Below, piece by piece: positions 1 through 64,000 of a stretch of 64,000 nt of DNA. The notes below the pieces were generated by a model. That model had not been told where the DNA came from. It worked only from the letters and a program-made list of their open reading frames with translations, and made no database searches. Position numbers and translations under genes: made by a program. Source of the stretch: an uncultured Candidatus Bathyarchaeia archaeon. Its GTDB lineage: Archaea; Thermoproteota; Bathyarchaeia; 40CM-2-53-6; RBG-13-38-9. Positions within the stretch are counted from its first letter, which is position 1. The number at the start of each line of letters is the position of its first letter. The stretch is taken from positions 827-64,826 of the forward strand of contig CAYZRW010000007.1 of NCBI GenBank assembly GCA_964480955.1. The letters run 5' to 3'.

Positions 1-150
1 CTGAAAGAGAATGACCCTCTCTGGGCTGCTGCCGTGGCAAACTCAACCGTTTCGCTGGCTCTCCAAAGAAGGTTGAAGCCAACCTACAAACCGATACTGC
101 GCGAACGTGCGAATGAGCTGTTTGAGAGAGTATTGAGGGTGGCCGGTTGA
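1..150 (+). CDS. 3' end of a gene entering the window, possibly a PfkB-family carbohydrate kinase
   Basis: Open frame 1-150 reads LKENDPLWAAAVANSTVSLALQRR...VAG*. The AAAVAN..S pattern resembles the PfkB C-terminal helix. Partial gene. Confidence 0.35.
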   Translation: MKENDPLWAAAVANSTVSLALQRRLKPTYKPILRERANELFERVLRVAG

Positions 151-193
151 TGAGGCCACCAACTAAGCCTTGCAGGTCCTTTGGGAGGGATCG

Positions 194-1642
194 CTAGTAT
201 GCACGTGCGAAATAGACGACTTTTTCAGCCGGCTTGCCGCAGTATATACAGTTCGACCAGACCAGCTCATCCTCGAATGGGATGGCCCTTATCGTAGCAC
301 CGGTCTCCTCCTTTATCCTGTCTTCACACTCTTGGCTCGAACACCAGCAGGCCCCGAGGAAACCGCCTTTCTCGCGAAGGATCTCCTTGAACTGGTCATA
401 GTTGTCAATTCTTGATGTGTGGCTCTCAAGGAAGCTCTTGGCCCTCTGGAAGAGGCCTTTCTGGACAGACTCCAAAATATCCAAAACCTCCTTGACCAAG
501 CGGTCATTCCCAATCGAGACCTTCTCCCCAGTATCCCTCCTTGCGGCGACGACTCTGTGTTCTCTAATGTCTTTGGGCCCTATCTCGATTCTCAGTGGAA
601 CCCCCTTCATCTCCCACTCGTTGAACTTCCAGCCCGGTGTGAATTGCTCTCTAGAATCGTAGTGAACAGAGAGGTTTGCTGCCCTGAGCTCACTCTGAAC
701 CTCCTTCGCTCTGACATCGCCCACCCTCTTCTCCTCGTCACTGAAGAAGATCGGCACTATCACCACCTGGATCGGCGCGATCTTGGGTGGAAGGACCAGA
801 CCCTTGTCGTCACCATGAACCATGACCACCGCGCCTATCAGCCTCCACGAGACCCCCCAGGAGGTCTGCCACGCATAATGCTCCTTCTCGTCTCGGCCGA
901 GATACTTGATCTCGAAGGGCTTAGAGAAGTTCTGGCCGAGATTATGCGAGGTTCCCATCTGAAGCGCCCTCCCGTCACCCATGATCGCTTCAAGCGTTGT
1001 CGTGTAGAGGGCTCCTACGAACTTCTCACGATCCGTCTTCATTCCAGCAATGACTGGAATCGCAAGGAAATCCTCGACCAAATCATGGTACATGTTCAGA
1101 ATCATCATAACCTCTTTGTCTGCATCTTCCTTGGTCTCGTGAACCGTGTGTCCCTCCTGCCACAGAAACTCACTTGTCCTGATGAAGGGCTTGGTCGCCG
1201 TGATCTCGGCCCTGAGGACTGAGTTCCAGAAATTCAGCAGTAGAGGCAGGTCCCTCCAACTCTTAATCCACTTCGCGTATGAATGGTATGCGATCGTCTC
1301 GGAAGTCGGCCTTGCGGCCAACCGCTCCCCAAGTTCGTTGTCACCGGCGTGAGTGACCCAGAAGACCTCAGGCATGAAGCCTGAGAAGTGCTCAGCCTCC
1401 TTATTGAGCAGGCCCTCAGGAATCAGGACCGGGAAATAAGCGTTCTTGTGCCCAGTATCCTTTATCCTCGCATCAACATACTCACGAATCTTCTCCCATA
1501 TCGAGTAGCCGTAAGGCATCAAGACAATGAAGCCTTTGACAGCCGAGTAGTCCGCGAGTTCAGCCTTTGTCACCACTTGGGTGTACCACTCAGAGTAGTC
1601 CTGAGTCTTGCTGACGGTTATCCCAATGTCCTTCGCACTCAT
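194..1642 (-). CDS. proS: Prolyl-tRNA synthetase (archaeal/eukaryotic type)
   Basis: RPTSET, PFIRTSEFLWQEGHT, QMGTSHNLGQNFS, SWGVSWRLIG, C-terminal FARAY. Confidence 0.97.
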   Translation of the reverse strand: MSAKDIGITVSKTQDYSEWYTQVVTKAELADYSAVKGFIVLMPYGYSIWEKIREYVDARIKDTGHKNAYFPVLIPEGLLNKEAEHFSGFMPEVFWVTHAGDNELGERLAARPTSETIAYHSYAKWIKSWRDLPLLLNFWNSVLRAEITATKPFIRTSEFLWQEGHTVHETKEDADKEVMMILNMYHDLVEDFLAIPVIAGMKTDREKFVGALYTTTLEAIMGDGRALQMGTSHNLGQNFSKPFEIKYLGRDEKEHYAWQTSWGVSWRLIGAVVMVHGDDKGLVLPPKIAPIQVVIVPIFFSDEEKRVGDVRAKEVQSELRAANLSVHYDSREQFTPGWKFNEWEMKGVPLRIEIGPKDIREHRVVAARRDTGEKVSIGNDRLVKEVLDILESVQKGLFQRAKSFLESHTSRIDNYDQFKEILREKGGFLGACWCSSQECEDRIKEETGATIRAIPFEDELVWSNCIYCGKPAEKVVYFARAY

Positions 1643-1806
1643 ACCCTACACGCCACTCCGAACGTTATCCTTAATGCGTAAGCACCCTACTTGTGGAGCT
1701 ACAAGATATAAGTCTCCACTCATCAAAGTTTAGGGCGGGGTCCCTGAAAGCATTATTCAAAATACTTGATTCTGCCAGATATTAGTTAGGTTTCGTCAAA
1801 CCTGTT

Positions 1807-3102
1807 GTGCGTGGTAAGAAGTTGAGAGTCATCGCGGATCTACATGTCCACTCAAGATTCAGCCGAGCCACAAGCCAGTCCATGAACTTGGCTGAGATGG
1901 AGAGGTACGCCCAGATCAAGGGTCTGTCCGTTGTTGGTAGCGGAGACTTTACACATCCACTCTGGATGAGGGAGCTGAAGGGCGAGCTCAAGCCGCTTGA
2001 AGACACCGGACTCTACATACGTGCTTCAAACAACCCCAACATCAGCTTCATGATAACGGCTGAGGTGAGCACCATCTTTGACCATGAAGGCAAGACCAGG
2101 AAGGTTCACCATGTCATATTGTCACCCTCGATAGAGGTTGCTGAGCAAGTATCTGACAGACTGAAGAAATACGGCGACCTCTCAGTAGATGGGCGGCCGA
2201 TTCTAGACGCCTCGGCTCCTGAGCTTGTCGAGGAGATATTGGAGACCTCTGGGGAGAACTTTGTCTTTCCAGCCCACGCCTGGACTCCGTGGTTCAGTGT
2301 CCTCGCCGCTAACGCTGGATTTGACAGCCTCGAGGAATGTTACGGCGACACCTCACGCAAGATATTTGCCCTCGAGACAGGGCTCTCCTCAGACCCCAAG
2401 ATGAATTGGCGAGTAAGTAAGCTTGACAGGTACGCCTTGGTCTCAAATTCAGACAGCCACTCAGCTTGGCCCTGGAGGCTGGGTAGGGAAGCCAACGTCT
2501 TTGAGCTTGAGAGGCCGACTTTCAGAGAGATCACTGACGCAATAAGAAGTAAGGACGCAAGAAGATTCAGGTTCACCATAGAGACCGACCCCTCCTACGG
2601 GAAGTACCACTGGACAGGACACAGAAACTGCGGCGTCTCTATGCCGCCACAAAAGGCAATCTCATCCAAGAACCTCTGTCCAAAATGTCGGAGACCTCTG
2701 ACCAAGGGTGTAGAGCAGAGGGTTGAGGAACTAGCCGATAGGCCTGCCGGATACCGACCTGAGGGAGTGCCGAGTTTCATACATCTGCTCCCACTATCCG
2801 AGATCATTGCCTCTGTCATCAGTGTTGAGCAGCCTTCGAGCCCAAAGGTTTGGAGGCTCTACAACGACTTGGTCATGAGATTTGGAAGTGAGTACAGCGT
2901 CTTGTTAGACGCTACTAGGGAGTCGCTCAGCGAGGTTGTTGATCCCGGCCTGAGCGAGGCCATAATCAGGGTAAGGGAGGATAGGGTCAGAGTCGTTCCA
3001 GGCTATGACGGTGTCTACGGCAGAATCGAGATCTTCAGCTCCCGCCAAGACAGCTCAGAGAAAGAGAATAGAGCCGAACTCAGGCTAGACCACTTCGTTT
3101 AA
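1807..3102 (+). CDS. Endonuclease Q family PHP-domain DNA repair protein
   Basis: DLHVHSRFSRAT, GDFTHP, PAHAWTPWFS, ETGLSSD, SNSDSHS, GKYHWTGHRNC..CPKC zinc finger, PGYDGVYG; PIP-like C-terminus LRLDHF. Confidence 0.88.
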   Translation: MRGKKLRVIADLHVHSRFSRATSQSMNLAEMERYAQIKGLSVVGSGDFTHPLWMRELKGELKPLEDTGLYIRASNNPNISFMITAEVSTIFDHEGKTRKVHHVILSPSIEVAEQVSDRLKKYGDLSVDGRPILDASAPELVEEILETSGENFVFPAHAWTPWFSVLAANAGFDSLEECYGDTSRKIFALETGLSSDPKMNWRVSKLDRYALVSNSDSHSAWPWRLGREANVFELERPTFREITDAIRSKDARRFRFTIETDPSYGKYHWTGHRNCGVSMPPQKAISSKNLCPKCRRPLTKGVEQRVEELADRPAGYRPEGVPSFIHLLPLSEIIASVISVEQPSSPKVWRLYNDLVMRFGSEYSVLLDATRESLSEVVDPGLSEAIIRVREDRVRVVPGYDGVYGRIEIFSSRQDSSEKENRAELRLDHFV

Positions 3103-3108
3103 CCAGGG

Positions 3109-3708
3109 TCAAAGTATCTTGGTCAGTTTTTCTAGGTAGTTGAGCAGCTCCTTCTTCTCTTTGGCGGCGAAGTCGAGGTTTGGCTCAATGGACTTTGAGG
3201 CGACCTGGAATGCTCGATTCGAGAATTCGCCGGACCATTTTCCAGCCCTGATCTCGATGAGTAGCTTTGTCAGCTCATCGATCTGCCTGTCCAGTTCTCT
3301 GCTTCTGTTCTGCAGAATGTTGACGCTAAGGCTCTTCTTCTCTTTTAGGTATGTGATTTCTTTCTCCTGTTTCTTAAGCAGTTCTTCGTAGAGGTTTCTG
3401 GGAATCGTCTGCTCTTTAAGGAGGTTGTTGAGGGCTGTGAGCCTCCGCTGTGCTGAATCAATCTCTTTCAGAAGGGCCTCAACTTCAACCTTCCATTGGG
3501 AAACAACTATGACTTCTCCTCGGTCCATGGTGATTCGGTCTACAGGAATTCTCTCCAGTTCACCATTCCCCTTCTCAACCTCCACCGCTTCCATTTCTCC
3601 ATAATCATTCAGGGAGATTCCGATGATCCTGCCTAGGTTTCTGCCGTAGGTGTCAGAGGTCTTCTTCCCGAGAAAACTCTTCAACTCAGACTCTGACAGT
3701 TCCGACAT
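3109..3708 (-). CDS. cdvA: CdvA-like protein, second paralogue (PRC barrel plus coiled coil)
   Basis: FLGKKTSDTYGRNLGRIIG PRC-barrel start, then W.VE...L.KE....RR..AL..L helix; colinear with 8030-8749. Confidence 0.8.
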   Translation of the reverse strand: MSELSESELKSFLGKKTSDTYGRNLGRIIGISLNDYGEMEAVEVEKGNGELERIPVDRITMDRGEVIVVSQWKVEVEALLKEIDSAQRRLTALNNLLKEQTIPRNLYEELLKKQEKEITYLKEKKSLSVNILQNRSRELDRQIDELTKLLIEIRAGKWSGEFSNRAFQVASKSIEPNLDFAAKEKKELLNYLEKLTKIL

Positions 3709-3726
3709 TTTATCTGGCTTTTCCGT

Positions 3727-4353
3727 TTAGTCTTGCAGGGAGGAGCCCGGCTCTCTTGTAGGAATCGGGGGCATCTCAGGGAATCTCTCACGCATCCTCT
3801 GCTCGGCCAGAGTCGTGGCTTCCTTCAGTATCTTCTCTGACTCCTCTGTCGGCACGCTCAAGTCGAAGGTCTGTTCGGTCGACTGGCCTACTTCCAGAAC
3901 TACTGATTGCAGCGCGTCGTTAACGTCACCAAGCTCTGTGGAGATGTCGGGCATGAGGTCTTGAAGGTCAGTCCTGACCTTGCCCACGACGGCTCCTACA
4001 GAACTCATTGCGTAGGCTATGTCGCCGAAGTCTCTGACGGTCTCAAGTCTGAGGGCCACCCGCTCAAGTGCTAGTTGACTCCTCAGCGTGACAAGAACCA
4101 TCTTCCTGATCTCTGCGCATTCATTTGCATACATCGATGCTTGGGCGTTGTTCTTGCCTTGTATGGCTGAGACACATCTTGAGTATATCGCCTTGTCCCT
4201 TGCCTGAAGTTGGTAGGTCTTCGCCTCCAAACGTCGAAGCTGAACCTGAAGTCTATGCAGGGTTGTGTTCAGCCGCCGCCTTACAGGAGTAGGATGTATG
4301 ATTTCCCTAATCCTCTCGCCAAACGATGGTTTGTTCCTAAACATTCTTATCAC
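3727..4353 (-). CDS. ESCRT-III / Snf7 family protein (CdvB paralogue, no wH domain)
   Basis: YANECAEIRKM...QLALERVALRLETVRDFGD core; C-terminal RFPEMP MIM2-like motif. Confidence 0.88.
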   Translation of the reverse strand: MIRMFRNKPSFGERIREIIHPTPVRRRLNTTLHRLQVQLRRLEAKTYQLQARDKAIYSRCVSAIQGKNNAQASMYANECAEIRKMVLVTLRSQLALERVALRLETVRDFGDIAYAMSSVGAVVGKVRTDLQDLMPDISTELGDVNDALQSVVLEVGQSTEQTFDLSVPTEESEKILKEATTLAEQRMRERFPEMPPIPTREPGSSLQD

Positions 4354-4358
4354 TTAAT

Positions 4359-5045
4359 CTAGTGCATCGTTATTCTAGGTTTCTCTAGGTGAATCTCGCG
4401 GCCTGCAATCTTTGCCGCGCGAGGGCTGTTCGTCGTCATAATGATCGTTCTACCATATATATGTCTCAATCCTCTGAGGACAGGCAACAAGACATTTACT
4501 GACTGTGGATCCAGGTTGCCTGTAGGCTCGTCCAACAGGAGTATCTTGGGCTCAGCTGCGAGGGCTCTGGCCATCCCCGCCTTCTTGGCCTCGCCGAAGC
4601 TGAGGCTGGCAGGGTTGAAGCGGGCCTTATCCAGGATTCCAAAGAATTCCAGCAACTCACGAGCATAACTGTCAAACTTTTCACCGTCCCTTCGGGACAG
4701 GTCATGGACCAACCTAATATTCTCCTCAACAGTCAAGCCTGATACTAAGGCATACGACTGGAAGAGTATACCAAGGGCGCGTGATCTCATGTTGGCCAGA
4801 GCGCCTGCACTCAGCGATGAGAGGTCTCTTCCAAGGATCTTGATGGAGCCTCTCGTCGGCTTGTCGAGACCCGCTAGCAGGTTGATTAGAGTCGTCTTGC
4901 CGGTGCCTGAAGCACCTGTGATCGCCACAAAATCCCCTTCGCTGACGCTGAAGCTCAACCCGTTGAAGAGGTGTATGAGTGAGGATCCGTCTCTGAATGT
5001 CCTGTGAAGATCCTCAACCCAGACCACGGGCGTATTGTTCGTCAC
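4359..5045 (-). CDS. ABC ATPase, LolD/FtsE/MacB-like
   Basis: Walker A GASGTGKT, degenerate signature LSFGE, Walker B LLLDEPTGNLD. Start most likely GTG at 5045, overlapping the upstream stop (GTGA), rather than 5225. Confidence 0.88.
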   Translation of the reverse strand: MTNNTPVVWVEDLHRTFRDGSSLIHLFNGLSFSVSEGDFVAITGASGTGKTTLINLLAGLDKPTRGSIKILGRDLSSLSAGALANMRSRALGILFQSYALVSGLTVEENIRLVHDLSRRDGEKFDSYARELLEFFGILDKARFNPASLSFGEAKKAGMARALAAEPKILLLDEPTGNLDPQSVNVLLPVLRGLRHIYGRTIIMTTNSPRAAKIAGREIHLEKPRITMH

Positions 5046-5527
5046 TGCCTCAGCGCCTCCGGAATGTTCAGGCGAAAAGTGTAGGCCAAGCCGTATGTCC
5101 CGGCGAGGAGAGTTGGGACTAGGATCGCTGCGGACAGTAGGACCGTCAGGAGACTCGGGGAGATAGCTACTGATCCGACGTAGTAGATCAAAAGAAGGTA
5201 TCCTGAGGCTACTCCGAGCAGGCAACTTAGGGAGTTCTGGAGAAGAGTCTTCCCGACTAGGGCGAGTCCGAGTGTTCGCCCGCGAACGCCTAGAGCCAGT
5301 AGAACAGCGACGTCGCGTCGCCTGTTCATCAGTCCCACTAGGACCTCGTTCATGGTCAGGGATAGGATTGCGAGGATGACTATTGCTGTGACTGTGAAGA
5401 TTCCGGCTGAGTTGTGGGAGAGAACCATCATGAGTACAGTTGCCAATACGGTTGCCGTCACAAATGAATACGGAGTATGTCGTTGGGGCTTGATGAAGAG
5501 CTTGAGGAGGAGTAACTTTCTAACCAT
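5042..5527 (-). CDS. Small FtsX/LolC-like ABC permease (about 4 TM, no extracytoplasmic domain)
   Basis: NRRRDVAVLLALGV matches the FtsX-family RxxEhAhhxALG motif; C-terminal RLNIPEALR; translationally coupled to the ATPase. Confidence 0.75.
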   Translation of the reverse strand: MVRKLLLLKLFIKPQRHTPYSFVTATVLATVLMMVLSHNSAGIFTVTAIVILAILSLTMNEVLVGLMNRRRDVAVLLALGVRGRTLGLALVGKTLLQNSLSCLLGVASGYLLLIYYVGSVAISPSLLTVLLSAAILVPTLLAGTYGLAYTFRLNIPEALRQ

Positions 5528-5546
5528 TTCCCTGAGGAACCCTCTT

Positions 5547-6029
5547 CTACTTGTTCAGAGACCCTTCAGCCATCATTCTGAGAAAGTTCTCAATCTTGCC
5601 ATCCTGGTAAGTCTTGATTACTGATGCAGCATATTCTATCTTGACGTTGAGCTCTCGAAGTTTGGATATGACCTCGTCTATGTCTTCCTTGCTCTTTCCG
5701 ACAAGTTGGACTATACTTTCTGGCGATCCTAAAGAGCTGACTACAGTAACCGTTTGCGGCAAAGTAGAGATCTTCTTCAGCACAACATCTCGCTCAGAGT
5801 GCGTCGGAAAACTCGCACCCAAGTATACCTGTTCTGTCAGACCCAACTTCTGAAGGTCAAGGGTAACCGTGTAGTCTCTGATTATGCCCAAGCCCTCCAG
5901 CTTGTTTATTCTGTATGCGACGACGTTTGGATGTAGACCAAGCCTTCGGCCTATGCTCGCAAGAGTAGCCTTGGAATTGTGGACGAGTTCTGCAAGGATC
6001 TTCAGGTCTGTTGAGTTGATGATCGCCAT
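5547..6029 (-). CDS. Lrp/AsnC family transcriptional regulator
   Basis: DLKILAELVHNSKATLASIGRRLGLHPNVVAYRINKLEGLGIIRDY HTH plus RAM-like domain. Confidence 0.9.
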   Translation of the reverse strand: MAIINSTDLKILAELVHNSKATLASIGRRLGLHPNVVAYRINKLEGLGIIRDYTVTLDLQKLGLTEQVYLGASFPTHSERDVVLKKISTLPQTVTVVSSLGSPESIVQLVGKSKEDIDEVISKLRELNVKIEYAASVIKTYQDGKIENFLRMMAEGSLNK

Positions 6030-6041
6030 TGAGTCGTCCCT

Positions 6042-7181
6042 TCAGTCGGCTTTGAAGCCCTCAGACCACTTCTTGTGGTAATTCATCATGTCTTGGGATA
6101 GGCTTGGCCTTCTGACTCGGAAGACATCTAGGAAGTCCTTCATCATTATGGGTCGCGGCTGAGTCTGCCTGTCGTTCGGGTCACCTTTCTCGAAGAGTTC
6201 CCTGACCACCCTGATCTGTGTCGCTTGGAAGGTGTCACGTATGTCGCTGCCAGAATACCCCTCCGTTATCTTGGCTAACTCCTCAAAGTCGATGTCGCCT
6301 CCAACCCTGAGGTTCTTCGAGAAGATCTTGAACATCTCAAGTCTCGCGTTTATGTCTGGCAGGGGGATGAAGATCCTCTTCTGGAACCTTCTTCTGAACG
6401 GTTCGTCCAGGGCCCAGGGCTTGTTTGTCGCACCTATGATGTAGATGTGGAGCATCTTCTTCTTGTCAATTACACTATCCATCTCTTTGAGGAACTGGTT
6501 TCGAGTTCTTACTTCGCCTCCGACCTCCGCAGACCGGATTCCTACGAGTGAATCTATCTCGTCGATGAAGATGATTGCGGGCTTTCCATTCATGCTCACC
6601 CTCCTCGCGTCCTCAAACAGGTGAGCAACGTTCTTTTCAGACTCGCCCAACCATTTTGACATTATCGACGCTGCGTCGACGCAGAAGAAGGTGGCGTCGA
6701 TCTCTGTCGCAACTGCCGCCGCCATAAGCGTCTTGCCGCATCCTGGGGGACCGAAGAAGAGTATGCCTCGGGGCCACCCGAGCGGGAAAAGGTCTGACCT
6801 CTTGGCTGGGAATATTATCGATTCCTCAATGGCCCTCTTTGCCTCCATCAGGTTAGCTATGTCTTCCCACCTGACGTTCGGTTTCTCACTGAGAACTAGC
6901 TGATCAAATCTCGCCTCGTCGCCCGAGGGTGGGCTCGCTATCGGCTTCTGATGGTCTACGTGGTTCTGGAGTTCCTTGACTCTTCTCCTGTAGGATTCAG
7001 CGTGCTCCATGTATACGTAGTTTTGGGAAGCATTCGGGTAGAGAGCGCATAACTTTAGAAGAACCTCGACCGCCCTTTGGTACTTCGCTATCGCCAGACC
7101 CCTGGAGCCCTGCCTATCCAGCAGTATGGCCTCGGTTGCGTACTTGACCGCTATCTTCTCAAGCTCTTCGGAAGCTGACAT
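6042..7181 (-). CDS. cdvC: CdvC / Vps4 AAA+ ATPase with N-terminal MIT domain
   Basis: MIT helices (AIAKYQRAVEVL), FPLGWPRGILFFGPPGCGKT, SKWLGESEK, IIFIDEID, GATNKPW.LD. Confidence 0.93.
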   Translation of the reverse strand: MSASEELEKIAVKYATEAILLDRQGSRGLAIAKYQRAVEVLLKLCALYPNASQNYVYMEHAESYRRRVKELQNHVDHQKPIASPPSGDEARFDQLVLSEKPNVRWEDIANLMEAKRAIEESIIFPAKRSDLFPLGWPRGILFFGPPGCGKTLMAAAVATEIDATFFCVDAASIMSKWLGESEKNVAHLFEDARRVSMNGKPAIIFIDEIDSLVGIRSAEVGGEVRTRNQFLKEMDSVIDKKKMLHIYIIGATNKPWALDEPFRRRFQKRIFIPLPDINARLEMFKIFSKNLRVGGDIDFEELAKITEGYSGSDIRDTFQATQIRVVRELFEKGDPNDRQTQPRPIMMKDFLDVFRVRRPSLSQDMMNYHKKWSEGFKAD

Positions 7182-7234
7182 GGAAGTCCCTCCGGACAGT
7201 CGATGAAGAATTGTTGGGTGAATGTCCCGGTTCT

Positions 7235-7969
7235 CTACTCCACAACAACCTTCCCTTTCTCCTTCAACCGATCTATTGCTTTCATGACGTCACTTGGGGT
7301 TCTGGAAAGTTTGCTTGCGCATTCTGAGACCGAGACTCTTCCTTCATGGGACTCTATATACGATAGAACCTGTTCAAGGAGAGGCTGCTCCAGTTCCTGA
7401 CCTGTCGGCTGGTCATCCTTGGCTTCAACCATGGAGCCTTGCCCTTCCTGAAAGGGCAGCTCAGGGAATTGTTCGCGTGTCCTTTGATCCGCTATCGACC
7501 TCGACTCTTCCAGAACTTGCTTCGCATCCTCGCTTGAGACCTGGATCTCAAGGTCGCTTGGAGGCACCTGGCCCGTCTCCGCGTTTAGATCAGCAAGTAT
7601 TGACGTGACCTTCTCCAGTTCGCCTGCAACGTCGGGAACGAAACCCGCTATCTCACCCTTGGTTTCCCTGACTACCTCCATGACAGGCGCCAGATTCACC
7701 AGTGTTTCCCCATACTGCTCAACCGTCTCAAGTCTGAGTATCACCCTCTCGAGTGCGAGTTGGACACCCTTGGCTGTCTTGAACATCTTCCTGACTTCGG
7801 CGCATTCGTTAGCGTAGATCTTTGCGTGGTTTTCGTCACCGGTCACCTGTGCGCCGATGCATCTTTGAAAGATCTCACTGTCCCTTTGGCATAGTCGCTC
7901 AGTTACGTTTTCGAGCTTATCCTTTTGGAGAGTCAGCTTGTAGAGGATCTCTGTGATCCTCTCCTTCAA
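7235..7969 (-). CDS. cdvB: CdvB ESCRT-III protein with C-terminal winged helix
   Basis: YANECAEVRKM..QLALERVILRLETV core, QFPELP motif, C-terminal VLSYIESHEGRVSVSECASKL wH domain; lies between cdvA and cdvC. Confidence 0.88.
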   Translation of the reverse strand: MKERITEILYKLTLQKDKLENVTERLCQRDSEIFQRCIGAQVTGDENHAKIYANECAEVRKMFKTAKGVQLALERVILRLETVEQYGETLVNLAPVMEVVRETKGEIAGFVPDVAGELEKVTSILADLNAETGQVPPSDLEIQVSSEDAKQVLEESRSIADQRTREQFPELPFQEGQGSMVEAKDDQPTGQELEQPLLEQVLSYIESHEGRVSVSECASKLSRTPSDVMKAIDRLKEKGKVVVE

Positions 7970-8029
7970 TGTAGGCGGGATGCGTGTCCTCCAGCCACTC
8001 CTTCTGGAAGAGAAGAAGTCTGATCCCTC

Positions 8030-8749
8030 TTACGGCTCCATTCGAACTATGACTATATCTCGGGGTCCTCCAGTCTTTGTGAGACCAAAGGTCTGCTCTG
8101 ACGTCTGCTGAGGCTTTGTCTCCGGCTTTGGTTCCCCCACATCTTCAGCGCTGTCACGCATGAATATCAGACTACTAATCTTATCGTCAATGTTCTTCCT
8201 CTCTGACGAGAAGCGGTTCAACCCTTCCTGGATCGCCTCATTCGCCAGACAGTATTCTTCCTCACCAATCTCGCCTGACGTGTACTGCATCTTGTTGTTG
8301 GCCATTATGGACTGAATCAGCTTTGTCTGTTCATCAAGCCTTTGAGATCTATCAGCAAGCTTCTTGATGGTTGCCTCAGCCCTATTCAAGAGGTCTTCTC
8401 TGGCTTTGCGATACTCTTCCTTCAGTCTCTTGTATGCGGCCTCCTCAATGTCCCCACTGGAGTATAGTTCGTCCAGAGCATGATCTCTGCGTCTGAGCAG
8501 GTCAAGTTCCTTAGTCAGCTCATCCGCCTCGACACTCCACTCCTGGTGAACTATCAGCGTCACTCCGTTGGTTGATACCTGTCTAGTTGGGAAGTTTTCG
8601 AACTCCCCATGTCCCAGTTCGACACTAATGCTGTCGACGCAACCCTTGATGTCTGAGGTTACTCCTACTAGCCTGCCCAAGCTCTTTCCATAGGAATCCT
8701 TGACGGTTCTTCCTATGAACCTTCTAAGGTCGTCCATAGTCGAACTCAC
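8030..8749 (-). CDS. cdvA: Cell division protein CdvA
   Basis: FIGRTVKDSYGKSLGRLVG PRC barrel, coiled coil, C-terminal IVIVRM beta-strand (CdvB wH-binding type). Confidence 0.85.
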   Translation of the reverse strand: MSSTMDDLRRFIGRTVKDSYGKSLGRLVGVTSDIKGCVDSISVELGHGEFENFPTRQVSTNGVTLIVHQEWSVEADELTKELDLLRRRDHALDELYSSGDIEEAAYKRLKEEYRKAREDLLNRAEATIKKLADRSQRLDEQTKLIQSIMANNKMQYTSGEIGEEEYCLANEAIQEGLNRFSSERKNIDDKISSLIFMRDSAEDVGEPKPETKPQQTSEQTFGLTKTGGPRDIVIVRMEP

Positions 8750-8773
8750 GTTCTGAAACCTCCAGACAGTGGG

Positions 8774-9448
8774 CTAGACTGGGTATTGGTCGGCTCCAGC
8801 TTCCGAGGCCTTCACTCTATAAGGTGTGGAGACCCTCGGCAAGTCTGGGAACTTCTCGAGCATCTTCTGTTCTGCTACGACAGTGGCCTCGCCAAGTATC
8901 TTTTGCGCTTCTTGGTTGAATGCTACGTCATCATACGACTGCCCTGTAGCTTGACCTACTTCAATGACTACGCTGTTGAGAGTCTCACCAATCTCTCCGA
9001 GCTCGTATGAGACTTCAGGTATGACGCCGCTGATCTGAGACTTGATCGCCCTGACAACGTCCGCCACCGGACCCATCGTTGAGGCTATATCACCGAACTC
9101 CCTGATGGTCTCAAGTCTCAGAGTCACCTGTTCCAAAGCCAGCTGGCAACGCAGGGCTATTGAGGCCATCTTCCTGATTTCTGCACACTCACTGGCGTAC
9201 AGTGCCGCCCTAGAGGTGTCTTTGGCCATCTGGGCAGAGACGCATTTGTCAAAGAGGTTCTTGTCGTGTCTCTGCATTCTGAGGATAGAGTTCTCAAGCC
9301 TAGTCTGCTGAGACTTCAGTCGGTATATTGACTGCGAAACCCTCTCCTTCAACGGGATTGGCGGGCGGATGTGCTTTGATATCCAAGGAAAAGACACTGC
9401 CGATTCTCTACCGTCGCTATCCCAGTTCTTCATGATATCACGCGGCAT
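8774..9448 (-). CDS. ESCRT-III / Snf7 family protein (CdvB paralogue)
   Basis: YASECAEIRKM...QLALEQVTLRLETIREFGD; KFPDLP motif. Confidence 0.88.
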   Translation of the reverse strand: MPRDIMKNWDSDGRESAVSFPWISKHIRPPIPLKERVSQSIYRLKSQQTRLENSILRMQRHDKNLFDKCVSAQMAKDTSRAALYASECAEIRKMASIALRCQLALEQVTLRLETIREFGDIASTMGPVADVVRAIKSQISGVIPEVSYELGEIGETLNSVVIEVGQATGQSYDDVAFNQEAQKILGEATVVAEQKMLEKFPDLPRVSTPYRVKASEAGADQYPV

Positions 9449-9723
9449 TGGATCACTTCTACAGATTTCTGTATTTTGAACAAAGGGAATTGTGAAAAAA
9501 CAACAGCCTCAAAGAAACACTTGAAAATTAGTAAAAGGAATTTGTTAAAAACACAAAGGCTGAGTTGCATATCTGAACTATTGAAGCTCAATCTTTGAGG
9601 CAGAAAACCTGAGTTGGTTACGAAATTGTGCTGTAGTCCAGCCTCAGGGCTGAGACCTAGGTTAAATATTTGAAGTCGACTTATTGAGAGAATCTTGTAT
9701 GATAGATTAGTGTTACCGGTAGA

Positions 9724-10119
9724 CTATTGGGCTGGTTTGAAAGCCAAGATAGTCCTCCCGTTCTCTTCTATATAGTCGGCAACCATACTCATTCCCAATT
9801 TGATCTTCTCTGGATTCTGAGCATCGACGCCCAGCAATCTCGCAGTCACCATCGGGCCCTCTTCCAGCTTGACAATGCCGACCGCGTAAGGCGCCTTCTC
9901 CTTGAGGAAGGTTGGAGGAACGTGAATGACGGTGAACGTTTCCAAAGATCCCTTCCCGCTGAACTGAACCCAATCAAGCCTCTTTCCTCTGCACTGGATG
10001 CAGACCAGCCTTGGGGGAACCATTAGGGCCTTGCAGTCTCCGCACGAGTTTCCCATGAGTTTCTTCTCTTTCAGAAAGTCGTAATACGATTTTACTGTGA
10101 ACGGCTTATCCTCTACCAC
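9724..10119 (-). CDS. DUF35 Zn-ribbon/OB-fold acyl-CoA-binding protein
   Basis: CGDC..MVPPRLVCIQC, G.LETFTVIH, PYAVGIVKLEEG; adjacent to thiolase. Confidence 0.9.
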   Translation of the reverse strand: MVEDKPFTVKSYYDFLKEKKLMGNSCGDCKALMVPPRLVCIQCRGKRLDWVQFSGKGSLETFTVIHVPPTFLKEKAPYAVGIVKLEEGPMVTARLLGVDAQNPEKIKLGMSMVADYIEENGRTILAFKPAQ

Positions 10120-10126
10120 GCAACAT

Positions 10127-11362
10127 TTACCTCCTTAGAATCTGGATGACGACGGTGCCTCCTGTGACCCCAACGTTCTGGGTAAGTCCAATCTCTGCGT
10201 CCTTTACCTGTCGACGATCGGCTTCGCCGCGGAGTTGCTTCCAAACCTCATATATCATTGCTACGCCCGTGGCTCCTATTGGGTGACCCCGCGCCTTAAG
10301 CCCACCATCAGTATTTATTGGTTTATCGCCGTCCAAGCCGGTCCTGCCCTCCTCGGCCGCTTTACCTCCTTCTCCCTTCTCAAAGAAACCTAGATCTTCG
10401 CTGGCAAGCAGTTCAGCAGAGGTGAAGCAGTCGTGGACCATAGCCAGGTCCACGTCTTTTGGCTTGATCCCCGCCATCTGGTAGGCCTTCCTAGAAGCCT
10501 CAACAGTTGCCTTCAGGGAGGTCAGGTCTGAGCGGTCGTGGAAAGCCATCGTGTCCGAGGCTTGGCCGATACCCGCCACCTTGATTGGTGTGTCAGTAAG
10601 TTTCTTGCTCATCTTTGACGATGTCAGGATTGCTGCGGAAGCGCCGTCAGATATGGGGCAGCAGTCGAAAAGCCTCAGCGGGTAAGCTATCATTGGGTTA
10701 GCTGATGACCTCAGGAAATCCATAGGGTCATTGAAAGTCAAACCTTTCTTTGCGCCAACCTTCCTCGCAATATCAATTACCTCGGACTGAAACTGGGCTT
10801 TAGGATTTAGAGAGGAGTTATGGTGATCCTTGATCGCCATTGCTGCAAGCTGCTCCCAGCAGGTTCCGTATCTCTTGAAGTGTGCAACAGCCATCATGGC
10901 GTAGAGGCCTGGATTGGTGAGTCCCGCTGGATATTCATACGCATTGTCCACACCCATGGCCAAGGCGTCCGTAATCGCCTCTGTGCTGAGTCTGGTCATC
11001 TTCTCTACTCCCCCTACCATCACAGTCTCGTACATGCCTGAGGCCACAGCCATCACGCCCATCTGGAACGCAACCCCTGAGCTTGCGCAGGCGTTCTCTA
11101 CTCTGATAGAGGGCTTCGGTCTCAGTCCAGACCAGTCCGCCGCAAGGCATGCTACGTGCGACTGATGTTCAAAGGTATCGCTCGAAAGATTACCTATTAT
11201 CAAAGCATCAATATCGTTAATCTCAATTCCGGAATCTACTGAACTCAGACTTTCAGAAACCGCTTCCTCGAAGAGCTCTCTACTGGACTTGTCAGCGTGA
11301 GCGGTGTGGTGGAAGAGCGTCATCCCCGCACCCACCATTGATACGTCACGAGCCAGCTTCAT
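10127..11362 (-). CDS. Thiolase family protein (SCP2-type)
   Basis: RVENACASS, GGVEKM, DCCPISDGA, VHDCFT, NTDGGLKARGHPIGATG. Confidence 0.92.
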   Translation of the reverse strand: MKLARDVSMVGAGMTLFHHTAHADKSSRELFEEAVSESLSSVDSGIEINDIDALIIGNLSSDTFEHQSHVACLAADWSGLRPKPSIRVENACASSGVAFQMGVMAVASGMYETVMVGGVEKMTRLSTEAITDALAMGVDNAYEYPAGLTNPGLYAMMAVAHFKRYGTCWEQLAAMAIKDHHNSSLNPKAQFQSEVIDIARKVGAKKGLTFNDPMDFLRSSANPMIAYPLRLFDCCPISDGASAAILTSSKMSKKLTDTPIKVAGIGQASDTMAFHDRSDLTSLKATVEASRKAYQMAGIKPKDVDLAMVHDCFTSAELLASEDLGFFEKGEGGKAAEEGRTGLDGDKPINTDGGLKARGHPIGATGVAMIYEVWKQLRGEADRRQVKDAEIGLTQNVGVTGGTVVIQILRR

Positions 11363-11476
11363 CCGAGTCTACCTTAGAGCCTACGGTTAATGGTTGGCTA
11401 CTTTTAATCTTTTTCAGCCTTCTCCCAGCGTGCGCTTGCCCGAATAAGAAATGTACGCCTCCATCAAAGAGGAGAT

Positions 11477-12061
11477 TTAACAGCGAGAATTCAACAAACC
11501 CTTTTCTGACAGTCTACCGATTATTACTTGGACTATCTCTTCTGGGGATTGCCTATCAGAGTCTACGAGGATCTCAGGTCTTTCCGGAGCCTCATATGGT
11601 GCACCAAAACCTGGAACAGTGCAGCTCTCGCCAGATCTGGCTTTTCTGTATATATCCTTGGGCGCCAAGTAACTCTCCGCCCTGGACTCTTCTCTCCCCA
11701 TACAGACCTCCAACGGGCAACGGAGGTAGACCTCAAGGAAACTACTTATTTGGCTTCTACAGCTGTCCCTATACCTTCGTCTATTCCCAGTTGCATCAAT
11801 GAGAACGTTGACACCGTTATCGGTCAATATCTTGGCAATGAAGGCTATGAGGCTGTACACCATCTCCCTCTCTTCCTCTGAATACTTCGGCTTAGGCGTG
11901 AGAATCTTTCGCAGGGCGTCTGACGAGATTATTTGAGACCGAATCCCCATCTCAGAGAGGCCTATCCATAGTCTGCGGGCCACAACCGATTTACCGCTAC
12001 CCGGCAGTCCGGTGATCCAGATCGCCCAGCCCTTGGAGCCCTCAGCACTCAACTGAACCAT
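11477..12061 (-). CDS. Adenylyl-sulfate kinase-like P-loop kinase
   Basis: IWITGLPGSGKS, EVYLRCPLEVC, VPGFGAPYEAP. Confidence 0.8.
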   Translation of the reverse strand: MVQLSAEGSKGWAIWITGLPGSGKSVVARRLWIGLSEMGIRSQIISSDALRKILTPKPKYSEEEREMVYSLIAFIAKILTDNGVNVLIDATGNRRRYRDSCRSQISSFLEVYLRCPLEVCMGREESRAESYLAPKDIYRKARSGESCTVPGFGAPYEAPERPEILVDSDRQSPEEIVQVIIGRLSEKGLLNSRC

Positions 12062-12179
12062 ACCACACTGACCAAGCCGATGGCTTAAAGAATCTACTCA
12101 TACTAAGAGTAAAGTTCGGCTTATGACCATTATTGTGATTGGTTTAGCCGTGGAGGGTTAGAGGACATAATCGAGGTGG

Positions 12180-13307
12180 ATGAACGTGAAGCTTCAGGTC
12201 GGTTCAGCTGTCTATGAAGTCAAACCTGAAAATATGGAAGCCTATCTACAGGGGCTGCTTAGGTGCCCTGTGAAGTTAGTATCGATCGAGAAGCTGGGGG
12301 AGGGATTTCACAATGCTGGTTTTCTCATAGTCTTCACCAGCGGTCGCAGGACTGGGAGAATCGTCATGAGGATCGTTCGTGGAGATACTGGCTGGGGGCA
12401 TGACTACTTGGGCGATCGCTGCGGAGTTCTGCTACTCCAACACAGACTGATGCAGATGGCGCCACCAGGAACATGCTCCAAGTCTCTCGACGTAGCCGCC
12501 ATGATGGCTGACGGCTCGATCAACTCTATCGGCGACTCTGTCGAATTCCTCCATTTCGTGGAGGAGGTGTCTGAGATAGAGAATACACCATACTCAGCCG
12601 ACCTCTTCGCCGTCTCAGACAGAGGAAGTCTATCCGATACGGACAGGCTTCGCGTCAAGATAGTAGCGGACTACTTGGCAGACCTACACTCCACCAAGAA
12701 ACCCAGTCCGAACCTGTACATGCGACATATTCGAGACCTCATAGGTCACGGGGAGATGCTCATGGGGGTCATAGATACGTATCCAGACCCTGATGATTTG
12801 AAATTCACTTCGAGACAGGAGTTCGAGAGGATAGAGTCCGAGTCTGTCCGCTGGAGAAACAGGATAAAACACCTCTACCACAGATGCAGCAGAATTCACG
12901 GAGACATGCATCCTTTTGGAAATGTGAGATTCACCAAAGACAACTCGCTTTTGGCCCTGGACCTCTCAAGGGAGGAGTTCGGTGAACCCGCGGACGACGT
13001 CACGGGCATGAGCATAAACTACATCTTCTTCAGCATATGGAGACACGGAGAGTTGATATCGCCTTTCAAGGAGCTCTTCAACATATTCCTTGAGAGGTAC
13101 TTGGAGAGAACCAGAGATCTCGACATCCTCAAGGTGATGGCGCCGTTCTACGCATTCAGAGGGACCGTGGTCGCTCACCCTATCTACTACCCGAAACTCG
13201 ATCCGAGTAGAAGGAGGAAGATCTTTAACTTCATAATCAACGTCCTGAGTGAGGAAGAGTTCGACCCCGCAAAGGTCGAATCTTACTTGGAGACCAAACC
13301 AAGTTAA
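12180..13307 (+). CDS. Aminoglycoside phosphotransferase (APH)-like kinase
   Basis: LGEGFHN Gly-rich loop, RIHGDMHPFGN catalytic loop, GEPADD. Confidence 0.75.
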   Translation: MNVKLQVGSAVYEVKPENMEAYLQGLLRCPVKLVSIEKLGEGFHNAGFLIVFTSGRRTGRIVMRIVRGDTGWGHDYLGDRCGVLLLQHRLMQMAPPGTCSKSLDVAAMMADGSINSIGDSVEFLHFVEEVSEIENTPYSADLFAVSDRGSLSDTDRLRVKIVADYLADLHSTKKPSPNLYMRHIRDLIGHGEMLMGVIDTYPDPDDLKFTSRQEFERIESESVRWRNRIKHLYHRCSRIHGDMHPFGNVRFTKDNSLLALDLSREEFGEPADDVTGMSINYIFFSIWRHGELISPFKELFNIFLERYLERTRDLDILKVMAPFYAFRGTVVAHPIYYPKLDPSRRRKIFNFIINVLSEEEFDPAKVESYLETKPS

Positions 13308-13335
13308 ATAGAAAGTAGACTGAGAGGCTGTCTCC

Positions 13336-14589
13336 ATGGAATATAAGATCAAAGACGCGAAACTCCACGAAGCAGGATCAAGGTCTATCAGCTGGGCAGA
13401 GGCGCACATGCCCATACTCCTGACGATAAGGAGAGAATTTGAGAAGAGAAAGCCACTGGCAAATCTAAGGTTGGGTGCGTCCCTACATGTAACGAAGGAG
13501 ACCGCGGTCCTCATCCGCACCTTGATCGCCGGAGGCGCAGAGGTTGACCTGTGCGGATCGAATCCCCTCTCCACTCAAGACGATGTCGCAGCCGCGCTCG
13601 CAAAAGAGGGTGTTCACGTCTACGCTTGGAGGGGTGAAAGCACCGAAGAATATTACTGGTGCCTAGAAAGGGTTGCTGACTACAAGCCCAACATAACCCT
13701 GGACGATGGTGCGGACCTGGTGAGCCTGATACATACCGAGAGACCGCACCTTGCAGAAGAGGTGATTGGGGGAACAGAGGAGACTACTAGCGGAGTCATC
13801 AGACTCAGGGCCATGGCGAATTCTGGCAGGCTCAAGTACCCTATAATCGCCGTCAACGACGCTTACTCCAAGTATCTATTCGACAATAGGTATGGTACAG
13901 GTCAGAGTACAATAGACGGAATTCTAAGGGCAACAGCCCTGCTACTTGCAGGCAAGGACTTCGTTGTATGTGGATACGGTTGGTGTGGAAGGGGCATAGC
14001 TGCAAGGGCCCGGGGTATGGGAGCGAACGTCACGGTTACAGAGGTTGATCCTTTAAGGGCTCTCGAGGCTGCGATGGACGGTTTCAAGGTCATGCCCATT
14101 GGAGAAGCTGCAAGAATCGGGGATATGTTCGTCACAGCAACAGGCGATATCCACGTAATAACCAAGAAGGAGATGGGGGAAATGAAAGACGGAGCAATCT
14201 TAGCCAACGCCGGCCACTTCAACATCGAAGTGAACGTAAAGGATCTGGAGTCTATATCGAACTCCAAGAGAACAGTAAGACCCAACGTGGAGGAGTATCT
14301 TCTGAGAGACGGGAGAAGGCTGTACCTCCTTGCGGAGGGAAGACTGGTCAACCTAGCGGCTGCTGAGGGTCATCCATGCGAGGTCATGATGATGTCCTTC
14401 GCAAACCAAGCGCTCACAGCCGAGTATATTGCAGGGGAGGGAAGGAAGCTAGAGAAGAAAGTTCACAGGGTTCCTGAAGAAATAGACAGGAAAGTAGCCC
14501 GGATGGCCCTTGAAAGCATGAGAATCAAAATAGACACTTTAACGGAAAAACAGAGAGAATATCTAAGAAGCTGGGAGGCAGGAACATAG
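13336..14589 (+). CDS. ahcY: S-adenosylhomocysteine hydrolase
   Basis: [54 protein letters not shown]. Confidence 0.97.
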
Positions 14590-14724
14590 ATCACCTCCAA
14601 GACGCGCCTTCGAAACCCATTCCAAAAGAGGATCTTAGACAAGAAGTACTCAGCTAACCCGTAGCTCTACAAGAGCAGATTCCACAGTTACGTATGTATA
14701 TGAGGCACACCAAAACAGAGCTCA

Positions 14725-16476
14725 GTGACCATTTTGACCTCCCCAGACGAATTGAGGGAAACCATAAGGCGGCACGCGCTTCTCAACGCAGCTGCTCACG
14801 GAGGAAAGGCTGATGTCGGGGCGGTCGTGGGCAGAGTTCTCGGAGAGAAAGCTGAGCTGAGGAAGCAGGCCAAGGAAGTAACTAAGCTCGTCTCCGAGAT
14901 CGTGCTCGAAGTGAACAAACTCACGCTTGAGGAACAGAAGGATATACTCAGGAGGCGCTGGCCTGATGCGCTTGAGCCGCCAAAGGCCGAGGGCCCGAAA
15001 ACCCTTCCTCCCCTGGCAAACGCTGAGAAGTACACTGAGATCGTGACTAGATTCTCCCCCAACCCTGACTGCGCTCTGCATCTAGGTTCAGTCAGAGCCG
15101 TAATTCTCTCCCACGACTATGCCAGAATGTACAAGGGAAGGTTCCTCCTCAGATTTGAGGATACAGACCCGCGGCTCAAGAAGTCCGCGCTCATATTCTA
15201 CGACATGATAAGGGATGACCTGTCATGGCTTGGCTGCAAATGGGATGTTGAGTATATTCAGAGCGACAGGCTCCCTATCTACTACGAATATGCAGGAAAG
15301 CTTCTGGAGATTGGCGGAGCCTATGTTTGTACATGCAGACCCGAGTCATTCAGAGCAGACGCCCTCGCCATGAAACCCTGCGGGTGCAGAGACCTCTCAG
15401 CGACAGAGCATCTGGAGAGGTGGGACAGGATGATGGGCGGAGGCTACGTTGAGGGGGAGGCTGTGGTCCGTATCAAGACAGATCTCACCCATCCAAACCC
15501 AGCCGTCAGAGACTGGCCGGCGCTGAGAATAATCGATACAGAGAAGAATCCTCACCCGAGGGTAGGCTCCAAATACAGGGTCTGGCCCCTCTACAACTTC
15601 TCAACGGGAATAGATGACCACCTCATGGGTGTAACCCACATCATAAGGGGAAAAGAACACCTCACAAACATGACCAGACAACTCTACCTGTACAACCACC
15701 TATCTTGGACTTATCCTGAGACGACCCATTATGGCAGACTCAAGGTTGAGGGAGCCACCCTCAGCAAATCCAAGATAATACAGATGCTCTCTGAAGGCTC
15801 AGTCAAGAGTCTGGACGATCCAAGACTAGCCACCCTTGTAGCCTTGAGGAGAAGAGGCATAAGTCCGGAAGCGCTGCGCACTGTTGCCATGCAGATCGGC
15901 CCGAGACCGGTCGACGCAACGCTCAGCTGGGAGAACATCTACGCGATCAACAGGAAGATCATAGACCCAGAAGCCAACAGATACTTCTTCATCCATGAAC
16001 CATTAGAGCTACTGGTCGACGGTATATCGGAACCATACACATCCAAACCGCTCCTGAATCCAAATGACCCATCCAGAGGATGTCGCACCCTCAATATCAA
16101 GCCAGAGCATCACAAGGCGAAGCTACTAGTCTCGAGGGGCGACTTGGAGGTCCTGAAGAGGGGACTTGTCAGGTTGATGGAGCTCTTCAATATTGAGTAC
16201 ATCAGGTCTGAACGAGACGTGATCTTGGCTAGACTGCATAGTGGAAGTTACTCTGAAGCCCGAAGGCTTGGGGCACCCCTCATCCATTGGCTACCATATG
16301 AGGGCAACGTTAAGGTGGAGACTGTGATGCCCGACGCGACGGTGATGTCTGGTGTGGGAGAGCCCGGCTTGGCCGGTGAGAAACCTAACAGGATGGTCCA
16401 GTTGGTAAGGTTTGGGTTTGGAAGAATGGACGAGATAGGGAGCAATCTCGTAAGGATCTATTACGCTCACAATTAG
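14725..16476 (+). CDS. gltX: Glutamyl-tRNA synthetase (archaeal type)
   Basis: TRFSPNPD..LHLG, LRFEDTDP, THIIRGKEH, LSKS. Confidence 0.95.
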   Translation: MTILTSPDELRETIRRHALLNAAAHGGKADVGAVVGRVLGEKAELRKQAKEVTKLVSEIVLEVNKLTLEEQKDILRRRWPDALEPPKAEGPKTLPPLANAEKYTEIVTRFSPNPDCALHLGSVRAVILSHDYARMYKGRFLLRFEDTDPRLKKSALIFYDMIRDDLSWLGCKWDVEYIQSDRLPIYYEYAGKLLEIGGAYVCTCRPESFRADALAMKPCGCRDLSATEHLERWDRMMGGGYVEGEAVVRIKTDLTHPNPAVRDWPALRIIDTEKNPHPRVGSKYRVWPLYNFSTGIDDHLMGVTHIIRGKEHLTNMTRQLYLYNHLSWTYPETTHYGRLKVEGATLSKSKIIQMLSEGSVKSLDDPRLATLVALRRRGISPEALRTVAMQIGPRPVDATLSWENIYAINRKIIDPEANRYFFIHEPLELLVDGISEPYTSKPLLNPNDPSRGCRTLNIKPEHHKAKLLVSRGDLEVLKRGLVRLMELFNIEYIRSERDVILARLHSGSYSEARRLGAPLIHWLPYEGNVKVETVMPDATVMSGVGEPGLAGEKPNRMVQLVRFGFGRMDEIGSNLVRIYYAHN

Positions 16477-16503
16477 CCTTCGTGAAGGGTGAAAGCCCGC
16501 ATT

Positions 16504-17472
16504 CTAGACCTTGGGAGTCTCGCCTTTCTGAGACCGTCCGGCAGGATTAGGTCCGGCGGTTGAGTAGTATGGTTTACGGAGGTTGATGGCCTCTGTGAAG
16601 ATTCTGCGTAGAACCTCAGGGTTCTCTCCACGCCTCAGAGGCGTCAGGATGTCCAGCAGATTATCATGAACCATCAAGCAAGGCTTCAACTTACCGTCAC
16701 TGGTCAGCCTGAGCTTGGTGCAGTTCATGCAGAACTCAGTATTCTCAACCGGCCTAACTATCTCCACATCGAGGTCCCCCAACGTGTAGACTTTCCTATT
16801 CTGCATGGAGTGTCTGACTCTGACATGGCTTGCCTTCGAGGATATTTCTCGCTCGAGGTCGTCGAGAGGATAGTGGTACTGCTGGTAGAATTCTTCACCC
16901 TTCTTTACAGGCTCAAGCTCTATCAGCTGGAGTATCGCGCCAACATCCTCCGCGAAACGCATCATTGGCTGAATCTCATCTGAGTTAAGTCCTCGTAGCA
17001 AGACCATGTTTATCTTGATCGGTTTGAGCCCCGCCTCTGCGGCAGATTTGACGCCGGCTATGGCTTGGTCGATCTCCCTGCCCACTATCTTCTTGTAAGT
17101 CTCCCTGTTTGTTGAGGGAAGGTTGATGTTGACCCTGTTGAGTCCTGACCGCTTCAGCTGAAGCGCCTTCTCCAAGGTGAGTTGCCGGGCGTTGGTGACG
17201 AGGGAGTTCTCCATTATGCTCGGGAGGCCTGCGAGGAGGCGAATAATCTCGTCTATGTCTTTTCTGGTGAGGGGTTCTCCACCGGTGAGCTTGACTTTTC
17301 TCACGCCAAACTCAGTAGCTATTCTGGTTATGTTGAGGATCTCCTGAGGAGTCATCTCGTCGTGGGAGTGCTCTTGGCCCTCCCTGTGGCAGTAGAAGCA
17401 GTCTAGGTCACAATTCTGCGTTAGGGATATTCTCAGGTTGGTTACTGGGCGACCGTATCTGTCGGCTACCAA
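16504..17472 (-). CDS. moaA: GTP 3',8-cyclase MoaA
   Basis: DRYGRPVTNLRISLTQNCDLDCFYC radical-SAM motif; FCMNCTKLRLTSDGKLKPCL. Confidence 0.95.
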   Translation of the reverse strand: MVADRYGRPVTNLRISLTQNCDLDCFYCHREGQEHSHDEMTPQEILNITRIATEFGVRKVKLTGGEPLTRKDIDEIIRLLAGLPSIMENSLVTNARQLTLEKALQLKRSGLNRVNINLPSTNRETYKKIVGREIDQAIAGVKSAAEAGLKPIKINMVLLRGLNSDEIQPMMRFAEDVGAILQLIELEPVKKGEEFYQQYHYPLDDLEREISSKASHVRVRHSMQNRKVYTLGDLDVEIVRPVENTEFCMNCTKLRLTSDGKLKPCLMVHDNLLDILTPLRRGENPEVLRRIFTEAINLRKPYYSTAGPNPAGRSQKGETPKV

Positions 17473-17479
17473 GCTTCAG

Positions 17480-18013
17480 TCATCCTCCGTGGGCATGCTT
17501 GAGTATATGTGCAAGTTCGGGTAGAATGAGTTTGTCAAGCGACCTCTTGACCGCGTCTGGTGAACCTGGGATGCAGAATATTGGTTTCTTTGAGGCTATT
17601 CCCGCGGTCGCCCTTGTCAGGATCGCTGGGGAACCTATCTCGTCATAGCTTATTCTTCTGAGGGCCTCACCAAATCCGGGAAGTTTCTTCTCGAATACTC
17701 TTTCAGCGACCTCTATCGTTATGTCGTCTTGCGAGACGCCTGTACCTCCGGTCACTATTATCGAGTCGACCTCGGGGTTATTGAGTGCCTCTGAAAGAGT
17801 CGATAGGAGGATCTTCTCGTCGTCGGGGACGAGTCTCCTCCCGCGTACAGAGTGCCCATGCTCCTTCATTCTATTCTCGATTAGGTCGCCTGAGGGGTCT
17901 GAAGGTTTCTCCCCAGACTTTTCTTGGCGGAACCTGGAGGTGCTGCAGGTTATTATGAGTGCCCCCTTGCTTGGGGCCGCTCCCGCCTTGTGGATTCTCG
18001 ACGTCTCGCTCAT
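17480..18013 (-). CDS. moaB: MoaB/MogA molybdopterin adenylyltransferase
   Basis: TGGTGVSQDDITIE, PGFGE, TRATAG, IPGSP. Confidence 0.92.
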   Translation of the reverse strand: MSETSRIHKAGAAPSKGALIITCSTSRFRQEKSGEKPSDPSGDLIENRMKEHGHSVRGRRLVPDDEKILLSTLSEALNNPEVDSIIVTGGTGVSQDDITIEVAERVFEKKLPGFGEALRRISYDEIGSPAILTRATAGIASKKPIFCIPGSPDAVKRSLDKLILPELAHILKHAHGG

Positions 18014-18468
18014 CAGGTTGGTGCCTTCAGTTTTTCTTTCACTTTGACATACTCGATCCAGGTTTCTGGGTATTGTCCGCGGTCGTCCTTCTCAATCTTC
18101 TTGACCATATCCCATATGTTTAGAAGGTATACTGTGGCCGCGACGAGGGCCTCCATCTCCACTCCTGTCTTGGCTGTGGCTTTGACGCGTGCCTCCACGT
18201 CGATGAAGTCTTCGCCTATGGATGCGGATGTCTCAATCTTTGTTATCGGGATAGGGTGGCACATGGGCAGTAGTTGGCTTGTGTTCTTTGCGGCCAGGTT
18301 GGCTCCAACCTCTGCGATAGATATGGGGTCTCCCTTCTCGATCTTTCCTTCTCTGACCATCTTGGCGGTCTCTGGTTTCAGTCTCAGTCTGCCTACTGCG
18401 GTGGCCTCTCTAAAGATCTCCTCCTTGCTTGATATGTCAACCATCTTGAATCTGTTCGTTCGCTGCAT
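18013..18468 (-). CDS. moaC: Cyclic pyranopterin monophosphate synthase MoaC
   Basis: MVDISSK, LPMCHPI, TGVEMEAL, WDMVK. Confidence 0.95.
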   Translation of the reverse strand: MQRTNRFKMVDISSKEEIFREATAVGRLRLKPETAKMVREGKIEKGDPISIAEVGANLAAKNTSQLLPMCHPIPITKIETSASIGEDFIDVEARVKATAKTGVEMEALVAATVYLLNIWDMVKKIEKDDRGQYPETWIEYVKVKEKLKAPT

Positions 18469-18674
18469 CAGACAACCTCATCTTCTGCCTATTCGCACTG
18501 GCCCAAACCCAGTCTCTTGACGCTGAATCTCTTTGGTTACAATCTCTTTATTTATAGATTCTGATCTGTGACGGTAGCTGCTTGTCTCCGAGAGAATCTC
18601 GACATTGGCGTCTGGGCGAGGTATAACTCAAACTTCTCTGCGGTGAATATTAGCCTTTCTTCACCCTGCAAGAC

Positions 18675-19910
18675 TTAGGCTTGATGGCTTCCTTTGGAAT
18701 TTGGGGAGAAGACTTCTAGTGCAGACTCTATACATTTTATGATGGCCGAGGCTGGCGTTGACGCCAAACCTACCAGCGTGGTTCTTCCTTTGTTGCCTTT
18801 TCCCGAAATCTTCGTCGAGACCAAACCTGTTGCGCTCAGTATCCTCACGTACTTCCAAAACTGCGTGTGCTCCCTGGGTGGATAATCATATTCTTCACAG
18901 ACAACCCTGTAGGCCCTCTCCAGATCACCCATGCTTGTGTAGGCTAGGTTGTTCTCTTCTAGGGATCTTGCTAGGGCTAGAAGAAGCAGTTTCTCGTTGA
19001 CTGAGAGCGCCGTCAAGTATTCATCCCTCAGGGTTTGGTAGATTGCTCCAGCGGCTTTTCTGACATGCTCAGGCTTGACTTCCCTGCTTTCTTCAGAGTC
19101 AGCGTATTTACCTGCCCTCCAGAGAAGCTCAATGGCGTAACGCGCGTCTCCACTCACTGAGGCTGTGTCAGCGGCGAGTTCCATCGTATCGTCTTGAACA
19201 GAGCCTTCCTTGAAGGCTAGGGTGACCCTGCCTTTCAGGATAGCCACAAGCTCGCTGGACGAGTATGGTTTCAGCTCGATGAAGTTCTGTTGGAGTGTAC
19301 TTATGGTGCTTCGGTCCAGATTCTCCAAATACTTTGGGTCTCTAAGGATGCATATCAGTGAGAGACGTATAGGCGCGGTGACTCTATCTTCCTGAACCCT
19401 AGTCAGGGCGTAGAGTGCTGAGCTATCGGCTTCCAGTAAAGCCTCAATCTCGTCCAAAGCCAGTATCAGGGTCAGGTTCCTGTCATCTAGAACAGACATG
19501 ATTGCCTGCAGGAGCTCTTCTGACGAGAAGCCTCTCTTTGGAAACTGCTCTTCTAACCCATTCATCACCTTCCTAAGGACTGCAAATAAACTTCCTTTAC
19601 ATTCGCGACAGTTGACATGAAAGTAGCGTAGGCCTATCTTCCTCTCTTTTGCGGCGTTGACTATGTCCAAGCCGAACCTCTGAGCAATCACCGTCTTTCC
19701 AGTACCTACAGGACCCATTATCAAGACTCTCTGACTTGTAGATCTAGGCTTCTCTAGAAGAGACCTGAAGAGATGTGTTAGGAAGGTTAGTTGGTCTTCC
19801 CTGTGAGGAAGCTTTGCTGGAATATGCTCTATTGATAGTGGAACCTCATCTTTGAAGACGGTTGGTCTGAGTAGAACCTGCCTTATCAGGTCGTCTCTGT
19901 ACTCTGCGAT
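18675..19910 (-). CDS. cdc6: Orc1/Cdc6 replication initiator; start non-canonical and approximate
   Basis: Walker A GPVGTGKT, LDEIE, SGDARYA, wH C-terminus. The conserved N-terminus VFKDE..L..EHIP.KLPHRE.Q lies in frame upstream of the ORF-track start (19724), with no ATG/GTG/TTG before the stop at 19935-19937. Confidence 0.9.
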   Translation of the reverse strand: MAEYRDDLIRQVLLRPTVFKDEVPLSIEHIPAKLPHREDQLTFLTHLFRSLLEKPRSTSQRVLIMGPVGTGKTVIAQRFGLDIVNAAKERKIGLRYFHVNCRECKGSLFAVLRKVMNGLEEQFPKRGFSSEELLQAIMSVLDDRNLTLILALDEIEALLEADSSALYALTRVQEDRVTAPIRLSLICILRDPKYLENLDRSTISTLQQNFIELKPYSSSELVAILKGRVTLAFKEGSVQDDTMELAADTASVSGDARYAIELLWRAGKYADSEESREVKPEHVRKAAGAIYQTLRDEYLTALSVNEKLLLLALARSLEENNLAYTSMGDLERAYRVVCEEYDYPPREHTQFWKYVRILSATGLVSTKISGKGNKGRTTLVGLASTPASAIIKCIESALEVFSPNSKGSHQA

Positions 19911-19977
19911 CCTACCAACCGTAAGGTTCCCACCTCATCGAGTTTCGCGACTATATTAATTCTCGATATTAGGTGCA

Positions 19978-19995
19978 TTCCAGAGGATATAAAGG
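19978..19995 (+). promoter_or_regulatory. Candidate ORB-like Cdc6-binding site overlapping a putative cdc6 TATA box
   Basis: TTCCAGAGGATATAAAGG resembles the archaeal ORB core TTCCAGxGGAAA...AAGG; the minus strand reads TTTATAT at 19993-19987. Confidence 0.4.
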
Positions 19996-20095
19996 ATAGA
20001 GAATAACGAAACTGACCCTCCGTCCATTCTAGAGACTCTGGGTGCACCGTCACCCCAACAGTCACTCCTTCCGGCCCTGAGCCTTAGATGAGAAG

Positions 20096-20620
20096 TCATC
20101 TAGCAGGGGCTCTGTCAAGTCTATGTAGAAAGTACATTGAGTATGCCGATACCGCGAAGATGAGGGCGACGAGTTTACTGGCATAGACTATTGAGACGGC
20201 GGTTCTGGGGTTTGGGAATCTATTGACCAGAATGTCTGGGTTCACAGCTCCTGTTGTGGACATCAAGGCACCCCAAAGTGTGAAATTGAAGAATAATTCG
20301 TAGAGGGAGCCGGCTACTACTAGGAAAGAAACCGCGAAGAGGAAGACTCGAATATCGCGGCTCAAAGAAGCTATTCTCACCTCAAGATGCTGGATCAGGA
20401 ATGCGTAGAATAGGAAGCCGAAGATGAAGATCAAAGTCATCGGCTTGAACTGAATGAATAGTATAGGCGAATACTCATCCAGAATGAACTGTTCTCCATA
20501 CACCGAGGGGGAAGGGTACTTCCAGATACAGTAGAGGATCAATGCCACAGTAAATATTCCTGATGCAGACGATAGTATCAGCCACTTATTTCGAGGAAGA
20601 TCCAAACCTGTCAGACCCAC
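20096..20620 (-). CDS. Hypothetical membrane protein (about 4 TM)
   Basis: Four hydrophobic segments; no family recognised. Confidence 0.65.
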   Translation of the reverse strand: MGLTGLDLPRNKWLILSSASGIFTVALILYCIWKYPSPSVYGEQFILDEYSPILFIQFKPMTLIFIFGFLFYAFLIQHLEVRIASLSRDIRVFLFAVSFLVVAGSLYELFFNFTLWGALMSTTGAVNPDILVNRFPNPRTAVSIVYASKLVALIFAVSAYSMYFLHRLDRAPAR

Positions 20621-20632
20621 CTTTGTTGATTT

Positions 20633-21649
20633 CTATCTCAGTCTCTTAAGCACTTCATAAACCTCGTCTGGGAATGGAGGCTTCAATTCTGTCGTGCTTC
20701 CGTCTGGCGCAACCAGTATCCTACCATGTTTGTACGCAGTGAATTCGCCTATCTCGGTCGCAGGGATACCTCTCCTCGAGAGCCTCGATATGATCCTGGT
20801 TGAAGAAGATGGTTTTGCGGCTACAAGAAGTGATCCGGAACTCATCAGTCGGAGGGGGTTTATTCGTAGGCTTCGGCAGATGGTTTTGGTCTCAGCTGAG
20901 ATTGGGACACGTTCAGCGTAGATCCTGACCCCTAGAAGTGACGCCTCTGCGAGTTCCCAGACTCCGCATAGAAGGCCGCCCTCAGTTGGGTCATGCATCG
21001 CCTCGACTCCTCCCGCGTCCATCGCCACCATCGCGTCCTCAACCACGCTGATCCTCCTGTAGAGATGCTGAGCACTCTTCACAGTCTCTATGTCTAGGTA
21101 CTTCTCCAGCAACTCTGCTCCATCCGTGGCTATGATGGCGGTTCCCTCTATCCCGGCACTCTTTGTAAGTATCAGTACGTCGCCGGCTTCTGCTCCTCCT
21201 GAGTTCACATACCGGTCTGACTTGGCTTCTCCCACCATGAACCCAACGACTATGGGCCTCTTCAGAATCGGGGTGACCTCTGAATGCCCCCCAGCAACCG
21301 TCACATTCAACTCAAGACATGCCCGGTCAATCTGCCTCATGATCCTGCGCAGCACAGCCTCTCCCGAGCCCTCAGGCAACATTATTGAGCAAAGATACCA
21401 TCTCGGCCTCGCTCCGCGGGTGGCAACGTCGTTTGCGTTTATGTGGACTGAGAGCCAGCCTATGTTGGCCAAGGCGCCGGTGATAGGGTCTGTGGAAAGC
21501 GCTATCACCAGTCTGTCCATCTTGACTATGGCTGCGTCCTCCCCGATGTCAGGCCCGACCAGAAGCCTTTTGTTCTGAACACCCAGGTTCTTGAAGACTA
21601 TTCTCCGGAGACTATGTGAAGGAATCTTGCCTGTTGGGAATCTTTCCAT
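20633..21649 (-). CDS. AIR synthase/HypE-related protein
   Basis: GEDAA, STDPITGA, NANDVAT.GA, GGHSEVT, MHDPTEGG. Confidence 0.85.
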   Translation of the reverse strand: MERFPTGKIPSHSLRRIVFKNLGVQNKRLLVGPDIGEDAAIVKMDRLVIALSTDPITGALANIGWLSVHINANDVATRGARPRWYLCSIMLPEGSGEAVLRRIMRQIDRACLELNVTVAGGHSEVTPILKRPIVVGFMVGEAKSDRYVNSGGAEAGDVLILTKSAGIEGTAIIATDGAELLEKYLDIETVKSAQHLYRRISVVEDAMVAMDAGGVEAMHDPTEGGLLCGVWELAEASLLGVRIYAERVPISAETKTICRSLRINPLRLMSSGSLLVAAKPSSSTRIISRLSRRGIPATEIGEFTAYKHGRILVAPDGSTTELKPPFPDEVYEVLKRLR

Positions 21650-21913
21650 ATCGAGACCTAGGAGGGAGTCTGAATGGACTCCATATATAGATTTGTAAGA
21701 ACGGAGGTGGTAGGCTCACGCACTCAAGATCTAGATCACAGGTTCAGTTGGGCCAGACTCGTCATTGCCTACCGAAAACAGTTAGAACAAACAAGTTCTT
21801 AGGCATTTCCTTTGGAGACTCAACCTATGATCCTGCATCAAGGCTTTTCATGTCAACGCGGGTTTCTTAGATGTCCAAAAGAGACTGGTATGTGATTGAA
21901 CGGCGACGCCTGA

Positions 21914-22216
21914 ACGAATAGTAGATTCCGCCAGATCCTAGGTGACAGCAGAATAGCTCCAAGAGAGACAAGGACTGAAGGACTTAAGTTTAATATTCCA
22001 ACCGACGCATCCCTTCCGGTCACCGTGAACGCGAAACTTTTGAACAGGCTCACCTCTAGGAGATGGCTGACGGGTCTCGGCGTACTCCGGATCACCACAC
22101 TGGCCTAGGCTGAAGTGCCATTCGGCAGTCTCGACTCGAGCGTATATGGTTTGCCGATAGGAATAGCCACCGCGTTGGCCGCTGCAATAATAGTTCTAGT
22201 CACGCTCCGAAGATAA
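21914..22216 (+). pseudogene. Decayed 3' fragment of a membrane-anchored extracytoplasmic protein
   Basis: Frame reads ...DSRIAPRETRTEGLKFNIPTDASLPVTVNAKLLNR...*...VYGLPIGIATALAAAIIVLVTLRR*. Internal TAG at 22106, upstream stop, no intact 5' part. Confidence 0.4.
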
Positions 22217-22320
22217 CGTCAGTAGCACACGAGCATTATTAGGCTCTATCCTCCAATAAGATCCTAACGTTTCATAGCGGGTCCGGTCCACAGTCATCTC
22301 TCGGTTCTGGAAGATGCCCC

Positions 22321-23295
22321 ATGGGAAACATATCACTCAAACCATTGGCTTTCGAGAGTCTTGGGGCCAGGTCAATGTCGTCTTTGATAGAGACCCCTGA
22401 TGCCCAGATTCTAGTCGATCCAGGCGTCTCTCTCGGGATGAGATTCGGGTTACTCCCGCATCCTGAAGAGTATCGAGTTCGAACTGAACTCCGCAACCTC
22501 CTCAGGGAAGCATCCATGAAGGCTGACGTGGTCACGATCTCACATTACCACCATGACCACTACACACCCAACTACACCGAAAATGTCTTCATAGGATCCA
22601 GCCCTGAAGAGGCGGAGACACTCATTCGAGACAAGACTCTGCTAGTCAAAGATTACAGAACAGACGTCAACCCCAGCCAAAGACGAAGGGGATGGCTCTT
22701 CCATAGGTTTGCTGAGAAACATGCGAAAAATATTCTTGTAGCCGACCGGGGAGAGTTCCACTTCGGCGCGACGAGGCTCAAGTTCTCTCAACCAGTCTTC
22801 CATGGGGAGAGGGGCTCAAGCCTGGGCTGGGTCATAATGCTCACGGTGACTCACGGAGACGAAAGGGTCACCCACGCCTCCGACATTCAAGGTCCAATGG
22901 ACGAGGCCACACTGGACGCTATACTTCAGGAGAAACCCGACCTTCTCTTGGTCGCTGGGCCACCACTATACCTGTCTGACAGCATGGTCAAAATAGAACT
23001 GATCAATCGTGGGAGAGAGAACCTCATGAAACTCTCCGAGAAGGTGCCGACCTCGATTCTAGACCATCACCTGCTGAGAAGCCCTGACTGGAAAACATTC
23101 GTCGACCCAGTCCTCAGACGTGCAAGGTCCAGAGGGAACATCGTCCAGTCAGCAGCCAACTACAATGGGCTGCCCGAGAGACTTCTCGAATGCAGAAGAA
23201 GAGACCTATACAGGGAGGAACCCCCAAGCTCAGAGTTCATGGCCTGGACAAGACTACCAGATGATAGGCGGAGGCTTGAACCCCCACCCGTCTAG
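22321..23295 (+). CDS. MBL-fold hydrolase, UPF0282-like
   Basis: AFESLGARSM, DPGVSLG, ISHYHHDH, HASDIQGP, ILDHHLLR. Confidence 0.85.
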   Translation: MGNISLKPLAFESLGARSMSSLIETPDAQILVDPGVSLGMRFGLLPHPEEYRVRTELRNLLREASMKADVVTISHYHHDHYTPNYTENVFIGSSPEEAETLIRDKTLLVKDYRTDVNPSQRRRGWLFHRFAEKHAKNILVADRGEFHFGATRLKFSQPVFHGERGSSLGWVIMLTVTHGDERVTHASDIQGPMDEATLDAILQEKPDLLLVAGPPLYLSDSMVKIELINRGRENLMKLSEKVPTSILDHHLLRSPDWKTFVDPVLRRARSRGNIVQSAANYNGLPERLLECRRRDLYREEPPSSEFMAWTRLPDDRRRLEPPPV

Positions 23296-23573
23296 AACCT
23301 CAGCCCAGCCACATATGCAACCCCTCACTCAACATCTTGAGTCCCGGGTAATGAGTCCCACAGACCCCAAGCCCCCCAACCTACAAGAGCCCCAAGACTA
23401 CCAATAACTCGTCCTCTAGAATCACCAGCCAGATCCCTCGAAGGGGGTGGGGGGTGGGTCCCCTCTCAAGACAGAAAAAGGAAAAGACCGGAGAGGAAAG
23501 TGTATCTACTCACAGACTGGCGCACACTATCCAGACTCACTGTCTTGCCCCACAACGTTCACAGTACTCGCTC

Positions 23574-24530
23574 TCAACAGCTATCTCCGCGCCGCAGTTC
23601 AGACAGTACTTCCTGGACCTCAGCCTCCAAACCTTTACGAGATCTAACCCTCAAAGCGACAAGAATAGAGACGAGGACCACCACCGCCAACAATGCCAAG
23701 GGTACACCGTAACCCTGAGTCAGGAGACCCGGCCCAGCCTCCTCCTGTCCAGGAGACGTTGCCGGCGGAGAGACTGCAGGAGCGGTCTGAGTCGGCGAAG
23801 GCGATGGTGTCGGCCGGGGCGTCGGGGTAACGGTCTCTGTAGGACTCGGGGTCAAAGGCCGAGACTCCGCAGTCACGCTAATATCGTCCCAGAACGCGTC
23901 CGGAGTCGTCAGGTGGGAGACCGTAGTCATCTCGAATGCCACCCAGAGCTTCATCAGAACCACGCCACTTGATGTCCCAAACCCCGACTCAAAATCACCC
24001 TTGACCCCACGTTCGACAAGGGACCATTGGTGGAGTAGAGCCGGCAAGAAGAAGATCGTACTGTCCGAAGTATTGTAGAGATACTCACCCAAAGCCGATG
24101 GAGCCCAAGCGACATAGTAGGAGAGGTTGAGTGAACGGCCATCCCCAAGCTCCATATGAACCAAAGAACGAATGTTCGTGTAGCTGTTCTGACCTATGAC
24201 CGCGGGCATTACCCAGAAGCTGAGCACCATATCCAGACCCTCAATATCTGTTGAGAGCGTCTGCGTAACCCCGCCACCCCGCTTCTGAGTGTAAGGGATC
24301 CCTCTTGCCGGATTGATGTAAGTCCTGAAGCTCCAGGTACCCGAGTGGCTAGTTCCAGAGGTCATGTTGACCCGGCCGTATATTTGGTCGTAGACGATGG
24401 TCTGCCACCCGTCGAGACCAGACTCGAACCCCCCATTCGTCACCAACTCCCTTCTTGAGGATGCAAAACCGAACGACGCTCCAAGGATCGTGATAAGCAG
24501 GAACAGACACATCACGTGATTTCGCGACAT
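23574..24530 (-). CDS. Secreted/surface protein: signal peptide, CBM-like domain, Pro/Thr linker, C-terminal TM anchor
   Basis: N-terminal hydrophobic signal, LVTNGGFESGLDGW, TPSPTETVTPTP linker, TM followed by basic tail. Confidence 0.75.
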   Translation of the reverse strand: MSRNHVMCLFLLITILGASFGFASSRRELVTNGGFESGLDGWQTIVYDQIYGRVNMTSGTSHSGTWSFRTYINPARGIPYTQKRGGGVTQTLSTDIEGLDMVLSFWVMPAVIGQNSYTNIRSLVHMELGDGRSLNLSYYVAWAPSALGEYLYNTSDSTIFFLPALLHQWSLVERGVKGDFESGFGTSSGVVLMKLWVAFEMTTVSHLTTPDAFWDDISVTAESRPLTPSPTETVTPTPRPTPSPSPTQTAPAVSPPATSPGQEEAGPGLLTQGYGVPLALLAVVVLVSILVALRVRSRKGLEAEVQEVLSELRRGDSC

Positions 24531-24804
24531 TACTCTACATCCTTTGTTAGACTCGTTACCAGACCTTTTGAACCTTTGCCAACCCGCGCCAGTAACCGCT
24601 AGCGTCAGGCTCCAAGATGGATCTGGAGCATCCCATGACTCAGGCAGCAGGAATCGTGCCTGGAGGGTCCAGTCTGAGTCTTCCCAGGAGCAACCGTGCA
24701 GCCGAGTTTACTACCATAAATAAACGACTCGATTTCTGTAATTCCGAAAGTTTCTTATCTTGAGATCCCGAACTAGAGGGTACCATGTTGAGGTGACCTC
24801 AACC

Positions 24805-25170
24805 GTGTCATATTACCTCGTGCCCAAACCAGCAGATAGGTACACATACAATCCACCAGCGCAGCAGTATGTCGTCCAACCTCCCCCAACCTACGTGATG
24901 GTCCAGCAACCACCCCAAATGTACGCCTATCAACCACCACCCCAGGACATCCTGATGGTCCAGCCCCCCGACGTCTACTTCCAACCCCCACCACAGGAGT
25001 ACCTCGTGCCGCAAACTCCTCAGAGAGTGGTCTACCAACCACCGCCCATCGGATACCTCTACCAGCCACCTCCACAATCCATGGTCGTCGTTCCACCTGC
25101 GCAAGAGTATCTCTATCAGCCACCACCAACAAGATACCTCGTCCAACCCCAACCCTACAGGGTCTACTAA
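24805..25170 (+). CDS. Tyr/Gln/Pro periodic repeat protein (about 121 aa)
   Basis: GAGGTGA SD at 24790-24796 then GTG 24805; about 11 imperfect 8-9-residue units of type Y-h-h-Q-P-P-P-x. Confidence 0.65.
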   Translation: MSYYLVPKPADRYTYNPPAQQYVVQPPPTYVMVQQPPQMYAYQPPPQDILMVQPPDVYFQPPPQEYLVPQTPQRVVYQPPPIGYLYQPPPQSMVVVPPAQEYLYQPPPTRYLVQPQPYRVY

Positions 25171-25306
25171 CCCACCAGCCACACGTGACAACGCGTAAAC
25201 GGTCAAGCCCTAACTAGACACCCACCAATCTTTTACAGACCCACCTATACATATAACCCAGCGAGAACGCTCCACGACTCCCATCACAGCAAAGGAGACA
25301 AAGAGT

Positions 25307-25891
25307 CTGAGCCTCATCGAAGACCTTCTATCATGGGCTCTAAGCCTAACCGCTAGGTGGGGTGCATATGGAATCTTCATCGGCATGGCCTTGGAGTCGA
25401 GCATACTCCCAATCCCCTCGGAAGCCGTGCTGGTCACGGCTGGACTCGCCGGAATAGACCCCGTAACAGTCGGCATCTCCGGAGGCGCAGGCTCCACCGT
25501 CGGGGCGAGCCTGGGCTACCTCATAGGGAGGGAGGGTAGGAGCGTAGTCGACAGATACGGCAAGTATACTCTCGTAACAGAGAGCAGCATCGTTAGGGGC
25601 GAGAACTGGTTCAAGAGATGGGGCAACTGGACAATTCTGTTGAGCCGACTCATACCCTTTGTTCCATACAAGGTCTTCTCGATCGTCGCAGGCCTGTTGA
25701 GAATGGATTACAGACCTTTCCTTCTCCTCACACTGGCAGGCTCAGTTCCACGGTGTTTCCTTTTGGCGTGGCTGGGAAACATGATCATTCAGGCTGAATA
25801 TCAGATACTGGCTGCTCTCGCCGCGGCAGTTCTGGCAGCTACTCTTGGATACTGCCTTCTAAAGAGACGCCGAAAGCAGTCCCGAGCATAG
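25307..25891 (+). CDS. DedA family membrane protein (probable CTG start)
   Basis: WGAYGIFIGMALESSILPIPSE, GSTVGASLGYLIG, ILLSRLIPFV; conserved N-terminus extends 26 codons upstream of ATG 25385 to CTG 25307. Confidence 0.85.
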   Translation: MSLIEDLLSWALSLTARWGAYGIFIGMALESSILPIPSEAVLVTAGLAGIDPVTVGISGGAGSTVGASLGYLIGREGRSVVDRYGKYTLVTESSIVRGENWFKRWGNWTILLSRLIPFVPYKVFSIVAGLLRMDYRPFLLLTLAGSVPRCFLLAWLGNMIIQAEYQILAALAAAVLAATLGYCLLKRRRKQSRA

Positions 25892-26023
25892 ATAACGTCC
25901 GAGTCCTCTGGCTTCGTAAGATGTGCTGACCAAAGGTAATCTGATGATCCTCACAGGAACATGGTTTAGAGCTGGGGTTGCTCAGACCGGTCGGCAGACT
26001 TCAGGACTGCGCCCCAATCCTCG

Positions 26024-28326
26024 TCACCCTTGATTAAAATAATCTATTGAGGCTTGGTCCTGAGGCTCCAACATTCTCTTTATGCGGTGAATATCGTAGC
26101 CCAGTGGCGAGAGTATGTTGGCCGCGGCGTTCAGAAGCATCGCCTCATACTTTGCAAGATCGTATCTCAAGTCATTATTCACAAGCTCTCTTGCAAGAAC
26201 CCGCCTCTCAGGGATAGGGTTGTCTCCATCAACAATCAAGAAGGCCACGGACTCCCCAGAATTTATTTCCAGGCCCTCGTCGGTAAGCTGTTTTGCAGCT
26301 ATGGATTGAAGGCTATTCTGCACATACTCTGACGGGTCTCTAGACAGACGTTTCTGAACGAGCAGATCAGAAAAATCTACCCTGCGGCCCCTCAATACCT
26401 CAAGATAATCTCCAAGTATCTGGATTGCCCCTGGAATCAGCCTGAGAAGTTCCTGCGAATTCTTGGCCTCTGCAAGATGGGATATGATGCTGGACTGACA
26501 TCTCCTTATGAAGGCGGGCACGTCACCTCTTCGAACCTCGATCCCCCTACACTTGACCCTTCCATCAGCGAAGGCACCGTAATACTTGTTGAGGGCGGGA
26601 AGCCCAGGCCTAACCTTCGACGGTAAGAAAACGACCCATCTATATCTTCCTTCGAACGACACAGGTAAGCCTAGCTCAGACTGAATCCTATCCGCCAGCC
26701 CTAGATAGTCAGCCTCCTCAGCACCTCTCTTCCCAACCCATACAGAGTCGACAATTGCGTGAACCAGACTGAAGCCTTCAGACTCAACAATCTGAACCGT
26801 CTTCTGGAGCACTTCCCTCGCAAACGCGCATGTGGCGATGTGAGCGTCAATCTTTCCGTATCTAGCGTTCTTGAAGCCGAGGTACCCGACTGCGCATGCC
26901 CAAGCCTCTGCTTAGGGCATTATGCGCACACAAGTATCCATTTGAGCGCCGCCTGCCTCTTACGGTAGGTCTCCCTCAACGGTGGGTCGCTGGCTTCCTT
27001 CATCATCTGTTTATACCTTAACCTCTTCTCAAGAAGCTCCTCAAGCGATATCGGGACTATACCTCTCCTCTTCTCACAGATTTGATACCCTAACTCTGGA
27101 ACCCTATTTTGCGATTCTGGACAACATCTGCACCTGACAGTCTCACCGCTCAGATTAAACTTACACATCAAGGTTGGGTAGAGTGAGGAGAAGTCCAGCT
27201 CCCCAACATCATCATAGACACCTGCGACCGGCGTATAGTATAACCCACCCCTATCAGCGATAATGAGTTCCTCAGCGGTCTTCAACTCTTCTGGAAGGGC
27301 CTTAAACCATGGGGCCAGAATATCCCTCCTGAAGGCATGGTAGAGTTGGATGGAGGTCATGCTCGTTCCTATCGTTGAGTCGACACACCTCTGGATAGGA
27401 ATACGGCAAGTCCTAGAGACCTCTATGATGCCTTCGAGTCCACAATCGTCATAGAGGAAGGCGTGCTCTCGGTCTACATGTATTCTCCCATAAAGGCGAA
27501 CTGGGGCAGGGCGGTATTGAACCCTGCCATAACTGAAGTACACCCTTCCCCGCTGGCTAAAAATTCTAAGGGGAGACCTCTCACGTCCCAGAACCATCTG
27601 GCTGGAGACCCCCAGTCTCTGGGCGCGCTTCGCCAAGTACGGGAATAAGAAGGAGTTTCCATTGTGGGTGTAAACCACATCCGGATCAATCTCGCGGAAG
27701 AGCCTCACAAGTCCCAGAAGATTCTCCTCCTCATAAGAAGAGTCTAGCACAAGAACTTCTTCCTGATTTCCAACTGTGATCTCCTTCAACGGGTCTTCGA
27801 GGCTTGGAATAGAGCATCCAGAACCTATTGAGAGATCTAGATAGACACAGGTCAGCTCTGGAACCCCATAATCTATGCTGTCGCTACTGTCAAGAACCTG
27901 CCACTCGACCAAACCATAATTCAGGTTGGCCTCAACTTGAGCTAGAGGAAATATATCTCTCTCATAGAGGTAGATTTGTTCTGCAGGAATATCCACATTA
28001 AAGAGACGAAACTTTCTTGACGACAGAGCTATTCGCTTTGCAAGTTTAACTGCTTTCCCGGTCGTGGATACTGGAATCTTGAGAACCTGCGACTTCTCAT
28101 AGTCCTCTATATTCAGATACTTCTCTTCAAAAGATAAGTCCTCGATGTTGAGTTTCTTTGCAAGCTCAACTAAGTCTGAATTTTCTCCCGAAGCATAGAA
28201 GGACGGTCTCCAATCGTCCACCAGTCTCTGGGCTTCTCCGCTTCTCAATTTTACCCAGACAACCATTCCTCCATCTTTTTGGTAGAGGTCAAGGATCCAG
28301 CCTTGAATTCTTGAGTTGCTCAACAA
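26024..28326 (-). CDS. polB2: Family B DNA polymerase, PolB2 group, one gene with a 32-nt intron (exons 28326-26922 and 26889-26024; 756 aa)
   Basis: ELDFSSLYP (motif A), spliced [19 protein letters not shown] (motif B), HAIVDS (PolB2-type motif C), degenerate exonuclease domain, C-terminal PIP-like QASIDYF. Confidence 0.88.
26890..26921 (-). other. Putative BHB-type (EndA-spliced) mRNA intron in polB2, 32 nt
   Basis: mRNA GCGC-AT^A-ATGCCCTAAGC-AGAG-GCTTGGGCAT-GCGC-AG^T: 4-bp central helix, two 3-nt bulges, 10-bp inner stem; removal gives TGC GCA TTC GGG TAC (CAFGY). Confidence 0.85.
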
Positions 28327-28582
28327 TATTCTGAATCCCCTCCATAGTGCTCCTTAGCTCCTTCAACTCCTTTGTGTGAGCAAAGAGGGCTGAGAGGAAC
28401 ATGCCTTCAACCACTGAAGGAAAGGCTGCTGCGCCAGCTTCGGAGGCGTAGCTTCTGACCGTGTTTACAAGGTCTTCAAAGAATGACTTCTCTTCTCTCC
28501 TTAACATTCTGGCGAATTTCTTCCAGGTATGCGAGATCTCCTGCTCGATCGCCGCCCTATAGGAGGGTATTGTTCTTCCCAT
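28289..28582 (-). CDS. Small PolB2-associated helical protein (arCOG07300-like)
   Basis: MGRTIPSYR...WKKFARMLR.E.K..FEDL; located between the radA-like gene and polB2. Confidence 0.8.
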   Translation of the reverse strand: MGRTIPSYRAAIEQEISHTWKKFARMLRREEKSFFEDLVNTVRSYASEAGAAAFPSVVEGMFLSALFAHTKELKELRSTMEGIQNIVEQLKNSRLDP

Positions 28583-28583
28583 G

Positions 28584-29363
28584 CTAAGCAGCTTCTAAGA
28601 AACTCTCAAGCCCCATGTTTACAGCCACTGGAATGTTCACTTGGAGGGTGGGGGTTGATGGGTGTCTTTCAAGAATTATCTTTTCAGCTGAACCTTGTGT
28701 CACAATATTTGCTGTTATGCTGCATCTTCTTTTTAGAAGAGCCTCAAGCTTCTTCATTCTCTGCGTAGCTTTTCCAGAGCGGGTAATCAGAGCTATAGCA
28801 TCCTTCGACTTGATAATCGTTGTTAAACCTATCAGGGCCCTGCAGAACTGTTCCCTACCAATATCCTCTTCCAAGTCTTGGTCGCAATATAGTGAAGGGA
28901 AATCTGAGATTACAACGAGTTTGCTACCTGTATCCTCAAGTACTTCCTTCAGTTTACATTCTATGAAGTTTGTCATCTGGAAGCATGTGAAGGCTCTAGA
29001 GAGTAATATATTTCGTAAAATTAAAGCTCTGTCCAATTTATTTCTTCGAGAAAAATTTGTAATGATTGATGGATCGAAACCGCATCCACCGTCAAGAAAG
29101 ATCACCTTTGAGTTCATTCCACCCCCGCTGATTGGGAGTTGCGCCCTCACGCAGAGCATTTCAGCAAGGTTCAAACACCTCTCAGAACCGTAGAGATAAA
29201 TAATCTGCCTAGGTTTGAATCCTTGAAATAATCTGTCGAGGGCTCCGTCTCCAAAATAAAGTCTTGAGGAAAAACTATTCAAAGCAACGCGTGTGAAACC
29301 GGAAGGTAGACTACTTTCGTGCGGACTCCCACCCATTTCTGATTCCTCTTTAACCGTAATCAT
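28584..29363 (-). CDS. Inactivated RadA/RecA-like protein of the PolB2 cassette
   Basis: LDRLFQG, CVRAQLP..GGG...VIFLDGG..FDP, LSRAFTCFQ; Walker A GxGKT absent; start may be ATG 29336. Confidence 0.8.
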   Translation of the reverse strand: MITVKEESEMGGSPHESSLPSGFTRVALNSFSSRLYFGDGALDRLFQGFKPRQIIYLYGSERCLNLAEMLCVRAQLPISGGGMNSKVIFLDGGCGFDPSIITNFSRRNKLDRALILRNILLSRAFTCFQMTNFIECKLKEVLEDTGSKLVVISDFPSLYCDQDLEEDIGREQFCRALIGLTTIIKSKDAIALITRSGKATQRMKKLEALLKRRCSITANIVTQGSAEKIILERHPSTPTLQVNIPVAVNMGLESFLEAA

Positions 29364-29436
29364 AACAGCATACCTACTGTTCTTGTGATATCGATCAGCT
29401 GGGCAGGCTCGATATCACCTGTAAGAATTCTACCGA

Positions 29437-29450
29437 CTCACTTAAGTGAG
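29437..29450. promoter_or_regulatory. Perfect 14-bp palindrome upstream of the PolB2 cassette (candidate operator)
   Basis: CTCACTTAAGTGAG. Confidence 0.4.
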
Positions 29451-29548
29451 AGAGATGGTCAAAACTGCTGAGAGGCCCACAAGTCAAACTAAAGAATCAC
29501 GTGTCTAATACTGGACAGGGCTGCTTGAGCTGACAAATTCAGTAACGT

Positions 29549-30475
29549 TCAGACGTGGGCTGTTCCAATTATCTCGTCCAGTCGGGCATTGTCATGCGAG
29601 GACATGTATGTCCTTAATCCTTCAGTCAGCTCCCTGAAGACATCTAGATCCCTATCGACAAGTATAGAACCTACTTGGACTGCCGAAGCCCCGGCGAGTA
29701 GAAACTCAACAACATCTCTCCAATTCGTTATCCCTCCGCAACCAATTATCGGCAGCGTGACTTTCCCGAAGATTTCGTAGACACACCTCAAAGCGATGGG
29801 TTTCATCGCTGGGCCTGACAATCCTCCGAACTTACCGCCTAGGATTGGGCGTCTAGCCTCAATGTTGATGGCCATAGCTCTAACAGTATTTATGGCAGTC
29901 AGAGCGTTTGCACCTGCCCTAGCCGCAGCGTCAGCTATCTCAACTATGTCAGAAACGTTTGGCGAAAGCTTGACTATGAGCGGCCCGTCGAAATTGGACC
30001 TGGCTGCCTTCGTCACTCTGGACACTAACTCAGGGTCTCGGCCTATCTCGACGCCAACCTCCTCAACATGAGGGCATGATACGTTCAATTCAAGCGCATC
30101 TGCACCAGCCTCCCTGGCCACCGAGGCGGCTTTCCCATAATCATCATCGTTGAAACCGTAAATGCTGGCCACAACCGGTACAACACCCTTCTTGGCCTCC
30201 CTAATTTCATCCTTCATACCCTCAGAACCAGGATTTGGCAAACCCAATGAATTCAAGAAGCCGCATGGGACCTCAGTTATGACAGGCCCCGGGTAGCCTT
30301 CCCTTGCAGTAACACCGAAAGACTTCGTAACGACTCCTCCAGCACCTTCTTGGGCTACGCGCCTCAGCATCGCACCCGAGATCCCTAAAAACCCTGAGGC
30401 AAGGATTAGCGGATTATTCAACTTCAATCCAGCAATCTGAACAGAGAGATCAACCTTTGAAGCTACCAATCTCAA
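29549..30475 (-). CDS. pyrD: Dihydroorotate dehydrogenase, family 1 catalytic subunit
   Basis: NPLILASG, NSLGLPNPG, ELNVSCPH, VKLSPN, INT, GGLSGP. Confidence 0.95.
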   Translation of the reverse strand: MRLVASKVDLSVQIAGLKLNNPLILASGFLGISGAMLRRVAQEGAGGVVTKSFGVTAREGYPGPVITEVPCGFLNSLGLPNPGSEGMKDEIREAKKGVVPVVASIYGFNDDDYGKAASVAREAGADALELNVSCPHVEEVGVEIGRDPELVSRVTKAARSNFDGPLIVKLSPNVSDIVEIADAAARAGANALTAINTVRAMAINIEARRPILGGKFGGLSGPAMKPIALRCVYEIFGKVTLPIIGCGGITNWRDVVEFLLAGASAVQVGSILVDRDLDVFRELTEGLRTYMSSHDNARLDEIIGTAHV

Positions 30476-30620
30476 CGAACCTCCTTCCAGATCTTAGGCA
30501 AGCAATTGGGTTCTTGAATGTAACTGATCGCTATGGATCTGCCAGAAAAAGGTTTATTCACTCTCCAATTATATTCTTCAGGAACTTACTGCCCTCTAGT
30601 CTGGGCTTGGAGCTGAGCAT

Positions 30621-31820
30621 TTGAAGTCAATGATAGTGACCACACTCATCGGGATATTTGCCCTCAACGCCAAAGGAAAAGTCGTTGGGGTAGAACTATT
30701 CCCAGCAAGCCCCAAAGAAGCGGCTAGCAGACTAACCCAGCTTCAAAATGGCCAAATAGGAAACGAGCTTACTCAACTGTTGAAGACTCTCCAACAGAAA
30801 GGCTATGACAACTTCTCATTCGAAGAGAGTGCGTTAGCCTCAAGCGTTGAGAAGAACCTTGGTCTTGTCTGCAATGTGGCAGAAGGATCAAGAGCAGCCA
30901 TGAGTCTCAGGAAGAGACTTGGCGAAACGGCCGTTGAACTTAGAATATTCGAAGACCTGAAGACGTTCCGCGAATACGTACACAACGTCACCGTCGCAAT
31001 GGCAGAGAAGGCGGTTACCAGAGAAACACAGAGGAGAGATATTTATGCAATACAAGTCATTCGCACTCTCGACGACCTTGACAGGACACTTAATCTCTTC
31101 TCCGGAAGAATTCGTGAGTGGTATGGCCTCCACTTCCCAGAGCTTGATAAACTACTTGACAAGCACGAAACATACATGAGACTAGTGTCAAACCTAGGAG
31201 CTAGAGAGAACTTTACAGTCAAGAAACTTGAATCGGAGGGGGTGCCCTCAGACAAAGCGCAGGCCATCGCTGCAAAGGCCAAAGCATCCATAGGCTTCGA
31301 CGTCAACCCAAAAGACCTAGTATTACTTCAAAGACTCTCAAATGAAACCCTTCAGCTTCACAATTGCAGGACCCAAGCTGAAGAGTACCTTGCTGCACTC
31401 ATGGAAGAAGTTGCTCCTAACATGACATCGATTCTCGGTCCGCTGTTATCGGCGCGGCTAATGTCAATAGCAGGCAGTTTGACTAATCTTGCGAAGATGC
31501 CTGCAAGCACGATTCAAGTCCTGGGTGCGGAGAAGGCGCTCTTCAGGTCTCTAAAGACAGGTTCCAGACCTCCGAAGCACGGAGTCATATTTCAGTACCA
31601 ACACATACACGCCGCTCCAAAGTGGCAGAGAGGCAAGATAGCCAGGGCTCTATCAGGCAAGCTTTCAATAGCTGCGCGAATCGACGCGTTCGGGGGGGAG
31701 TTCATAGGCGAGATGTTGAGAAATCGTCTTGAGAGAAAGATAAGAGAGATCCAAGATAAGTATGCGTCCCCACCTTCGGTGAAAAGGAAGAATGAGAGAC
31801 CTAGAGGTTCAGGAGCATGA
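30621..31820 (+). CDS. nop5: C/D box sRNP protein Nop5 (Nop56/58)
   Basis: REWYGLHFPEL, APN, PASTIQVLGAEKALF, PKHGVIF, RGKIAR. Confidence 0.95.
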   Translation: MKSMIVTTLIGIFALNAKGKVVGVELFPASPKEAASRLTQLQNGQIGNELTQLLKTLQQKGYDNFSFEESALASSVEKNLGLVCNVAEGSRAAMSLRKRLGETAVELRIFEDLKTFREYVHNVTVAMAEKAVTRETQRRDIYAIQVIRTLDDLDRTLNLFSGRIREWYGLHFPELDKLLDKHETYMRLVSNLGARENFTVKKLESEGVPSDKAQAIAAKAKASIGFDVNPKDLVLLQRLSNETLQLHNCRTQAEEYLAALMEEVAPNMTSILGPLLSARLMSIAGSLTNLAKMPASTIQVLGAEKALFRSLKTGSRPPKHGVIFQYQHIHAAPKWQRGKIARALSGKLSIAARIDAFGGEFIGEMLRNRLERKIREIQDKYASPPSVKRKNERPRGSGA

Positions 31821-32490
31821 GAATTTTCAGAACATCTACTGGCTAAGATTCGAAGGACAATGTAGGCTTGCAACCAGAAACCTAGCACCTACCGTCAGCG
31901 TCTACGGTGAGGAACTGTTCTCTCACGAGAGTATCGAATACAGGGTATGGAACCCCTACCGAAGCAAGCTCGCAGCCGCAATATACAAGGGTGTTACTGA
32001 GGTGCCCATCAAGCCTGGGACCGCAGTCCTTTACTTGGGCGCTGCCTCAGGAACCACCGTCAGTCACGTCAGCGACGTAGTCGGAAAGGACGGAGAAGTC
32101 TACGCAATCGATTTCTCGCAAAGAACTATGAGGGATCTCATTGAGAGAGTCTGCAGACACCGTGCAAACGTTCAACCAATTCTTGCTGACGCCCGAATCC
32201 CTTCGCAGTACCGCCTGATGGTCGGGAACGTCAACGTGATATATTGCGATGTCGCGCAACCGGAGCAGGCCAAGCTACTCGCCTCAAACTCTGACATGTT
32301 CTTACGAAGAAGAGGGACCGTAATGATCGCAGTGAAATCTAGAAGCATCGATGTGACGCTTAGGCCGGAAGAGGTCTTTGAACGGGAGACTGAAACCCTT
32401 AGAAGACGAGGATTTAAGATCCTTGAATCTATCCGACTTGAACCTTACGACAGAGACCACGCCATGATTACCGCAAAGTTCGAAAAATGA
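31792..32490 (+). CDS. flpA: Fibrillarin-like rRNA 2'-O-methyltransferase
   Basis: YRVWNPYRSKLAAA, VLYLGAASGTTVSHVSD, DVAQPEQ, LEPYDRDH. Confidence 0.97.
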   Translation: MRDLEVQEHENFQNIYWLRFEGQCRLATRNLAPTVSVYGEELFSHESIEYRVWNPYRSKLAAAIYKGVTEVPIKPGTAVLYLGAASGTTVSHVSDVVGKDGEVYAIDFSQRTMRDLIERVCRHRANVQPILADARIPSQYRLMVGNVNVIYCDVAQPEQAKLLASNSDMFLRRRGTVMIAVKSRSIDVTLRPEEVFERETETLRRRGFKILESIRLEPYDRDHAMITAKFEK

Positions 32491-32502
32491 GGAGAAGCGA
32501 CT

Positions 32503-32964
32503 ATGGATTACCTGGAGAGAGCTTTCAGAGCGATGATAAAGGAAGAAGTCAGAAGACTCAACCAGCACCTGCCGAGAACAAGGAAGACCCTAAAACATCT
32601 CCTTCAGGAACCTACACCGTCTGTGGAGACTCATGACGGAGGAAACATAGTAATTAAGAGGGAGGAATTGCAGAAACTGGCAAAAATCTTGCCGCCTAAC
32701 CTGCATGAGAAGCTCCAACTCCCAGTGATCGTTCAGAGGAGATTCGACCTTGGAAAATCTGTTTACACCGTATCCGGAAGCAAACTTGAGGAGTTCACTA
32801 TAAAGTACTTGCTTGGGCTCGCGGAGAACGACTTCGGCAATTATGAGGCTGAGGAAGTGTTTTACATCTACAAGCCGTATCTAATGGAGTTGATCCGAAC
32901 TATTCATTCCTTGATAGTGATAGGGTTCGGGACTCCTGAAGGTCTTACGTTAGACTCGCAGTAG
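32503..32964 (+). CDS. DUF61/UPF0216 family protein
   Basis: LNQHLP..RKTLK.LL.E..P......G; context next to fibrillarin. Confidence 0.7.
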   Translation: MDYLERAFRAMIKEEVRRLNQHLPRTRKTLKHLLQEPTPSVETHDGGNIVIKREELQKLAKILPPNLHEKLQLPVIVQRRFDLGKSVYTVSGSKLEEFTIKYLLGLAENDFGNYEAEEVFYIYKPYLMELIRTIHSLIVIGFGTPEGLTLDSQ

Positions 32965-33627
32965 CTTGCACTCTAGGTTTCTAAAGGTTCTCCACGTTCT
33001 CCTAACGATGGGCAGATCGCACCTGTTCCTGAGAATCCACTCCTTCACAAACCTGATAGTCTTTGGGTCTGACGGGTAGCCTGATCCGAAGTCGCCGTAG
33101 GTTTCTTGCAGACTCTCAATTATCTCGTCCCTCCTCACCTTGGCTAGAATTGAGGCTGCAGACACCACAGGATACTTCCTGTCGGCGTGATGCTCCGATA
33201 CAATTCTCAGAGGAGCCTCAAGTTGCTGGAGTATTTGACACGCGAATCTTTCCGGGCTTCTGTCAGGGGCGTCGACATAAGCTGTCTCAGGTCTCAGCTT
33301 GTTAAGGATCTTTGCGATGTACCTTGCCTCTAACAGGTTCAGTCTCATCATTGGTCTACCCCTCAGGACTATGGAGTCGATCTCTTGAGGCTCAATCTCC
33401 AACAGGACATGTTCCTGAGTCAGGCTGAGTATCTTTGGGGCCAGTCGACTTCTTGACTTTCTAGTCAGAAGTTTTGAATCACGAACGCCAAGCTGGTTCA
33501 GGTAAGGAATCCTATCTTCTCTCAGAATCAAACCTGCTATTACGAGTGGACCTATGAGTGGGCCTCTTGGGAAGCCGTCTCAGCTCGGCTTTCTCCCAGC
33601 CTCATCCACTCCAGCAACCTGAACCAT
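32950..33627 (-). CDS. rnhB: Ribonuclease HII with a 27-nt intron (exons 33627-33593 and 33565-32950; 216 aa)
   Basis: Spliced N-terminus MVQVAGVDEAGRGPLIGPLVIAG; also GVRDSK, YVDA, ADRKYPVVSAASILAKV.RD, GSGYPSDP. Confidence 0.93.
33566..33592 (-). other. Putative BHB-type (EndA-spliced) mRNA intron in rnhB, 27 nt, with in-frame TGA
   Basis: mRNA TGGG-AG^A-AAGCCG-AGCTGAGA-CGGCTT-CCCA-AG^A-GGC: helix TGGG/CCCA, two AGA bulges, 6-bp inner stem; removal gives GGG AGA GGC CCA (GRGP). Confidence 0.87.
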
Positions 33628-33673
33628 TAGTGGTCCCCCAGACTCCTAGTCAACAGAATGCACTATTAGACTC

Positions 33674-34249
33674 TTACTCTAAGGCGCCGACACTGCCCTT
33701 AAGTTTGCAGAGCCTCCTCAAGATCCTTCCCGAGACCATCTGAGCTTGTCTATTGCGGTTCCCACGGGTTACCTCTACTATCTGAGGCATCGCGTCCAGA
33801 CCAAGGATTTCGGGAATCCGTTTCCAAAGATTGAATTGTACTGTTCCAAGGAATGGCTTGTTTCCAACAATTGCCTGCTTCGCAGCCGCCCTGAACTTTT
33901 GGCTGCAAATTTCCATTGGACCTATCTCGTCCACCACCAGAAGATCTACCTCTGGCCGACTTAAGCTATCGACAATTGCCTTGACGCCGACTTCTTCAAG
34001 ATCCTTTAGGTTTACTCCATACTTTCCGATCTTCGGGCCACTCTTTTCGTCTATGTGCGCAAGCAACCCCGTTGTACCGGTACACAGATCCAATATCCTG
34101 AAGCCAGTCCTTACCTGCCGCGTCCTGATTTCTTCAGTGATCATCCCCCCAACTACATAACCCCTGGCTTTGACGTCTTCAGCAACTCTCAACGCTAGGG
34201 TTGTCTTACCTACGCCTGGAACGCCTGTGACCAAGATCGCTTCAGACAT
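33674..34249 (-). CDS. Nucleoside-triphosphatase, THEP1/COG1618 type
   Basis: TGVPGVGKTT, GGMITEEIR...R.GF, GKYGV, VDEIGPME. Confidence 0.92.
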   Translation of the reverse strand: MSEAILVTGVPGVGKTTLALRVAEDVKARGYVVGGMITEEIRTRQVRTGFRILDLCTGTTGLLAHIDEKSGPKIGKYGVNLKDLEEVGVKAIVDSLSRPEVDLLVVDEIGPMEICSQKFRAAAKQAIVGNKPFLGTVQFNLWKRIPEILGLDAMPQIVEVTRGNRNRQAQMVSGRILRRLCKLKGSVGALE

Positions 34250-34317
34250 TGGGAACCCTTCATATTGTACAGAGCGCTTATCAATAGCTCTTCTTTCTGT
34301 CCCTTAATGGGGCAGAC

Positions 34318-35523
34318 GTGATGTGTGACCTTCGGTTGAGATGCTTGACTGAACCTCCAATCCCACCATTCAGTACACAGACCCTTACTGAGGGTGCGGT
34401 CAAGTTCGTCCTACCAAGCTGTAAGGACGATGCATACGCAGATTCAAGAGTATTCTATAATCCGAGAATGGCTCTGAATCGCGACATATCAATTCTGGTC
34501 GCTCGCTGCTACCAATCTGACTTGCAGAGACTGATGCGGATCGCTGACCCTATGACTGGCTCAGGAATCCGTGGATTACGCTATGCTGCGGAAGTGGACA
34601 AGGTCGAGCAAGTATCACTCAATGATATAGAACCGAACGCAACCATGATTGCTCACCACAATTCTACAATCAATAGTCTCGAAGCCAAAGTTGACATCCA
34701 ATGCATGGATGCGAATGTCTTCCTCAACCTGCACTCGGTCCCTGGAAAGAGATTTCATCTCATAGACCTTGACCCATACGGTTCGCCAACACCATACGTG
34801 GACTCGGCCCTCAGAGCTCTGGTCGACGGTGGACTTCTAGCCATGACCGCTACTGATATGGCTGTCCTTTGTGGAGCCAAGCCCCGCGCCTGCCTCAGAA
34901 GATACGGAGGGAGACCGCTTAGAAGCGAGTATTGCCGAGAAGTCGCATTAAGACTGCTTCTGGGATCCCTTATAGCGGCTGCTGGCAAACATGACCTAGC
35001 CATTGAAGCAAAATTTTCACATAGCACAGACCATTACGTTCGCCTCTACGCAAAGTTGAGCCGCTCAGCCACTAGCGCGAACAAGAATCTTGAACAGATG
35101 GGTTACATATACCATTGTTTTCGCTGCGTCAACAGATTCACTTCAAGAGACCCAGGCAAGCATAGGGTATGTGGAAGATGCGGCCGGCCAATTGCCCTAG
35201 CTGGGCCGCTCTTCTTGGGCAGACTGATAGATAGAGAATTCTGCAGAGACCTCATAGAAATCCATGATGCGAGGGAATACAAGTCCAGTAGACTCTCAAG
35301 ACTGCTATGCCTTACTTTGGAAGAGGCCGATGCTCCCCCCACATACTATACTGTTGACGCAATCTGTGACAGGATGGGCAAGGCTACTCCCAGCCCCACC
35401 TCAATAATAGAGGGTCTCAGAACTCAAGGTTACAGTGCAACGCGAACACATTTCGACGGGCGGGCTTTCAAGACCGACGCTTCTGTTGACGTTATTGAGG
35501 CCTCAATCAGAGAGATCGACTGA
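34318..35523 (+). CDS. trm1: tRNA (guanine-N2)-dimethyltransferase Trm1
   Basis: VFYNPRMALNRD, GSGIRGLRY, DLDPYGSP, TATD, HYVR, AGPL; start may be TTG 34345. Confidence 0.93.
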   Translation: MMCDLRLRCLTEPPIPPFSTQTLTEGAVKFVLPSCKDDAYADSRVFYNPRMALNRDISILVARCYQSDLQRLMRIADPMTGSGIRGLRYAAEVDKVEQVSLNDIEPNATMIAHHNSTINSLEAKVDIQCMDANVFLNLHSVPGKRFHLIDLDPYGSPTPYVDSALRALVDGGLLAMTATDMAVLCGAKPRACLRRYGGRPLRSEYCREVALRLLLGSLIAAAGKHDLAIEAKFSHSTDHYVRLYAKLSRSATSANKNLEQMGYIYHCFRCVNRFTSRDPGKHRVCGRCGRPIALAGPLFLGRLIDREFCRDLIEIHDAREYKSSRLSRLLCLTLEEADAPPTYYTVDAICDRMGKATPSPTSIIEGLRTQGYSATRTHFDGRAFKTDASVDVIEASIREID

Positions 35524-36171
35524 AGATGGAGTTGTACCGACTGTGGGTCTGCCGCGACTTATGAGGCCCAGTCCAAGAACGTAGAGTTCGGAACTAGACG
35601 CCCTAGTTGCGCGGGGCCTGACAAGTCTAACCTCACGGAAACTCTTCCTGACTTTATCTAAGAAGTTATTCAATTCACTGCCTTGAAATACCTTGACGAG
35701 GAAGTTCCCGCCCAACTTCAAGACTGCTTGAGCTACCTCAAGAGATTTCCTAGCCAAGTGAATCTGCCTTGAATGATCAACATCCCAAGCACCTGAAACA
35801 TTTGGTGAGACATCTGAAATGACAGCATCGACCTTATCCGGAAACTTCTCCACAAGCAACGTGACCGTGGAGGCTGACGTCACATCAAGTTCCATCAACT
35901 CAACTTGTGGCTGACTCAAGGGGTCGATTGGCTTGATGTCGATACCTAGAACATATCCCTCATTCCCAACGATTTCGCTGGCAACTTGGGTCCAGCCCCC
36001 TGGGGCGGCCCCAAGGTCGATAACCCGATCACCCTTCCCGATAAACCTGTAGCTCTTGACTACTTGCAGAAGCTTGAATGCTGCTCTGCTTCGGTATCCC
36101 CCACTTTTAGCCAGCTTGTAGTACTGGTCTCTGCGCCTTTTCTGGATCCAGATCGAGGAACTCTTAGTCAT
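35503..36171 (-). CDS. rlmE: 23S rRNA Um2552 methyltransferase RlmE/FtsJ
   Basis: YRSRAAFKL, DLGAAPGGW.Q, SDVSPN, KVFQG, SSELY. Confidence 0.95.
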   Translation of the reverse strand: MTKSSSIWIQKRRRDQYYKLAKSGGYRSRAAFKLLQVVKSYRFIGKGDRVIDLGAAPGGWTQVASEIVGNEGYVLGIDIKPIDPLSQPQVELMELDVTSASTVTLLVEKFPDKVDAVISDVSPNVSGAWDVDHSRQIHLARKSLEVAQAVLKLGGNFLVKVFQGSELNNFLDKVRKSFREVRLVRPRATRASSSELYVLGLGLISRGRPTVGTTPSSVDLSD

Positions 36172-36307
36172 CTGTAATCTTGGGCCTGCCGAACCCGATT
36201 CCTAGAACGCAAGGTTACTCCAAATGTCAAATGAGTTCGGGGTAGACTCCTTACAGACCTATGACTACGTCCCTAGTTTCCGTACGCTACACATGAAAAG
36301 CCAATTC

Positions 36308-36679
36308 CTATTCCGAGTCCTTCAAAGTGAGGCCGTTCAACCAGACGGTTAGTCTGTCGCACTTTGCAGGGGAGATAAGTGCTGACTGACTGCATCTGCC
36401 CTCGAGGTCACAGAATGCGCATGGTATAGCTATAATGGAGTCGACTCTTGCAATTTTTCTCTTAGCCAAGATCCTGTAGGTCCATCTGCCGTCAAACAGC
36501 TCTTTCCGGCGCTCAATCAGTTTCTTCTTCTCAAGCCTCAGTATAGCTCTTGAGCCTTCGCGACTGTCAGAGGTGACAGTCTTCCAGAGTTCCGATTGAA
36601 GTATTCCGTTCTCACCCGCGTTCATGATGATGTGAAAAACATCTTGCTCCGTTGAGCCTCTTCTCGCCAATGAACACAC
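36308..36679 (-). CDS. RPC34-like winged-helix/Fe-S protein (TFE beta subunit homologue)
   Basis: GILQSELWK...SREGSR...RLEKK.LI.R wH domain; C-terminal PCAFC....C....ISPAKC..L..W. Confidence 0.75.
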   Translation of the reverse strand: MCSLARRGSTEQDVFHIIMNAGENGILQSELWKTVTSDSREGSRAILRLEKKKLIERRKELFDGRWTYRILAKRKIARVDSIIAIPCAFCDLEGRCSQSALISPAKCDRLTVWLNGLTLKDSE

Positions 36680-36811
36680 CGTTTTGGGTTGATAGAAGGT
36701 CGAAATAGCTTTTAAACGTTATAGGTTTCTATGTTAGTCGCTTGAACAAATCCGTTCAGTTTGGAAAACCCGTCGGAGCATGTCTATGTTTAGAGAATGT
36801 GGTATTGAGGC

Positions 36812-38227
36812 TTAGTCTATTCTTCGCCAACGCGTACCGTCCGGGGTATCTTCAAGAATTACCTTTAGGGCACCTAGCCGTTCTCTCATCTTGTCCGCTG
36901 CCTCCCAATCTCCTCGCTTTCTAGCTTCTTCCCTTAGCTCCACGACTAGATTCAGAAGATCTTCAGTAATGCCAGTTTGTGAAATACTATCACCGGAGAT
37001 GTTTATTCCAAATATTGAGGTAAAATCTTTGAGAGCACTCAGTGCTCGGGTTACCATGTTCTTTTCCGGGTGTTTCTTCACATACGCTTCGAACTTCTTT
37101 GCAAAGGAAAGCATAACAGAAAGGGCGACAGGGGTATTGAAGTCGTCATCCATTGCTTCCATGAATTGTTCCCAGTGAGTCTGAGTCATCTTGAAGAAAT
37201 CAGCGTCCTCGGGCTCTTCTCCAGATTTGGCTTTAGTCAATGCTCTCTGACCCTCAAGGTAAGCACTTGTTATCCGGCGGTAATTCTCCCTAGCATCTTT
37301 GAGGTTGCTCTCGTTGTAATCTACGGGACTTCTGTAGTGGCTTGACGCAAAAAAGACCCTCAGAACATTGGGATCGTACTTCTCAAGGATTTCTCTGATA
37401 GTCACGAAGTTGCCTAGGGATTTTGACATCTTCTGGCCCCTTACGTTTACCATTCCTGTGTGTATCCAGTACTTGACCAAGGGCTTCTTGTCAGTGGCGG
37501 ACTCTGCCTGAGCGATCTCTGCTTCATGATGCGGAAAGACGAGTTCGACGGCCCCCCCGTGAATATCGTATTGTGCCCCAAGATATGTTGCAGTTATCGC
37601 CGTGTCCTCTATGTGCCATCCAGGCCTTCCCCAACCCCAAGGGCTCTCCCAGCCCAACTCTTCCCTCTCTCGACTTTTCCATAAGGAGAAGTCGCTTGGG
37701 TCTCTCTTCATTGGATCAGGTTCGATTCTATGTTTCTTTAGCTCTTCTGGTTTTTGATGGGATAACTTGCCGTAGTCCGGGAATTTCGAGATATTGAAGT
37801 AGACGTCGCCGTTGACTGTGTATGCGCAATCTTTCTCCAAGAGGGTAGATATCTGACTGATTATCTCAGGAATGTGTTCTGAAGCTTTTGCAAAGAGATT
37901 GATTGATGATATGTTTAGCAGGGATATATCGTTGAGAAATTCTTTCGTGAAATGGCCTGAGAGGGCAAACGGGTCAACTTTCTTTTCTTTGGCTCTATTA
38001 ATGATCTTGTCGTCTACGTCAGTTATGTTCATCAAATAGAAGAGGCTGTAGCCTTTGAATCTCAAGTATCTAGCTATGATATCGTAGACAGTGTACGTCC
38101 TTGCGTGGCCTATATGTGAATAGTCATAGACAGTGGGGCCACACACAAACATGTTTACCCTGTTGCTGTGGATAGGTTTGAATTCTTCCTTGACACCGGT
38201 CATGGTACTGAATACTCGCAGAACCAC
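36812..38227 (-). CDS. cysS: Cysteinyl-tRNA synthetase
   Basis: CGPTVYD.SHIGHAR, GRPGWHIE, FPHHE.E, KMSKSLGN. Confidence 0.97.
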   Translation of the reverse strand: MVLRVFSTMTGVKEEFKPIHSNRVNMFVCGPTVYDYSHIGHARTYTVYDIIARYLRFKGYSLFYLMNITDVDDKIINRAKEKKVDPFALSGHFTKEFLNDISLLNISSINLFAKASEHIPEIISQISTLLEKDCAYTVNGDVYFNISKFPDYGKLSHQKPEELKKHRIEPDPMKRDPSDFSLWKSREREELGWESPWGWGRPGWHIEDTAITATYLGAQYDIHGGAVELVFPHHEAEIAQAESATDKKPLVKYWIHTGMVNVRGQKMSKSLGNFVTIREILEKYDPNVLRVFFASSHYRSPVDYNESNLKDARENYRRITSAYLEGQRALTKAKSGEEPEDADFFKMTQTHWEQFMEAMDDDFNTPVALSVMLSFAKKFEAYVKKHPEKNMVTRALSALKDFTSIFGINISGDSISQTGITEDLLNLVVELREEARKRGDWEAADKMRERLGALKVILEDTPDGTRWRRID

Positions 38228-38282
38228 TGCCCTTCACCAGTCGCCCTCTATGTGCTGCCTAGGGACGTCTACCCTCCAAAAG

Positions 38283-38783
38283 TTAGAGCTTGTAGCCTAT
38301 CTCCCTTAGAAACGCCGTTCTTTCCCCTACCTCTTTATCGCTCTCCACACCTTTCGGTTTGAGGCCGTCGACCACCCCAAGGACAGCCCTGCCACTGCCG
38401 GTTTCCGCCACTATGACCTCCACAGGATTTGCTGTTGCACAGAAGACGTTACAGACCTCGGGAACATGCTTTATCGCGTTCAGGACATTGATTGGGTAGA
38501 GGTTCCTCAGCATAACTATGAAGGTGTGACCCGCTGAGATCTTCAGGGTGTTCCTAACGGACAAATCTACAAGTTCAGGGTCTGTACCGGCACGTCTTAC
38601 CAAGCAAGGACCTGAGGACTCTGAAAAGGCCAATCCGAATTTTGCACCGGGGACGCTACCTGAAACGGCTTCATAGAGATCCTCTACACTCTTGATGAAG
38701 TGGCACTGCCCCAGGATTACGTTCACATTTTCCGGCCGCTCTATACTCACAACGCTAATTTTAATCTCGGCCACAAAATTCAC
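38283..38783 (-). CDS. Adenosine-specific kinase family (COG1839)
   Basis: NVILGQCHFIKSVEDL, GLAFSESSG, AGHTF, CATANP, GVVDG. Confidence 0.88.
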   Translation of the reverse strand: MNFVAEIKISVVSIERPENVNVILGQCHFIKSVEDLYEAVSGSVPGAKFGLAFSESSGPCLVRRAGTDPELVDLSVRNTLKISAGHTFIVMLRNLYPINVLNAIKHVPEVCNVFCATANPVEVIVAETGSGRAVLGVVDGLKPKGVESDKEVGERTAFLREIGYKL

Positions 38784-38861
38784 CTTCTAACGCTGTTTCA
38801 AACCATTCACAATATAAGCTAAGAAAATGTTGGGTCTACTTATATCGGTAACTTGTTGGCC

Positions 38862-40097
38862 TCAGGTCCTGAAGACTTGGACTGTTACAGTTCCGCCAGT
38901 CGCGCCTACATTATGGATAAGCCCTGTCTCAGCGTTTTCAACCTGTCTCTTTCCAGCCTCGCCCCTCAGCTGTTTGTATACCTCATTTATCATTGCGACA
39001 CCTGTAGCGCCTATCGGATGGCCTTTCGCTTTGAGACCACCGTCAGTGTTTATCGGAATCTCACCGTCGAGTGATGTCCTTCCTTCCTCTGCGGCCTTGC
39101 CGCCTTCTCCTCTCTTGAAGAAACCCAGGTCTTCAGTGGCCAGCATCTCAGCGACAGTGAAACAGTCATGCACCATCGCCAAGTCGACGTCCTTGGCTTC
39201 GATCCCCGCCATTTGATAAGCCATTCTTGAGGCCTCAGCAGAAGCGGGAACGGATGTAAGGTCAGATCTATCATGAAGGGACATTGTTCCCGAGGCGTGG
39301 CCAAGCCCTGAAAGATAGACTGGTGCGTCAGTGTATCTCTTGGTGTCTTCAGAAGCTGTGATTATTATAGCCGCCCCACCGTCACTGATCGGTGAGCAAT
39401 CGAAGAGCCTTAGGGGAAAAGCTACCATGGGGTTGACTGGAGATCTGAGAAACTCTAAAGGATCTTTAAAGGATAGACCTTGTCTTGACCCTATTCTGTT
39501 TCCCAGCTCCACGACCTCAGACTGATACTGCGCCTTTGGATTCATGGTTGCATTGTGATGGTTCTTCACGGCTATGGCGGCAAGTTGCTCCCATTTCGAA
39601 CCGTACTTTCTGAAGTGGGCGTTAGCCATCATCGCATAGAGTGCTGGATTGGTCACGCCTGCAGGGTAGTCGTAGGCGATGTCGACCCCAGACATAAGCG
39701 CCTCTGTCATCGTCTCAGTCTTCAGAGTGGACATCTTCTCGACCCCCCCAACCAATACCGTATCATACAATCCTGAGGCGACTCCGAGGGCCGCTACCTC
39801 GACTGCCGTTGACGAGCTGGCGCACGCGGTCTCAATGCGATATGAAGGCACTGGAAGCAACCCAGTCCAGTCGGCCATCAAAGAGGCGTAGTGAGATTGG
39901 TGCTCAAAAAACTCGGCGACCGTGTTACCTACAACAAGTGCATCTATGTCCTTGGTAGATATTCCCTTATCGACAGAACTCAGGCTCTCATTTACGGCCT
40001 CAGCAAATATCTCACGACTGTTCTTATCTTGGTGCAGTGAGTGGTGGAACCTTGTCATTCCGCCACCCACTATAGCCACACCCCTTGCAAGTCCCAG
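38862..40097 (-). CDS. Thiolase family protein, second paralogue (probable CTG start)
   Basis: ETACASS, HDCFT, GGLKAKGHPIGATG; CTG 40097 follows a GAGGTGA SD and aligns with Met1 of the paralogue at 11362. Confidence 0.9.
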   Translation of the reverse strand: MGLARGVAIVGGGMTRFHHSLHQDKNSREIFAEAVNESLSSVDKGISTKDIDALVVGNTVAEFFEHQSHYASLMADWTGLLPVPSYRIETACASSSTAVEVAALGVASGLYDTVLVGGVEKMSTLKTETMTEALMSGVDIAYDYPAGVTNPALYAMMANAHFRKYGSKWEQLAAIAVKNHHNATMNPKAQYQSEVVELGNRIGSRQGLSFKDPLEFLRSPVNPMVAFPLRLFDCSPISDGGAAIIITASEDTKRYTDAPVYLSGLGHASGTMSLHDRSDLTSVPASAEASRMAYQMAGIEAKDVDLAMVHDCFTVAEMLATEDLGFFKRGEGGKAAEEGRTSLDGEIPINTDGGLKAKGHPIGATGVAMINEVYKQLRGEAGKRQVENAETGLIHNVGATGGTVTVQVFRT

Positions 40098-40169
40098 TCA
40101 AATCACCTCGAGCCGCAGACTAGTTATCTTTACCTAGCCATCTTCAGAGTTCTCCTGAGGAATTCTCAT

Positions 40170-41126
40170 CTAGAGGGGGACCTCTATCAGGAGACGTTCC
40201 AGAAGCTCTTTGTATCTGTTACGGATTGTTACTTCAGTCACGTTGGCTATCTCAGCAATCTCTCTTTGGGTCTTTCTCTCGTTCGTAAGGACCGTAGCCA
40301 CGTAGGTTGCGGCAGCGGCTATTCCTGTGGGGCCTCTACCGCTCGTCAACTTCATCCTCTTTGCAGTCTCAAGAATCCCTATTGCTATGGCCTCGGCCCT
40401 CCCAGAGATTATTAGTTTGTTCGAGAATCTTGCAGCGTAATGTCTGCTGGTTGAAGGTGGCACGAATGTTTCAAGCTCCCTAACCATGAATCGGTAGCTT
40501 CTTCCAATATCCTTCTTGTTTAGATTTGCTGCTCCAGCGATTTCATCAAGAGTTCTGGGGATACTGCATTGTCGACAGGACATGTAGATTGCCGCGGCTG
40601 TGACGTTGTGTATTGACCGCCCTCTTATCAACCTCTTCTTTATTGCCTTCCTATAGATTACAGATGCTGTTTCTAGGATGTTCTTTGGCAAGTTAAGTGT
40701 TGATGAGAGCTTGCTCAAGTCGGATAGGGCCACCGCAAGATTTCTTTCGGTAGCATCCGAAACGCGGACTCTTCTCTGCCACTTCCTCAAAGCGTAAAGC
40801 TCGATCCTTTGCGCGGAAGTCAATCTCTTTCCTGAGGAGCGTCTGTCACGCCAGTCTATTACTGTAGAGAGCCCTTTGTCGTGGATCGTATACGTCATGG
40901 GTGCGCCCACCCTTGTTCTTCTGGCCCTCTGTTCATCATCGAAGGCTCGCCACTCAGGGCTGGAGTCAGCCAGCTTTTCCAGTATGACGCACCCACAGTC
41001 CATGCAGACTACTTCTGCGGCGTCATAATCTTTCATAAGTCTTAATCCGCCGCATTCAGGACAGACCCGAACCTTATGACTTGTAGTTTCAACTTCACTA
41101 GATACTGGATTCTCTTCTTCCGACAC
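40170..41126 (-). CDS. tfb: Transcription initiation factor IIB
   Basis: CPECG..CMDCG Zn ribbon, PEWRAF, HDKGLST, two cyclin repeats, TEVTIRNRYKEL. Confidence 0.97.
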   Translation of the reverse strand: MSEEENPVSSEVETTSHKVRVCPECGGLRLMKDYDAAEVVCMDCGCVILEKLADSSPEWRAFDDEQRARRTRVGAPMTYTIHDKGLSTVIDWRDRRSSGKRLTSAQRIELYALRKWQRRVRVSDATERNLAVALSDLSKLSSTLNLPKNILETASVIYRKAIKKRLIRGRSIHNVTAAAIYMSCRQCSIPRTLDEIAGAANLNKKDIGRSYRFMVRELETFVPPSTSRHYAARFSNKLIISGRAEAIAIGILETAKRMKLTSGRGPTGIAAAATYVATVLTNERKTQREIAEIANVTEVTIRNRYKELLERLLIEVPL

Positions 41127-41138
41127 AAGCCACTACCA

Positions 41139-41366
41139 CTAGTCTGAGTAGGCTACCTTCCCAACAAAAGAAGATGGGTCAGAAACCGTTGGAGATATGG
41201 AGATGAATGGGTTGGCGACTGGCCCGAAGAGATCTTGGATCTTCCCAACCTCTCTGAGCTTGCTGTCAAAGACTTTCTGTCCAAGCTTCAGAGGCACATC
41301 AGCGTAAAGCTTCACTATTAGGTTACCACTCTTTGAGAGATGAAGAATCTTGTTGAGCCTCTTCAA
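41139..41366 (-). CDS. gar1: H/ACA RNP protein Gar1/Naf1
   Basis: MKRL.KILH....G.LIV, V.D.....VGKI.D.FGPV.NPF; gar1-tfb adjacency. Confidence 0.85.
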   Translation of the reverse strand: MKRLNKILHLSKSGNLIVKLYADVPLKLGQKVFDSKLREVGKIQDLFGPVANPFISISPTVSDPSSFVGKVAYSD

Positions 41367-41462
41367 TGATTCACACTCGCTAAATGAGTGAGCAATCGAA
41401 GTGGATAAGAAAATATATTAAGATAGCGTTTATCTCAGCTAACTACATTCCAATTCCTTCAT

Positions 41463-41627
41463 TCCCTGAAGCTACGGAGAGCCTAATCGATACGCACGCT
41501 TGAGGGTCTTGCCGAAGTCAACGCAGCGAAGACCTCCAGAGTCATTACCATAGATTGATGAGCAAAGTGACCTCAACCCGCCTTGGCCTACATATGACTC
41601 TGAAATCCGAGTGTGGAGGCTGAGGGA
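41463..41627 (+). ncRNA. Candidate structured ncRNA (possibly an H/ACA or K-turn RNA)
   Basis: Nested stems CACGCTTG/CGAGTGTG, GAGGGTCTT/AAGACCTC, CAGAGTCAT/ATGACTCTG; TGATGA motif; G-U pairs favour the + strand. Confidence 0.4.
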
Positions 41628-41641
41628 CTAGGTTCTCAGGG

Positions 41642-43666
41642 TTATGTCTGGTGGTCCCACCCTAGGTGAACTGGATTGCCAGTCCCGTCGTCTGGACGGA
41701 GACCGGAAGCTTCCCGTTCCAGTATTCTCTTGAACTCTTCAGACCTCAACGTATCGAGAAACATCTTTACAGAGTTCTTGTGCATGCGCTTCCTGTTAAC
41801 CGCAAAGTCGAATCTTTCGAGTGAATGGGGTATGAAGTCTAGGCAGTTCTGCTCCGCAACGGCTCTAATGCCAAAGCCCACATCAACCCTGCCATGGAGA
41901 ATAGCTGAGGCAACAGCGCTGTGAGACTTGGACTCCAACTCATAACCTTCCATCTGTTCAGTGATGTGTTCAACGGGCAATCCCTTCTTCTTTGCGACGG
42001 CGGCAAGATTCATGTCTACAAGGATTCTGGTCCCTGAACCTACGTTGCGGTTGATGAAGGTAACTCCTGGTCGAAGAAGGTCCTCAAAACCTAGGATTTT
42101 CTTCGGGTTGCCTCTTGCCGTGATGAATCCTTGCTCGCGAGCGTAACCTCTTATCAAGATGACTTGGTCCTTGAGACCAAACCTTTCGATGAAGGGCACG
42201 TTGTAATCTCCAGATTTCTCGTCCAGAAGATGTATCCCAGCTATATCTGCCTCGCCTCTCTTCAGTGCATGAAGGCCGCCGAGAGACCCGACGTTTATGA
42301 TCTTGGCTGAGATCTGTCTCCCATACTGAGACATGACTCTGATCAGGACATCTATACCGACACAGTGGCTCCCGATTACAACTAGGTCTGGAACTTTGAT
42401 GTTTGGGCTGAACAGGTGAATCTGAACCCTTTCTCCTTCACTCAGCATGTCTCTGTCGGCCGGGATCTTTATGAAACCGTCTGCTAGCGCGTAAGAAGTT
42501 ATCGCTCCGGATCCGCTGAGGACAGGATAGGCAAGGCACCGTCCAGACTCGTCGGTAACCAAATGTACAGGCAACAGCTCCTGTCTACCTCCAACAGAGA
42601 AGGTCTTGAAAGCAACCTCAGCCTCAACCGTGCTCTCACTCAGGGCGGAGTCAATTCCAGCCAAACCCCTTATTATCGGCTCAACTATTGCATGGAATAC
42701 CATCAGAGCAGACGTTGGGTTTCCCGGCAGCGCAAACAAAGGCTTCCCCGCGACCAGTGCTGCGAGCGCAGGTTTTCCTGGTTTCACAGCCAAGCCGTCG
42801 GCTATTATCTGAGAGCTTTCCAAGGATGAGATTATTCTCGGGAGAAGATCCCTTCTTCCCGCGGAGGTGCTGCCTGACGTCAGAACGATATCTGCTTTCC
42901 CAAGAGCATCTCTCAAGGTCTCGGATATGGCCTTCTCATCGTCAGGGGCTATACCGAGCATGAACGGTGTTCCGCCGGAGTCTAAAACGGCCGTGGCCAA
43001 AGCAAAAGCGTTTATGTCATATATCTTTGATCTGGCCAAGGTCAACCCGGGTTCAATCAACTCGTTGCCCGTGGAGATTATTGCAACTCTGGGCCGACCG
43101 CGAACTTCAACAGTTCTCTTGCCCAAGGCCGCTAGAATACCGACCTCTCGTGACGTAATTATTTGACCTCTTCTAAGCAAGAGTTCGCCAGCCATAATAT
43201 CTGAGCCTGCAGCCATCACGTTCTCCCCTGGTATGACGGAGCTGAAGACCTCAACCTTCTCACCTGAACCTCTAGTGTGTTCAACCATCACAACAGCGTC
43301 GGCCCCGACTGGAAGGGCTGCTCCTGTAGCGATCTCTGAGGTCTCATCATCCTTTAACTTGAAGTCTGGAACATCGCCGGGCTCGACACGACCAATCAAT
43401 TTCAAAACTCTGGGTTCAACTTCGTTCGCTCCGAAGGTGTCTTGAGCCCTTACTGCATATCCGTCCATCGTTGCCCTATCAAAGCTTGGAACATCTATTG
43501 ACGAGATGATATCCCCTGCTAAGACACGGCCCAGTGAGTATTCTATGCCAACATCTTGGCTTGGTACGCTAATATTGATCTTAGATTCAAGCATGGATCC
43601 TACTTGATCCAGCGTCATCAAGGTTCTGAAGACCTTTCGACCACTCAAGGTACTTCCACACTTCAA
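41642..43666 (-). CDS. moeA: Molybdopterin molybdotransferase MoeA fused to a PBP/LysR-substrate domain
   Basis: P.FDRATMDGYAV, IATGA.LP.GADAVVMVE, STGNEL, KPGKP, LPGNP; C-terminal GSHC, GSLGGL, FINRN.GSGTR; start may be TTG 43648. Confidence 0.93.
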   Translation of the reverse strand: MKCGSTLSGRKVFRTLMTLDQVGSMLESKINISVPSQDVGIEYSLGRVLAGDIISSIDVPSFDRATMDGYAVRAQDTFGANEVEPRVLKLIGRVEPGDVPDFKLKDDETSEIATGAALPVGADAVVMVEHTRGSGEKVEVFSSVIPGENVMAAGSDIMAGELLLRRGQIITSREVGILAALGKRTVEVRGRPRVAIISTGNELIEPGLTLARSKIYDINAFALATAVLDSGGTPFMLGIAPDDEKAISETLRDALGKADIVLTSGSTSAGRRDLLPRIISSLESSQIIADGLAVKPGKPALAALVAGKPLFALPGNPTSALMVFHAIVEPIIRGLAGIDSALSESTVEAEVAFKTFSVGGRQELLPVHLVTDESGRCLAYPVLSGSGAITSYALADGFIKIPADRDMLSEGERVQIHLFSPNIKVPDLVVIGSHCVGIDVLIRVMSQYGRQISAKIINVGSLGGLHALKRGEADIAGIHLLDEKSGDYNVPFIERFGLKDQVILIRGYAREQGFITARGNPKKILGFEDLLRPGVTFINRNVGSGTRILVDMNLAAVAKKKGLPVEHITEQMEGYELESKSHSAVASAILHGRVDVGFGIRAVAEQNCLDFIPHSLERFDFAVNRKRMHKNSVKMFLDTLRSEEFKRILEREASGLRPDDGTGNPVHLGWDHQT

Positions 43667-43716
43667 GATCTATAAATGAAGAAGCTGTTAATAATGGGTG
43701 GACCCTCGATCCGTAT

Positions 43717-44025
43717 CTAGGCCATTGTGGCCCTGAGGCGTTTGACCTCCTCAGCCAAATGTGTGAGAAGGGTCCTTTTACTCATTTCAGACCTTTCAAC
43801 TACTAGATGCCCAGCTTTCTCCCACCATGAACATGGTCTGGAGGACCCTTTGACAACTTCAAATCTCAGGCCCAGACTCTCTGCGGCACTTGAGAGCTCC
43901 TGTAGCTTTGGTGAGTTGACGCAGAGGCCCCTGGGAATCTTCCTGCCCTGTCCTAGTGTTCTTGCAGAGTCAATATTGACTGGCCAGACTACAGCCTTGC
44001 CCGGCTGCTTCAAGGTTGCATCCAT
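43717..44025 (-). CDS. srp19: Signal recognition particle 19 kDa protein
   Basis: VVWPVNIDS..T..QGRKIP.......P...EL..AA..LGL, P..WW. Confidence 0.9.
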   Translation of the reverse strand: MDATLKQPGKAVVWPVNIDSARTLGQGRKIPRGLCVNSPKLQELSSAAESLGLRFEVVKGSSRPCSWWEKAGHLVVERSEMSKRTLLTHLAEEVKRLRATMA

Positions 44026-44029
44026 CAGG

Positions 44030-44419
44030 TTACCGTGGTTTCAGAAGGATGGCGTTCACAACGCCTTGTTGCCCGGGCCTCGAGGTCACACGGGCTTGCC
44101 CAATGGGGGTCTCTATTATTGAACCCTTGGTTAGGATCCCCCTTCTTGCAAAGTCCACATTGGAGGGGGTCTTGACTACACGTGTGATCTCAACTTTCTT
44201 GGTTACGTGGCTTGAAGGGTCTGTGACATTTACAATGTTAGACGCAAGAAGTTTGATCTTGACATTCCCACCGTAAGTCCTGGATTCAGCTCGTCTGACC
44301 TCGCCAACAGCTGTCTCTACGGGTTCTCCTCCAGTCTCGAATGCTCTCTTCCCTCTATAGGCTCTCCGTCTCCCGCCAGACTTCTTGCGTTTTGTTAGGC
44401 CGCCGTGCCATTGAGGCAT
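44030..44419 (-). CDS. rps8e: 30S ribosomal protein S8e
   Basis: MPQWHG...KRKKSGG, RTYGGN.K, ILTKG.IIET..G.ARVTSRPGQ.GVVNAIL; ATG at 44419. Confidence 0.96.
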   Translation of the reverse strand: MPQWHGGLTKRKKSGGRRRAYRGKRAFETGGEPVETAVGEVRRAESRTYGGNVKIKLLASNIVNVTDPSSHVTKKVEITRVVKTPSNVDFARRGILTKGSIIETPIGQARVTSRPGQQGVVNAILLKPR

Positions 44420-44515
44420 TTCTTTCCTACACCCTTGAGGTTTGAGAGTCACCACATTTGTGACTCATATAAGGATTATGCAGTCACTTTTGATTTCGAG
44501 TTCCTACGTCACGAT

Positions 44516-45130
44516 TCAGTCTTCATTGTGTAGCTGATTGGTTGGGGGCTGAGCCTTAAAGGGTCTAGTGTTTTTGGCCTTCAATTGCTCAAAGACCTTC
44601 TCTAGCTGGCGTTTCATGATTCTAGAGTCGCTGCTCAAGTTGAAGTAGTCAGCAAACGTGTTGGTCGTTCTCAATATCTTGGTCCTGCCAAGGCGTTCTT
44701 CCGAGACCAGACCTTTGTCACATAAGGTTCTGATGTGGCCGTAGGCTAGGTTCCCCCTTACCTTGACGACATAGGCCTGTGTGACAGGTTGCTTGACAGC
44801 TATGAAGGAGAGGGTTCTGAGCGGGCCTCTTGTCAGAAGCTTCTTCGTGACTAGTCTCATTACTCCTCGAACGAGGTCTGGACGCAGCTGCATTACGTAT
44901 CTTCCGTCTTGAAGTCTCAACAATTCCAGGGCGCCGTTCATCTCCTTGTACCTCATTACGAGTTTGTCGGCCAAGACCCTGACAGTCTCCTTCGATCTTG
45001 CCTTGGTGAGAGTGGACAAGGTTTCTAGGTCGAGGGGTCTTCCAGCCGCGTAGAGGGCTGCCTCGATCAGGTCGATCTGATGTTTCTCTTTAGTGCCCGT
45101 AATCACGCGGGTCTGTTCCAGTGTCTTCAC
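44516..45130 (-). CDS. scpB: Segregation and condensation protein B
   Basis: IEAALYAAGRPL, LRTLSFIA.KQPVTQ....KVRG, TT..F.DYFNL. Confidence 0.93.
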   Translation of the reverse strand: MKTLEQTRVITGTKEKHQIDLIEAALYAAGRPLDLETLSTLTKARSKETVRVLADKLVMRYKEMNGALELLRLQDGRYVMQLRPDLVRGVMRLVTKKLLTRGPLRTLSFIAVKQPVTQAYVVKVRGNLAYGHIRTLCDKGLVSEERLGRTKILRTTNTFADYFNLSSDSRIMKRQLEKVFEQLKAKNTRPFKAQPPTNQLHNED

Positions 45131-45785
45131 CAGGTTCAGCCACCTTGATCTTTATGTCGCCGCACATCTCGTCCTGCAACAGCCTGATTCTTCCATTCGT
45201 TGCTAGAAAAAGAACAAGAAGAAAAGTCCTCACCACCTCTTGGATACTCATCTTCAGCGTAAGTAGCCTGAAGGAGATCTCTTCTCCACGCTTGTAGTCA
45301 TGGACGAGTCTATGGTATAGGTCCTCTAGATGCCCTTGAATATTTGTGATGAAGTCGTCGAGCGCCTCAACGACAGGTGTTGGCCTCAGGTTTGGAACAT
45401 CTCTGGAGAGAAGTCGAATCTCGCTCAGAAGAACTTCTTCGAGCGCGGTCAAGACCTCGACCAGGGAAGTCGCGGTATATTCAAACCTCATTGGAAGGGG
45501 GAGGGGCGGCGGGATATCCTCTTGGGGTCTCTGAATTGGAGGTTTGGGCGGGTCCTCCATCTTAAGCACCAACTCCGACTTCATTCTGTGTATTATCGAT
45601 GAACTCAAGAGTGCGGTCCCTGAGGCTGAGAAGTCTATGTGACCTCTTGCCTTCATCTCAGCCAGAAAAGTGTTTAGGAGGTTGGCTATGTTCACGTCCC
45701 AAGGCTTGATCCGGTGTAGCTTCAAGAGGTCGAAGAGGATGTAGTGGGGGGGCGACATCCAGAAGGGCTTCTCAGGTTCTGTCAT
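45090..45785 (-). CDS. scpA: Segregation and condensation protein A (kleisin)
   Basis: IKPWDVNI, SGTALLSSS.I.RMKSE, VRTFLLVLFLA..G.I.L.Q. Confidence 0.9.
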   Translation of the reverse strand: MTEPEKPFWMSPPHYILFDLLKLHRIKPWDVNIANLLNTFLAEMKARGHIDFSASGTALLSSSIIHRMKSELVLKMEDPPKPPIQRPQEDIPPPLPLPMRFEYTATSLVEVLTALEEVLLSEIRLLSRDVPNLRPTPVVEALDDFITNIQGHLEDLYHRLVHDYKRGEEISFRLLTLKMSIQEVVRTFLLVLFLATNGRIRLLQDEMCGDIKIKVAEPGEDTGTDPRDYGH

Positions 45786-48700
45786 CGGTTCGGGCCTCCG
45801 GTTTTGGTAGTGATACTACTTGGGAGAAGCCGTCTTGTATGAATATTCCATAGACACCGTCAGCCCTCGAGATCGTTGTGTCTTTGAGTGAGACCACTAT
45901 GAACTGGGAGTTGGTTGATCTTTCCTTGAGCAGGTCGGCCAGCCTTTGAGAGTTGACCATGTCTAGGTGGGCGTCTATCTCATCGAATATGTAGAAAGGC
46001 ATTGGGTGTATTGCTTGAAGGGCAAGTAGAAAGCAGACTGTGGCTACCGATTTCTCACCTCCACTTGCGCTACCTATCGAGAGCTCTGCCTTTCCTGGAA
46101 AGGCCAGATGCATATCGACCCCTCCACTAAAGATCTCTTCCGGATTCTCAAGAACAAGTCCCCCTCTGCCGCCATCAGTGATCTTTGAGAAGATCTCGTT
46201 GAAATTGTGATTTAACCTCTCAAAGACGCTCATGAATGTCTCGCGTTTCTTCTGTTCCAGCTCTTCCATGAACTTCAAGATAGATTGCTTCTCCTGCTCA
46301 AGCTGGTTTATTCTGATAGAGAGCTGCTTGTAGTTGTTCTTCTGTTCCTCATAGTGTGTGACGGCAAGCTCGTTTATGGCTCCAATCTGTTGAAGTTCAT
46401 TCCTCAATGTTGAGAGGTGGGTCTCAACCATCTTTGGGTCTACGGGAGGAGTTTCGATGGGGCCTTCGAATCCAAGTCTGCCGAGTTCTCCAAACAGGTA
46501 GTTTTCTTCAAGTTCTTTCCTGTTGAGTTCAAGTCTCAGCATTGTCAGGTTTGAGCTTAACGGCTCTATTTCTCTCTCAATCTTCTGGATGGATTCATTC
46601 AGTTCGTTCAACTCGGATTGGACCTTGACGTTGCCCTGTTTGAGGGATTCCAGTGAGTTTAGGAGGTTTTCTCGCTCCAATGTTGCTTCGGAGAGCTTGA
46701 AGGTCCAGCTTTCAAGCTCCTTTTCTGCAGATTCGATACTGGACGCGACTTCCCGTCCTCTTTCTTGAATGTATCTTGCCTGGTCCTTTGCTCGCTCCAA
46801 GACCTTGGCTTTCGACTGTATTGATGTTTCCAAACTTGAGATTCGTGAGTCGACTATGGCCTTCTTTCTCTTGAGCTGATTCAACTCTTCCCCTAGGATT
46901 GAATGTTGTTTTTCGGTCTCATTGATCTTATCTGACCTTGCAGCGTATCTTAGGGTGGACTTCTCATCCTCAAGTCTTCTCAGAGTCTGCTCTAGCTCAG
47001 ACTTCCTGTTTATGAATAGTTGGAGTTTCTCACGGTCTCTTTCTGTGTGATCTTGCAGGGAAACAAGGGTTTGGTCTGTCCTTGAAATCTCCTCATTTGT
47101 CAGTTGGATTCTGTCTTGTACTGCTTCGGTTTCCCTGCTAATTGTGCTTATAGTATTCTGTATCTCTGTTCTTTCTTCTCTTAACTTCTCAATCTCTGAG
47201 TCGAGTCTTTCAAGGGATGATTTGCCCTTCTCAATGAGGTTTGTTAGCGAAGCAACTGTTTTCTCGAGGTCATGAAGGGATTCTGTCCTCGGTGCCATTG
47301 AGCCTATGTCAAGAGGTTCTCTGTAGTATCCTCCTTCGAGGCCGCCTCTTGGTTCGTACAGGTCCCCAGTCAGGACCACCGCTCTAAATCCTTTGAGGGA
47401 TGATAGGTAGGCGGCTCTTTGACTGTTTGTGACTATTGTGTCTCCGAGGACGAAGTTAACCGCCGCCTCAAGTGATTCATCATACCTCACGCAGTCTATC
47501 ATCCTTTTCGTCACCCCCTCGATATTGGGGGGTTCAGCTACTGCCGGGGTGCTGGCCACCATGTCTAAGGGAATTATCTTGATCCGGCTGAGCTTGCGGT
47601 GTTTGAGGCATTCTATGCAAGAGATGGCGGCAGCGATGTCTTTGACCACAAGCGAATTCAGCCAATCCGCGCAGGCTGCGTGGAAGGCTCTCTCGTATCC
47701 TTTGTCGAACTGGACTAGATCCCTGAAGCAGCCTACAATGTTGTGCAGGATTCCTGACGAATGTAGCTCCTCAATCTCGGATATGGCCGTCTCTTCCGGA
47801 GCCAGGACCTCTAAAGCCTTCTTCCTAGCCTTAAACTCGAGTATCGATTCGTCAGCCGTCTCGGCGGTTTCTGAGACCTCATCTACTTCCCTTCGCCTCC
47901 CTTCTTTCATAGATAGGTGTTGGCTCATTATTCGGTCGAGCTGACTCAGCCTCTCCTCTTGATGTGCCCTAAGCTTTCCAAGTTCCTCAAGCCTCTTTTG
48001 CATCGCTCCCAGGGATGTTCGGAGTTCAGAACCACGTTCTTGAAGGGTCTTCAGCTGGTTCTGAACCATGGTTAGCCTGGTCGATTCAGCTTCGATCTGG
48101 GAATTGATCTTGATAAATTCCTTGGTTGCCAGTTCGAGTTCTCCCTCAACATTCTCTAGGTTCTTGGATGTTTCTGTTAGTCCGCCTCTGAATTCTTGGA
48201 GTTGCTTGGAGAGTTGGAGGAAGTTGACCTCCCTCTCCTCAAGAAGTCCCTCTAGCTCATGTCTTTCGTCTCTGAGTCTGAGCAACTCGGCTTCCGCAGA
48301 GTCAAGTTCACTTGCATGTTGGCTTGTCTCTTGTTCTAAGTCTTCCGTCTGCTTCTTGAGAATCTGAAGATTCAGCTTCTTGGCTTCGATGTTTGCCTTG
48401 AGCCCCCCTATCTCGGAGTTTACCTCGGTCAGGTACCTTTGGAGCTCGTGTATCTTCTGGCCGCCACTATCAAGCAGTCTTTCTTGAAGGCTCCTCATAT
48501 CCTGTTCGAGTTGAAGTCTTGAGGTTGAGAGCTTGTCTCTGTCACTTCTCAGGTTCTTGAGCCGAGACTCTTTGAGTTCAGCCTGTTCCTTGATGGCTTC
48601 AATCTCCTTTTTCAAGACCGCGAGCTTACTCGAGATTGTCTGTGCTTGGAGTCTCGTGATCTCCTTCGTCAGGAGCGAGTGTCTCAAGAAGTCGTTCCTC

Positions 48701-49332
48701 TCCTTCTCTAGAGACTCGACTCTGAGCCTGACCTCGTCAACCCTTGCTGAAGCGATCCTGATGTTTGTTTCCGCCAGATTGAGTTGAGCCTGAGATTCGG
48801 CCTTCCTGAGGTCGTATATCCCCAGACCTATGAGGTCCTCAATTATCTTGCGCCTCTCCTCAGAAGTAACCTCGGCCAGTCTTGTGACGGCGTGTTGTGG
48901 GACGATGTTGTAGCCCGCTACGTGGATGTCAGCTGATGATAATAGTTCGGTCAGTTGCTTTCTGGAGACTCTTCTGCCGTTAAGCCTGTAGATTCCTTCC
49001 CCTCCCTTGTGGAATTCACGTGATATGGTGAGGGAGTCTGAGTCCATAGGCAGTCTTCTATCTGCATTGTCAAATTGAACTGCGACGTGCGCCGACCTCG
49101 GAGGATTTGGGACTGTTGATTTTGATATGAGGTCTGAGAGTGACGACCCTCTTAGCTCCTTGGGGCTAAGTTCTCCAAGAGCGAATCTTAGGGAGTCCAG
49201 AATGTTTGATTTTCCAGAACCGTTTGGTCCTGTTATGACTGTCAACCCTCGGCCAAGTCGCAGTGTTGCCTTCCTACCGAAGGTCTTGAATCCCCTGAGG
49301 TCGATCCTTTTGATATAAACCAACTCAGTCAT
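45772..49332 (-). CDS. smc: Chromosome segregation protein SMC
   Basis: GFKTF, GPNGSGKSN, coiled coils and hinge, SGGEKS, FDEIDAHLD. Confidence 0.97.
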   Translation of the reverse strand: MTELVYIKRIDLRGFKTFGRKATLRLGRGLTVITGPNGSGKSNILDSLRFALGELSPKELRGSSLSDLISKSTVPNPPRSAHVAVQFDNADRRLPMDSDSLTISREFHKGGEGIYRLNGRRVSRKQLTELLSSADIHVAGYNIVPQHAVTRLAEVTSEERRKIIEDLIGLGIYDLRKAESQAQLNLAETNIRIASARVDEVRLRVESLEKERNDFLRHSLLTKEITRLQAQTISSKLAVLKKEIEAIKEQAELKESRLKNLRSDRDKLSTSRLQLEQDMRSLQERLLDSGGQKIHELQRYLTEVNSEIGGLKANIEAKKLNLQILKKQTEDLEQETSQHASELDSAEAELLRLRDERHELEGLLEEREVNFLQLSKQLQEFRGGLTETSKNLENVEGELELATKEFIKINSQIEAESTRLTMVQNQLKTLQERGSELRTSLGAMQKRLEELGKLRAHQEERLSQLDRIMSQHLSMKEGRRREVDEVSETAETADESILEFKARKKALEVLAPEETAISEIEELHSSGILHNIVGCFRDLVQFDKGYERAFHAACADWLNSLVVKDIAAAISCIECLKHRKLSRIKIIPLDMVASTPAVAEPPNIEGVTKRMIDCVRYDESLEAAVNFVLGDTIVTNSQRAAYLSSLKGFRAVVLTGDLYEPRGGLEGGYYREPLDIGSMAPRTESLHDLEKTVASLTNLIEKGKSSLERLDSEIEKLREERTEIQNTISTISRETEAVQDRIQLTNEEISRTDQTLVSLQDHTERDREKLQLFINRKSELEQTLRRLEDEKSTLRYAARSDKINETEKQHSILGEELNQLKRKKAIVDSRISSLETSIQSKAKVLERAKDQARYIQERGREVASSIESAEKELESWTFKLSEATLERENLLNSLESLKQGNVKVQSELNELNESIQKIEREIEPLSSNLTMLRLELNRKELEENYLFGELGRLGFEGPIETPPVDPKMVETHLSTLRNELQQIGAINELAVTHYEEQKNNYKQLSIRINQLEQEKQSILKFMEELEQKKRETFMSVFERLNHNFNEIFSKITDGGRGGLVLENPEEIFSGGVDMHLAFPGKAELSIGSASGGEKSVATVCFLLALQAIHPMPFYIFDEIDAHLDMVNSQRLADLLKERSTNSQFIVVSLKDTTISRADGVYGIFIQDGFSQVVSLPKPEARTDDRT

Positions 49333-49497
49333 CCCTCAGGAGCATTCGAGTCATTTCGAACCGGAGGTTCCTCTCCCCCTTGAACTAAGAAAAAGTTTGC
49401 GTAAAAGCGCGATCCTCATTTTCAACTTGTGATTCCAAAGGGAACCATTGATAGTCTTCATCTATCTGTGTTTGGATTGCTGGTACTCCCTAACCAC

Positions 49498-50307
49498 CTA
49501 TTTTCCGAATCTTCTCACTCTCTTTTGATACGTTCTTATCGAGCGTAGTAAGTCTATCTTCCGGAAATCAGGCCACCACACGTCGGTAAAAGTGAGTTCA
49601 CTATATGCTGATTGCCAGAGTAGGAATCCGCTCATGCGTTCTTCACCGGACGTTCGAATTATGAGGTCAGGGTAAGGGTTGGGGAGGTGGGCTGTGTACA
49701 GATACTTCATGAATAGAGTCTCATCTATCTGGTCTATGGTGAGTCTCTGGGACCTAATCTCCTCCGCTATCTTCTTTGCAGCGTCAACTATCTCTACTCT
49801 GCCCCCGTAGGCTACGGCAATATTAAGGTAATAACCGTCGTAGTTTCTAGTTGCCTCCTCCAGCCTGTTCAAGACCTTTCTGAGGTTCTCGGGGAGATAG
49901 TCGAGTCTGCCAAGAACCTTAACCCTCATCTTCTTATCGTGTATCCTTGGGTCAGATTCAATTCGTAAGGCTTCCCTCTCCAAAAGCGACAGTATTTTCT
50001 CCACCTCCTCCTTTGGTCTATGGAAATTCTCTACTGAAAACGCATAGATGGTTACCGTCTTTATGTCTAGACTCAAGCACCAGTTCAGAAAGTCTTCACC
50101 TGTCTTGGCCCCTTGCTCGTGGCCGTCAGCGAGGCTAAGAGACTTTTCAGTAGCCCACCTCCTATTTCCGTCTAGGATCACGCCTATGTGTCTTGGCATA
50201 CTCATCTTCTTGACTTGCCCCGTCAACCATCTCTCGTAGAGCTTGTAGACGCCTATCGCTCTTAGCAACCCTGTTAACATCAGTATCTCTCCAAGACTCC
50301 TACTCAT
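49498..50307 (-). CDS. uppS: cis-Polyprenyl diphosphate synthase
   Basis: HIGVILDGNRRWA, YAFSVENF.R, YGGR.EI, IRTSGEERMSGFLLWQ. Confidence 0.96.
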   Translation of the reverse strand: MSRSLGEILMLTGLLRAIGVYKLYERWLTGQVKKMSMPRHIGVILDGNRRWATEKSLSLADGHEQGAKTGEDFLNWCLSLDIKTVTIYAFSVENFHRPKEEVEKILSLLEREALRIESDPRIHDKKMRVKVLGRLDYLPENLRKVLNRLEEATRNYDGYYLNIAVAYGGRVEIVDAAKKIAEEIRSQRLTIDQIDETLFMKYLYTAHLPNPYPDLIIRTSGEERMSGFLLWQSAYSELTFTDVWWPDFRKIDLLRSIRTYQKRVRRFGK

Positions 50308-51005
50308 CCAGTTACTATTGACTGGGTTGCGCCACGCTCCCAGATGTCGACCGCAGCCATCTCCCTGGGGGTCGATTTCAAAGCTTTCTGCCTACATACT
50401 GGGAGCCCGCTGTCTCTGGTCTGGGCGATTTCGAATTTGCGGCCGAGGTTACTGTTAAACCGTAGAGACGCTCCACTATACCCATTCCAGTAGGGACGTT
50501 CCTCGAGAGTTATCCGCACAGCCAGATACATTGTTTTTCCTACGTTCTTTGAACTTCTTTGAGGTCTTCTAATAGACTAGATCTCAATCTGGACCGGACT
50601 GAAACATTAATGTTTAGGATCAGGAGCTGACGATGACAGGCCTTGGCACCTTTCGAGATACTACTGGGCCACTTCCAGTGATGTCTCCCGATAAGAATCA
50701 TTCATTTATGATCGGTGCGGTATTCATCTTCATTACCTTTTTTGAATTGGACCTGGTGTACGGTACAGGTCTCCACATCACGATCAATCGTGCGCACCCC
50801 ATGTGACAGGGGCATGTCCTGACAGGGGTGTTCATTTTGGTCGAGTTCAAGTTGCGGGGGTTGAAGGAGAAAATATGCTAGTTTCTTCCTGCTAGTCTAT
50901 TCTGATTCGCGGAAGACGATCTCTCATCTAAAGACTCATTGCCTTCTTAGATCACAGTTGAGGATCGAAAACACTCAGGGGTATGGAGTCGGCTTATGTG
51001 AGTGT

Positions 51006-51890
51006 CTAAATCTTCCTTCGTTCCATCAAAGCCTTGAACTCTTCAAAAGAGAGTCTCTTGCCTTGGCTAAGTTTCGCTGATCCTGACTCAGCGAGCCTTG
51101 CGGCGAGTTCTTCCCCTTTCCTCAAGCGCTCAGCTTCTTCGTCTCCGAAGATCTCTTTTCGAAGTTTCTTCTTCTCTAGGACCTTTTGTACAAGTTCTTG
51201 CTCTGAACGCTCGGCATCATTTCGTGTCTGCAGATACATCTTATGAGCCTCGTCTGCCGTGGCCTTGATCTCGTCTAGCTTCCTGACGAGCTGCATCATT
51301 TCTTCGTGCACTCTTGCGCTGGTCTCAGCGGCCGTAAGGATCTTCTGGTGGATTGATTGGGCGTTTAGCTTTAGGGATTCTACAACAGCCTTCTCTTCTG
51401 TTAATGCTGCTTGGAGCTCATTCATTTGCTTATGCTCTGCAACTCGCAACTCCAATTCCTTGATTTGGTTTATCAGTCTGTTTTCTTCCCTTGAATCCAA
51501 GGATGAAGTTTGCATTTTCCATTCAAGCTCCTCCAGAGAGTTCTTTGCTTGCTTGAATGTTCCCTGAACCTGTGACCTCAGTTGCTTGAGGCCTGCGACC
51601 ATCTGCGCTATCCTATTGCGTTTCTCAGCTATCTCCGCTCTGATCTGGTCCCTTGAGGTCTTGAGAGTCTTGACCTCAGCGTTTACAGCGTCCCTCTCGC
51701 TCTTGAGAGTTCTTACCTTTTCCCTTAATTCCTTGAGTTCACTGTTGAGAGAGTTGCGTCGCTCAGCCCATGTTCTCCAGTCGCTACGGAGTTGTGTCCT
51801 TTGATTCCTCAGCCGCTCAAGCTCATCCTCGATGTTGTCTATCACCTTATACTTGTCTTGTGGTATGTCGTCCAATAGCACAGCCTTCAT
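51006..51890 (-). CDS. Conserved archaeal coiled-coil protein (COG1340-like)
   Basis: Continuous heptads, LEWKMQT..L....E..L, ADEAH, C-terminal GKRLSFEEF. Confidence 0.75.
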   Translation of the reverse strand: MKAVLLDDIPQDKYKVIDNIEDELERLRNQRTQLRSDWRTWAERRNSLNSELKELREKVRTLKSERDAVNAEVKTLKTSRDQIRAEIAEKRNRIAQMVAGLKQLRSQVQGTFKQAKNSLEELEWKMQTSSLDSREENRLINQIKELELRVAEHKQMNELQAALTEEKAVVESLKLNAQSIHQKILTAAETSARVHEEMMQLVRKLDEIKATADEAHKMYLQTRNDAERSEQELVQKVLEKKKLRKEIFGDEEAERLRKGEELAARLAESGSAKLSQGKRLSFEEFKALMERRKI

Positions 51891-52457
51891 CTTCTTTGTT
51901 TAGTCCAGCAGAGGATTACTCTGAATATCATGATTTATAAGACAATCTTCTTTGTGAGACGTGACCAACCATTCCATAGCTCGTCCGTTGCGATCAAGAT
52001 CAGATGCTTACAGGTTTCTCGCTCGCAGTATATCCGCACTTCTCACATACGAGTATGAACATGTAACTGTAGTCTCTTATAGAGGCTTTTCTAGAAAGCT
52101 CAGCCCCACATCTTGGGCATCTATCAGTAGTCTGCTTCTTCACATACCTTGCCTTCGTAACTTGTTTATTGAATTATTCTGTCTATAGAGGAATGGTCTA
52201 ATTGAATAATCTTGCGTTCTACCGCTCTTTGGGATTATCTGACTCCCCAGCAATCTCCTAGGTGACTCAGCATTCCATCCAGTGATGCAATCTTCGGATT
52301 CTCCATATTTTGGCAGTCCATGGTGTGGCCACATCCTTTCATCGGAGTTCAGCTATCGCAGTTCTTCATCATTCCGGCTTTGAAGCTCCTCTTCGGAAGC
52401 AAACTGCTTCTTTTAGAACCATGCAGATTAGAAAGAATTTGCTCATGATAACCCAGC

Positions 52458-52808
52458 TCAAACGAGCTTTTCAAGCACCTTCCCCGCCAGATTCTTCTCG
52501 CGCGGTATCCACTCGAAGACGACCTCTCTCCCCTGACTGAGTGTCCGCACTTCCGCAGCAAGACTCTTGAGGTGAGGGTCTCTTATCTTGTATTCACCAT
52601 TCAGTTGTCTAACGGCGAGTTGACTGTCGGAGTATATCGTAAGCTCTCTCCCAGGTAGTTCCTGAAGAGCCGCTACTATCGCTTTGTACTCGGCCTGATT
52701 GTTGGTGAGATGTTCTTTCGTGAATATGCGAGGTTTGCCTCCCACGACAAGGTAGCAGAAGGCCCCATTCTTTCCCGAACCATCGACGTAAACCGTCAAA
52801 CGATCCAT
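52458..52808 (-). CDS. rnhA: Ribonuclease HI family protein
   Basis: YVDGS, TNNQAEY.A, SDSQL.V.QLNGEYKI, WIPREKN. Confidence 0.85.
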   Translation of the reverse strand: MDRLTVYVDGSGKNGAFCYLVVGGKPRIFTKEHLTNNQAEYKAIVAALQELPGRELTIYSDSQLAVRQLNGEYKIRDPHLKSLAAEVRTLSQGREVVFEWIPREKNLAGKVLEKLV

Positions 52809-52897
52809 GGCCGAGGCCCGCCTGAATAACCTAGTGGTCTGACCGGATCAAATGTCGACCAGATCCCATCCAGTTGAAGACTGGTCTGCGAGATTCT

Positions 52898-53611
52898 TCA
52901 GGTCTTCTCTAGAAGCATCCTGACGTCTACTACGCTAGCGCCCTTGCTGTACGTCATTATCGGGTTGAGGTCTAGCTGATTTATCTCTGGCAGGTCCATG
53001 AGTAAATTGGATGTTGCCAATAGGATTTTTACGATTGCATCCTCGTCTACAGGTTGTTGGCCTCGGTATCCCTTCAGGATGGGGTACGCCTTTATTTCAG
53101 TTATCATCGCTCTCGCATCCGATTCATCGATAGGCGCTATTCTGAATGTTACGTCTTTCAGTATTTCCACGAAAACCCCTCCAAGACCGAACATCAGGGT
53201 TTGTCCGAATTGCGGGTCTTTGAGACCGCCGACAATCACTTCTGTCCCTTGGGGGGCCATCTTCTGGACCAGGACACCCTTCACCCTTGCGTCGGCTTTG
53301 TAACGTTTAGAATTCTGGATTATTTTGTCATAGCCTTCTTTCACCTTCTCCGGGCTATTCAACCCTACAATTACGCCTCCGGCCTCTGTCTTGTGAAGGA
53401 TGTCTGGTGAGACGATCTTTAGGACAACTGGATATCCAATCTTCTCAGCGGCCTTCAACGCTTCTTCTCTGCTTGGGGCGACAAAGAAATCGGGGGTTGG
53501 AATCCCATAATCTATGCAGATGGCCTTTGCCTCTGATTCGAGAAGGCTTAGTCTCCCCTCATTCATGGCGTTCTTGATTATCTCCTTGGAATTCTTCCCC
53601 ATTGAATACAC
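52898..53611 (-). CDS. acdB: ADP-forming acyl-CoA synthetase beta subunit (ATP-grasp)
   Basis: GYPVVLKIVSPDILHKTEAGGV, DPQFG...MFGLGG.FVE..KD, LDLNP. Confidence 0.92.
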   Translation of the reverse strand: MYSMGKNSKEIIKNAMNEGRLSLLESEAKAICIDYGIPTPDFFVAPSREEALKAAEKIGYPVVLKIVSPDILHKTEAGGVIVGLNSPEKVKEGYDKIIQNSKRYKADARVKGVLVQKMAPQGTEVIVGGLKDPQFGQTLMFGLGGVFVEILKDVTFRIAPIDESDARAMITEIKAYPILKGYRGQQPVDEDAIVKILLATSNLLMDLPEINQLDLNPIMTYSKGASVVDVRMLLEKT

Positions 53612-53663
53612 ATCCTGACCTTATGCTTGGCAACATTATCGTTCCTTATATTGTCAAATCGAA

Positions 53664-53943
53664 GGCTGCCGTGACTAGGCTAGGCTTGACTGTGACAGCA
53701 TGTACGGAACGCTTGCCATTTTCCAAGATACTGAAGGAAGTTAACACTTAAGGATTTCTCTGTCTGTCTACAGTCAAAACAGCCAGCGACGCGTTGGGAA
53801 TCAATGCGGATGATCAAAGTTGAAGAGGCCTCCCTACTTGTAAGAATGTTCATGCTGTCAGCTTCGTTCAGGCCCTTCTGGAGAGTCTGACCTCTTAGTC
53901 GCTGACTGGTTTCGTAATCTCGTGCATGGCCAATTAGGCAGCC
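53664..53943 (+). ncRNA. Candidate ~280-nt structured ncRNA with a K-turn-like motif
   Basis: Terminal stem GGCTGCC/GGCAGCC, internal 13-bp, 10/11-bp and 9-bp stems, GGATGA/CTGA pair; strand uncertain. Confidence 0.4.
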
Positions 53944-53980
53944 CTGGTTTTGCGGTGTTTCCAAGGACCTCATACAGTCT

Positions 53981-54742
53981 TCATGGTCGAAGCTCCTCTC
54001 CACCGGTCAGAATCCTTGTGAGCGCGGCATTCAGATCTACGAATCCTTTGCCATCCTTTGCTGATATCGGGATTAGATCAAAGTCTAGGCTGGTTCTAGT
54101 TATCGCTCTTGAAAGGTCTCTACTGACGAGTGAAGCGGTCTTGTTGGGGATTCTGTCAAGCGCCTCAACCAGCCTTGAAGGGACCTCAGCCCAACTGAGC
54201 GTCTCTTCGAGTTGCCCCTCGTCCAGAAGGTCTGTCTTTGTTAGAACGTAGACCTGAGGTTTCAGGAGTCTAGTATAGACTGCTGCCGCAAGATACATAT
54301 TCGAAACATAGTTGAGTGGGGACGAGGAGAATGGTCCGTCAAACAGGTACACCACGGCCTTCGGGCACTCTGCAATCTCACTCGTTATGAAAGGCCCACT
54401 CTCCCTCAAGGCGAAGAGCTCAATCTGTCCGGGAGTGTCCACCAAGACTATGTCTGGCTCAGACTCCTCTAGGCTCCCTCTGATCTCTTCGATATTGTCG
54501 CCTATTAGGCCCGCAGCGACGATAAGGCCTCCGTTTGGACCAAGCTTGTACTTCTCCATTATCTCCTCAAGGTTAACGTAGTCTCGAACATCAATGTCAG
54601 GGTTGTACGGTAGGTTGGTTACTCCAGGATCAAGGTTTATGGCGATAGCGTTCTGCTCATTAAGCCTCAGCCACTCTTGGAAGTATCCTGTTAGAGAAGA
54701 CTTACCGGAACCTGCCATGCCCACCATGAATATCACATTCAC
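53981..54742 (-). CDS. GPN-loop GTPase
   Basis: GMAGSGKS, NLDPG, LGPNGG, DTPGQIE. Confidence 0.93.
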   Translation of the reverse strand: MNVIFMVGMAGSGKSSLTGYFQEWLRLNEQNAIAINLDPGVTNLPYNPDIDVRDYVNLEEIMEKYKLGPNGGLIVAAGLIGDNIEEIRGSLEESEPDIVLVDTPGQIELFALRESGPFITSEIAECPKAVVYLFDGPFSSSPLNYVSNMYLAAAVYTRLLKPQVYVLTKTDLLDEGQLEETLSWAEVPSRLVEALDRIPNKTASLVSRDLSRAITRTSLDFDLIPISAKDGKGFVDLNAALTRILTGGEELRP

Positions 54743-54779
54743 ACGACTCTAACTCCGAGGATTATTTGCGGGAAAGGAT

Positions 54780-55616
54780 CTACGGTTCTTGCTTGAGAAA
54801 GCGAGATCTTGAAGTCAAGATTTCCTCATCAAGACTGCCCAGAAGCTGACTCATAAGCGTAACCGCCCGCAAGATCCTATCTCTCGCAGTCTTGACGCTT
54901 CTTGCTCTGGTTGAGAAGTGTAGTTCAAGGTAACCACCCTTCGTTCCTTCTCCTCCTTTTGCGTGCGACTTCACGTATATCTCAGGGACTTCGCTCATTA
55001 CTCGGTCTATCAATGGGGCAACCTGAGATTCGAGTAGCCCCGAGATGACAATGTTGGTTTCGTAAGGAAATTGTCTTCCAGCCATTTTCTTTATGGGTTC
55101 TGCAAAACTCTGCTCAAAGATTGCTTGGAGTTCGGCTGGGACCCCGGGGAGAATTAGGAACTTCACGCCGCTCGCAGTCAAGGTTACTGCTGGAGCTGTG
55201 CCAACTGGGTTAGGAACCGCCTTGGCGCCTACTGGGAGCATAGCCATCTTCAGCCTTGGTGGTGTGAGTTTGGGGTCTTTCTTTCCTAGTACCTTCGCGT
55301 ATTTGGAACTGACCAGTCTGAGCGCGTTCCTGTTGAGTTGGAGTTGTCTTCCGAAGGCTTTGGAGAAAGCTTGGAGTGTTTTGTCGTCGAACGTCGGCCC
55401 CAATCCCCCAGACGTCACGACCACGTCCGGCCTTCTCCTTAAGGTCTCTCTTAGGGCTGACGCAATTGTCTTGACATCGTCACCTACGACTGTTACGCGT
55501 GTAACATCTCCACCCAGCTTCGTTATTTTCTCTGAGAGCCACTGTGAGTTGGTATTTAGGGTCTTGCCGATTAGTAGTTCATTGCCAATACATAGGAGTT
55601 CGACTTTGCAGACCAA
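54780..55616 (-). CDS. CinA N-terminal-like (MoCF domain) protein
   Basis: IGNELLIG...NTN..WL, SGGLGPT.DD.T, NPVGTAP, LPGVP.E. Confidence 0.88.
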   Translation of the reverse strand: MVCKVELLCIGNELLIGKTLNTNSQWLSEKITKLGGDVTRVTVVGDDVKTIASALRETLRRRPDVVVTSGGLGPTFDDKTLQAFSKAFGRQLQLNRNALRLVSSKYAKVLGKKDPKLTPPRLKMAMLPVGAKAVPNPVGTAPAVTLTASGVKFLILPGVPAELQAIFEQSFAEPIKKMAGRQFPYETNIVISGLLESQVAPLIDRVMSEVPEIYVKSHAKGGEGTKGGYLELHFSTRARSVKTARDRILRAVTLMSQLLGSLDEEILTSRSRFLKQEP

Positions 55617-55640
55617 TTCCGAGTCAGCGGGCCCTTGCCT

Positions 55641-55850
55641 TCAATCTTTCTTAGATAACCACCACTTCAAGTATTCCTTCTGTCTCTTCTTCCTCTCGTC
55701 GAGAGAGGCTTCTCTTCTTTCAAACATCCTGTCTCTTTCTTCCATGAGCTGTTGGTGAGTGAACGTCAGTCCGCAGCTCTTGCATGCATACTGCTTCACG
55801 ACTGGGTCGTAAACAAGTTCCCCGCCACACTCTGGACAGTAGTTTGCCAT
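55641..55850 (-). CDS. Small Zn-ribbon protein
   Basis: CPECGG...CKSCG, charged helix, C-terminal YLKWWL. Confidence 0.8.
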   Translation of the reverse strand: MANYCPECGGELVYDPVVKQYACKSCGLTFTHQQLMEERDRMFERREASLDERKKRQKEYLKWWLSKKD

Positions 55851-55934
55851 ATCACTAACGCATCTCTGGAGGCTTCTTAACGATTCTACAATTTGTATCT
55901 TTTGCTATTGACTCAGGATGAAGTCGAACTATGA

Positions 55935-57743
55935 TTAGTCTTGAGAACTTTCAGGCAGATAGTAGTACTCACCCAGTTTCTTCTGCATCCGGTCGAGTTT
56001 GCTTTCGGCCTTGTTAACTCTGGGTCGACCGGAATCTGGATCCCTCCTGAAAGTGACCTCCATCACCGAGAGAAAGGTGTTCATGCCCTCCCTCAAGGAT
56101 ACGGGCCTATTGGCTCTGCCTTGAATTCCAGGCTCCCCATCGAAGACCATCAAGCGGTCTGCGACAAAGTCGAGCGCAACAATGTCATGTTCAACGACGA
56201 AGACGAAAGCACCTCTCTCCTCAGCAATTCTGCGAATCGCCTTGGCAACGGCCAGTCTCTCCTCCACATCGAGATAGGCGCTCGGCTCATCCAAGAGGTA
56301 GACTTGGGCACGTCTGGAGAGGCAGGCCGAGATAGCGACTCTCTGGAGCTCTCCAGCGCTGAGGTCCTTGAGGTTCCTGTCGAGGAGTCTGGCCAGTCCC
56401 AACGGTCTGGTGAACTCGCTCTCAAAATGGTCTGTTCCAAAAATCGGTGAGAGGCTGGAGAGCAGTGAATGCACCTCTCCGGAATATTCCGTGGCGATAT
56501 ATTGTGGTTTGTAGCTCAGGGTGCATCCTGCCAGCGGGGCCTGTCGTTCCCTATCGGAGCCGTCGATACCTGCTAGGAGCTTCATGAAGGTGGTCTTGCC
56601 TATGCCGTTAGGGCCAAGTATGCCAACAACTTCACCCTGACTGATCTCGCCAGGCTCAACCTGCAAAGTGAAGCTGCCTTTGACCTCGGACATCTTCTTC
56701 CATTTAATCTTCATGCTCCCTTTGCTTCTGGCTTCTCTGGCCGGTTTGAAGTGAAATCTGATCGATTCAGGCCTGAACCTCATGTTCTCGTCAGCGATGA
56801 ACCCGCTTAGATAGGTATTTATCCCAGCTCCCAAGCCGTGGGCGTGTGAGGCTATGCCGTAGACTCCTGGTTCACCGTAGATGAGGCAGACCTGGTCTGA
56901 AAGATAGTCGAGCATGGCCAAGTCATGCTCGGCAACGATGACGATCTCGTCTCCCCTGATCAATCCTCTGATTATCTTTGAGGCTCGAATTCTCTGGCTG
57001 ACATCTAGGTGGCTTGAAGGTTCATCGAAGATGTAGACGTCTGCTCGACGGGAGACTGTTGCAGCAACGGCGACCCTCTGAAGTTCTCCACCACTGAGAA
57101 CTCCGATAGGGCGATCCATTATTTCTCTGAGCTGCAACCCTTCAGCCAACCTCTGCAGCTCACCCTTCTCGTCCGCGGCCTCCAGCAGCTCTGATACCTT
57201 ACCTTTCACAACTGCCGGAATCTTGTCGACATGCTGGGGCTTATGAACGACTCTGAGTCCGCCTTTTGAGAGTCTCTCGAAGTATGTCTGGAGGGTTGAG
57301 CCCTTGAAGTTCTGGATTATCTCTGTCCAGTCTGGAGGGGAGGCAAAATCCCCTAGGTTCGGCTTTAACTCTCCAGCCAGGATCCGAAGGGTTGTAGTCT
57401 TCCCTGTTCCATTTCTGCCCAGAAGGCCTGTTACAAGACCCACTTGAGGTGTCGGAAGACGATATAGCTTGAAGAGGTTCTGCCCATACCGGTGGCTGCA
57501 CTCACTCTCCAACTCTTCTGGCAGGTTTATTATGGTTATAGCTTTGAAGGGACACTTCTTGATGCAGATTCCACAACCGGTGCACAGTACCTCAGTTATC
57601 GTCGGCGTCTCTTCAGACTCAACGAACTTTATGGTCTCAACTCTGGTTCTAACCTTCGGACAGAACTTGATGCACAGGGCCCCGCACTCTTTGGGCTTGC
57701 AGGTGTCCCTGTCTATTACTGCGACTCTACCCATGAAGTTCAT
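55935..57743 (-). CDS. rli: Ribosome recycling ATPase ABCE1/RLI
   Basis: N-terminal double Fe-S domain (CKPKEC..C..FCP; CTGCGICIKKCPF), two ABC domains, TFRRD..SGRPRVNK. Confidence 0.97.
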   Translation of the reverse strand: MNFMGRVAVIDRDTCKPKECGALCIKFCPKVRTRVETIKFVESEETPTITEVLCTGCGICIKKCPFKAITIINLPEELESECSHRYGQNLFKLYRLPTPQVGLVTGLLGRNGTGKTTTLRILAGELKPNLGDFASPPDWTEIIQNFKGSTLQTYFERLSKGGLRVVHKPQHVDKIPAVVKGKVSELLEAADEKGELQRLAEGLQLREIMDRPIGVLSGGELQRVAVAATVSRRADVYIFDEPSSHLDVSQRIRASKIIRGLIRGDEIVIVAEHDLAMLDYLSDQVCLIYGEPGVYGIASHAHGLGAGINTYLSGFIADENMRFRPESIRFHFKPAREARSKGSMKIKWKKMSEVKGSFTLQVEPGEISQGEVVGILGPNGIGKTTFMKLLAGIDGSDRERQAPLAGCTLSYKPQYIATEYSGEVHSLLSSLSPIFGTDHFESEFTRPLGLARLLDRNLKDLSAGELQRVAISACLSRRAQVYLLDEPSAYLDVEERLAVAKAIRRIAEERGAFVFVVEHDIVALDFVADRLMVFDGEPGIQGRANRPVSLREGMNTFLSVMEVTFRRDPDSGRPRVNKAESKLDRMQKKLGEYYYLPESSQD

Positions 57744-57807
57744 CCAGTAAAAAATTAGAGGAAGGAAAGTTAACTATCATGGAAGAATGAGATAGGAGAG
57801 GCTGAGG

Positions 57808-57903
57808 CTACCACTCCTCTTCTTCCCAACCTTCTTCCTCGCCCCACTCTTCCTCCTCGCCAGTCTCTTCTTCCTCACTCCACTCTGTTCTTCTTGTTAT
57901 CAA
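57808..57903 (-). CDS. 31-aa acidic Trp-rich peptide (below the ORF-track cutoff)
   Basis: TTG start with GGAG about 9 nt upstream; MITRRTEWSEEEETGEEEEWGEEEGWEEEEW*. Confidence 0.55.
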   Translation of the reverse strand: MITRRTEWSEEEETGEEEEWGEEEGWEEEEW

Positions 57904-58030
57904 AGGGTGAAACTCCTTTCAGACTAAAGGATTAATTTGCGTAGACTCGAACGCTTTTTAAGGTTTATGGTCGGCGCACCCAAGGTAGGCGCTAGACGAG
58001 TTGTGGACATGAACCGAACTCAAATGCCCC

Positions 58031-58762
58031 TTATAGGTGGTGAGTAGTTTCAAGAGTCCTCAACAGTTCGGATAGACTCTTCGCTGCCAAGTCTGGCGCA
58101 GGCAATCCATCAGAGGCCTCGGTCTCCTCGTGGCAGACGAGGCAATTTCTCATGTTGGCCTGTCTGGAGCCAATAATATCATGTTTGAAGGAGTCGCCAA
58201 TGAAGACCGTCTCATCGGCTCTCAGACGCATCTCCCTCAAGGCGTAAAGAAAGATTCCTGGATAGGGTTTTCGAACTCCCAGTTCGGCTGACGTTACAAT
58301 GCACTCAAAGTACCTGTTAAGGTCTAGGCGCCGAAGTATCTTCTTTGTGACCTTTTCGGAAGATGTGTTGGTCACTACGCCAAGACGGTAACTATCTCTC
58401 AATACTTCAAGAACGTTGACGGTATCTGGGAAGAGTATTGCAGATTCTACTCTCGCATCAACGATCGTTGCTTCAACAGTATTGAGGGCCTCATCTATCA
58501 TGTGCAGGTTACAGAGCTTAGAAATCAAACTGCCAAGCCAAACTCGCATCGGTATCTCTATCAGGAAACGTTCGCGAAGATCATTGATCATTCGATAGTG
58601 GGTCCAATATCTCCACAATAGATCTTCCTCCGAGACGGTGCAACCTTTTGAGGCAAGATACTCAGCTAGTGACTTCAACGCTTCTTCATCCACGAGTCTG
58701 TCTTCAATATCTCTGGTCAGCAACGTCCCTCCTAAGTCAAAGAGCAGCGCGTTTATGGCCAA
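58031..58762 (-). CDS. HAD-superfamily hydrolase
   Basis: LFDLGGTL, VVTN, KPYPGIF, FIGDS...DIIG. Confidence 0.92.
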   Translation of the reverse strand: MAINALLFDLGGTLLTRDIEDRLVDEEALKSLAEYLASKGCTVSEEDLLWRYWTHYRMINDLRERFLIEIPMRVWLGSLISKLCNLHMIDEALNTVEATIVDARVESAILFPDTVNVLEVLRDSYRLGVVTNTSSEKVTKKILRRLDLNRYFECIVTSAELGVRKPYPGIFLYALREMRLRADETVFIGDSFKHDIIGSRQANMRNCLVCHEETEASDGLPAPDLAAKSLSELLRTLETTHHL

Positions 58763-59122
58763 ACTGAATCCCCGCCTGCAAGACTTCGAGAGTAACTAGT
58801 CTGAAGCCCCAAATGGCTCTTCCCAGCCTTTGCCTAGTTAAAGGTATTTCAGCCCAAGGCTTTGTGACTATATGGGTTGGCCTGTACGGTATGACACTTG
58901 TAGAATGAACACCAGAAGCCAAACTTCGCTCAGTTGAAAGATCAAACAGAGTTTTATGAAGGAGCGTTTTACCAATTTGGAGTGTGGAACCACGGTGAAG
59001 GTATCTCTTGGAAGTCGCGGCCTCCAGCTTAGAGACTCTACATGCCAACACACCTCGTCGAGGGTTGCTATTCAAGTTGGAACCTGCAGGTCTGTTGAGT
59101 AATACCGTATGTGTAACGAGAA

Positions 59123-59929
59123 TTGTTGCAAGGAGGAGTGGATGCTTTTAACATCGAAATCGTGTCGATAGGTAACGAACTGTGTTATGGAAAGGTCGCA
59201 GACACGAATGCGTTCTGGTTGGCGGATCGAGTCACAAGCATTGGCGGCATGGTCTCAAGAATAAGCTGCGTCAGGGACGATGAGGAAGAAATCTGCAAGG
59301 TTCTCGGAGAGTCCCTGAATAGGAAGCCTAGGTTTGTATTGGTCACAGGAGGGCTTGGGCCAACAAAGGATGATCTAACCATAGATGCACTCTCAAGACT
59401 GACTCACTCCAAGATTGTGACTGACGAATTGACTCTTGAAAAAGTCTCAGAGCGCAAGGGCATCCCCATAGAAAAGCTGCCGCAGCATTTCTTTAGGATG
59501 GCGAGAACCGTTTCAGACGCCGAGACGTTCGTCAACCCTCTGGGCATATCTCCCGGAATAGTTTTCAGAATGGGCGAGACGACTCTCGTGGTTATGCCAG
59601 GACCCCCAAAGGAAGTTCAAGCGATATTCGAGAAATACGTGGCTGGCATAATAGGAAAAGAGACTTCGCGCAGAAGCTGTTCCAGAAGAGTGGTTGTAGA
59701 CATGGTAGAATCAGAGGTTTCACCACTTATTGAAGAAGTTGAGAAGGAGTTAGTCGATGTCTATCTGAAGCCACTGGTCAGCGAATATGTTCCCGGCGCC
59801 GGCCTTCCTGTAGAGTTGGTCGCTTTCGGAGAAGATGAAGAAGCTTGCAGCCGTCTGGCTGAGGAGGCCATCCTCTGCTTAAAGAGGCTTGTTGAGACGA
59901 AAGGGCGGGAGATAGTCACGTCGACGTGA
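59123..59929 (+). CDS. CinA N-terminal-like (MoCF domain) protein, second paralogue
   Basis: IGNEL..G...DTN..WL, TGGLGPT.DDLT, NPLG.SPG, MPGPP.E. Confidence 0.88.
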   Translation: MLQGGVDAFNIEIVSIGNELCYGKVADTNAFWLADRVTSIGGMVSRISCVRDDEEEICKVLGESLNRKPRFVLVTGGLGPTKDDLTIDALSRLTHSKIVTDELTLEKVSERKGIPIEKLPQHFFRMARTVSDAETFVNPLGISPGIVFRMGETTLVVMPGPPKEVQAIFEKYVAGIIGKETSRRSCSRRVVVDMVESEVSPLIEEVEKELVDVYLKPLVSEYVPGAGLPVELVAFGEDEEACSRLAEEAILCLKRLVETKGREIVTST

Positions 59930-59964
59930 AATGGTTTTGGGACCTGTTGATCGGGAGATAACTC

Positions 59965-60534
59965 TTGATCATTCAACTTCAAGAGAGTAACGAGAAACTT
60001 TTGGTTAGGAGCTTAGTCTCGACTGAAGAAGTCGAATTTGACGTGTTGATGAGACGATTAAGAGAGGTCGCCCCTAGCAGCGTAGTCCAGATCATGGACG
60101 GAAGAAATATTCTGGGTTATGACCATGTCCTATTTGCGGTCCTTAATGCGCTTAATGCCAGACGGAACAAAAGGATGATCTGTGAGGATCTTGCTCTGGA
60201 GATCTTGGTATACGCCTCAGCCCAACGCCAGATCAAGAACAGTTTAAAGATGCTCGGGGTCAGGAGAGATTCCAAGCATCTCGCCGTGGTCGCATTATCT
60301 GAGAATAGGTCGGAACTTGAGAGGCTGGACGGGGCGATAGGTGAGGTTGAGAAACTTGGCCCCGACACCTCGTTCCCCAACTCGTGGAACAAAGAGAGAT
60401 TGAACTCAGTAAAGAAGGCCTTCAAGATATCCGATGCGGAGATTGAAGCAACCCGTATGAGAGGACTCTCAGAAAGAGAGGTCCTAGAGAAACTTGTGAT
60501 TGAGAGGATGGCACTCCTCTCAATCAGCGTTTAG
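59965..60534 (+). CDS. cgi121: KEOPS complex subunit Cgi121
   Basis: H..FA..NAL.A, LEILVYASAQRQI...L...G, LVIERMAL. Confidence 0.85.
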   Translation: MIIQLQESNEKLLVRSLVSTEEVEFDVLMRRLREVAPSSVVQIMDGRNILGYDHVLFAVLNALNARRNKRMICEDLALEILVYASAQRQIKNSLKMLGVRRDSKHLAVVALSENRSELERLDGAIGEVEKLGPDTSFPNSWNKERLNSVKKAFKISDAEIEATRMRGLSEREVLEKLVIERMALLSISV

Positions 60535-61057
60535 GAGTCCTCTTTTCCTTCCCAACTGCCAGCACACCGTCAGGCGAAACGACTGAGAGGCCAGCGACTT
60601 CGGAGATTACTTCCACCAGAAGAATCTTGTCGGGATGATCCAGATCTACCCGCCTATCGATCTTGGAGGCTGAAGCCTCCACTATGTCCTTAGTTCTCAA
60701 TTGACTGTGCCTTTTTCTCACCGTCACACGGTAAGTCTCACCTATTCTTATCCTGTCAGCCAGCTCCTGAGAGACTCTGCTGATCTCGAGTAAGTCCGCT
60801 GGGACGACTCTTTCTATGGGGGTTATCTTCAGGATGTACCGGAACTCCCAAGGCTTCTCCTGCACGATACCCCGCAGTTTTGATGTCGCCTCCAGTGAAT
60901 CAAGCAATGTCGACGCGACAACCAAACCTATCGCTGGAGTGACGTCAACCTCGGGGTCTTTGTCGCCCAGCTCATTCAGTAGATACCAGATCTCTCTGCA
61001 TGCGTTCTTCTCATTGCCACGTGAGGTTGATATGAGAAGATTGAATCTGTCAAGCAT
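60524..61057 (-). CDS. Stand-alone THUMP domain protein
   Basis: FNLLIST.RG.E..A, YRVTVRKR, VDLDHPDKILLVEV. Confidence 0.88.
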   Translation of the reverse strand: MLDRFNLLISTSRGNEKNACREIWYLLNELGDKDPEVDVTPAIGLVVASTLLDSLEATSKLRGIVQEKPWEFRYILKITPIERVVPADLLEISRVSQELADRIRIGETYRVTVRKRHSQLRTKDIVEASASKIDRRVDLDHPDKILLVEVISEVAGLSVVSPDGVLAVGKEKRTPKR

Positions 61058-61151
61058 GACCTTACCCTTGCACGGCCAATGGAAGTGGCTCGCTATACAT
61101 ATATCGTTTTCAGCTCAGATGTAGCAGGCCAAGGCCGCGTCATACCTGAAG

Positions 61152-61306
61152 GCCAGAGCGGGGGTAGACTATCTTGAGTCCCGAATCTTCGAAATAGCCG
61201 ATCAAACCCTCAAGGCGCGTTCCATCCAGACGCTCTTAGTGTCCGAGTTGGGCTAGGTGATTTCTTGGTCTAAATGAACAGTGATCCGTCTGACACAAGT
61301 TCTGGC
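61152..61306 (+). ncRNA. Candidate structured ncRNA (H/ACA-like hairpin followed by ACA)
   Basis: Stems GCCAGAGC/GTTCTGGC, CTTGAG/CTCAAG, CAGACG/CGTCTG followed by ACA. Confidence 0.3.
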
Positions 61307-61342
61307 GCGTTTCCATTCTTTGCGATCCTGTTTGGGGCAACC

Positions 61343-62305
61343 CTACGGCCAAGTCGCCTGACCGGCCACGAGGACTGACCCAAACATCATTAGCAGACCA
61401 ACAAGTAGGGCTAGGGGAAGGCCTGGGAAATAATCCCTCTTTTCTAGCATTCTCATTCCAAGATATGCCCCGAATAGGACCCCGAAGGAAGACATGATGT
61501 AAGAGAGGACACCGTAGTTTGAGAGGGCGACAGAGACGAGCATTGAATAGAAGACCAAGTCACCCATACCTACAGTGACATCCTCAAACGTGAAGACTGC
61601 TCCTGTGAAGTCTCTCAGACTGGAGCTCTCAACCAGCTTCCCGATTGGGCCCAGGTACACCGTCAGGATATCGTACACCACCAAAGCCCCCAGAAGCACA
61701 ACGGCTGACAGTAAGGGGATTGAAGAAGCTAGAAAAGTTCCGACCAAGGCACCTATCGAAGCAGAGGAGAGGGCGTGTATCAGTCCTTCTGCCTTGTAGA
61801 CTGCAGCCACTAATAGTGCAGTCAGGCATGCCGATATTGTGGTCGAGGCAAGCTCACCGGCAGGGATTGATGTCGGAATCACCTTCACAATCTTGAAGAT
61901 ATACCAGGTCATCAAGAGAAAAGTTGCCGAGACCAGGGAGATCCTGAAAATGAACTTGACAAGGGTCTGACGGCCGCTTCTTACGAGAAGGTATACTACC
62001 GTAGCGGCGAAGAATAGTAGGAAGACAAACAGTATGGAATTAAGAGAGGCGCCACCTGGAGTCTCCGGGAAGACTGTGAGGATCTCACGGTGGCTTTCTG
62101 TCTTGGCTAAGTAGAGCGACAGGACTCCTGTGAGCAGAATCACCCACGTCTGGGGGACTAGGTGGTTGAGGCTTACCTTGAAGGATGTTTGCTCACTCTC
62201 GACACTCTCCAAGGCTGGAGCTGGAGGATCTCTGCTTCCCAGTTGCTCATCGCCTCTTGCAAAGGCATTGTGTTGCTGACACTTCAGGGCAAGGCAACTT
62301 TCCAA
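61343..62305 (-). CDS. Presenilin-like GxGD intramembrane aspartyl protease
   Basis: Multiple TMs, LVVYDILTV (YD), VGMGDLVFYS (GxGD), PGLP; true start probably downstream of 62305. Confidence 0.85.
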   Translation of the reverse strand: MESCLALKCQQHNAFARGDEQLGSRDPPAPALESVESEQTSFKVSLNHLVPQTWVILLTGVLSLYLAKTESHREILTVFPETPGGASLNSILFVFLLFFAATVVYLLVRSGRQTLVKFIFRISLVSATFLLMTWYIFKIVKVIPTSIPAGELASTTISACLTALLVAAVYKAEGLIHALSSASIGALVGTFLASSIPLLSAVVLLGALVVYDILTVYLGPIGKLVESSSLRDFTGAVFTFEDVTVGMGDLVFYSMLVSVALSNYGVLSYIMSSFGVLFGAYLGMRMLEKRDYFPGLPLALLVGLLMMFGSVLVAGQATWP

Positions 62306-62520
62306 TTCTCATTTGGTTTTGCCTCTACAGCTTGGTCTGCATTCGTCAAGGAACTCGGAGGACTCAGATTTGAGATTCTTGCCACGGGTGAGAGCGGCCT
62401 GTCTCAATCGGATGGCACTTGTCGTCTTAGGTGCTTCGCCACGTTCCAGAGCCTCACTGACGCCTCCGCTGGGCTGCGAAGCTGCTTCTGCAAGTGGACT
62501 TGCGCAGGCAATCGGTTTCG

Positions 62521-63048
62521 TCAAACCTGAAGTCTCTTCCTGCAATATTCGCAGAACCTCTCACTCTTTTCATCTGTGTCTGCTACACTATTTGAGAATC
62601 TCATGACGCACCGTCTTTCCGCGCAGTGAGGTAATCCAAGGGTATGGCCGAGTTCGTGGACAGCCTCTTTTGTGACTCTTGTAAGAAAGATCTCTTCGCT
62701 TCCTCCGCCGTAAAGTATAGGCCTCAACCTGTAAGTTGAGATTATGGCTACATTCTCATGATAGAGGGCTTCCCCGAAGACGAAGTTCAGTTTAGGGACG
62801 TAGAGGTCGAGTTCTGTCATGCCTAATACCTTACCATCTAGCTCTCGAGCAAGGACTCGAAGCTGATATAGTAAGACGGTTGACCAGTACTGATTTCTCG
62901 AAGGGTTGTAGGCTTCGCTTGCCGCAGATATTCTGGGGCAGAGTGTACAGTCCGCCCTGAGGTCCGACTCTTCAAGCCTACTTAGCAGAGCCTCGGCAGT
63001 AGCCTGCAGTGGTTCTCCCACTGGGACTATGGAGACTTTGAGGGTCAT
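62521..63048 (-). CDS. amzA: Archaemetzincin Zn metalloprotease
   Basis: LNFVFGEA, KEAVHELGHTLGLPHC....CVM.FSNS, FC..C. Confidence 0.93.
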   Translation of the reverse strand: MTLKVSIVPVGEPLQATAEALLSRLEESDLRADCTLCPRISAASEAYNPSRNQYWSTVLLYQLRVLARELDGKVLGMTELDLYVPKLNFVFGEALYHENVAIISTYRLRPILYGGGSEEIFLTRVTKEAVHELGHTLGLPHCAERRCVMRFSNSVADTDEKSERFCEYCRKRLQV

Positions 63049-64000
63049 ATCTCGAATTTGTCACCCGGCTTAGGCGCATAGCTCTCTAAGCCAAGTTCCT
63101 TTGATGCCCAATTTGCAAGTTTGACACAGTTTGTTTCTGCACCGTGAACGGTAAAGACCTTAGTCTTCCCCCCAAGTTTGGAGAGCACACCCTGAAGGTC
63201 GCTACGACCTCCATGGGAAGTGAAGTCGAACTTCTCAACCTTGGCTTCGACTCTTCTGGATCTGCCTTGAAATACGAATTTCTTCTTCTCAAGGAGAATG
63301 CTGCCAGGAGTGCCCGGTATCTGGAAACTTACCAGAAAGACTCCGTTATTCTTCTTCTTGGCAACCTGCTCCAGGTAAAAGATCGCCGCTCCTCCCTTCA
63401 GCATTCCGGCTGGCGAGATTATTACTGAGGGAGTTCTAACCGCTTTCCTCCTCTCATTCCAGGTGCCAACCCACTTGGTATTCTTGACAGCCTTCTTGAA
63501 GAGGTCTGCGTCCCTAAGAGATCCTGGGTGACTCATGAGAATCTCGGTGGCATCCAGAGCCATCCCGTCCATGAATACAGGGTACTTGAAGTTGTGGGCT
63601 GCGAGTACTGTCGCGATCTCCTGGGATCTTCCCACCCCAAAAGCTGGAACCAGGGCGACTCCTCCCCTCTCAACTATCTCTGTAGCTTCCGCGAAGAACT
63701 CTTTCTCCACAGTCGTTCTGTCAGGATGGTCTTCGGTTGCGTAGGTCGCTTCAGTGATTATTGCATCCAGATCGCCGTAGTTCTGTTCTGCTGAACCTAA
63801 TGTCTTCGTCTCGTTGGGGTTGAAGTCCCCAGTGTAGAGAATACGTCTGCCGTCGCCTTCAATCAGTATTTGACAGCTACCTGGTATGTGTCCCGCGTTT
63901 AGAAAGCTGACCTTGCCTCCCGGAACTTCAAACACTCTTCGGTAGGGGATGGCGATGCAATACTCCATCATAGTATCGAGATCGACGTATTCGTAGGGAA
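63045..64000 (-). CDS. MBL-fold beta-CASP ribonuclease (5' end outside window)
   Basis: AGHIPGS, YTGDF, EATY, PAFGVGRSQE, GMLKGG, FTSH, VHG. Confidence 0.9.
   Translation of the reverse strand, partial: PYEYVDLDTMMEYCIAIPYRRVFEVPGGKVSFLNAGHIPGSCQILIEGDGRRILYTGDFNPNETKTLGSAEQNYGDLDAIITEATYATEDHPDRTTVEKEFFAEATEIVERGGVALVPAFGVGRSQEIATVLAAHNFKYPVFMDGMALDATEILMSHPGSLRDADLFKKAVKNTKWVGTWNERRKAVRTPSVIISPAGMLKGGAAIFYLEQVAKKKNNGVFLVSFQIPGTPGSILLEKKKFVFQGRSRRVEAKVEKFDFTSHGGRSDLQGVLSKLGGKTKVFTVHGAETNCVKLANWASKELGLESYAPKPGDKFEI

Follow-up and report, generated by a model that had tools for sequence, protein, structure and literature searches.

A predicted 32-nt BHB intron in the family B DNA polymerase gene of a Bathyarchaeia archaeon

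Archaeal tRNA introns are 11-175 nt long (PMC2738675), and the non-canonical ones, which have relaxed BHB motifs, are cut by (alpha-beta)2 or epsilon2 endonucleases (PMC5829648). An intron is also present in the cbf5 pre-mRNA of Crenarchaeota (Watanabe et al. 2002; Yokobori et al. 2009, PMC2738675); cbf5 introns often have the relaxed motif and are cut by a hetero-tetrameric endonuclease (PMC2738675). A 2020 paper still gives cbf5 as the sole archaeal coding sequence shown to have a tRNA-type intron (PMC7714728). The same paper defines the hBHBh' motif, with helices h and h' of at least two Watson-Crick pairs, and describes Haloferax volcanii HVO_1309, in which a BHB intron lies in the 5' UTR and the splicing endonuclease processes the mRNA. 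These statements, including that on cbf5 as the sole case, hold for the excerpts of the sources that are cited here. No report of polymerase, NAD synthetase or carbamoyltransferase introns was found in the literature searched, whose supplements may hold predictions.

The gene considered here encodes the family B DNA polymerase (PolB) of an uncultured Bathyarchaeia archaeon and is interrupted by 32 nt. The window, that is, the whole stretch of DNA analyzed, is 64,000 nt long. With a probability of about 0.88, comparison with related genomes suggests that these 32 nt are a BHB intron in the pre-mRNA of the only family B DNA polymerase detected in the genome; the steps of cleavage and ligation themselves we infer.

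The interrupted gene and the predicted fold of its transcript

All features of the gene and its transcript lie on the minus strand:

26922..28326, minus strand: exon 1, ending with U, the first base of a Phe codon; PF03104, and PF00136 positions 44-159
26890..26921, minus strand: predicted intron of 32 nt, separating two halves of one family B polymerase
26024..26889, minus strand: exon 2, from the last two bases of the Phe codon to the stop; open frame of 287 codons; PF00136 positions 282-452
26924..26927, minus strand: 5' strand of the central helix, GCGC, 4 bp; in the Cys-Ala codons of exon 1; partner 26892-26895
26892..26895, minus strand: 3' strand of the central helix, GCGC; within the intron; partner 26924-26927
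26921..26923, minus strand: 5' bulge, AUA; predicted cut after the second base, 26922/26921
26889..26891, minus strand: 3' bulge, AGU; predicted cut after the second base, 26890/26889
26896..26920, minus strand: hairpin of the intron-side helix h', 25 nt; 6 bp, a bulged U, 4 bp and an AGAG tetraloop
26936-26931 with 26888-26883, minus strand: optional distal exon-exon helix UACUUG/CGGGUA, 6 bp; in the MFE fold of the window copy only

The exonuclease domain and the start of the polymerase domain are encoded by exon 1, the remainder of the polymerase domain by exon 2. By their profile matches, the halves adjoin each other within a single polymerase model: NCBIfam NF004418 (717 positions) is matched at 9-435 by the upstream half and at 438-716 by the downstream half, and Pfam PF00136 (453 positions) is divided as listed above. 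The nearest structural relatives are solved archaeal family B polymerases, that of Pyrococcus abyssi among them (E down to 6e-29); PolB2, the name used in the initial annotation, is a tentative subgroup label. In the assembly, which is 95.5% complete, PF00136 matches only the two halves of the interrupted gene. The break is located inside motif B, and the predicted intron is in codon phase 1. The initial annotation listed one ORF at 26920..28326 and another at 26024..26812; both are present, the first encoding 468 aa and ending in KWILVCA followed by TAA. The downstream frame is open from GYLGF on, in the -1 frame. Removal of the 32 nt joins ..GCA U to UC GGG.. and yields the single 757-codon frame that had been proposed, made up of 468 + 1 + 287 residues and the stop.

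The minus-strand sequence of 26890-26921 likewise agrees with the first description, with a GCGC/GCGC helix and AUA and AGU bulges, as does the 10-bp inner stem, which consists of 6 bp and 4 bp with one bulged U between them. The hairpin containing this stem adjoins the 5' bulge at one end and the central helix at the other, and folding it alone gives -13.2 kcal/mol. The MFE of the local fold is -31.5 kcal/mol versus -21.5 +/- 3.0 in shuffles (z -3.35), and 2/200 shuffles folded as well as the window copy. The 5' bulge, together with the next base, forms the in-frame stop UAA (26922-26920) that unspliced exon 1 would meet.

The intron-side helix h' has at least two Watson-Crick pairs, and its hairpin is closed end to end in all 22 interrupted loci described below; the exon-side helix h of the strict hBHBh' motif is missing. 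Because no exon-side helix of at least two Watson-Crick pairs directly closes the 3' bulge, the motif is relaxed, and the name "relaxed BHB" in the initial annotation is apt. Its remark that the outer helix is absent is correct for a helix abutting the 3' bulge but not for the MFE fold, which adds the distal UACUUG/CGGGUA helix, separated from the motif in the window copy by three unpaired bases. Within the window, there was no match to Rfam families, self-splicing introns included. An intein or a self-splicing group I/II intron was rejected for an insert that has 32 nt, a stop codon and no Rfam match.

Same-site inserts, covariation and selection

In tRNA introns, a BHB is cut after the second base of each bulge, and related genomes show what this rule would yield in the polymerase gene. 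The junction was readable in 49/54 loci (all except L007, L011, L015, L037 and L039). An insert is present at exactly the same point in 22 genomes of the same order, with seven lengths between 20 and 32 nt: 32 nt (n=9), 31 (n=1), 26 (n=1), 24 (n=6), 23 (n=1), 21 (n=1) and 20 (n=3). These span all three classes modulo 3, and the insert is therefore unreadable as protein. In 22/22 interrupted loci, the 4-bp helix is fully paired between two 3-base bulges on opposite strands. The 5' bulge is invariably AUA, with TAA or TAG in frame at the junction in each locus, and the 3' bulge is A-N-U throughout (AAU n=15, AGU n=4, AUU n=3). Cutting after the second base of each bulge would join U to UC or UU and so make a Phe codon in all 22. 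In the uninterrupted loci, 23/23 have KWIL/TV..-F-GYLG with exactly one TTC or TTT between the halves, and the KWILV..FGYLG motif is found in 72/73 full-length database clusters. Three points of the initial annotation are borne out by this comparison of interrupted and uninterrupted loci. The insert is a precise addition at the same point in 22 genomes; the splice sites predicted from the BHB are the only ones that remake the Phe codon; and the orthologues are not two-subunit proteins at this site, where the 23 uninterrupted loci carry a single Phe codon.

Some loci were ruled out as introns at the site: L051 and L053 have single-base frame shifts, L020 has a 1-nt insertion 8-9 codons upstream, and L054 contains masked sequence. 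At L037, no downstream polymerase part was found within 1.4 kb, and there is no intron at the site. In relatives, KWILVC is followed directly by an intein that contains a LAGLIDADG domain and begins 4 nt upstream of the predicted intron. Genes with and without the intron are intermixed on a tree that omits L008, L051, L053 and L054, in which the downstream part is shorter than 200 aa, and the five loci whose junction could not be read; the loci compared do not include ten uninterrupted genomes of genus g23.

The hairpin has changed in sequence while keeping its pairing. In the alignment of the long class (n=10 sequences), 83.4% of cells pair versus 68.9% in shuffles, and the covariation score is 0.492 versus 0.214 +/- 0.028 (0/500 shuffles as high), with such shuffle-based statistics inflated by relatedness among the sequences. 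Slid registers score only 0.029-0.053 in this class. Compensatory two-sided changes are present in 8/10 hairpin pairs, and the copy in genome G176 of family f2 has a dot-bracket pattern identical to that of the window hairpin, around which the other long copies vary. The short class (n=12) varies too little to add covariation, its score being equaled by 86/500 shuffles. The central helix is paired in 40/40 cells of the long class and 44/44 of the short class, and pair 21/52 of this exon-intron helix is G-C in family f1 and U-A or U-G in family f2, a two-sided change between families. The outer helix was tested in three registers. The distal register of the window pairs in 61.7% of long-class cells, shows no compensatory change and fails in family f2, and a distal CCUAG/CUAGG helix pairs in 68.0% of long-class and 100% of short-class cells with one-sided changes only. 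Distal exon-exon helices are thus lineage-specific and offset by 3-7 unpaired bases.

Exon 2 is intact in all 22 interrupted loci, at 269-299 codons. Over 231 pairs, its first 25 codons have a pS of 0.821, at which synonymous sites are near saturation, and a pN of 0.055 (pooled pN/pS 0.068). No ATG, GTG or TTG occurs before codon 24 in 13/22 loci, and the first in-frame start codon of the exon 2 frame in the window copy is codon 25. Judged by these substitution patterns, exon 2 is under strong purifying selection and is translated in frame with exon 1.

Split family B polymerases exist in some other archaea, and the two ORFs could be translated separately into polypeptides that assemble. This would suit the way in which gene callers and databases file the halves as separate proteins: 41/120 of the nearest database clusters end at KWILVC[SA], one of them named "3'-5' exonuclease", and 41/44 short clusters end exactly there. 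Moreover, 9/22 loci have an in-frame start upstream of the junction in the downstream frame. However, the 13 other loci lack a start until at least codon 24, yet the preceding 25 codons are under strong purifying selection; a break inside motif B would lose the Phe present in all intact orthologues; and separate translation leaves the conserved, covarying BHB structure unexplained. Separate translation is thus very unlikely. The least probable of the alternatives is that the insert is disabling and the polymerase a decaying pseudogene. The genomic sequence does have a stop codon and a frameshift, and single-base frame breaks occur elsewhere in the PolB genes of relatives (L020, L051, L053). 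Against decay stand the complete downstream frame in every interrupted gene, the low pN while synonymous sites approach saturation, the persistence of the interruption in two families at ~50% protein identity and the failure to detect any other family B polymerase in the assembly.

Ribosomes might also cross the insert without any cut in the RNA, by frameshifting, stop read-through or bypass. In the window copy, the stop is preceded by GCA and another in-register GCA follows 32 nt later, and a stop and hairpin between two GCA codons resemble the bypass of phage T4 gene 60. In three genomes of genus g9, a single nucleotide is inserted at this position, giving UCC UUU CGG alleles that may be read by +1 frameshifting or may reflect gene decay. 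In the window copy, however, no single shift can cross the insert: beyond the frame-0 stop, the -1 frame runs into a TAA of its own. The matched take-off and landing codons GCA/GCA occur in the window only: the landing codon is GUA in the nearest relatives (L004, L005), and family f2 has no in-frame match, so a programmed bypass of the gene 60 type was rejected. Bypass would furthermore insert Val where all intact orthologues have Phe, and seven lengths in three frame classes would require different recoding events. Recoding is accordingly rated below even separate translation, and removal of a BHB intron from the pre-mRNA is the preferred reading.

Splicing enzymes, further inserts and a proposed mechanism

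The genome encodes two PF01974/PF02778 proteins, of 183 aa and 180 aa, and a gene for RtcB. One PF01974 protein matches endonuclease chains of 180-186 aa (E 3e-39 to 5e-37). The 180-aa paralogue is without two residues that align to Tyr and His of the 183-aa protein; the latter is likely the catalytic subunit, and the pair would fit catalytic plus structural subunits, with subunit composition and specificity read from gene count and similarity only. Without its intron mode, ARAGORN found only 7 tRNA genes; with it, 26 were found, 22 of them "with intron" and some of these introns 379-1,377 nt long. This mode is noisy, and no tRNA intron count is therefore drawn from it.

Inserts of the BHB build are present in other genes of the same genome. 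There is a 19-nt insert in cbf5, a 32-nt insert in NAD synthetase (NadE; 9 loci with inserts and 11 without) and a 30-nt insert in carbamoyltransferase (11 loci with inserts and 13 without). Applied to these inserts, the same cut rule gives back a Tyr codon in NadE, Thr in the carbamoyltransferase gene and Leu-Asp in cbf5, and the 5' bulge supplies the stop codon in 9/9 NadE insert copies. All four inserts, that of PolB included, are located in the most conserved motif of the host enzyme, and the BHB geometry recurs in four genes otherwise unrelated in sequence.

A genome-wide scan for a BHB plus ORFs gave 713 candidates in 560 ORF pairs, reduced to 226 by refinement, and the window insert was the top candidate for structure plus ORF. 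Beyond PolB, 22 candidates were examined further. A P-type ATPase (C1:80856) and PGI (C26:15862) were rejected because one frame reads through, and C40:1291 was rejected as a shadow ORF with stops in the matches of relatives. L063, L066, L067, L068, L071, L075 and L098 are ordinary gene boundaries with different families on either side, and L069, L070, L072, L073, L074, L097, L099, L100, L101 and L102 have a family match on one side at most. The cbf5 insert was missed by both scans because its upstream frame of 77 codons is below the cut-off, the unspliced frame continues 20 codons beyond the insert and no fold is predicted for its inner 12 nt. The scan thus errs on the conservative side and does not amount to a census.

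If the insert is a BHB intron, the transcript would form a 4-bp helix between the GCGC of exon 1 and the GCGC towards the 3' end of the insert; a 3-base bulge on each strand would flank this helix, one at either end, and the hairpin would close the intron side. The tRNA-splicing endonuclease encoded by two genes would then cut behind the second base of each bulge, and RtcB would join the exons. The junction would make UUC (Phe) in motif B and with it a continuous protein of ~756 aa, while translation of unspliced mRNA would terminate at the stop codon made by the 5' bulge itself.

Removal of the insert from the RNA might instead be the work of another nuclease or ligase, not of the tRNA-splicing endonuclease and RtcB. 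Indeed, the link between enzyme and substrate is inferred, and the motif lacks the exon-side helix that the strict form has. On the other hand, 3-base bulges, 4-bp spacing and a cut at the second base are the geometry of the known substrates of this endonuclease, and the same geometry is found in four genes with unrelated sequences; there is no Rfam match in the window, and a ribozyme intron would not fit into 20-32 nt. Removal by other enzymes is about as improbable as recoding.

Implications and relation to known systems

For tRNA-type introns in archaeal coding sequences, cbf5 has been the single shown example since 2002, and the polymerase adds a candidate. With such inserts in at least four genes of one Bathyarchaeia genome and the polymerase insert in at least 22 genomes, sequence comparison suggests that mRNA splicing by protein enzymes recurs in a major, uncultured lineage of archaea. 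The 41 truncated database clusters are entered as separate or partial proteins, and counts of pseudogenes and reconstructions of metabolism for such genomes will be affected. Furthermore, the interleaving of intron-bearing and intron-free genes makes it feasible to study how introns are precisely lost or repeatedly gained in prokaryotes, and a substrate of ~60 nt with small enzymes is simple to examine in vitro.

Whether the mini-introns are more than neutral passengers is a speculative matter, and we consider it unlikely. They could be relics that shield a site: shrunken remains of mobile BHB introns that once homed into conserved DNA sites and that would now protect the site from intein or intron homing by disrupting the nuclease target. 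Alternatively, they could act as a splicing switch. The full polymerase would then come from spliced mRNA, and a 468-aa fragment, comprising the exonuclease domain and a portion of the polymerase domain, from unspliced mRNA, with the tRNA-splicing machinery setting the ratio.

As far as the cited excerpts describe it, the cbf5 intron is likewise short, of BHB type and within a coding sequence, often with a relaxed motif tied to a hetero-oligomeric endonuclease. Its distribution is similarly patchy, and gain and loss have been invoked for it. Unlike the cbf5 intron, the predicted PolB intron has a DNA polymerase of Bathyarchaeia as its host, where it interrupts catalytic motif B in codon phase 1, and its 5' bulge makes an immediate stop codon in 22/22 copies. 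Splicing of cbf5 has been demonstrated experimentally, whereas that of PolB is predicted from sequence comparison. With non-canonical tRNA introns, again as described in these excerpts, the PolB insert shares 3-nt bulges set 4 bp apart, an intron-side helix, a weak or absent exon-side helix, a length within 11-175 nt and a genome with two endonuclease paralogues. In contrast to tRNA introns, the substrate is an mRNA without a tRNA body, and one strand of the central helix is codon-constrained (Cys-Ala or Cys-Ser) while the intron strand covaries with it. HVO_1309, in the portion of its source cited, is also an mRNA with a BHB motif as endonuclease substrate, which for PolB is predicted; the HVO_1309 intron is in an untranslated leader, whereas the PolB insert is in the reading frame, and its predicted splicing would decide whether the full protein is made.

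Outside the Archaea, a small intron is cut from the coding mRNA of HAC1/XBP1 by a protein endonuclease and the ends are joined by tRNA ligase (RtcB in animals). The nuclease is Ire1, which acts on twin stem-loop sites as a regulated stress switch. Predicted PolB splicing would similarly change the reading frame and hence the protein made, but at a BHB rather than at twin stem-loops. The inteins of family B polymerases leave the reading frame open and are excised at the protein level; matched codons are required for the T4 gene 60 bypass. Unlike inteins, the PolB insert is 20-32 nt long, has stops and carries RNA structure, and unlike the gene 60 bypass, it is without matched codons in relatives. 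As in both of these systems, however, a conserved gene is interrupted and its product would not be destroyed.

The split polymerase gene and its insert

The family B DNA polymerase (PolB) gene of the window lies on the minus strand and is divided by a short insert.

26920..28326, minus strand: upstream PolB ORF, 468 aa, last residues KWILVCA then TAA
26890-26921, minus strand: 32-nt insert
28289-28582, minus strand: 97-aa ORF sharing 38 bases with the beginning of the polymerase ORF (TTG start as called)

The downstream part is in the -1 frame, which becomes open shortly ahead of an 11-residue stretch (letters not shown). Because the -1 frame hits a TAA of its own past the frame-0 stop, a single frameshift is unable to connect the two. 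The halves match abutting stretches of NF004418 (9-435 and 438-716 of 717) and positions 44-159 and 282-452 of PF00136. They are the only PF00136 matches in the 95.5%-complete assembly; a PolD gene is also present.

The initial annotation proposed a relaxed bulge-helix-bulge (BHB) intron, the tRNA-type structure, with the Phe codon TTC made at the junction. Its structural reading is borne out by window 26927-26889 (minus strand), which contains GCGC, AUA, a 25-nt hairpin (6 bp and 4 bp parted by a single bulged U, loop AGAG), GCGC and AGU, in that order. The folding energy of the region is -31.5 kcal/mol (z -3.35), a stability matched by 2 of 200 shuffles. A ribozyme intron was ruled out by the size of the insert and the lack of an Rfam match in the window.

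Orthologous junctions, BHB structure and exon use

Relatives were screened in 41 close genomes and 401 genomes of the class, 152 of which have the gene at E <= 1e-60, and additional junction regions were extracted from relatives. The junction could be read in 49 of 54 loci.

Junction states in PolB loci
A single TTC or TTT codon separating the halves: 23 loci
20-32-nt insert at precisely the initially annotated point: 22 loci
1-nt insertion at the junction: 3 loci
Uninterrupted at the site, 1-nt break upstream: 1 locus (L020)

The orthologue alignment suggested in the initial annotation thereby upholds its splice point, at which interrupted loci carry a precise addition and intact loci a single Phe codon instead. 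Outside the count are three intein-like loci (L007, L015 and L039), L011, whose PolB runs out at its contig end, and L037, where a search for the downstream part found none. Among the nearest 120 database clusters, 44 are short, with 41 terminating in KWILVC[SA] and 2 belonging to the 1-nt class, and 72 of the 73 full-length clusters have KWILV..FGYLG. All 22 interrupted genomes belong to the window's order, in families f1 (genera g1 and g2) and f2 (g20, g21 and g23). Their inserts measure 32 nt (9), 31 (1), 26 (1), 24 (6), 23 (1), 21 (1) and 20 (3) and cover all three frame classes. Stop read-through or frameshifting over the insert fails as an explanation, since neither is able to serve seven lengths across three frame classes.

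A single structural rule, applied blindly, fits all 22 inserts: a tetranucleotide of the exon pairs with the intron's four bases lying just 5ʹ of its final two. AUA is the 5ʹ bulge throughout, the 3ʹ bulge is AAU (15), AGU (4) or AUU (3), and the intervening part is in every case a hairpin closed end to end. Cuts placed behind base 2 of both bulges would give U + UC or UU in 22/22. Translational bypass would draw on matched codons flanking the insert, and the window does have GCA and GCA; the nearest relatives, however, have GCA and GUA, f2 has none in frame, and the product would be Val rather than Phe, so this reading fails as well.

Covariation also bears on the BHB structure. In the long class (10 sequences), 100% of central-helix cells and 89.9% of hairpin cells are paired, with two-sided changes at 8 of the 10 hairpin pairs. 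Covariation scores 0.492 vs 0.214 +/- 0.028 in shuffles (0/500 reach 0.492) and 0.029-0.053 when the register is slid. One exon–intron helix pair switches from G-C in f1 (codon Ala GCA) to U-A or U-G in f2 (codon Ser UCA) along with the codon, so that the intron tracks the exon. In the short class, 97% of cells are paired and there is almost no sequence variation.

The initial annotation described the outer helix as absent. This holds to the extent that no exon-side helix abutting the 3ʹ bulge was found in the PolB inserts, but the window's fold also has a 6-bp exon–exon helix that went unmentioned. Such distal pairings are lineage-specific and lack two-sided changes. Because no adjoining helix is present and the distal pairings are not conserved across lineages, the motif is the relaxed form, as originally labelled.

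A complete downstream frame is present in 22/22 interrupted genes (269-299 codons vs 270-308 in intact genes). Over the first 25 codons past the junction, pS is 0.821 and pN 0.055 (231 pairs), and ATG, GTG or TTG is absent ahead of codon 24 in 13 of 22 loci. The low pN and the missing early start argue that these codons are translated in the downstream frame, without a start of their own. The same start-codon and selection data contradict a split gene whose halves are made separately, and that reading fails. A pseudogene fails too, contradicted by the intact frames, the selection and the gene's status as sole PolB.

History of the probable intron and other interruptions of motif B

In an unrooted tree of 45 PolB genes (junction codon masked; FastTree and IQ-TREE), genes with and without the intron interleave. 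The intron occurs in g1 and g2 of f1 but not in their sister genera g8 and g5; in f2 the long form occurs in g21, the short form in g20 and g23, and none in g9. Presence and absence need 4 changes on both trees, and forcing the 22 intron-bearing genes into a single clade costs 294.7 log-likelihood units (p-AU 7e-49). The interleaving and the rejected clade point to multiple precise losses or to repeated gain, and the rootless tree fits either. An identical hairpin pattern in the window's genome (f1) and G176 (f2, g21), around which the remaining long copies vary, favours a common origin.

Three species-level genomes of g9 (G033, G331 and G157; loci L012, L022 and L026) read TCC TTT CGG vs TCA TTC GG in sister genomes, with one extra nucleotide precisely at the intron site. 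Their downstream frames are intact (274-297 codons), and they differ mutually at 34-50 synonymous vs 12-14 non-synonymous codons of 250. This class is a candidate +1 frameshift site, with tRNA-Phe slipping from UUU to UUC ahead of CGG, or a candidate scar of imprecise intron loss. CGG usage is 4.1 per 1000 codons in the window's own genome (family f1).

In L007, L015 (1-1500, minus strand) and L039, an intein-like insert directly follows KWILVC, its start lying 4 nt upstream of the intron site. Pfam confirms an intein in L015 only (Intein_splicing and LAGLIDADG domains); L007 and L039 are called intein-like by their CLS/CLP-type starts alone. Motif B is therefore interrupted in three ways inside two codons: by an intein (Pfam-backed in L015), a BHB intron and a 1-nt shift. 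Single-base frame breaks occur elsewhere in PolB of other families, 8-9 codons upstream of the intron site in L020 (G027) and 34 and 135 codons downstream in L051 (G361) and L053 (G203). No BHB structure was found at these three breaks; assembly errors, decay or recoding may lie behind them.

Further inserts, splicing enzymes and known introns

A BHB-plus-ORF scan of the window's genome ranked the PolB intron first and yielded the NAD synthetase and carbamoyltransferase inserts. Some of its other candidates were rejected.

Further inserts in the window's genome
cbf5, L058:1483-1501 (contig C37, about 13192-13210): 19-nt insert; CCCU / AGA / 12-nt mini-hairpin / GGGG / AGA
NAD synthetase, L062:473-504 (C3:77691-77722): 32-nt insert; UCGG / AUA / 9-bp hairpin / CCGA / AGA
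Asp/Orn carbamoyltransferase, L096:204-233 (C10:4831-4860): 30-nt in-frame insert with stop; CCGA / ACA / hairpin / UCGG / AGA

The cbf5 break lies between GHGGTL and DPMVTGVL, and excising 19 nt restores the frame (GTL-DPMVTG). The NAD synthetase halves are contiguous in Pfam (4-136 and 138-242 of 242), and excision makes the Tyr codon of GY.TK.GDG. Nine f1 loci have 30-34-nt inserts, with stems that differ in sequence yet remain paired, while a single TAC or TAT stands there in 11 others; one more f1 genome, G005, has an open frame of 269 aa and lies outside these DNA-read counts. The carbamoyltransferase halves match Pfam positions 1-52 and 54-148 of 148, and excision restores the Thr of the STRTR motif in which the insert falls. 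Eleven f1 loci have 30-34-nt inserts, 5 with one mismatch in the 4-bp helix, and 13 other loci have one ACN. ARAGORN found the 64-kb window free of tRNA genes; across the 95.5%-complete genome it listed only 7 without its intron mode and 26 in that noisy mode, which hints that most tRNA genes are interrupted or unassembled.

Two proteins of this genome, of 183 and 180 aa, have both endonuclease domains. The former matches end to end (E 3e-39 to 5e-37) solved chains of 180-186 aa, which we take to be crenarchaeal catalytic subunits. The latter is more divergent and, in a pairwise alignment, has no residues opposite a Tyr and a His of its paralogue, presumably the catalytic ones. An RtcB gene was also found. 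Two papers tie a two-subunit endonuclease to relaxed motifs and cbf5 splicing (PMC2738675; PMC5829648), and the gene pair with RtcB would fit that enzyme. The feature is real, and comparative evidence makes it very probable that the PolB insert is a relaxed BHB intron, cut out by the tRNA-splicing endonuclease with RtcB joining the exons.

A search of open-access papers, supplements excluded, turned up no mention of such an intron for Bathyarchaeia or for any DNA polymerase. The nearest known system is the cbf5 pre-mRNA intron of Crenarchaeota, placed only in Desulfurococcales and Sulfolobales by a 2009 survey, where non-cbf5 cases are given as predictions only (PMC2738675). A 2020 paper still names it as the only BHB intron reported in archaeal coding mRNA (PMC7714728). 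The PolB insert adds to this known but hitherto nearly empty class and belongs to a wider set in its lineage.

Follow-up and report, generated by a model that had tools for sequence, protein, structure and literature searches.

How could an rnhB gene whose reading frame is broken by a stop codon within the active-site motif of its product direct the synthesis of RNase HII? This question is raised by a locus on the minus strand of the window, by which we mean the whole 64,000-nucleotide stretch of DNA from an uncultured Candidatus Bathyarchaeia archaeon that was analysed here. Read from an ATG at 33627, the frame gives MVQVAGVDEAGR, then nine codons (KPS-TGA-DGFPR) and then GPLIGPLVIAGL, from where it is open to a stop at 32950. 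A mechanical ORF listing starts the gene at a TTG at 33531 and yields a 193 aa protein without the N-terminal Asp-Glu, and only a 15-residue peptide could be made from the unspliced RNA. The read-through translation, with X placed at the TGA, matched TIGR00729 at 195.9 bits (cut-off 123.3) across profile positions 1-206 of 207 and PF01351 across model positions 1-198 of 199; this full-length match above the curated cut-off, which includes the N-terminal DEAGRG motif, places the product in the RNase HII family. Alignment with 1io2_A, a solved RNase HII of archaeal type, was contiguous apart from a gap of exactly nine extra residues, which falls between IAGIDEAG and RGPVIGP. Upstream lies an NTPase gene (PF03266; 33674..34249, minus strand), from whose end it is 47 nt to the ATG of rnhB. 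On the other side, rnhB is flanked by a DUF61 gene on the opposite strand (32503-32964, plus strand), and the 3′ ends of rnhB and the DUF61 gene converge with a 15-nt overlap at 32950-32964. Farther out from rnhB are fibrillarin-like and Trm1-like ORFs, which were named by eye from the ORF listing.

The interruption corresponds to a 27 nt segment that carries the in-frame TGA (33566..33592; this and all features given below for the gene are on the minus strand) and separates two predicted exons. Exon 1 (33593..33627) starts with the ATG and runs through 11 codons (MVQVAGVDEAG), the catalytic Asp-Glu among them, to the AG of an Arg codon, and exon 2 (32950..33565) contributes one base, 204 codons (GPLIGPLV ... 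LLRV) and the stop. Around the junctions we found the core of a BHB motif, in which two 3-nt bulges, one on either strand, enclose a 4-bp central helix that has an intron hairpin next to it on one side. The 5′ strand of this helix, TGGG (33595..33598), is exonic, being made of the last base of an Ala codon and a Gly codon, and pairs with the intronic CCCA at 33568..33571. Bulge 1 (AGA, 33592..33594) holds the predicted 5′ splice site after its second base; bulge 2 (AGA, 33565..33567) likewise holds the predicted 3′ splice site after its second base, and its third base would become the wobble base of the Arg codon; below 33565 comes GGCC at the start of exon 2. The inner hairpin of the intron (33572..33591) is composed of AAGCCG (33591-33586), an 8-nt loop, AGCTGAGA (33585-33578), and CGGCTT (33577-33572).

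This arrangement had been put forward in a reading made before any comparison (hereafter the sequence-only reading), and our re-reading recovered base for base its 27 nt insert at 33566-33592 splitting the DEAGR/GP motif. We also found the same TTG start without Asp-Glu in the ORF track, the same ATG frame with the nine intervening codons between DEAGR and GPLIGPLV, and every element of the fold as it had been written (TGGG/AGA/AAGCCG(loop)CGGCTT/CCCA/AGA). The contention that the remainder of rnhB is intact held as well, since the 204-codon frame is open to the stop and the RNase HII model match is full length, and the EndA rule that had been claimed excises exactly this segment and leaves a contiguous DEAGRGP.

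We consider it very probable that 33566-33592 is an archaeal BHB intron in the rnhB pre-mRNA that is removed by EndA and RtcB, and splicing in the full sense, that is cleavage and ligation by these two enzymes, is the most likely fate of the transcript. On folding, the exonic TGGG would pair with the intronic CCCA to form the 4-bp central helix, which would be parted from the intron's own hairpin by the AGA bulge of the 5′ strand and from a weak exon-exon helix by the AGA bulge of the 3′ strand. A two-subunit EndA would cleave after the second base of each bulge and RtcB would ligate the exons, so that the Arg codon would be rebuilt as AG+A and the mRNA would encode a normal RNase HII whose DEAGRGP active-site motif is contiguous. 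The peptide predicted across the joined exons is VDEAGRGPLIGPLVIAGLILR.

The outer exon-exon helix in the window can be drawn either as GGC:GCC, which leaves a 4-nt bulge, or as one C-G pair, which leaves a bulge of 3 nt. Among the insert-bearing genes described below, the inner helix has 3-9 pairs in most genes and is 88-92% paired, and the outer helix has 1-3 pairs formed by bases that are fixed by coding; with so weak an outer helix, the motif fits the relaxed BHB better than the strict hBHBh' form. The BHB cannot be picked out by thermodynamic folding alone. Folding of a 71-nt context gave another structure as the one of minimum energy (z = -1.12), and in a 63-nt context both helices were recovered in a register shifted by one A-U pair, the strict BHB having an energy of -16.3 kcal/mol against -23.1 kcal/mol for this one-pair-shifted minimum-energy structure, which also contains a longer exon-exon helix (GAGUGG:CCACUC) that, judged by eye, is not kept in relatives. 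Searches of the window with Rfam at the gathering threshold and with ARAGORN each returned no matches, and the relaxed BHB (4 + 3 pairs) occurs 380,254 times on the two strands of the 1.8-Mb genome. As judged from sequence comparison, the non-randomness of the insert lies in the exact restoration of the catalytic motif and in same-site conservation and covariation in 58 genomes.

Inserts were found at the identical rnhB site in 58 genes from three phyla, comprising Bathyarchaeia and another class of Thermoproteota, Hadarchaeota and Asgard archaea. Among the rnhB loci of relatives, 16 of 29 carry the insert at the exact site and the other 13 have a contiguous DDAGRGP; it is also present in 8 of 80 rnhB loci taken from named genome records, those eight including records titled Hodarchaeota, Promethearchaeota (two), Hadarchaeota and an uncultured archaeon. 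A covariance model built from 24 insert sites (R1) gave full-length matches in 20 of 151 genomes of the class Bathyarchaeia, together with one 30-nt match to an insert-less gene, and in 9 of 66 Hadarchaeota genomes, together with two such 30-nt insert-less matches. Matches were obtained in 3 of 151 genomes sampled across the phylum, one of them from another class, and in 16 of 151 genomes of an Asgard phylum sample. There was at most one R1 match per genome in all samples, and rnhB is present as one copy per genome in the relatives searched. The sequence-only reading had named related genomes as the place to look for presence or absence of the insert and for compensatory changes in its stems, and both were found at this one site. 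We also noted that the inserts of the Asgard phylum (L136-L151, L074, L087 and L113) are nearly all exactly 30 nt long and A+T-rich, with a common core around TCGA and always an in-frame stop.

The 58 inserts range from 19 to 32 nt, with 23, 12 and 23 genes in the three modulo-3 length classes. Because 35 of the 58 shift the frame and each of the 23 in-frame ones contains a stop, the insert is by the evidence of these frames untranslatable in any of the genes. The in-frame TGA had been held to bar an unspliced product in the window, and the lengths and stops in relatives likewise rule out translation through the insert. A translated insertion, considered as a candidate explanation in its own right, was rejected on the same frame-shifting lengths and stops.

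Bulge 1 is AGA in 56 of the 58 genes and AGT in two, both Asgard (L142 and L145); the first two bases of bulge 2 are variable and its third base is A or G in every gene. All four pairs of the central helix can form in 52 genes and three of four in the remaining six, and the sequence of the helix tracks the synonymous third base of the Ala/Ser codon and that of the Gly codon, as seen in pair sets that include TGGG:CCCA, CGGG:CCCG, GGGG:CCCC, GGGG:CCCT, AGGG:CCCT, GGGT:GCCC, TGGT:ACCA and TGGT:GCTG. Covariation was scored in two alignments (A2 and A3), in which the central helix is 97-99% paired, with compensatory changes and six pair types at the first pair. In A2, a MAFFT alignment of 22 distinct rows that was not fitted to the structure model, 90.2% of cells were paired compared with 75.5% after shuffling; none of 500 shuffles reached the observed value, and controls in which the strands were slid gave 36-56%. 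The central helix in this alignment is 98.9% paired, its first pair being UA in 13 rows, CG in 4, AU in 2, GC in 2 and GU in 1. A3, a model-fitted alignment of 56 distinct rows that leans toward the model and draws on related genomes that are not independent, gave 91.3% paired cells compared with 69.0% after shuffling, again with 0 of 500 shuffles reaching the observed value. The A2 result is the safer of the two because A3 was fitted to the model structure and the genomes are related. In the inner helix, each of the five scored pairs varies between genomes on both of its sides, and the inner-helix sequences are unrelated between phyla.

The position of the cuts can be read from the codons on either side. 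D[ED][AS]GR codons stand directly 5′ of the insert in all 58 genes, and EndA canonically cuts after base 2 of the bulge. Cutting after this base restores the Arg codon (AG + A/G) in 58 of 58 genes and D[ED][AS]GRG[PSC] in 57; cutting after base 3 would still give Arg in 56 genes and would give Ser in the two with an AGT bulge, and cutting after base 1 or 0 would in most genes put Lys, Thr, Ile, Met or a stop in its place. The AGT-bulge genes L142 and L145 therefore fix the cut position, and of the rules tested only AG^A ... AG^A, as originally claimed, gives back the Arg codon throughout. Symmetric cuts within the bulges thus restore the coding sequence, other registers being worse, and the base-2 rule agrees with the published cbf5 boundary when it is applied to the cbf5 gene of this genome. 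The single gene in which the wider motif is not restored, L003 (2089-2144, minus strand), has TGG (Trp) for the Gly codon of DEAGR, which leaves its central helix with a mismatch. This copy may be in decay, may owe the change to an assembly error, or may be a variant that is tolerated.

If EndA cleaved the transcript and the exons were left unjoined, the motif would serve as a cleavage, decay or regulatory site and a truncated protein would be made from an internal start. Decay of mRNA that is initiated by EndA and proceeds without ligation is described for yeast in a passage of PMC10485636, which provides a precedent for such a fate. However, a protein started at 33531 would lack the catalytic Asp-Glu, RtcB is encoded in the genome, and both the D[ED][AS]GR codons of exon 1 and a purine as third base of bulge 2 are conserved in 58 of 58 genes. 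Conservation of the exon-1 codons and of the purine that completes the Arg codon makes sense only if the exons are joined, and we regard cleavage without joining as unlikely.

Alternatively, rnhB could be a pseudogene or a gene inactivated by a small insertion, as might be supposed from the in-frame TGA, from the truncated mechanical ORF without Asp-Glu and from the Trp substitution in the motif of L003. Against this, the site of the insert is identical in 58 genomes of three phyla, exon 1 retains its DEAGR codons, and the interrupted gene is the sole rnhB copy in each genome. The exon-2 frames are intact in 57 of the 58 genes (197-227 aa), and the other is truncated where its contig ends. Between insert-bearing pairs, the dN/dS of exon 2 is 0.09-0.26 in eight of the nine pairs for which it could be computed; the closest pair gives 0.56, and another pair was saturated. 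By this measure exon 2 is under purifying selection, and residues of the catalytic region are invariant across 23 aligned proteins that include both insert-bearing and insert-less forms. Loss of function by either route is thus very unlikely.

The AGA direct repeat at both ends of the window's insert and its internal palindrome also recall a DNA-level mobile mini-element, MITE-like and flanked by a 3-bp AGA target duplication, that came to lie in rnhB by chance. Such an element is highly improbable given that it is present as a single copy, the rnhB locus being the sole full match in the genome, that the direct repeat is not conserved, and that the inner sequences differ wholly between lineages while their pairing is kept. 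Translational bypassing, in which the ribosome would hop over the insert between matched AGA codons in the manner of phage T4 gene 60, is scarcely credible, since the AGA/AGA flanks, hairpin and stop of the window's insert that recall it are set against a second triplet that is AGA in just 5 of the 58 genes (AAA, ACA, ATA, ATG, AAG, ACG, TGA or GTA in the rest) and against covarying pairs that join exon bases to the 3′ end of the intron, as in a BHB, and do not join a take-off to a landing site.

Removal of the insert as a BHB intron would call for EndA and RtcB, and genes for both were found in the genome that contains the window (G000; 54 contigs, 1.82 Mb, 95.5% complete, one rnhB). PF01974 matched twice, in ORFs of 183 and 180 aa that each have N- and C-terminal domains; the two correspond to different halves of a two-repeat EndA model, one to the second and the other to the first, which fits a two-subunit enzyme. 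These EndA genes are located on contig C1 (locus L031, 105-656, minus strand) and contig C16 (locus L032, 1237-1779). RtcB was found at 583 bits. The attribution of the insert to an EndA-type intron in the sequence-only reading is therefore borne out as regards the enzymes, with both EndA subunits and RtcB encoded; as regards the motif, the outer helix is weak and the form fits a relaxed BHB. Two EndA genes are also present in four of five other insert-bearing genomes tested. The fifth (G300, Hadarchaeota, 0.8 Mb), which holds the insert-bearing locus L091, showed a single EndA-domain gene; either its assembly is incomplete or a one-subunit enzyme handles the BHB.

A second message of the same genome is interrupted in a comparable way. 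Outside the window, cbf5 is split at model position ~70 (contig C37, ~13186-13213; loci L163/L164) by a 19 nt insert, CCCT/AGA/GGC(CGAGGC)GCC/GGGG/AGA, which lies between GHGGTL and DPMVTGVLPV and, under the base-2 rule, divides the catalytic Asp codon between G and AC. According to a passage of PMC2738675, this is the site of the published crenarchaeal cbf5 intron. We found cbf5 in 37 of 41 genomes (G000 and 40 relatives of the same order): it is in two pieces in 31 of these, one of which (G028) has the pieces on different contigs, is a single match with one stop in five, and is uninterrupted in one. On this pattern, cbf5-type message splicing appears to be routine in the lineage.

Genome-wide filtering for BHB motifs in G000 took the 380,254 raw occurrences to 51,482 when ORF fusion was required and gave 601 under a looser bulge filter; such wide counts are far too unspecific for intron discovery. 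A narrow filter (length <=45 nt, bulge 1 AGA, bulge 2 A-N-R) left 18 candidates, of which homology backs only rnhB and cbf5. One of the 18 joins two genes that we take, from motifs recognised by eye, to be UvrB-like (contributing its end) and UvrA-like (contributing its start). The two rnhB exon flanks, used as a pattern with a gap of 0-27 nt, had no matches in a set of metagenome contigs from which the records of the genome itself may have been left out. When ARAGORN was run on G000 with its intron option, it reported only 26 tRNAs, 22 of them 'with intron' and several with implausibly long introns.

The rnhB insert is likely a new example of the very rare introns of archaeal protein genes. 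A BHB intron in the pre-mRNA of cbf5, the archaeal dyskerin homologue, was reportedly described in Crenarchaeota by Watanabe and co-workers in 2002. The relevant passages of a 2009 paper by Yokobori et al. (PMC2738675) report cbf5 introns from Desulfurococcales and Sulfolobales alone. As characterised there, the crenarchaeal cbf5 intron resembles the rnhB insert in being a short relaxed BHB within an ORF that interrupts codons of a catalytic motif, in occurring in hosts with a two-subunit EndA, in having both in-frame and out-of-frame lengths, and in a patchy distribution for which gain or loss has been proposed (PMC2738675); the cbf5 intron of G000 also shares the b(4)/AGA ... b'(4)/AGA layout. 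The two differ in that the rnhB splice falls within the Arg codon of DEAGR/G, whereas that of cbf5 falls in the triplet for the catalytic residue itself, and in that the 5′ exon of rnhB is tiny, with 6-29 codons in most genes examined. They differ also in range, the rnhB insert being found in Bathyarchaeia, Hadarchaeota and Asgard archaea, beyond the taxa given in those passages of PMC2738675, and its splicing being what we infer from sequence.

The BHB intron in the 5′-UTR of HVO_1309 in Haloferax volcanii, as reported in the sections of Schwarz et al. (2020, PMC7714728) that deal with it, is like the rnhB insert an mRNA substrate near the 5′ end. Unlike rnhB, it lies in an untranslated leader with the ORF uninterrupted, in a host with a homodimeric EndA, and the evidence for its processing comes from knock-down and in vitro cleavage (PMC7714728), whereas we infer that of rnhB. 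BHB introns of tRNA and rRNA have two 3-nt bulges with a 4-bp helix between them, and relaxed forms are handled by the (alpha-beta)2 and epsilon2 types of EndA, according to portions of Hirata (2019, PMC6379350). The rnhB insert has this same layout and presumably the same EndA and RtcB enzymes. In contrast to those introns, its substrate is a protein-coding message, and one central-helix strand and bulge 1 are made of codons. As this helix strand and bulge consist of codons (the Ala/Ser wobble base, Gly and Arg), protein and RNA structure constrain the same bases. In eukaryotes, HAC1 and XBP1 mRNAs undergo a stress-regulated, spliceosome-independent splicing that involves IRE1 and RtcB, which is also mentioned in PMC13149111. 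As in the reading preferred here for rnhB, a protein enzyme removes a short mRNA intron, a tRNA-type ligase joins the exons and the frame or content of the message is altered; the endonuclease is in that case IRE1 and the motif a twin stem-loop.

A full-text search of openly available articles, covering their main text, found no paper that connects a BHB intron with rnhB or with RNase HII. The sole co-occurrence of these terms in a text (PMC3082918) is unrelated in the portion concerned, and a 2026 preprint on Asgard tRNA introns is without mention of mRNA, RNase H or cbf5. The archaeal mRNA substrates of the tRNA-splicing endonuclease named in the pertinent sections of a 2023 review (PMC10485636) and of PMC7714728 are only cbf5 and the HVO_1309 leader, and the same sections hold that more probably remain to be found. 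The rnhB insert would be the second archaeal mRNA intron to interrupt an ORF, after cbf5, and much more widely spread. Gene callers truncate or split insert-bearing rnhB, and in many archaeal MAGs RNase HII may carry a wrong annotation or be counted as defective. In the 58 natural variants a covariation series is at hand for the rules by which EndA would recognise substrates on messages, and the insert offers a system for studying gain and loss of BHB introns and whether such mRNA splicing predates eukaryotes.

As a tentative guide to the history of the insert, we built a quick maximum-likelihood tree of 142 exon-2 proteins, rooted at the midpoint, from which one truncated sequence (L130), one with X residues (L020) and two with an intein (L026 and L030) were dropped and two duplicates (L009 and L084) excluded. 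In this quick tree the Asgard copies form one clade, in which 18 of 19 carry the insert, nine Hadarchaeota copies form another, and the insert-bearing Bathyarchaeia copies are interleaved with insert-less genes. Fitting presence of the insert to the tree needs 15 changes, at least five of which are forced by well-supported branches. This pattern, together with inner-helix sequences that are unrelated between phyla and Asgard inserts that are nearly all 30 nt, is compatible either with an old intron that was precisely lost many times or with the repeated acquisition of introns at a single site. Nested in the insert-bearing Asgard clade is an insert-less rnhB (L106) from a record titled Hermodarchaeota, which looks like a precise intron loss.

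More tentatively, and with the balance of our own judgement against it, we suggest that a single ancient intron predated the split of Thermoproteota, Hadarchaeota and Asgard archaea and has since undergone many precise losses, or else that a homing BHB intron has repeatedly invaded a single conserved sequence of the catalytic motif, GGN-AGA/GG; in the latter case the exon itself would supply half of the splice motif. If either were true, message splicing by EndA and RtcB would be old and general in archaeal gene expression, including that of the closest relatives of eukaryotes, rather than a crenarchaeal peculiarity confined to cbf5. Production of enzymes such as RNase HII and Cbf5 might in that event be gated by tRNA-splicing activity.

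One family belonging to the same order has an rnhB that lacks the BHB insert and carries an intein (PF14890) instead. The intein occupies residues 174-369 of a 416-aa frame at L030 (1516-2763, plus strand) and is also found in the rnhB loci of G022 and G036, so that on sequence evidence rnhB is host to two kinds of intervening sequence in related lineages.
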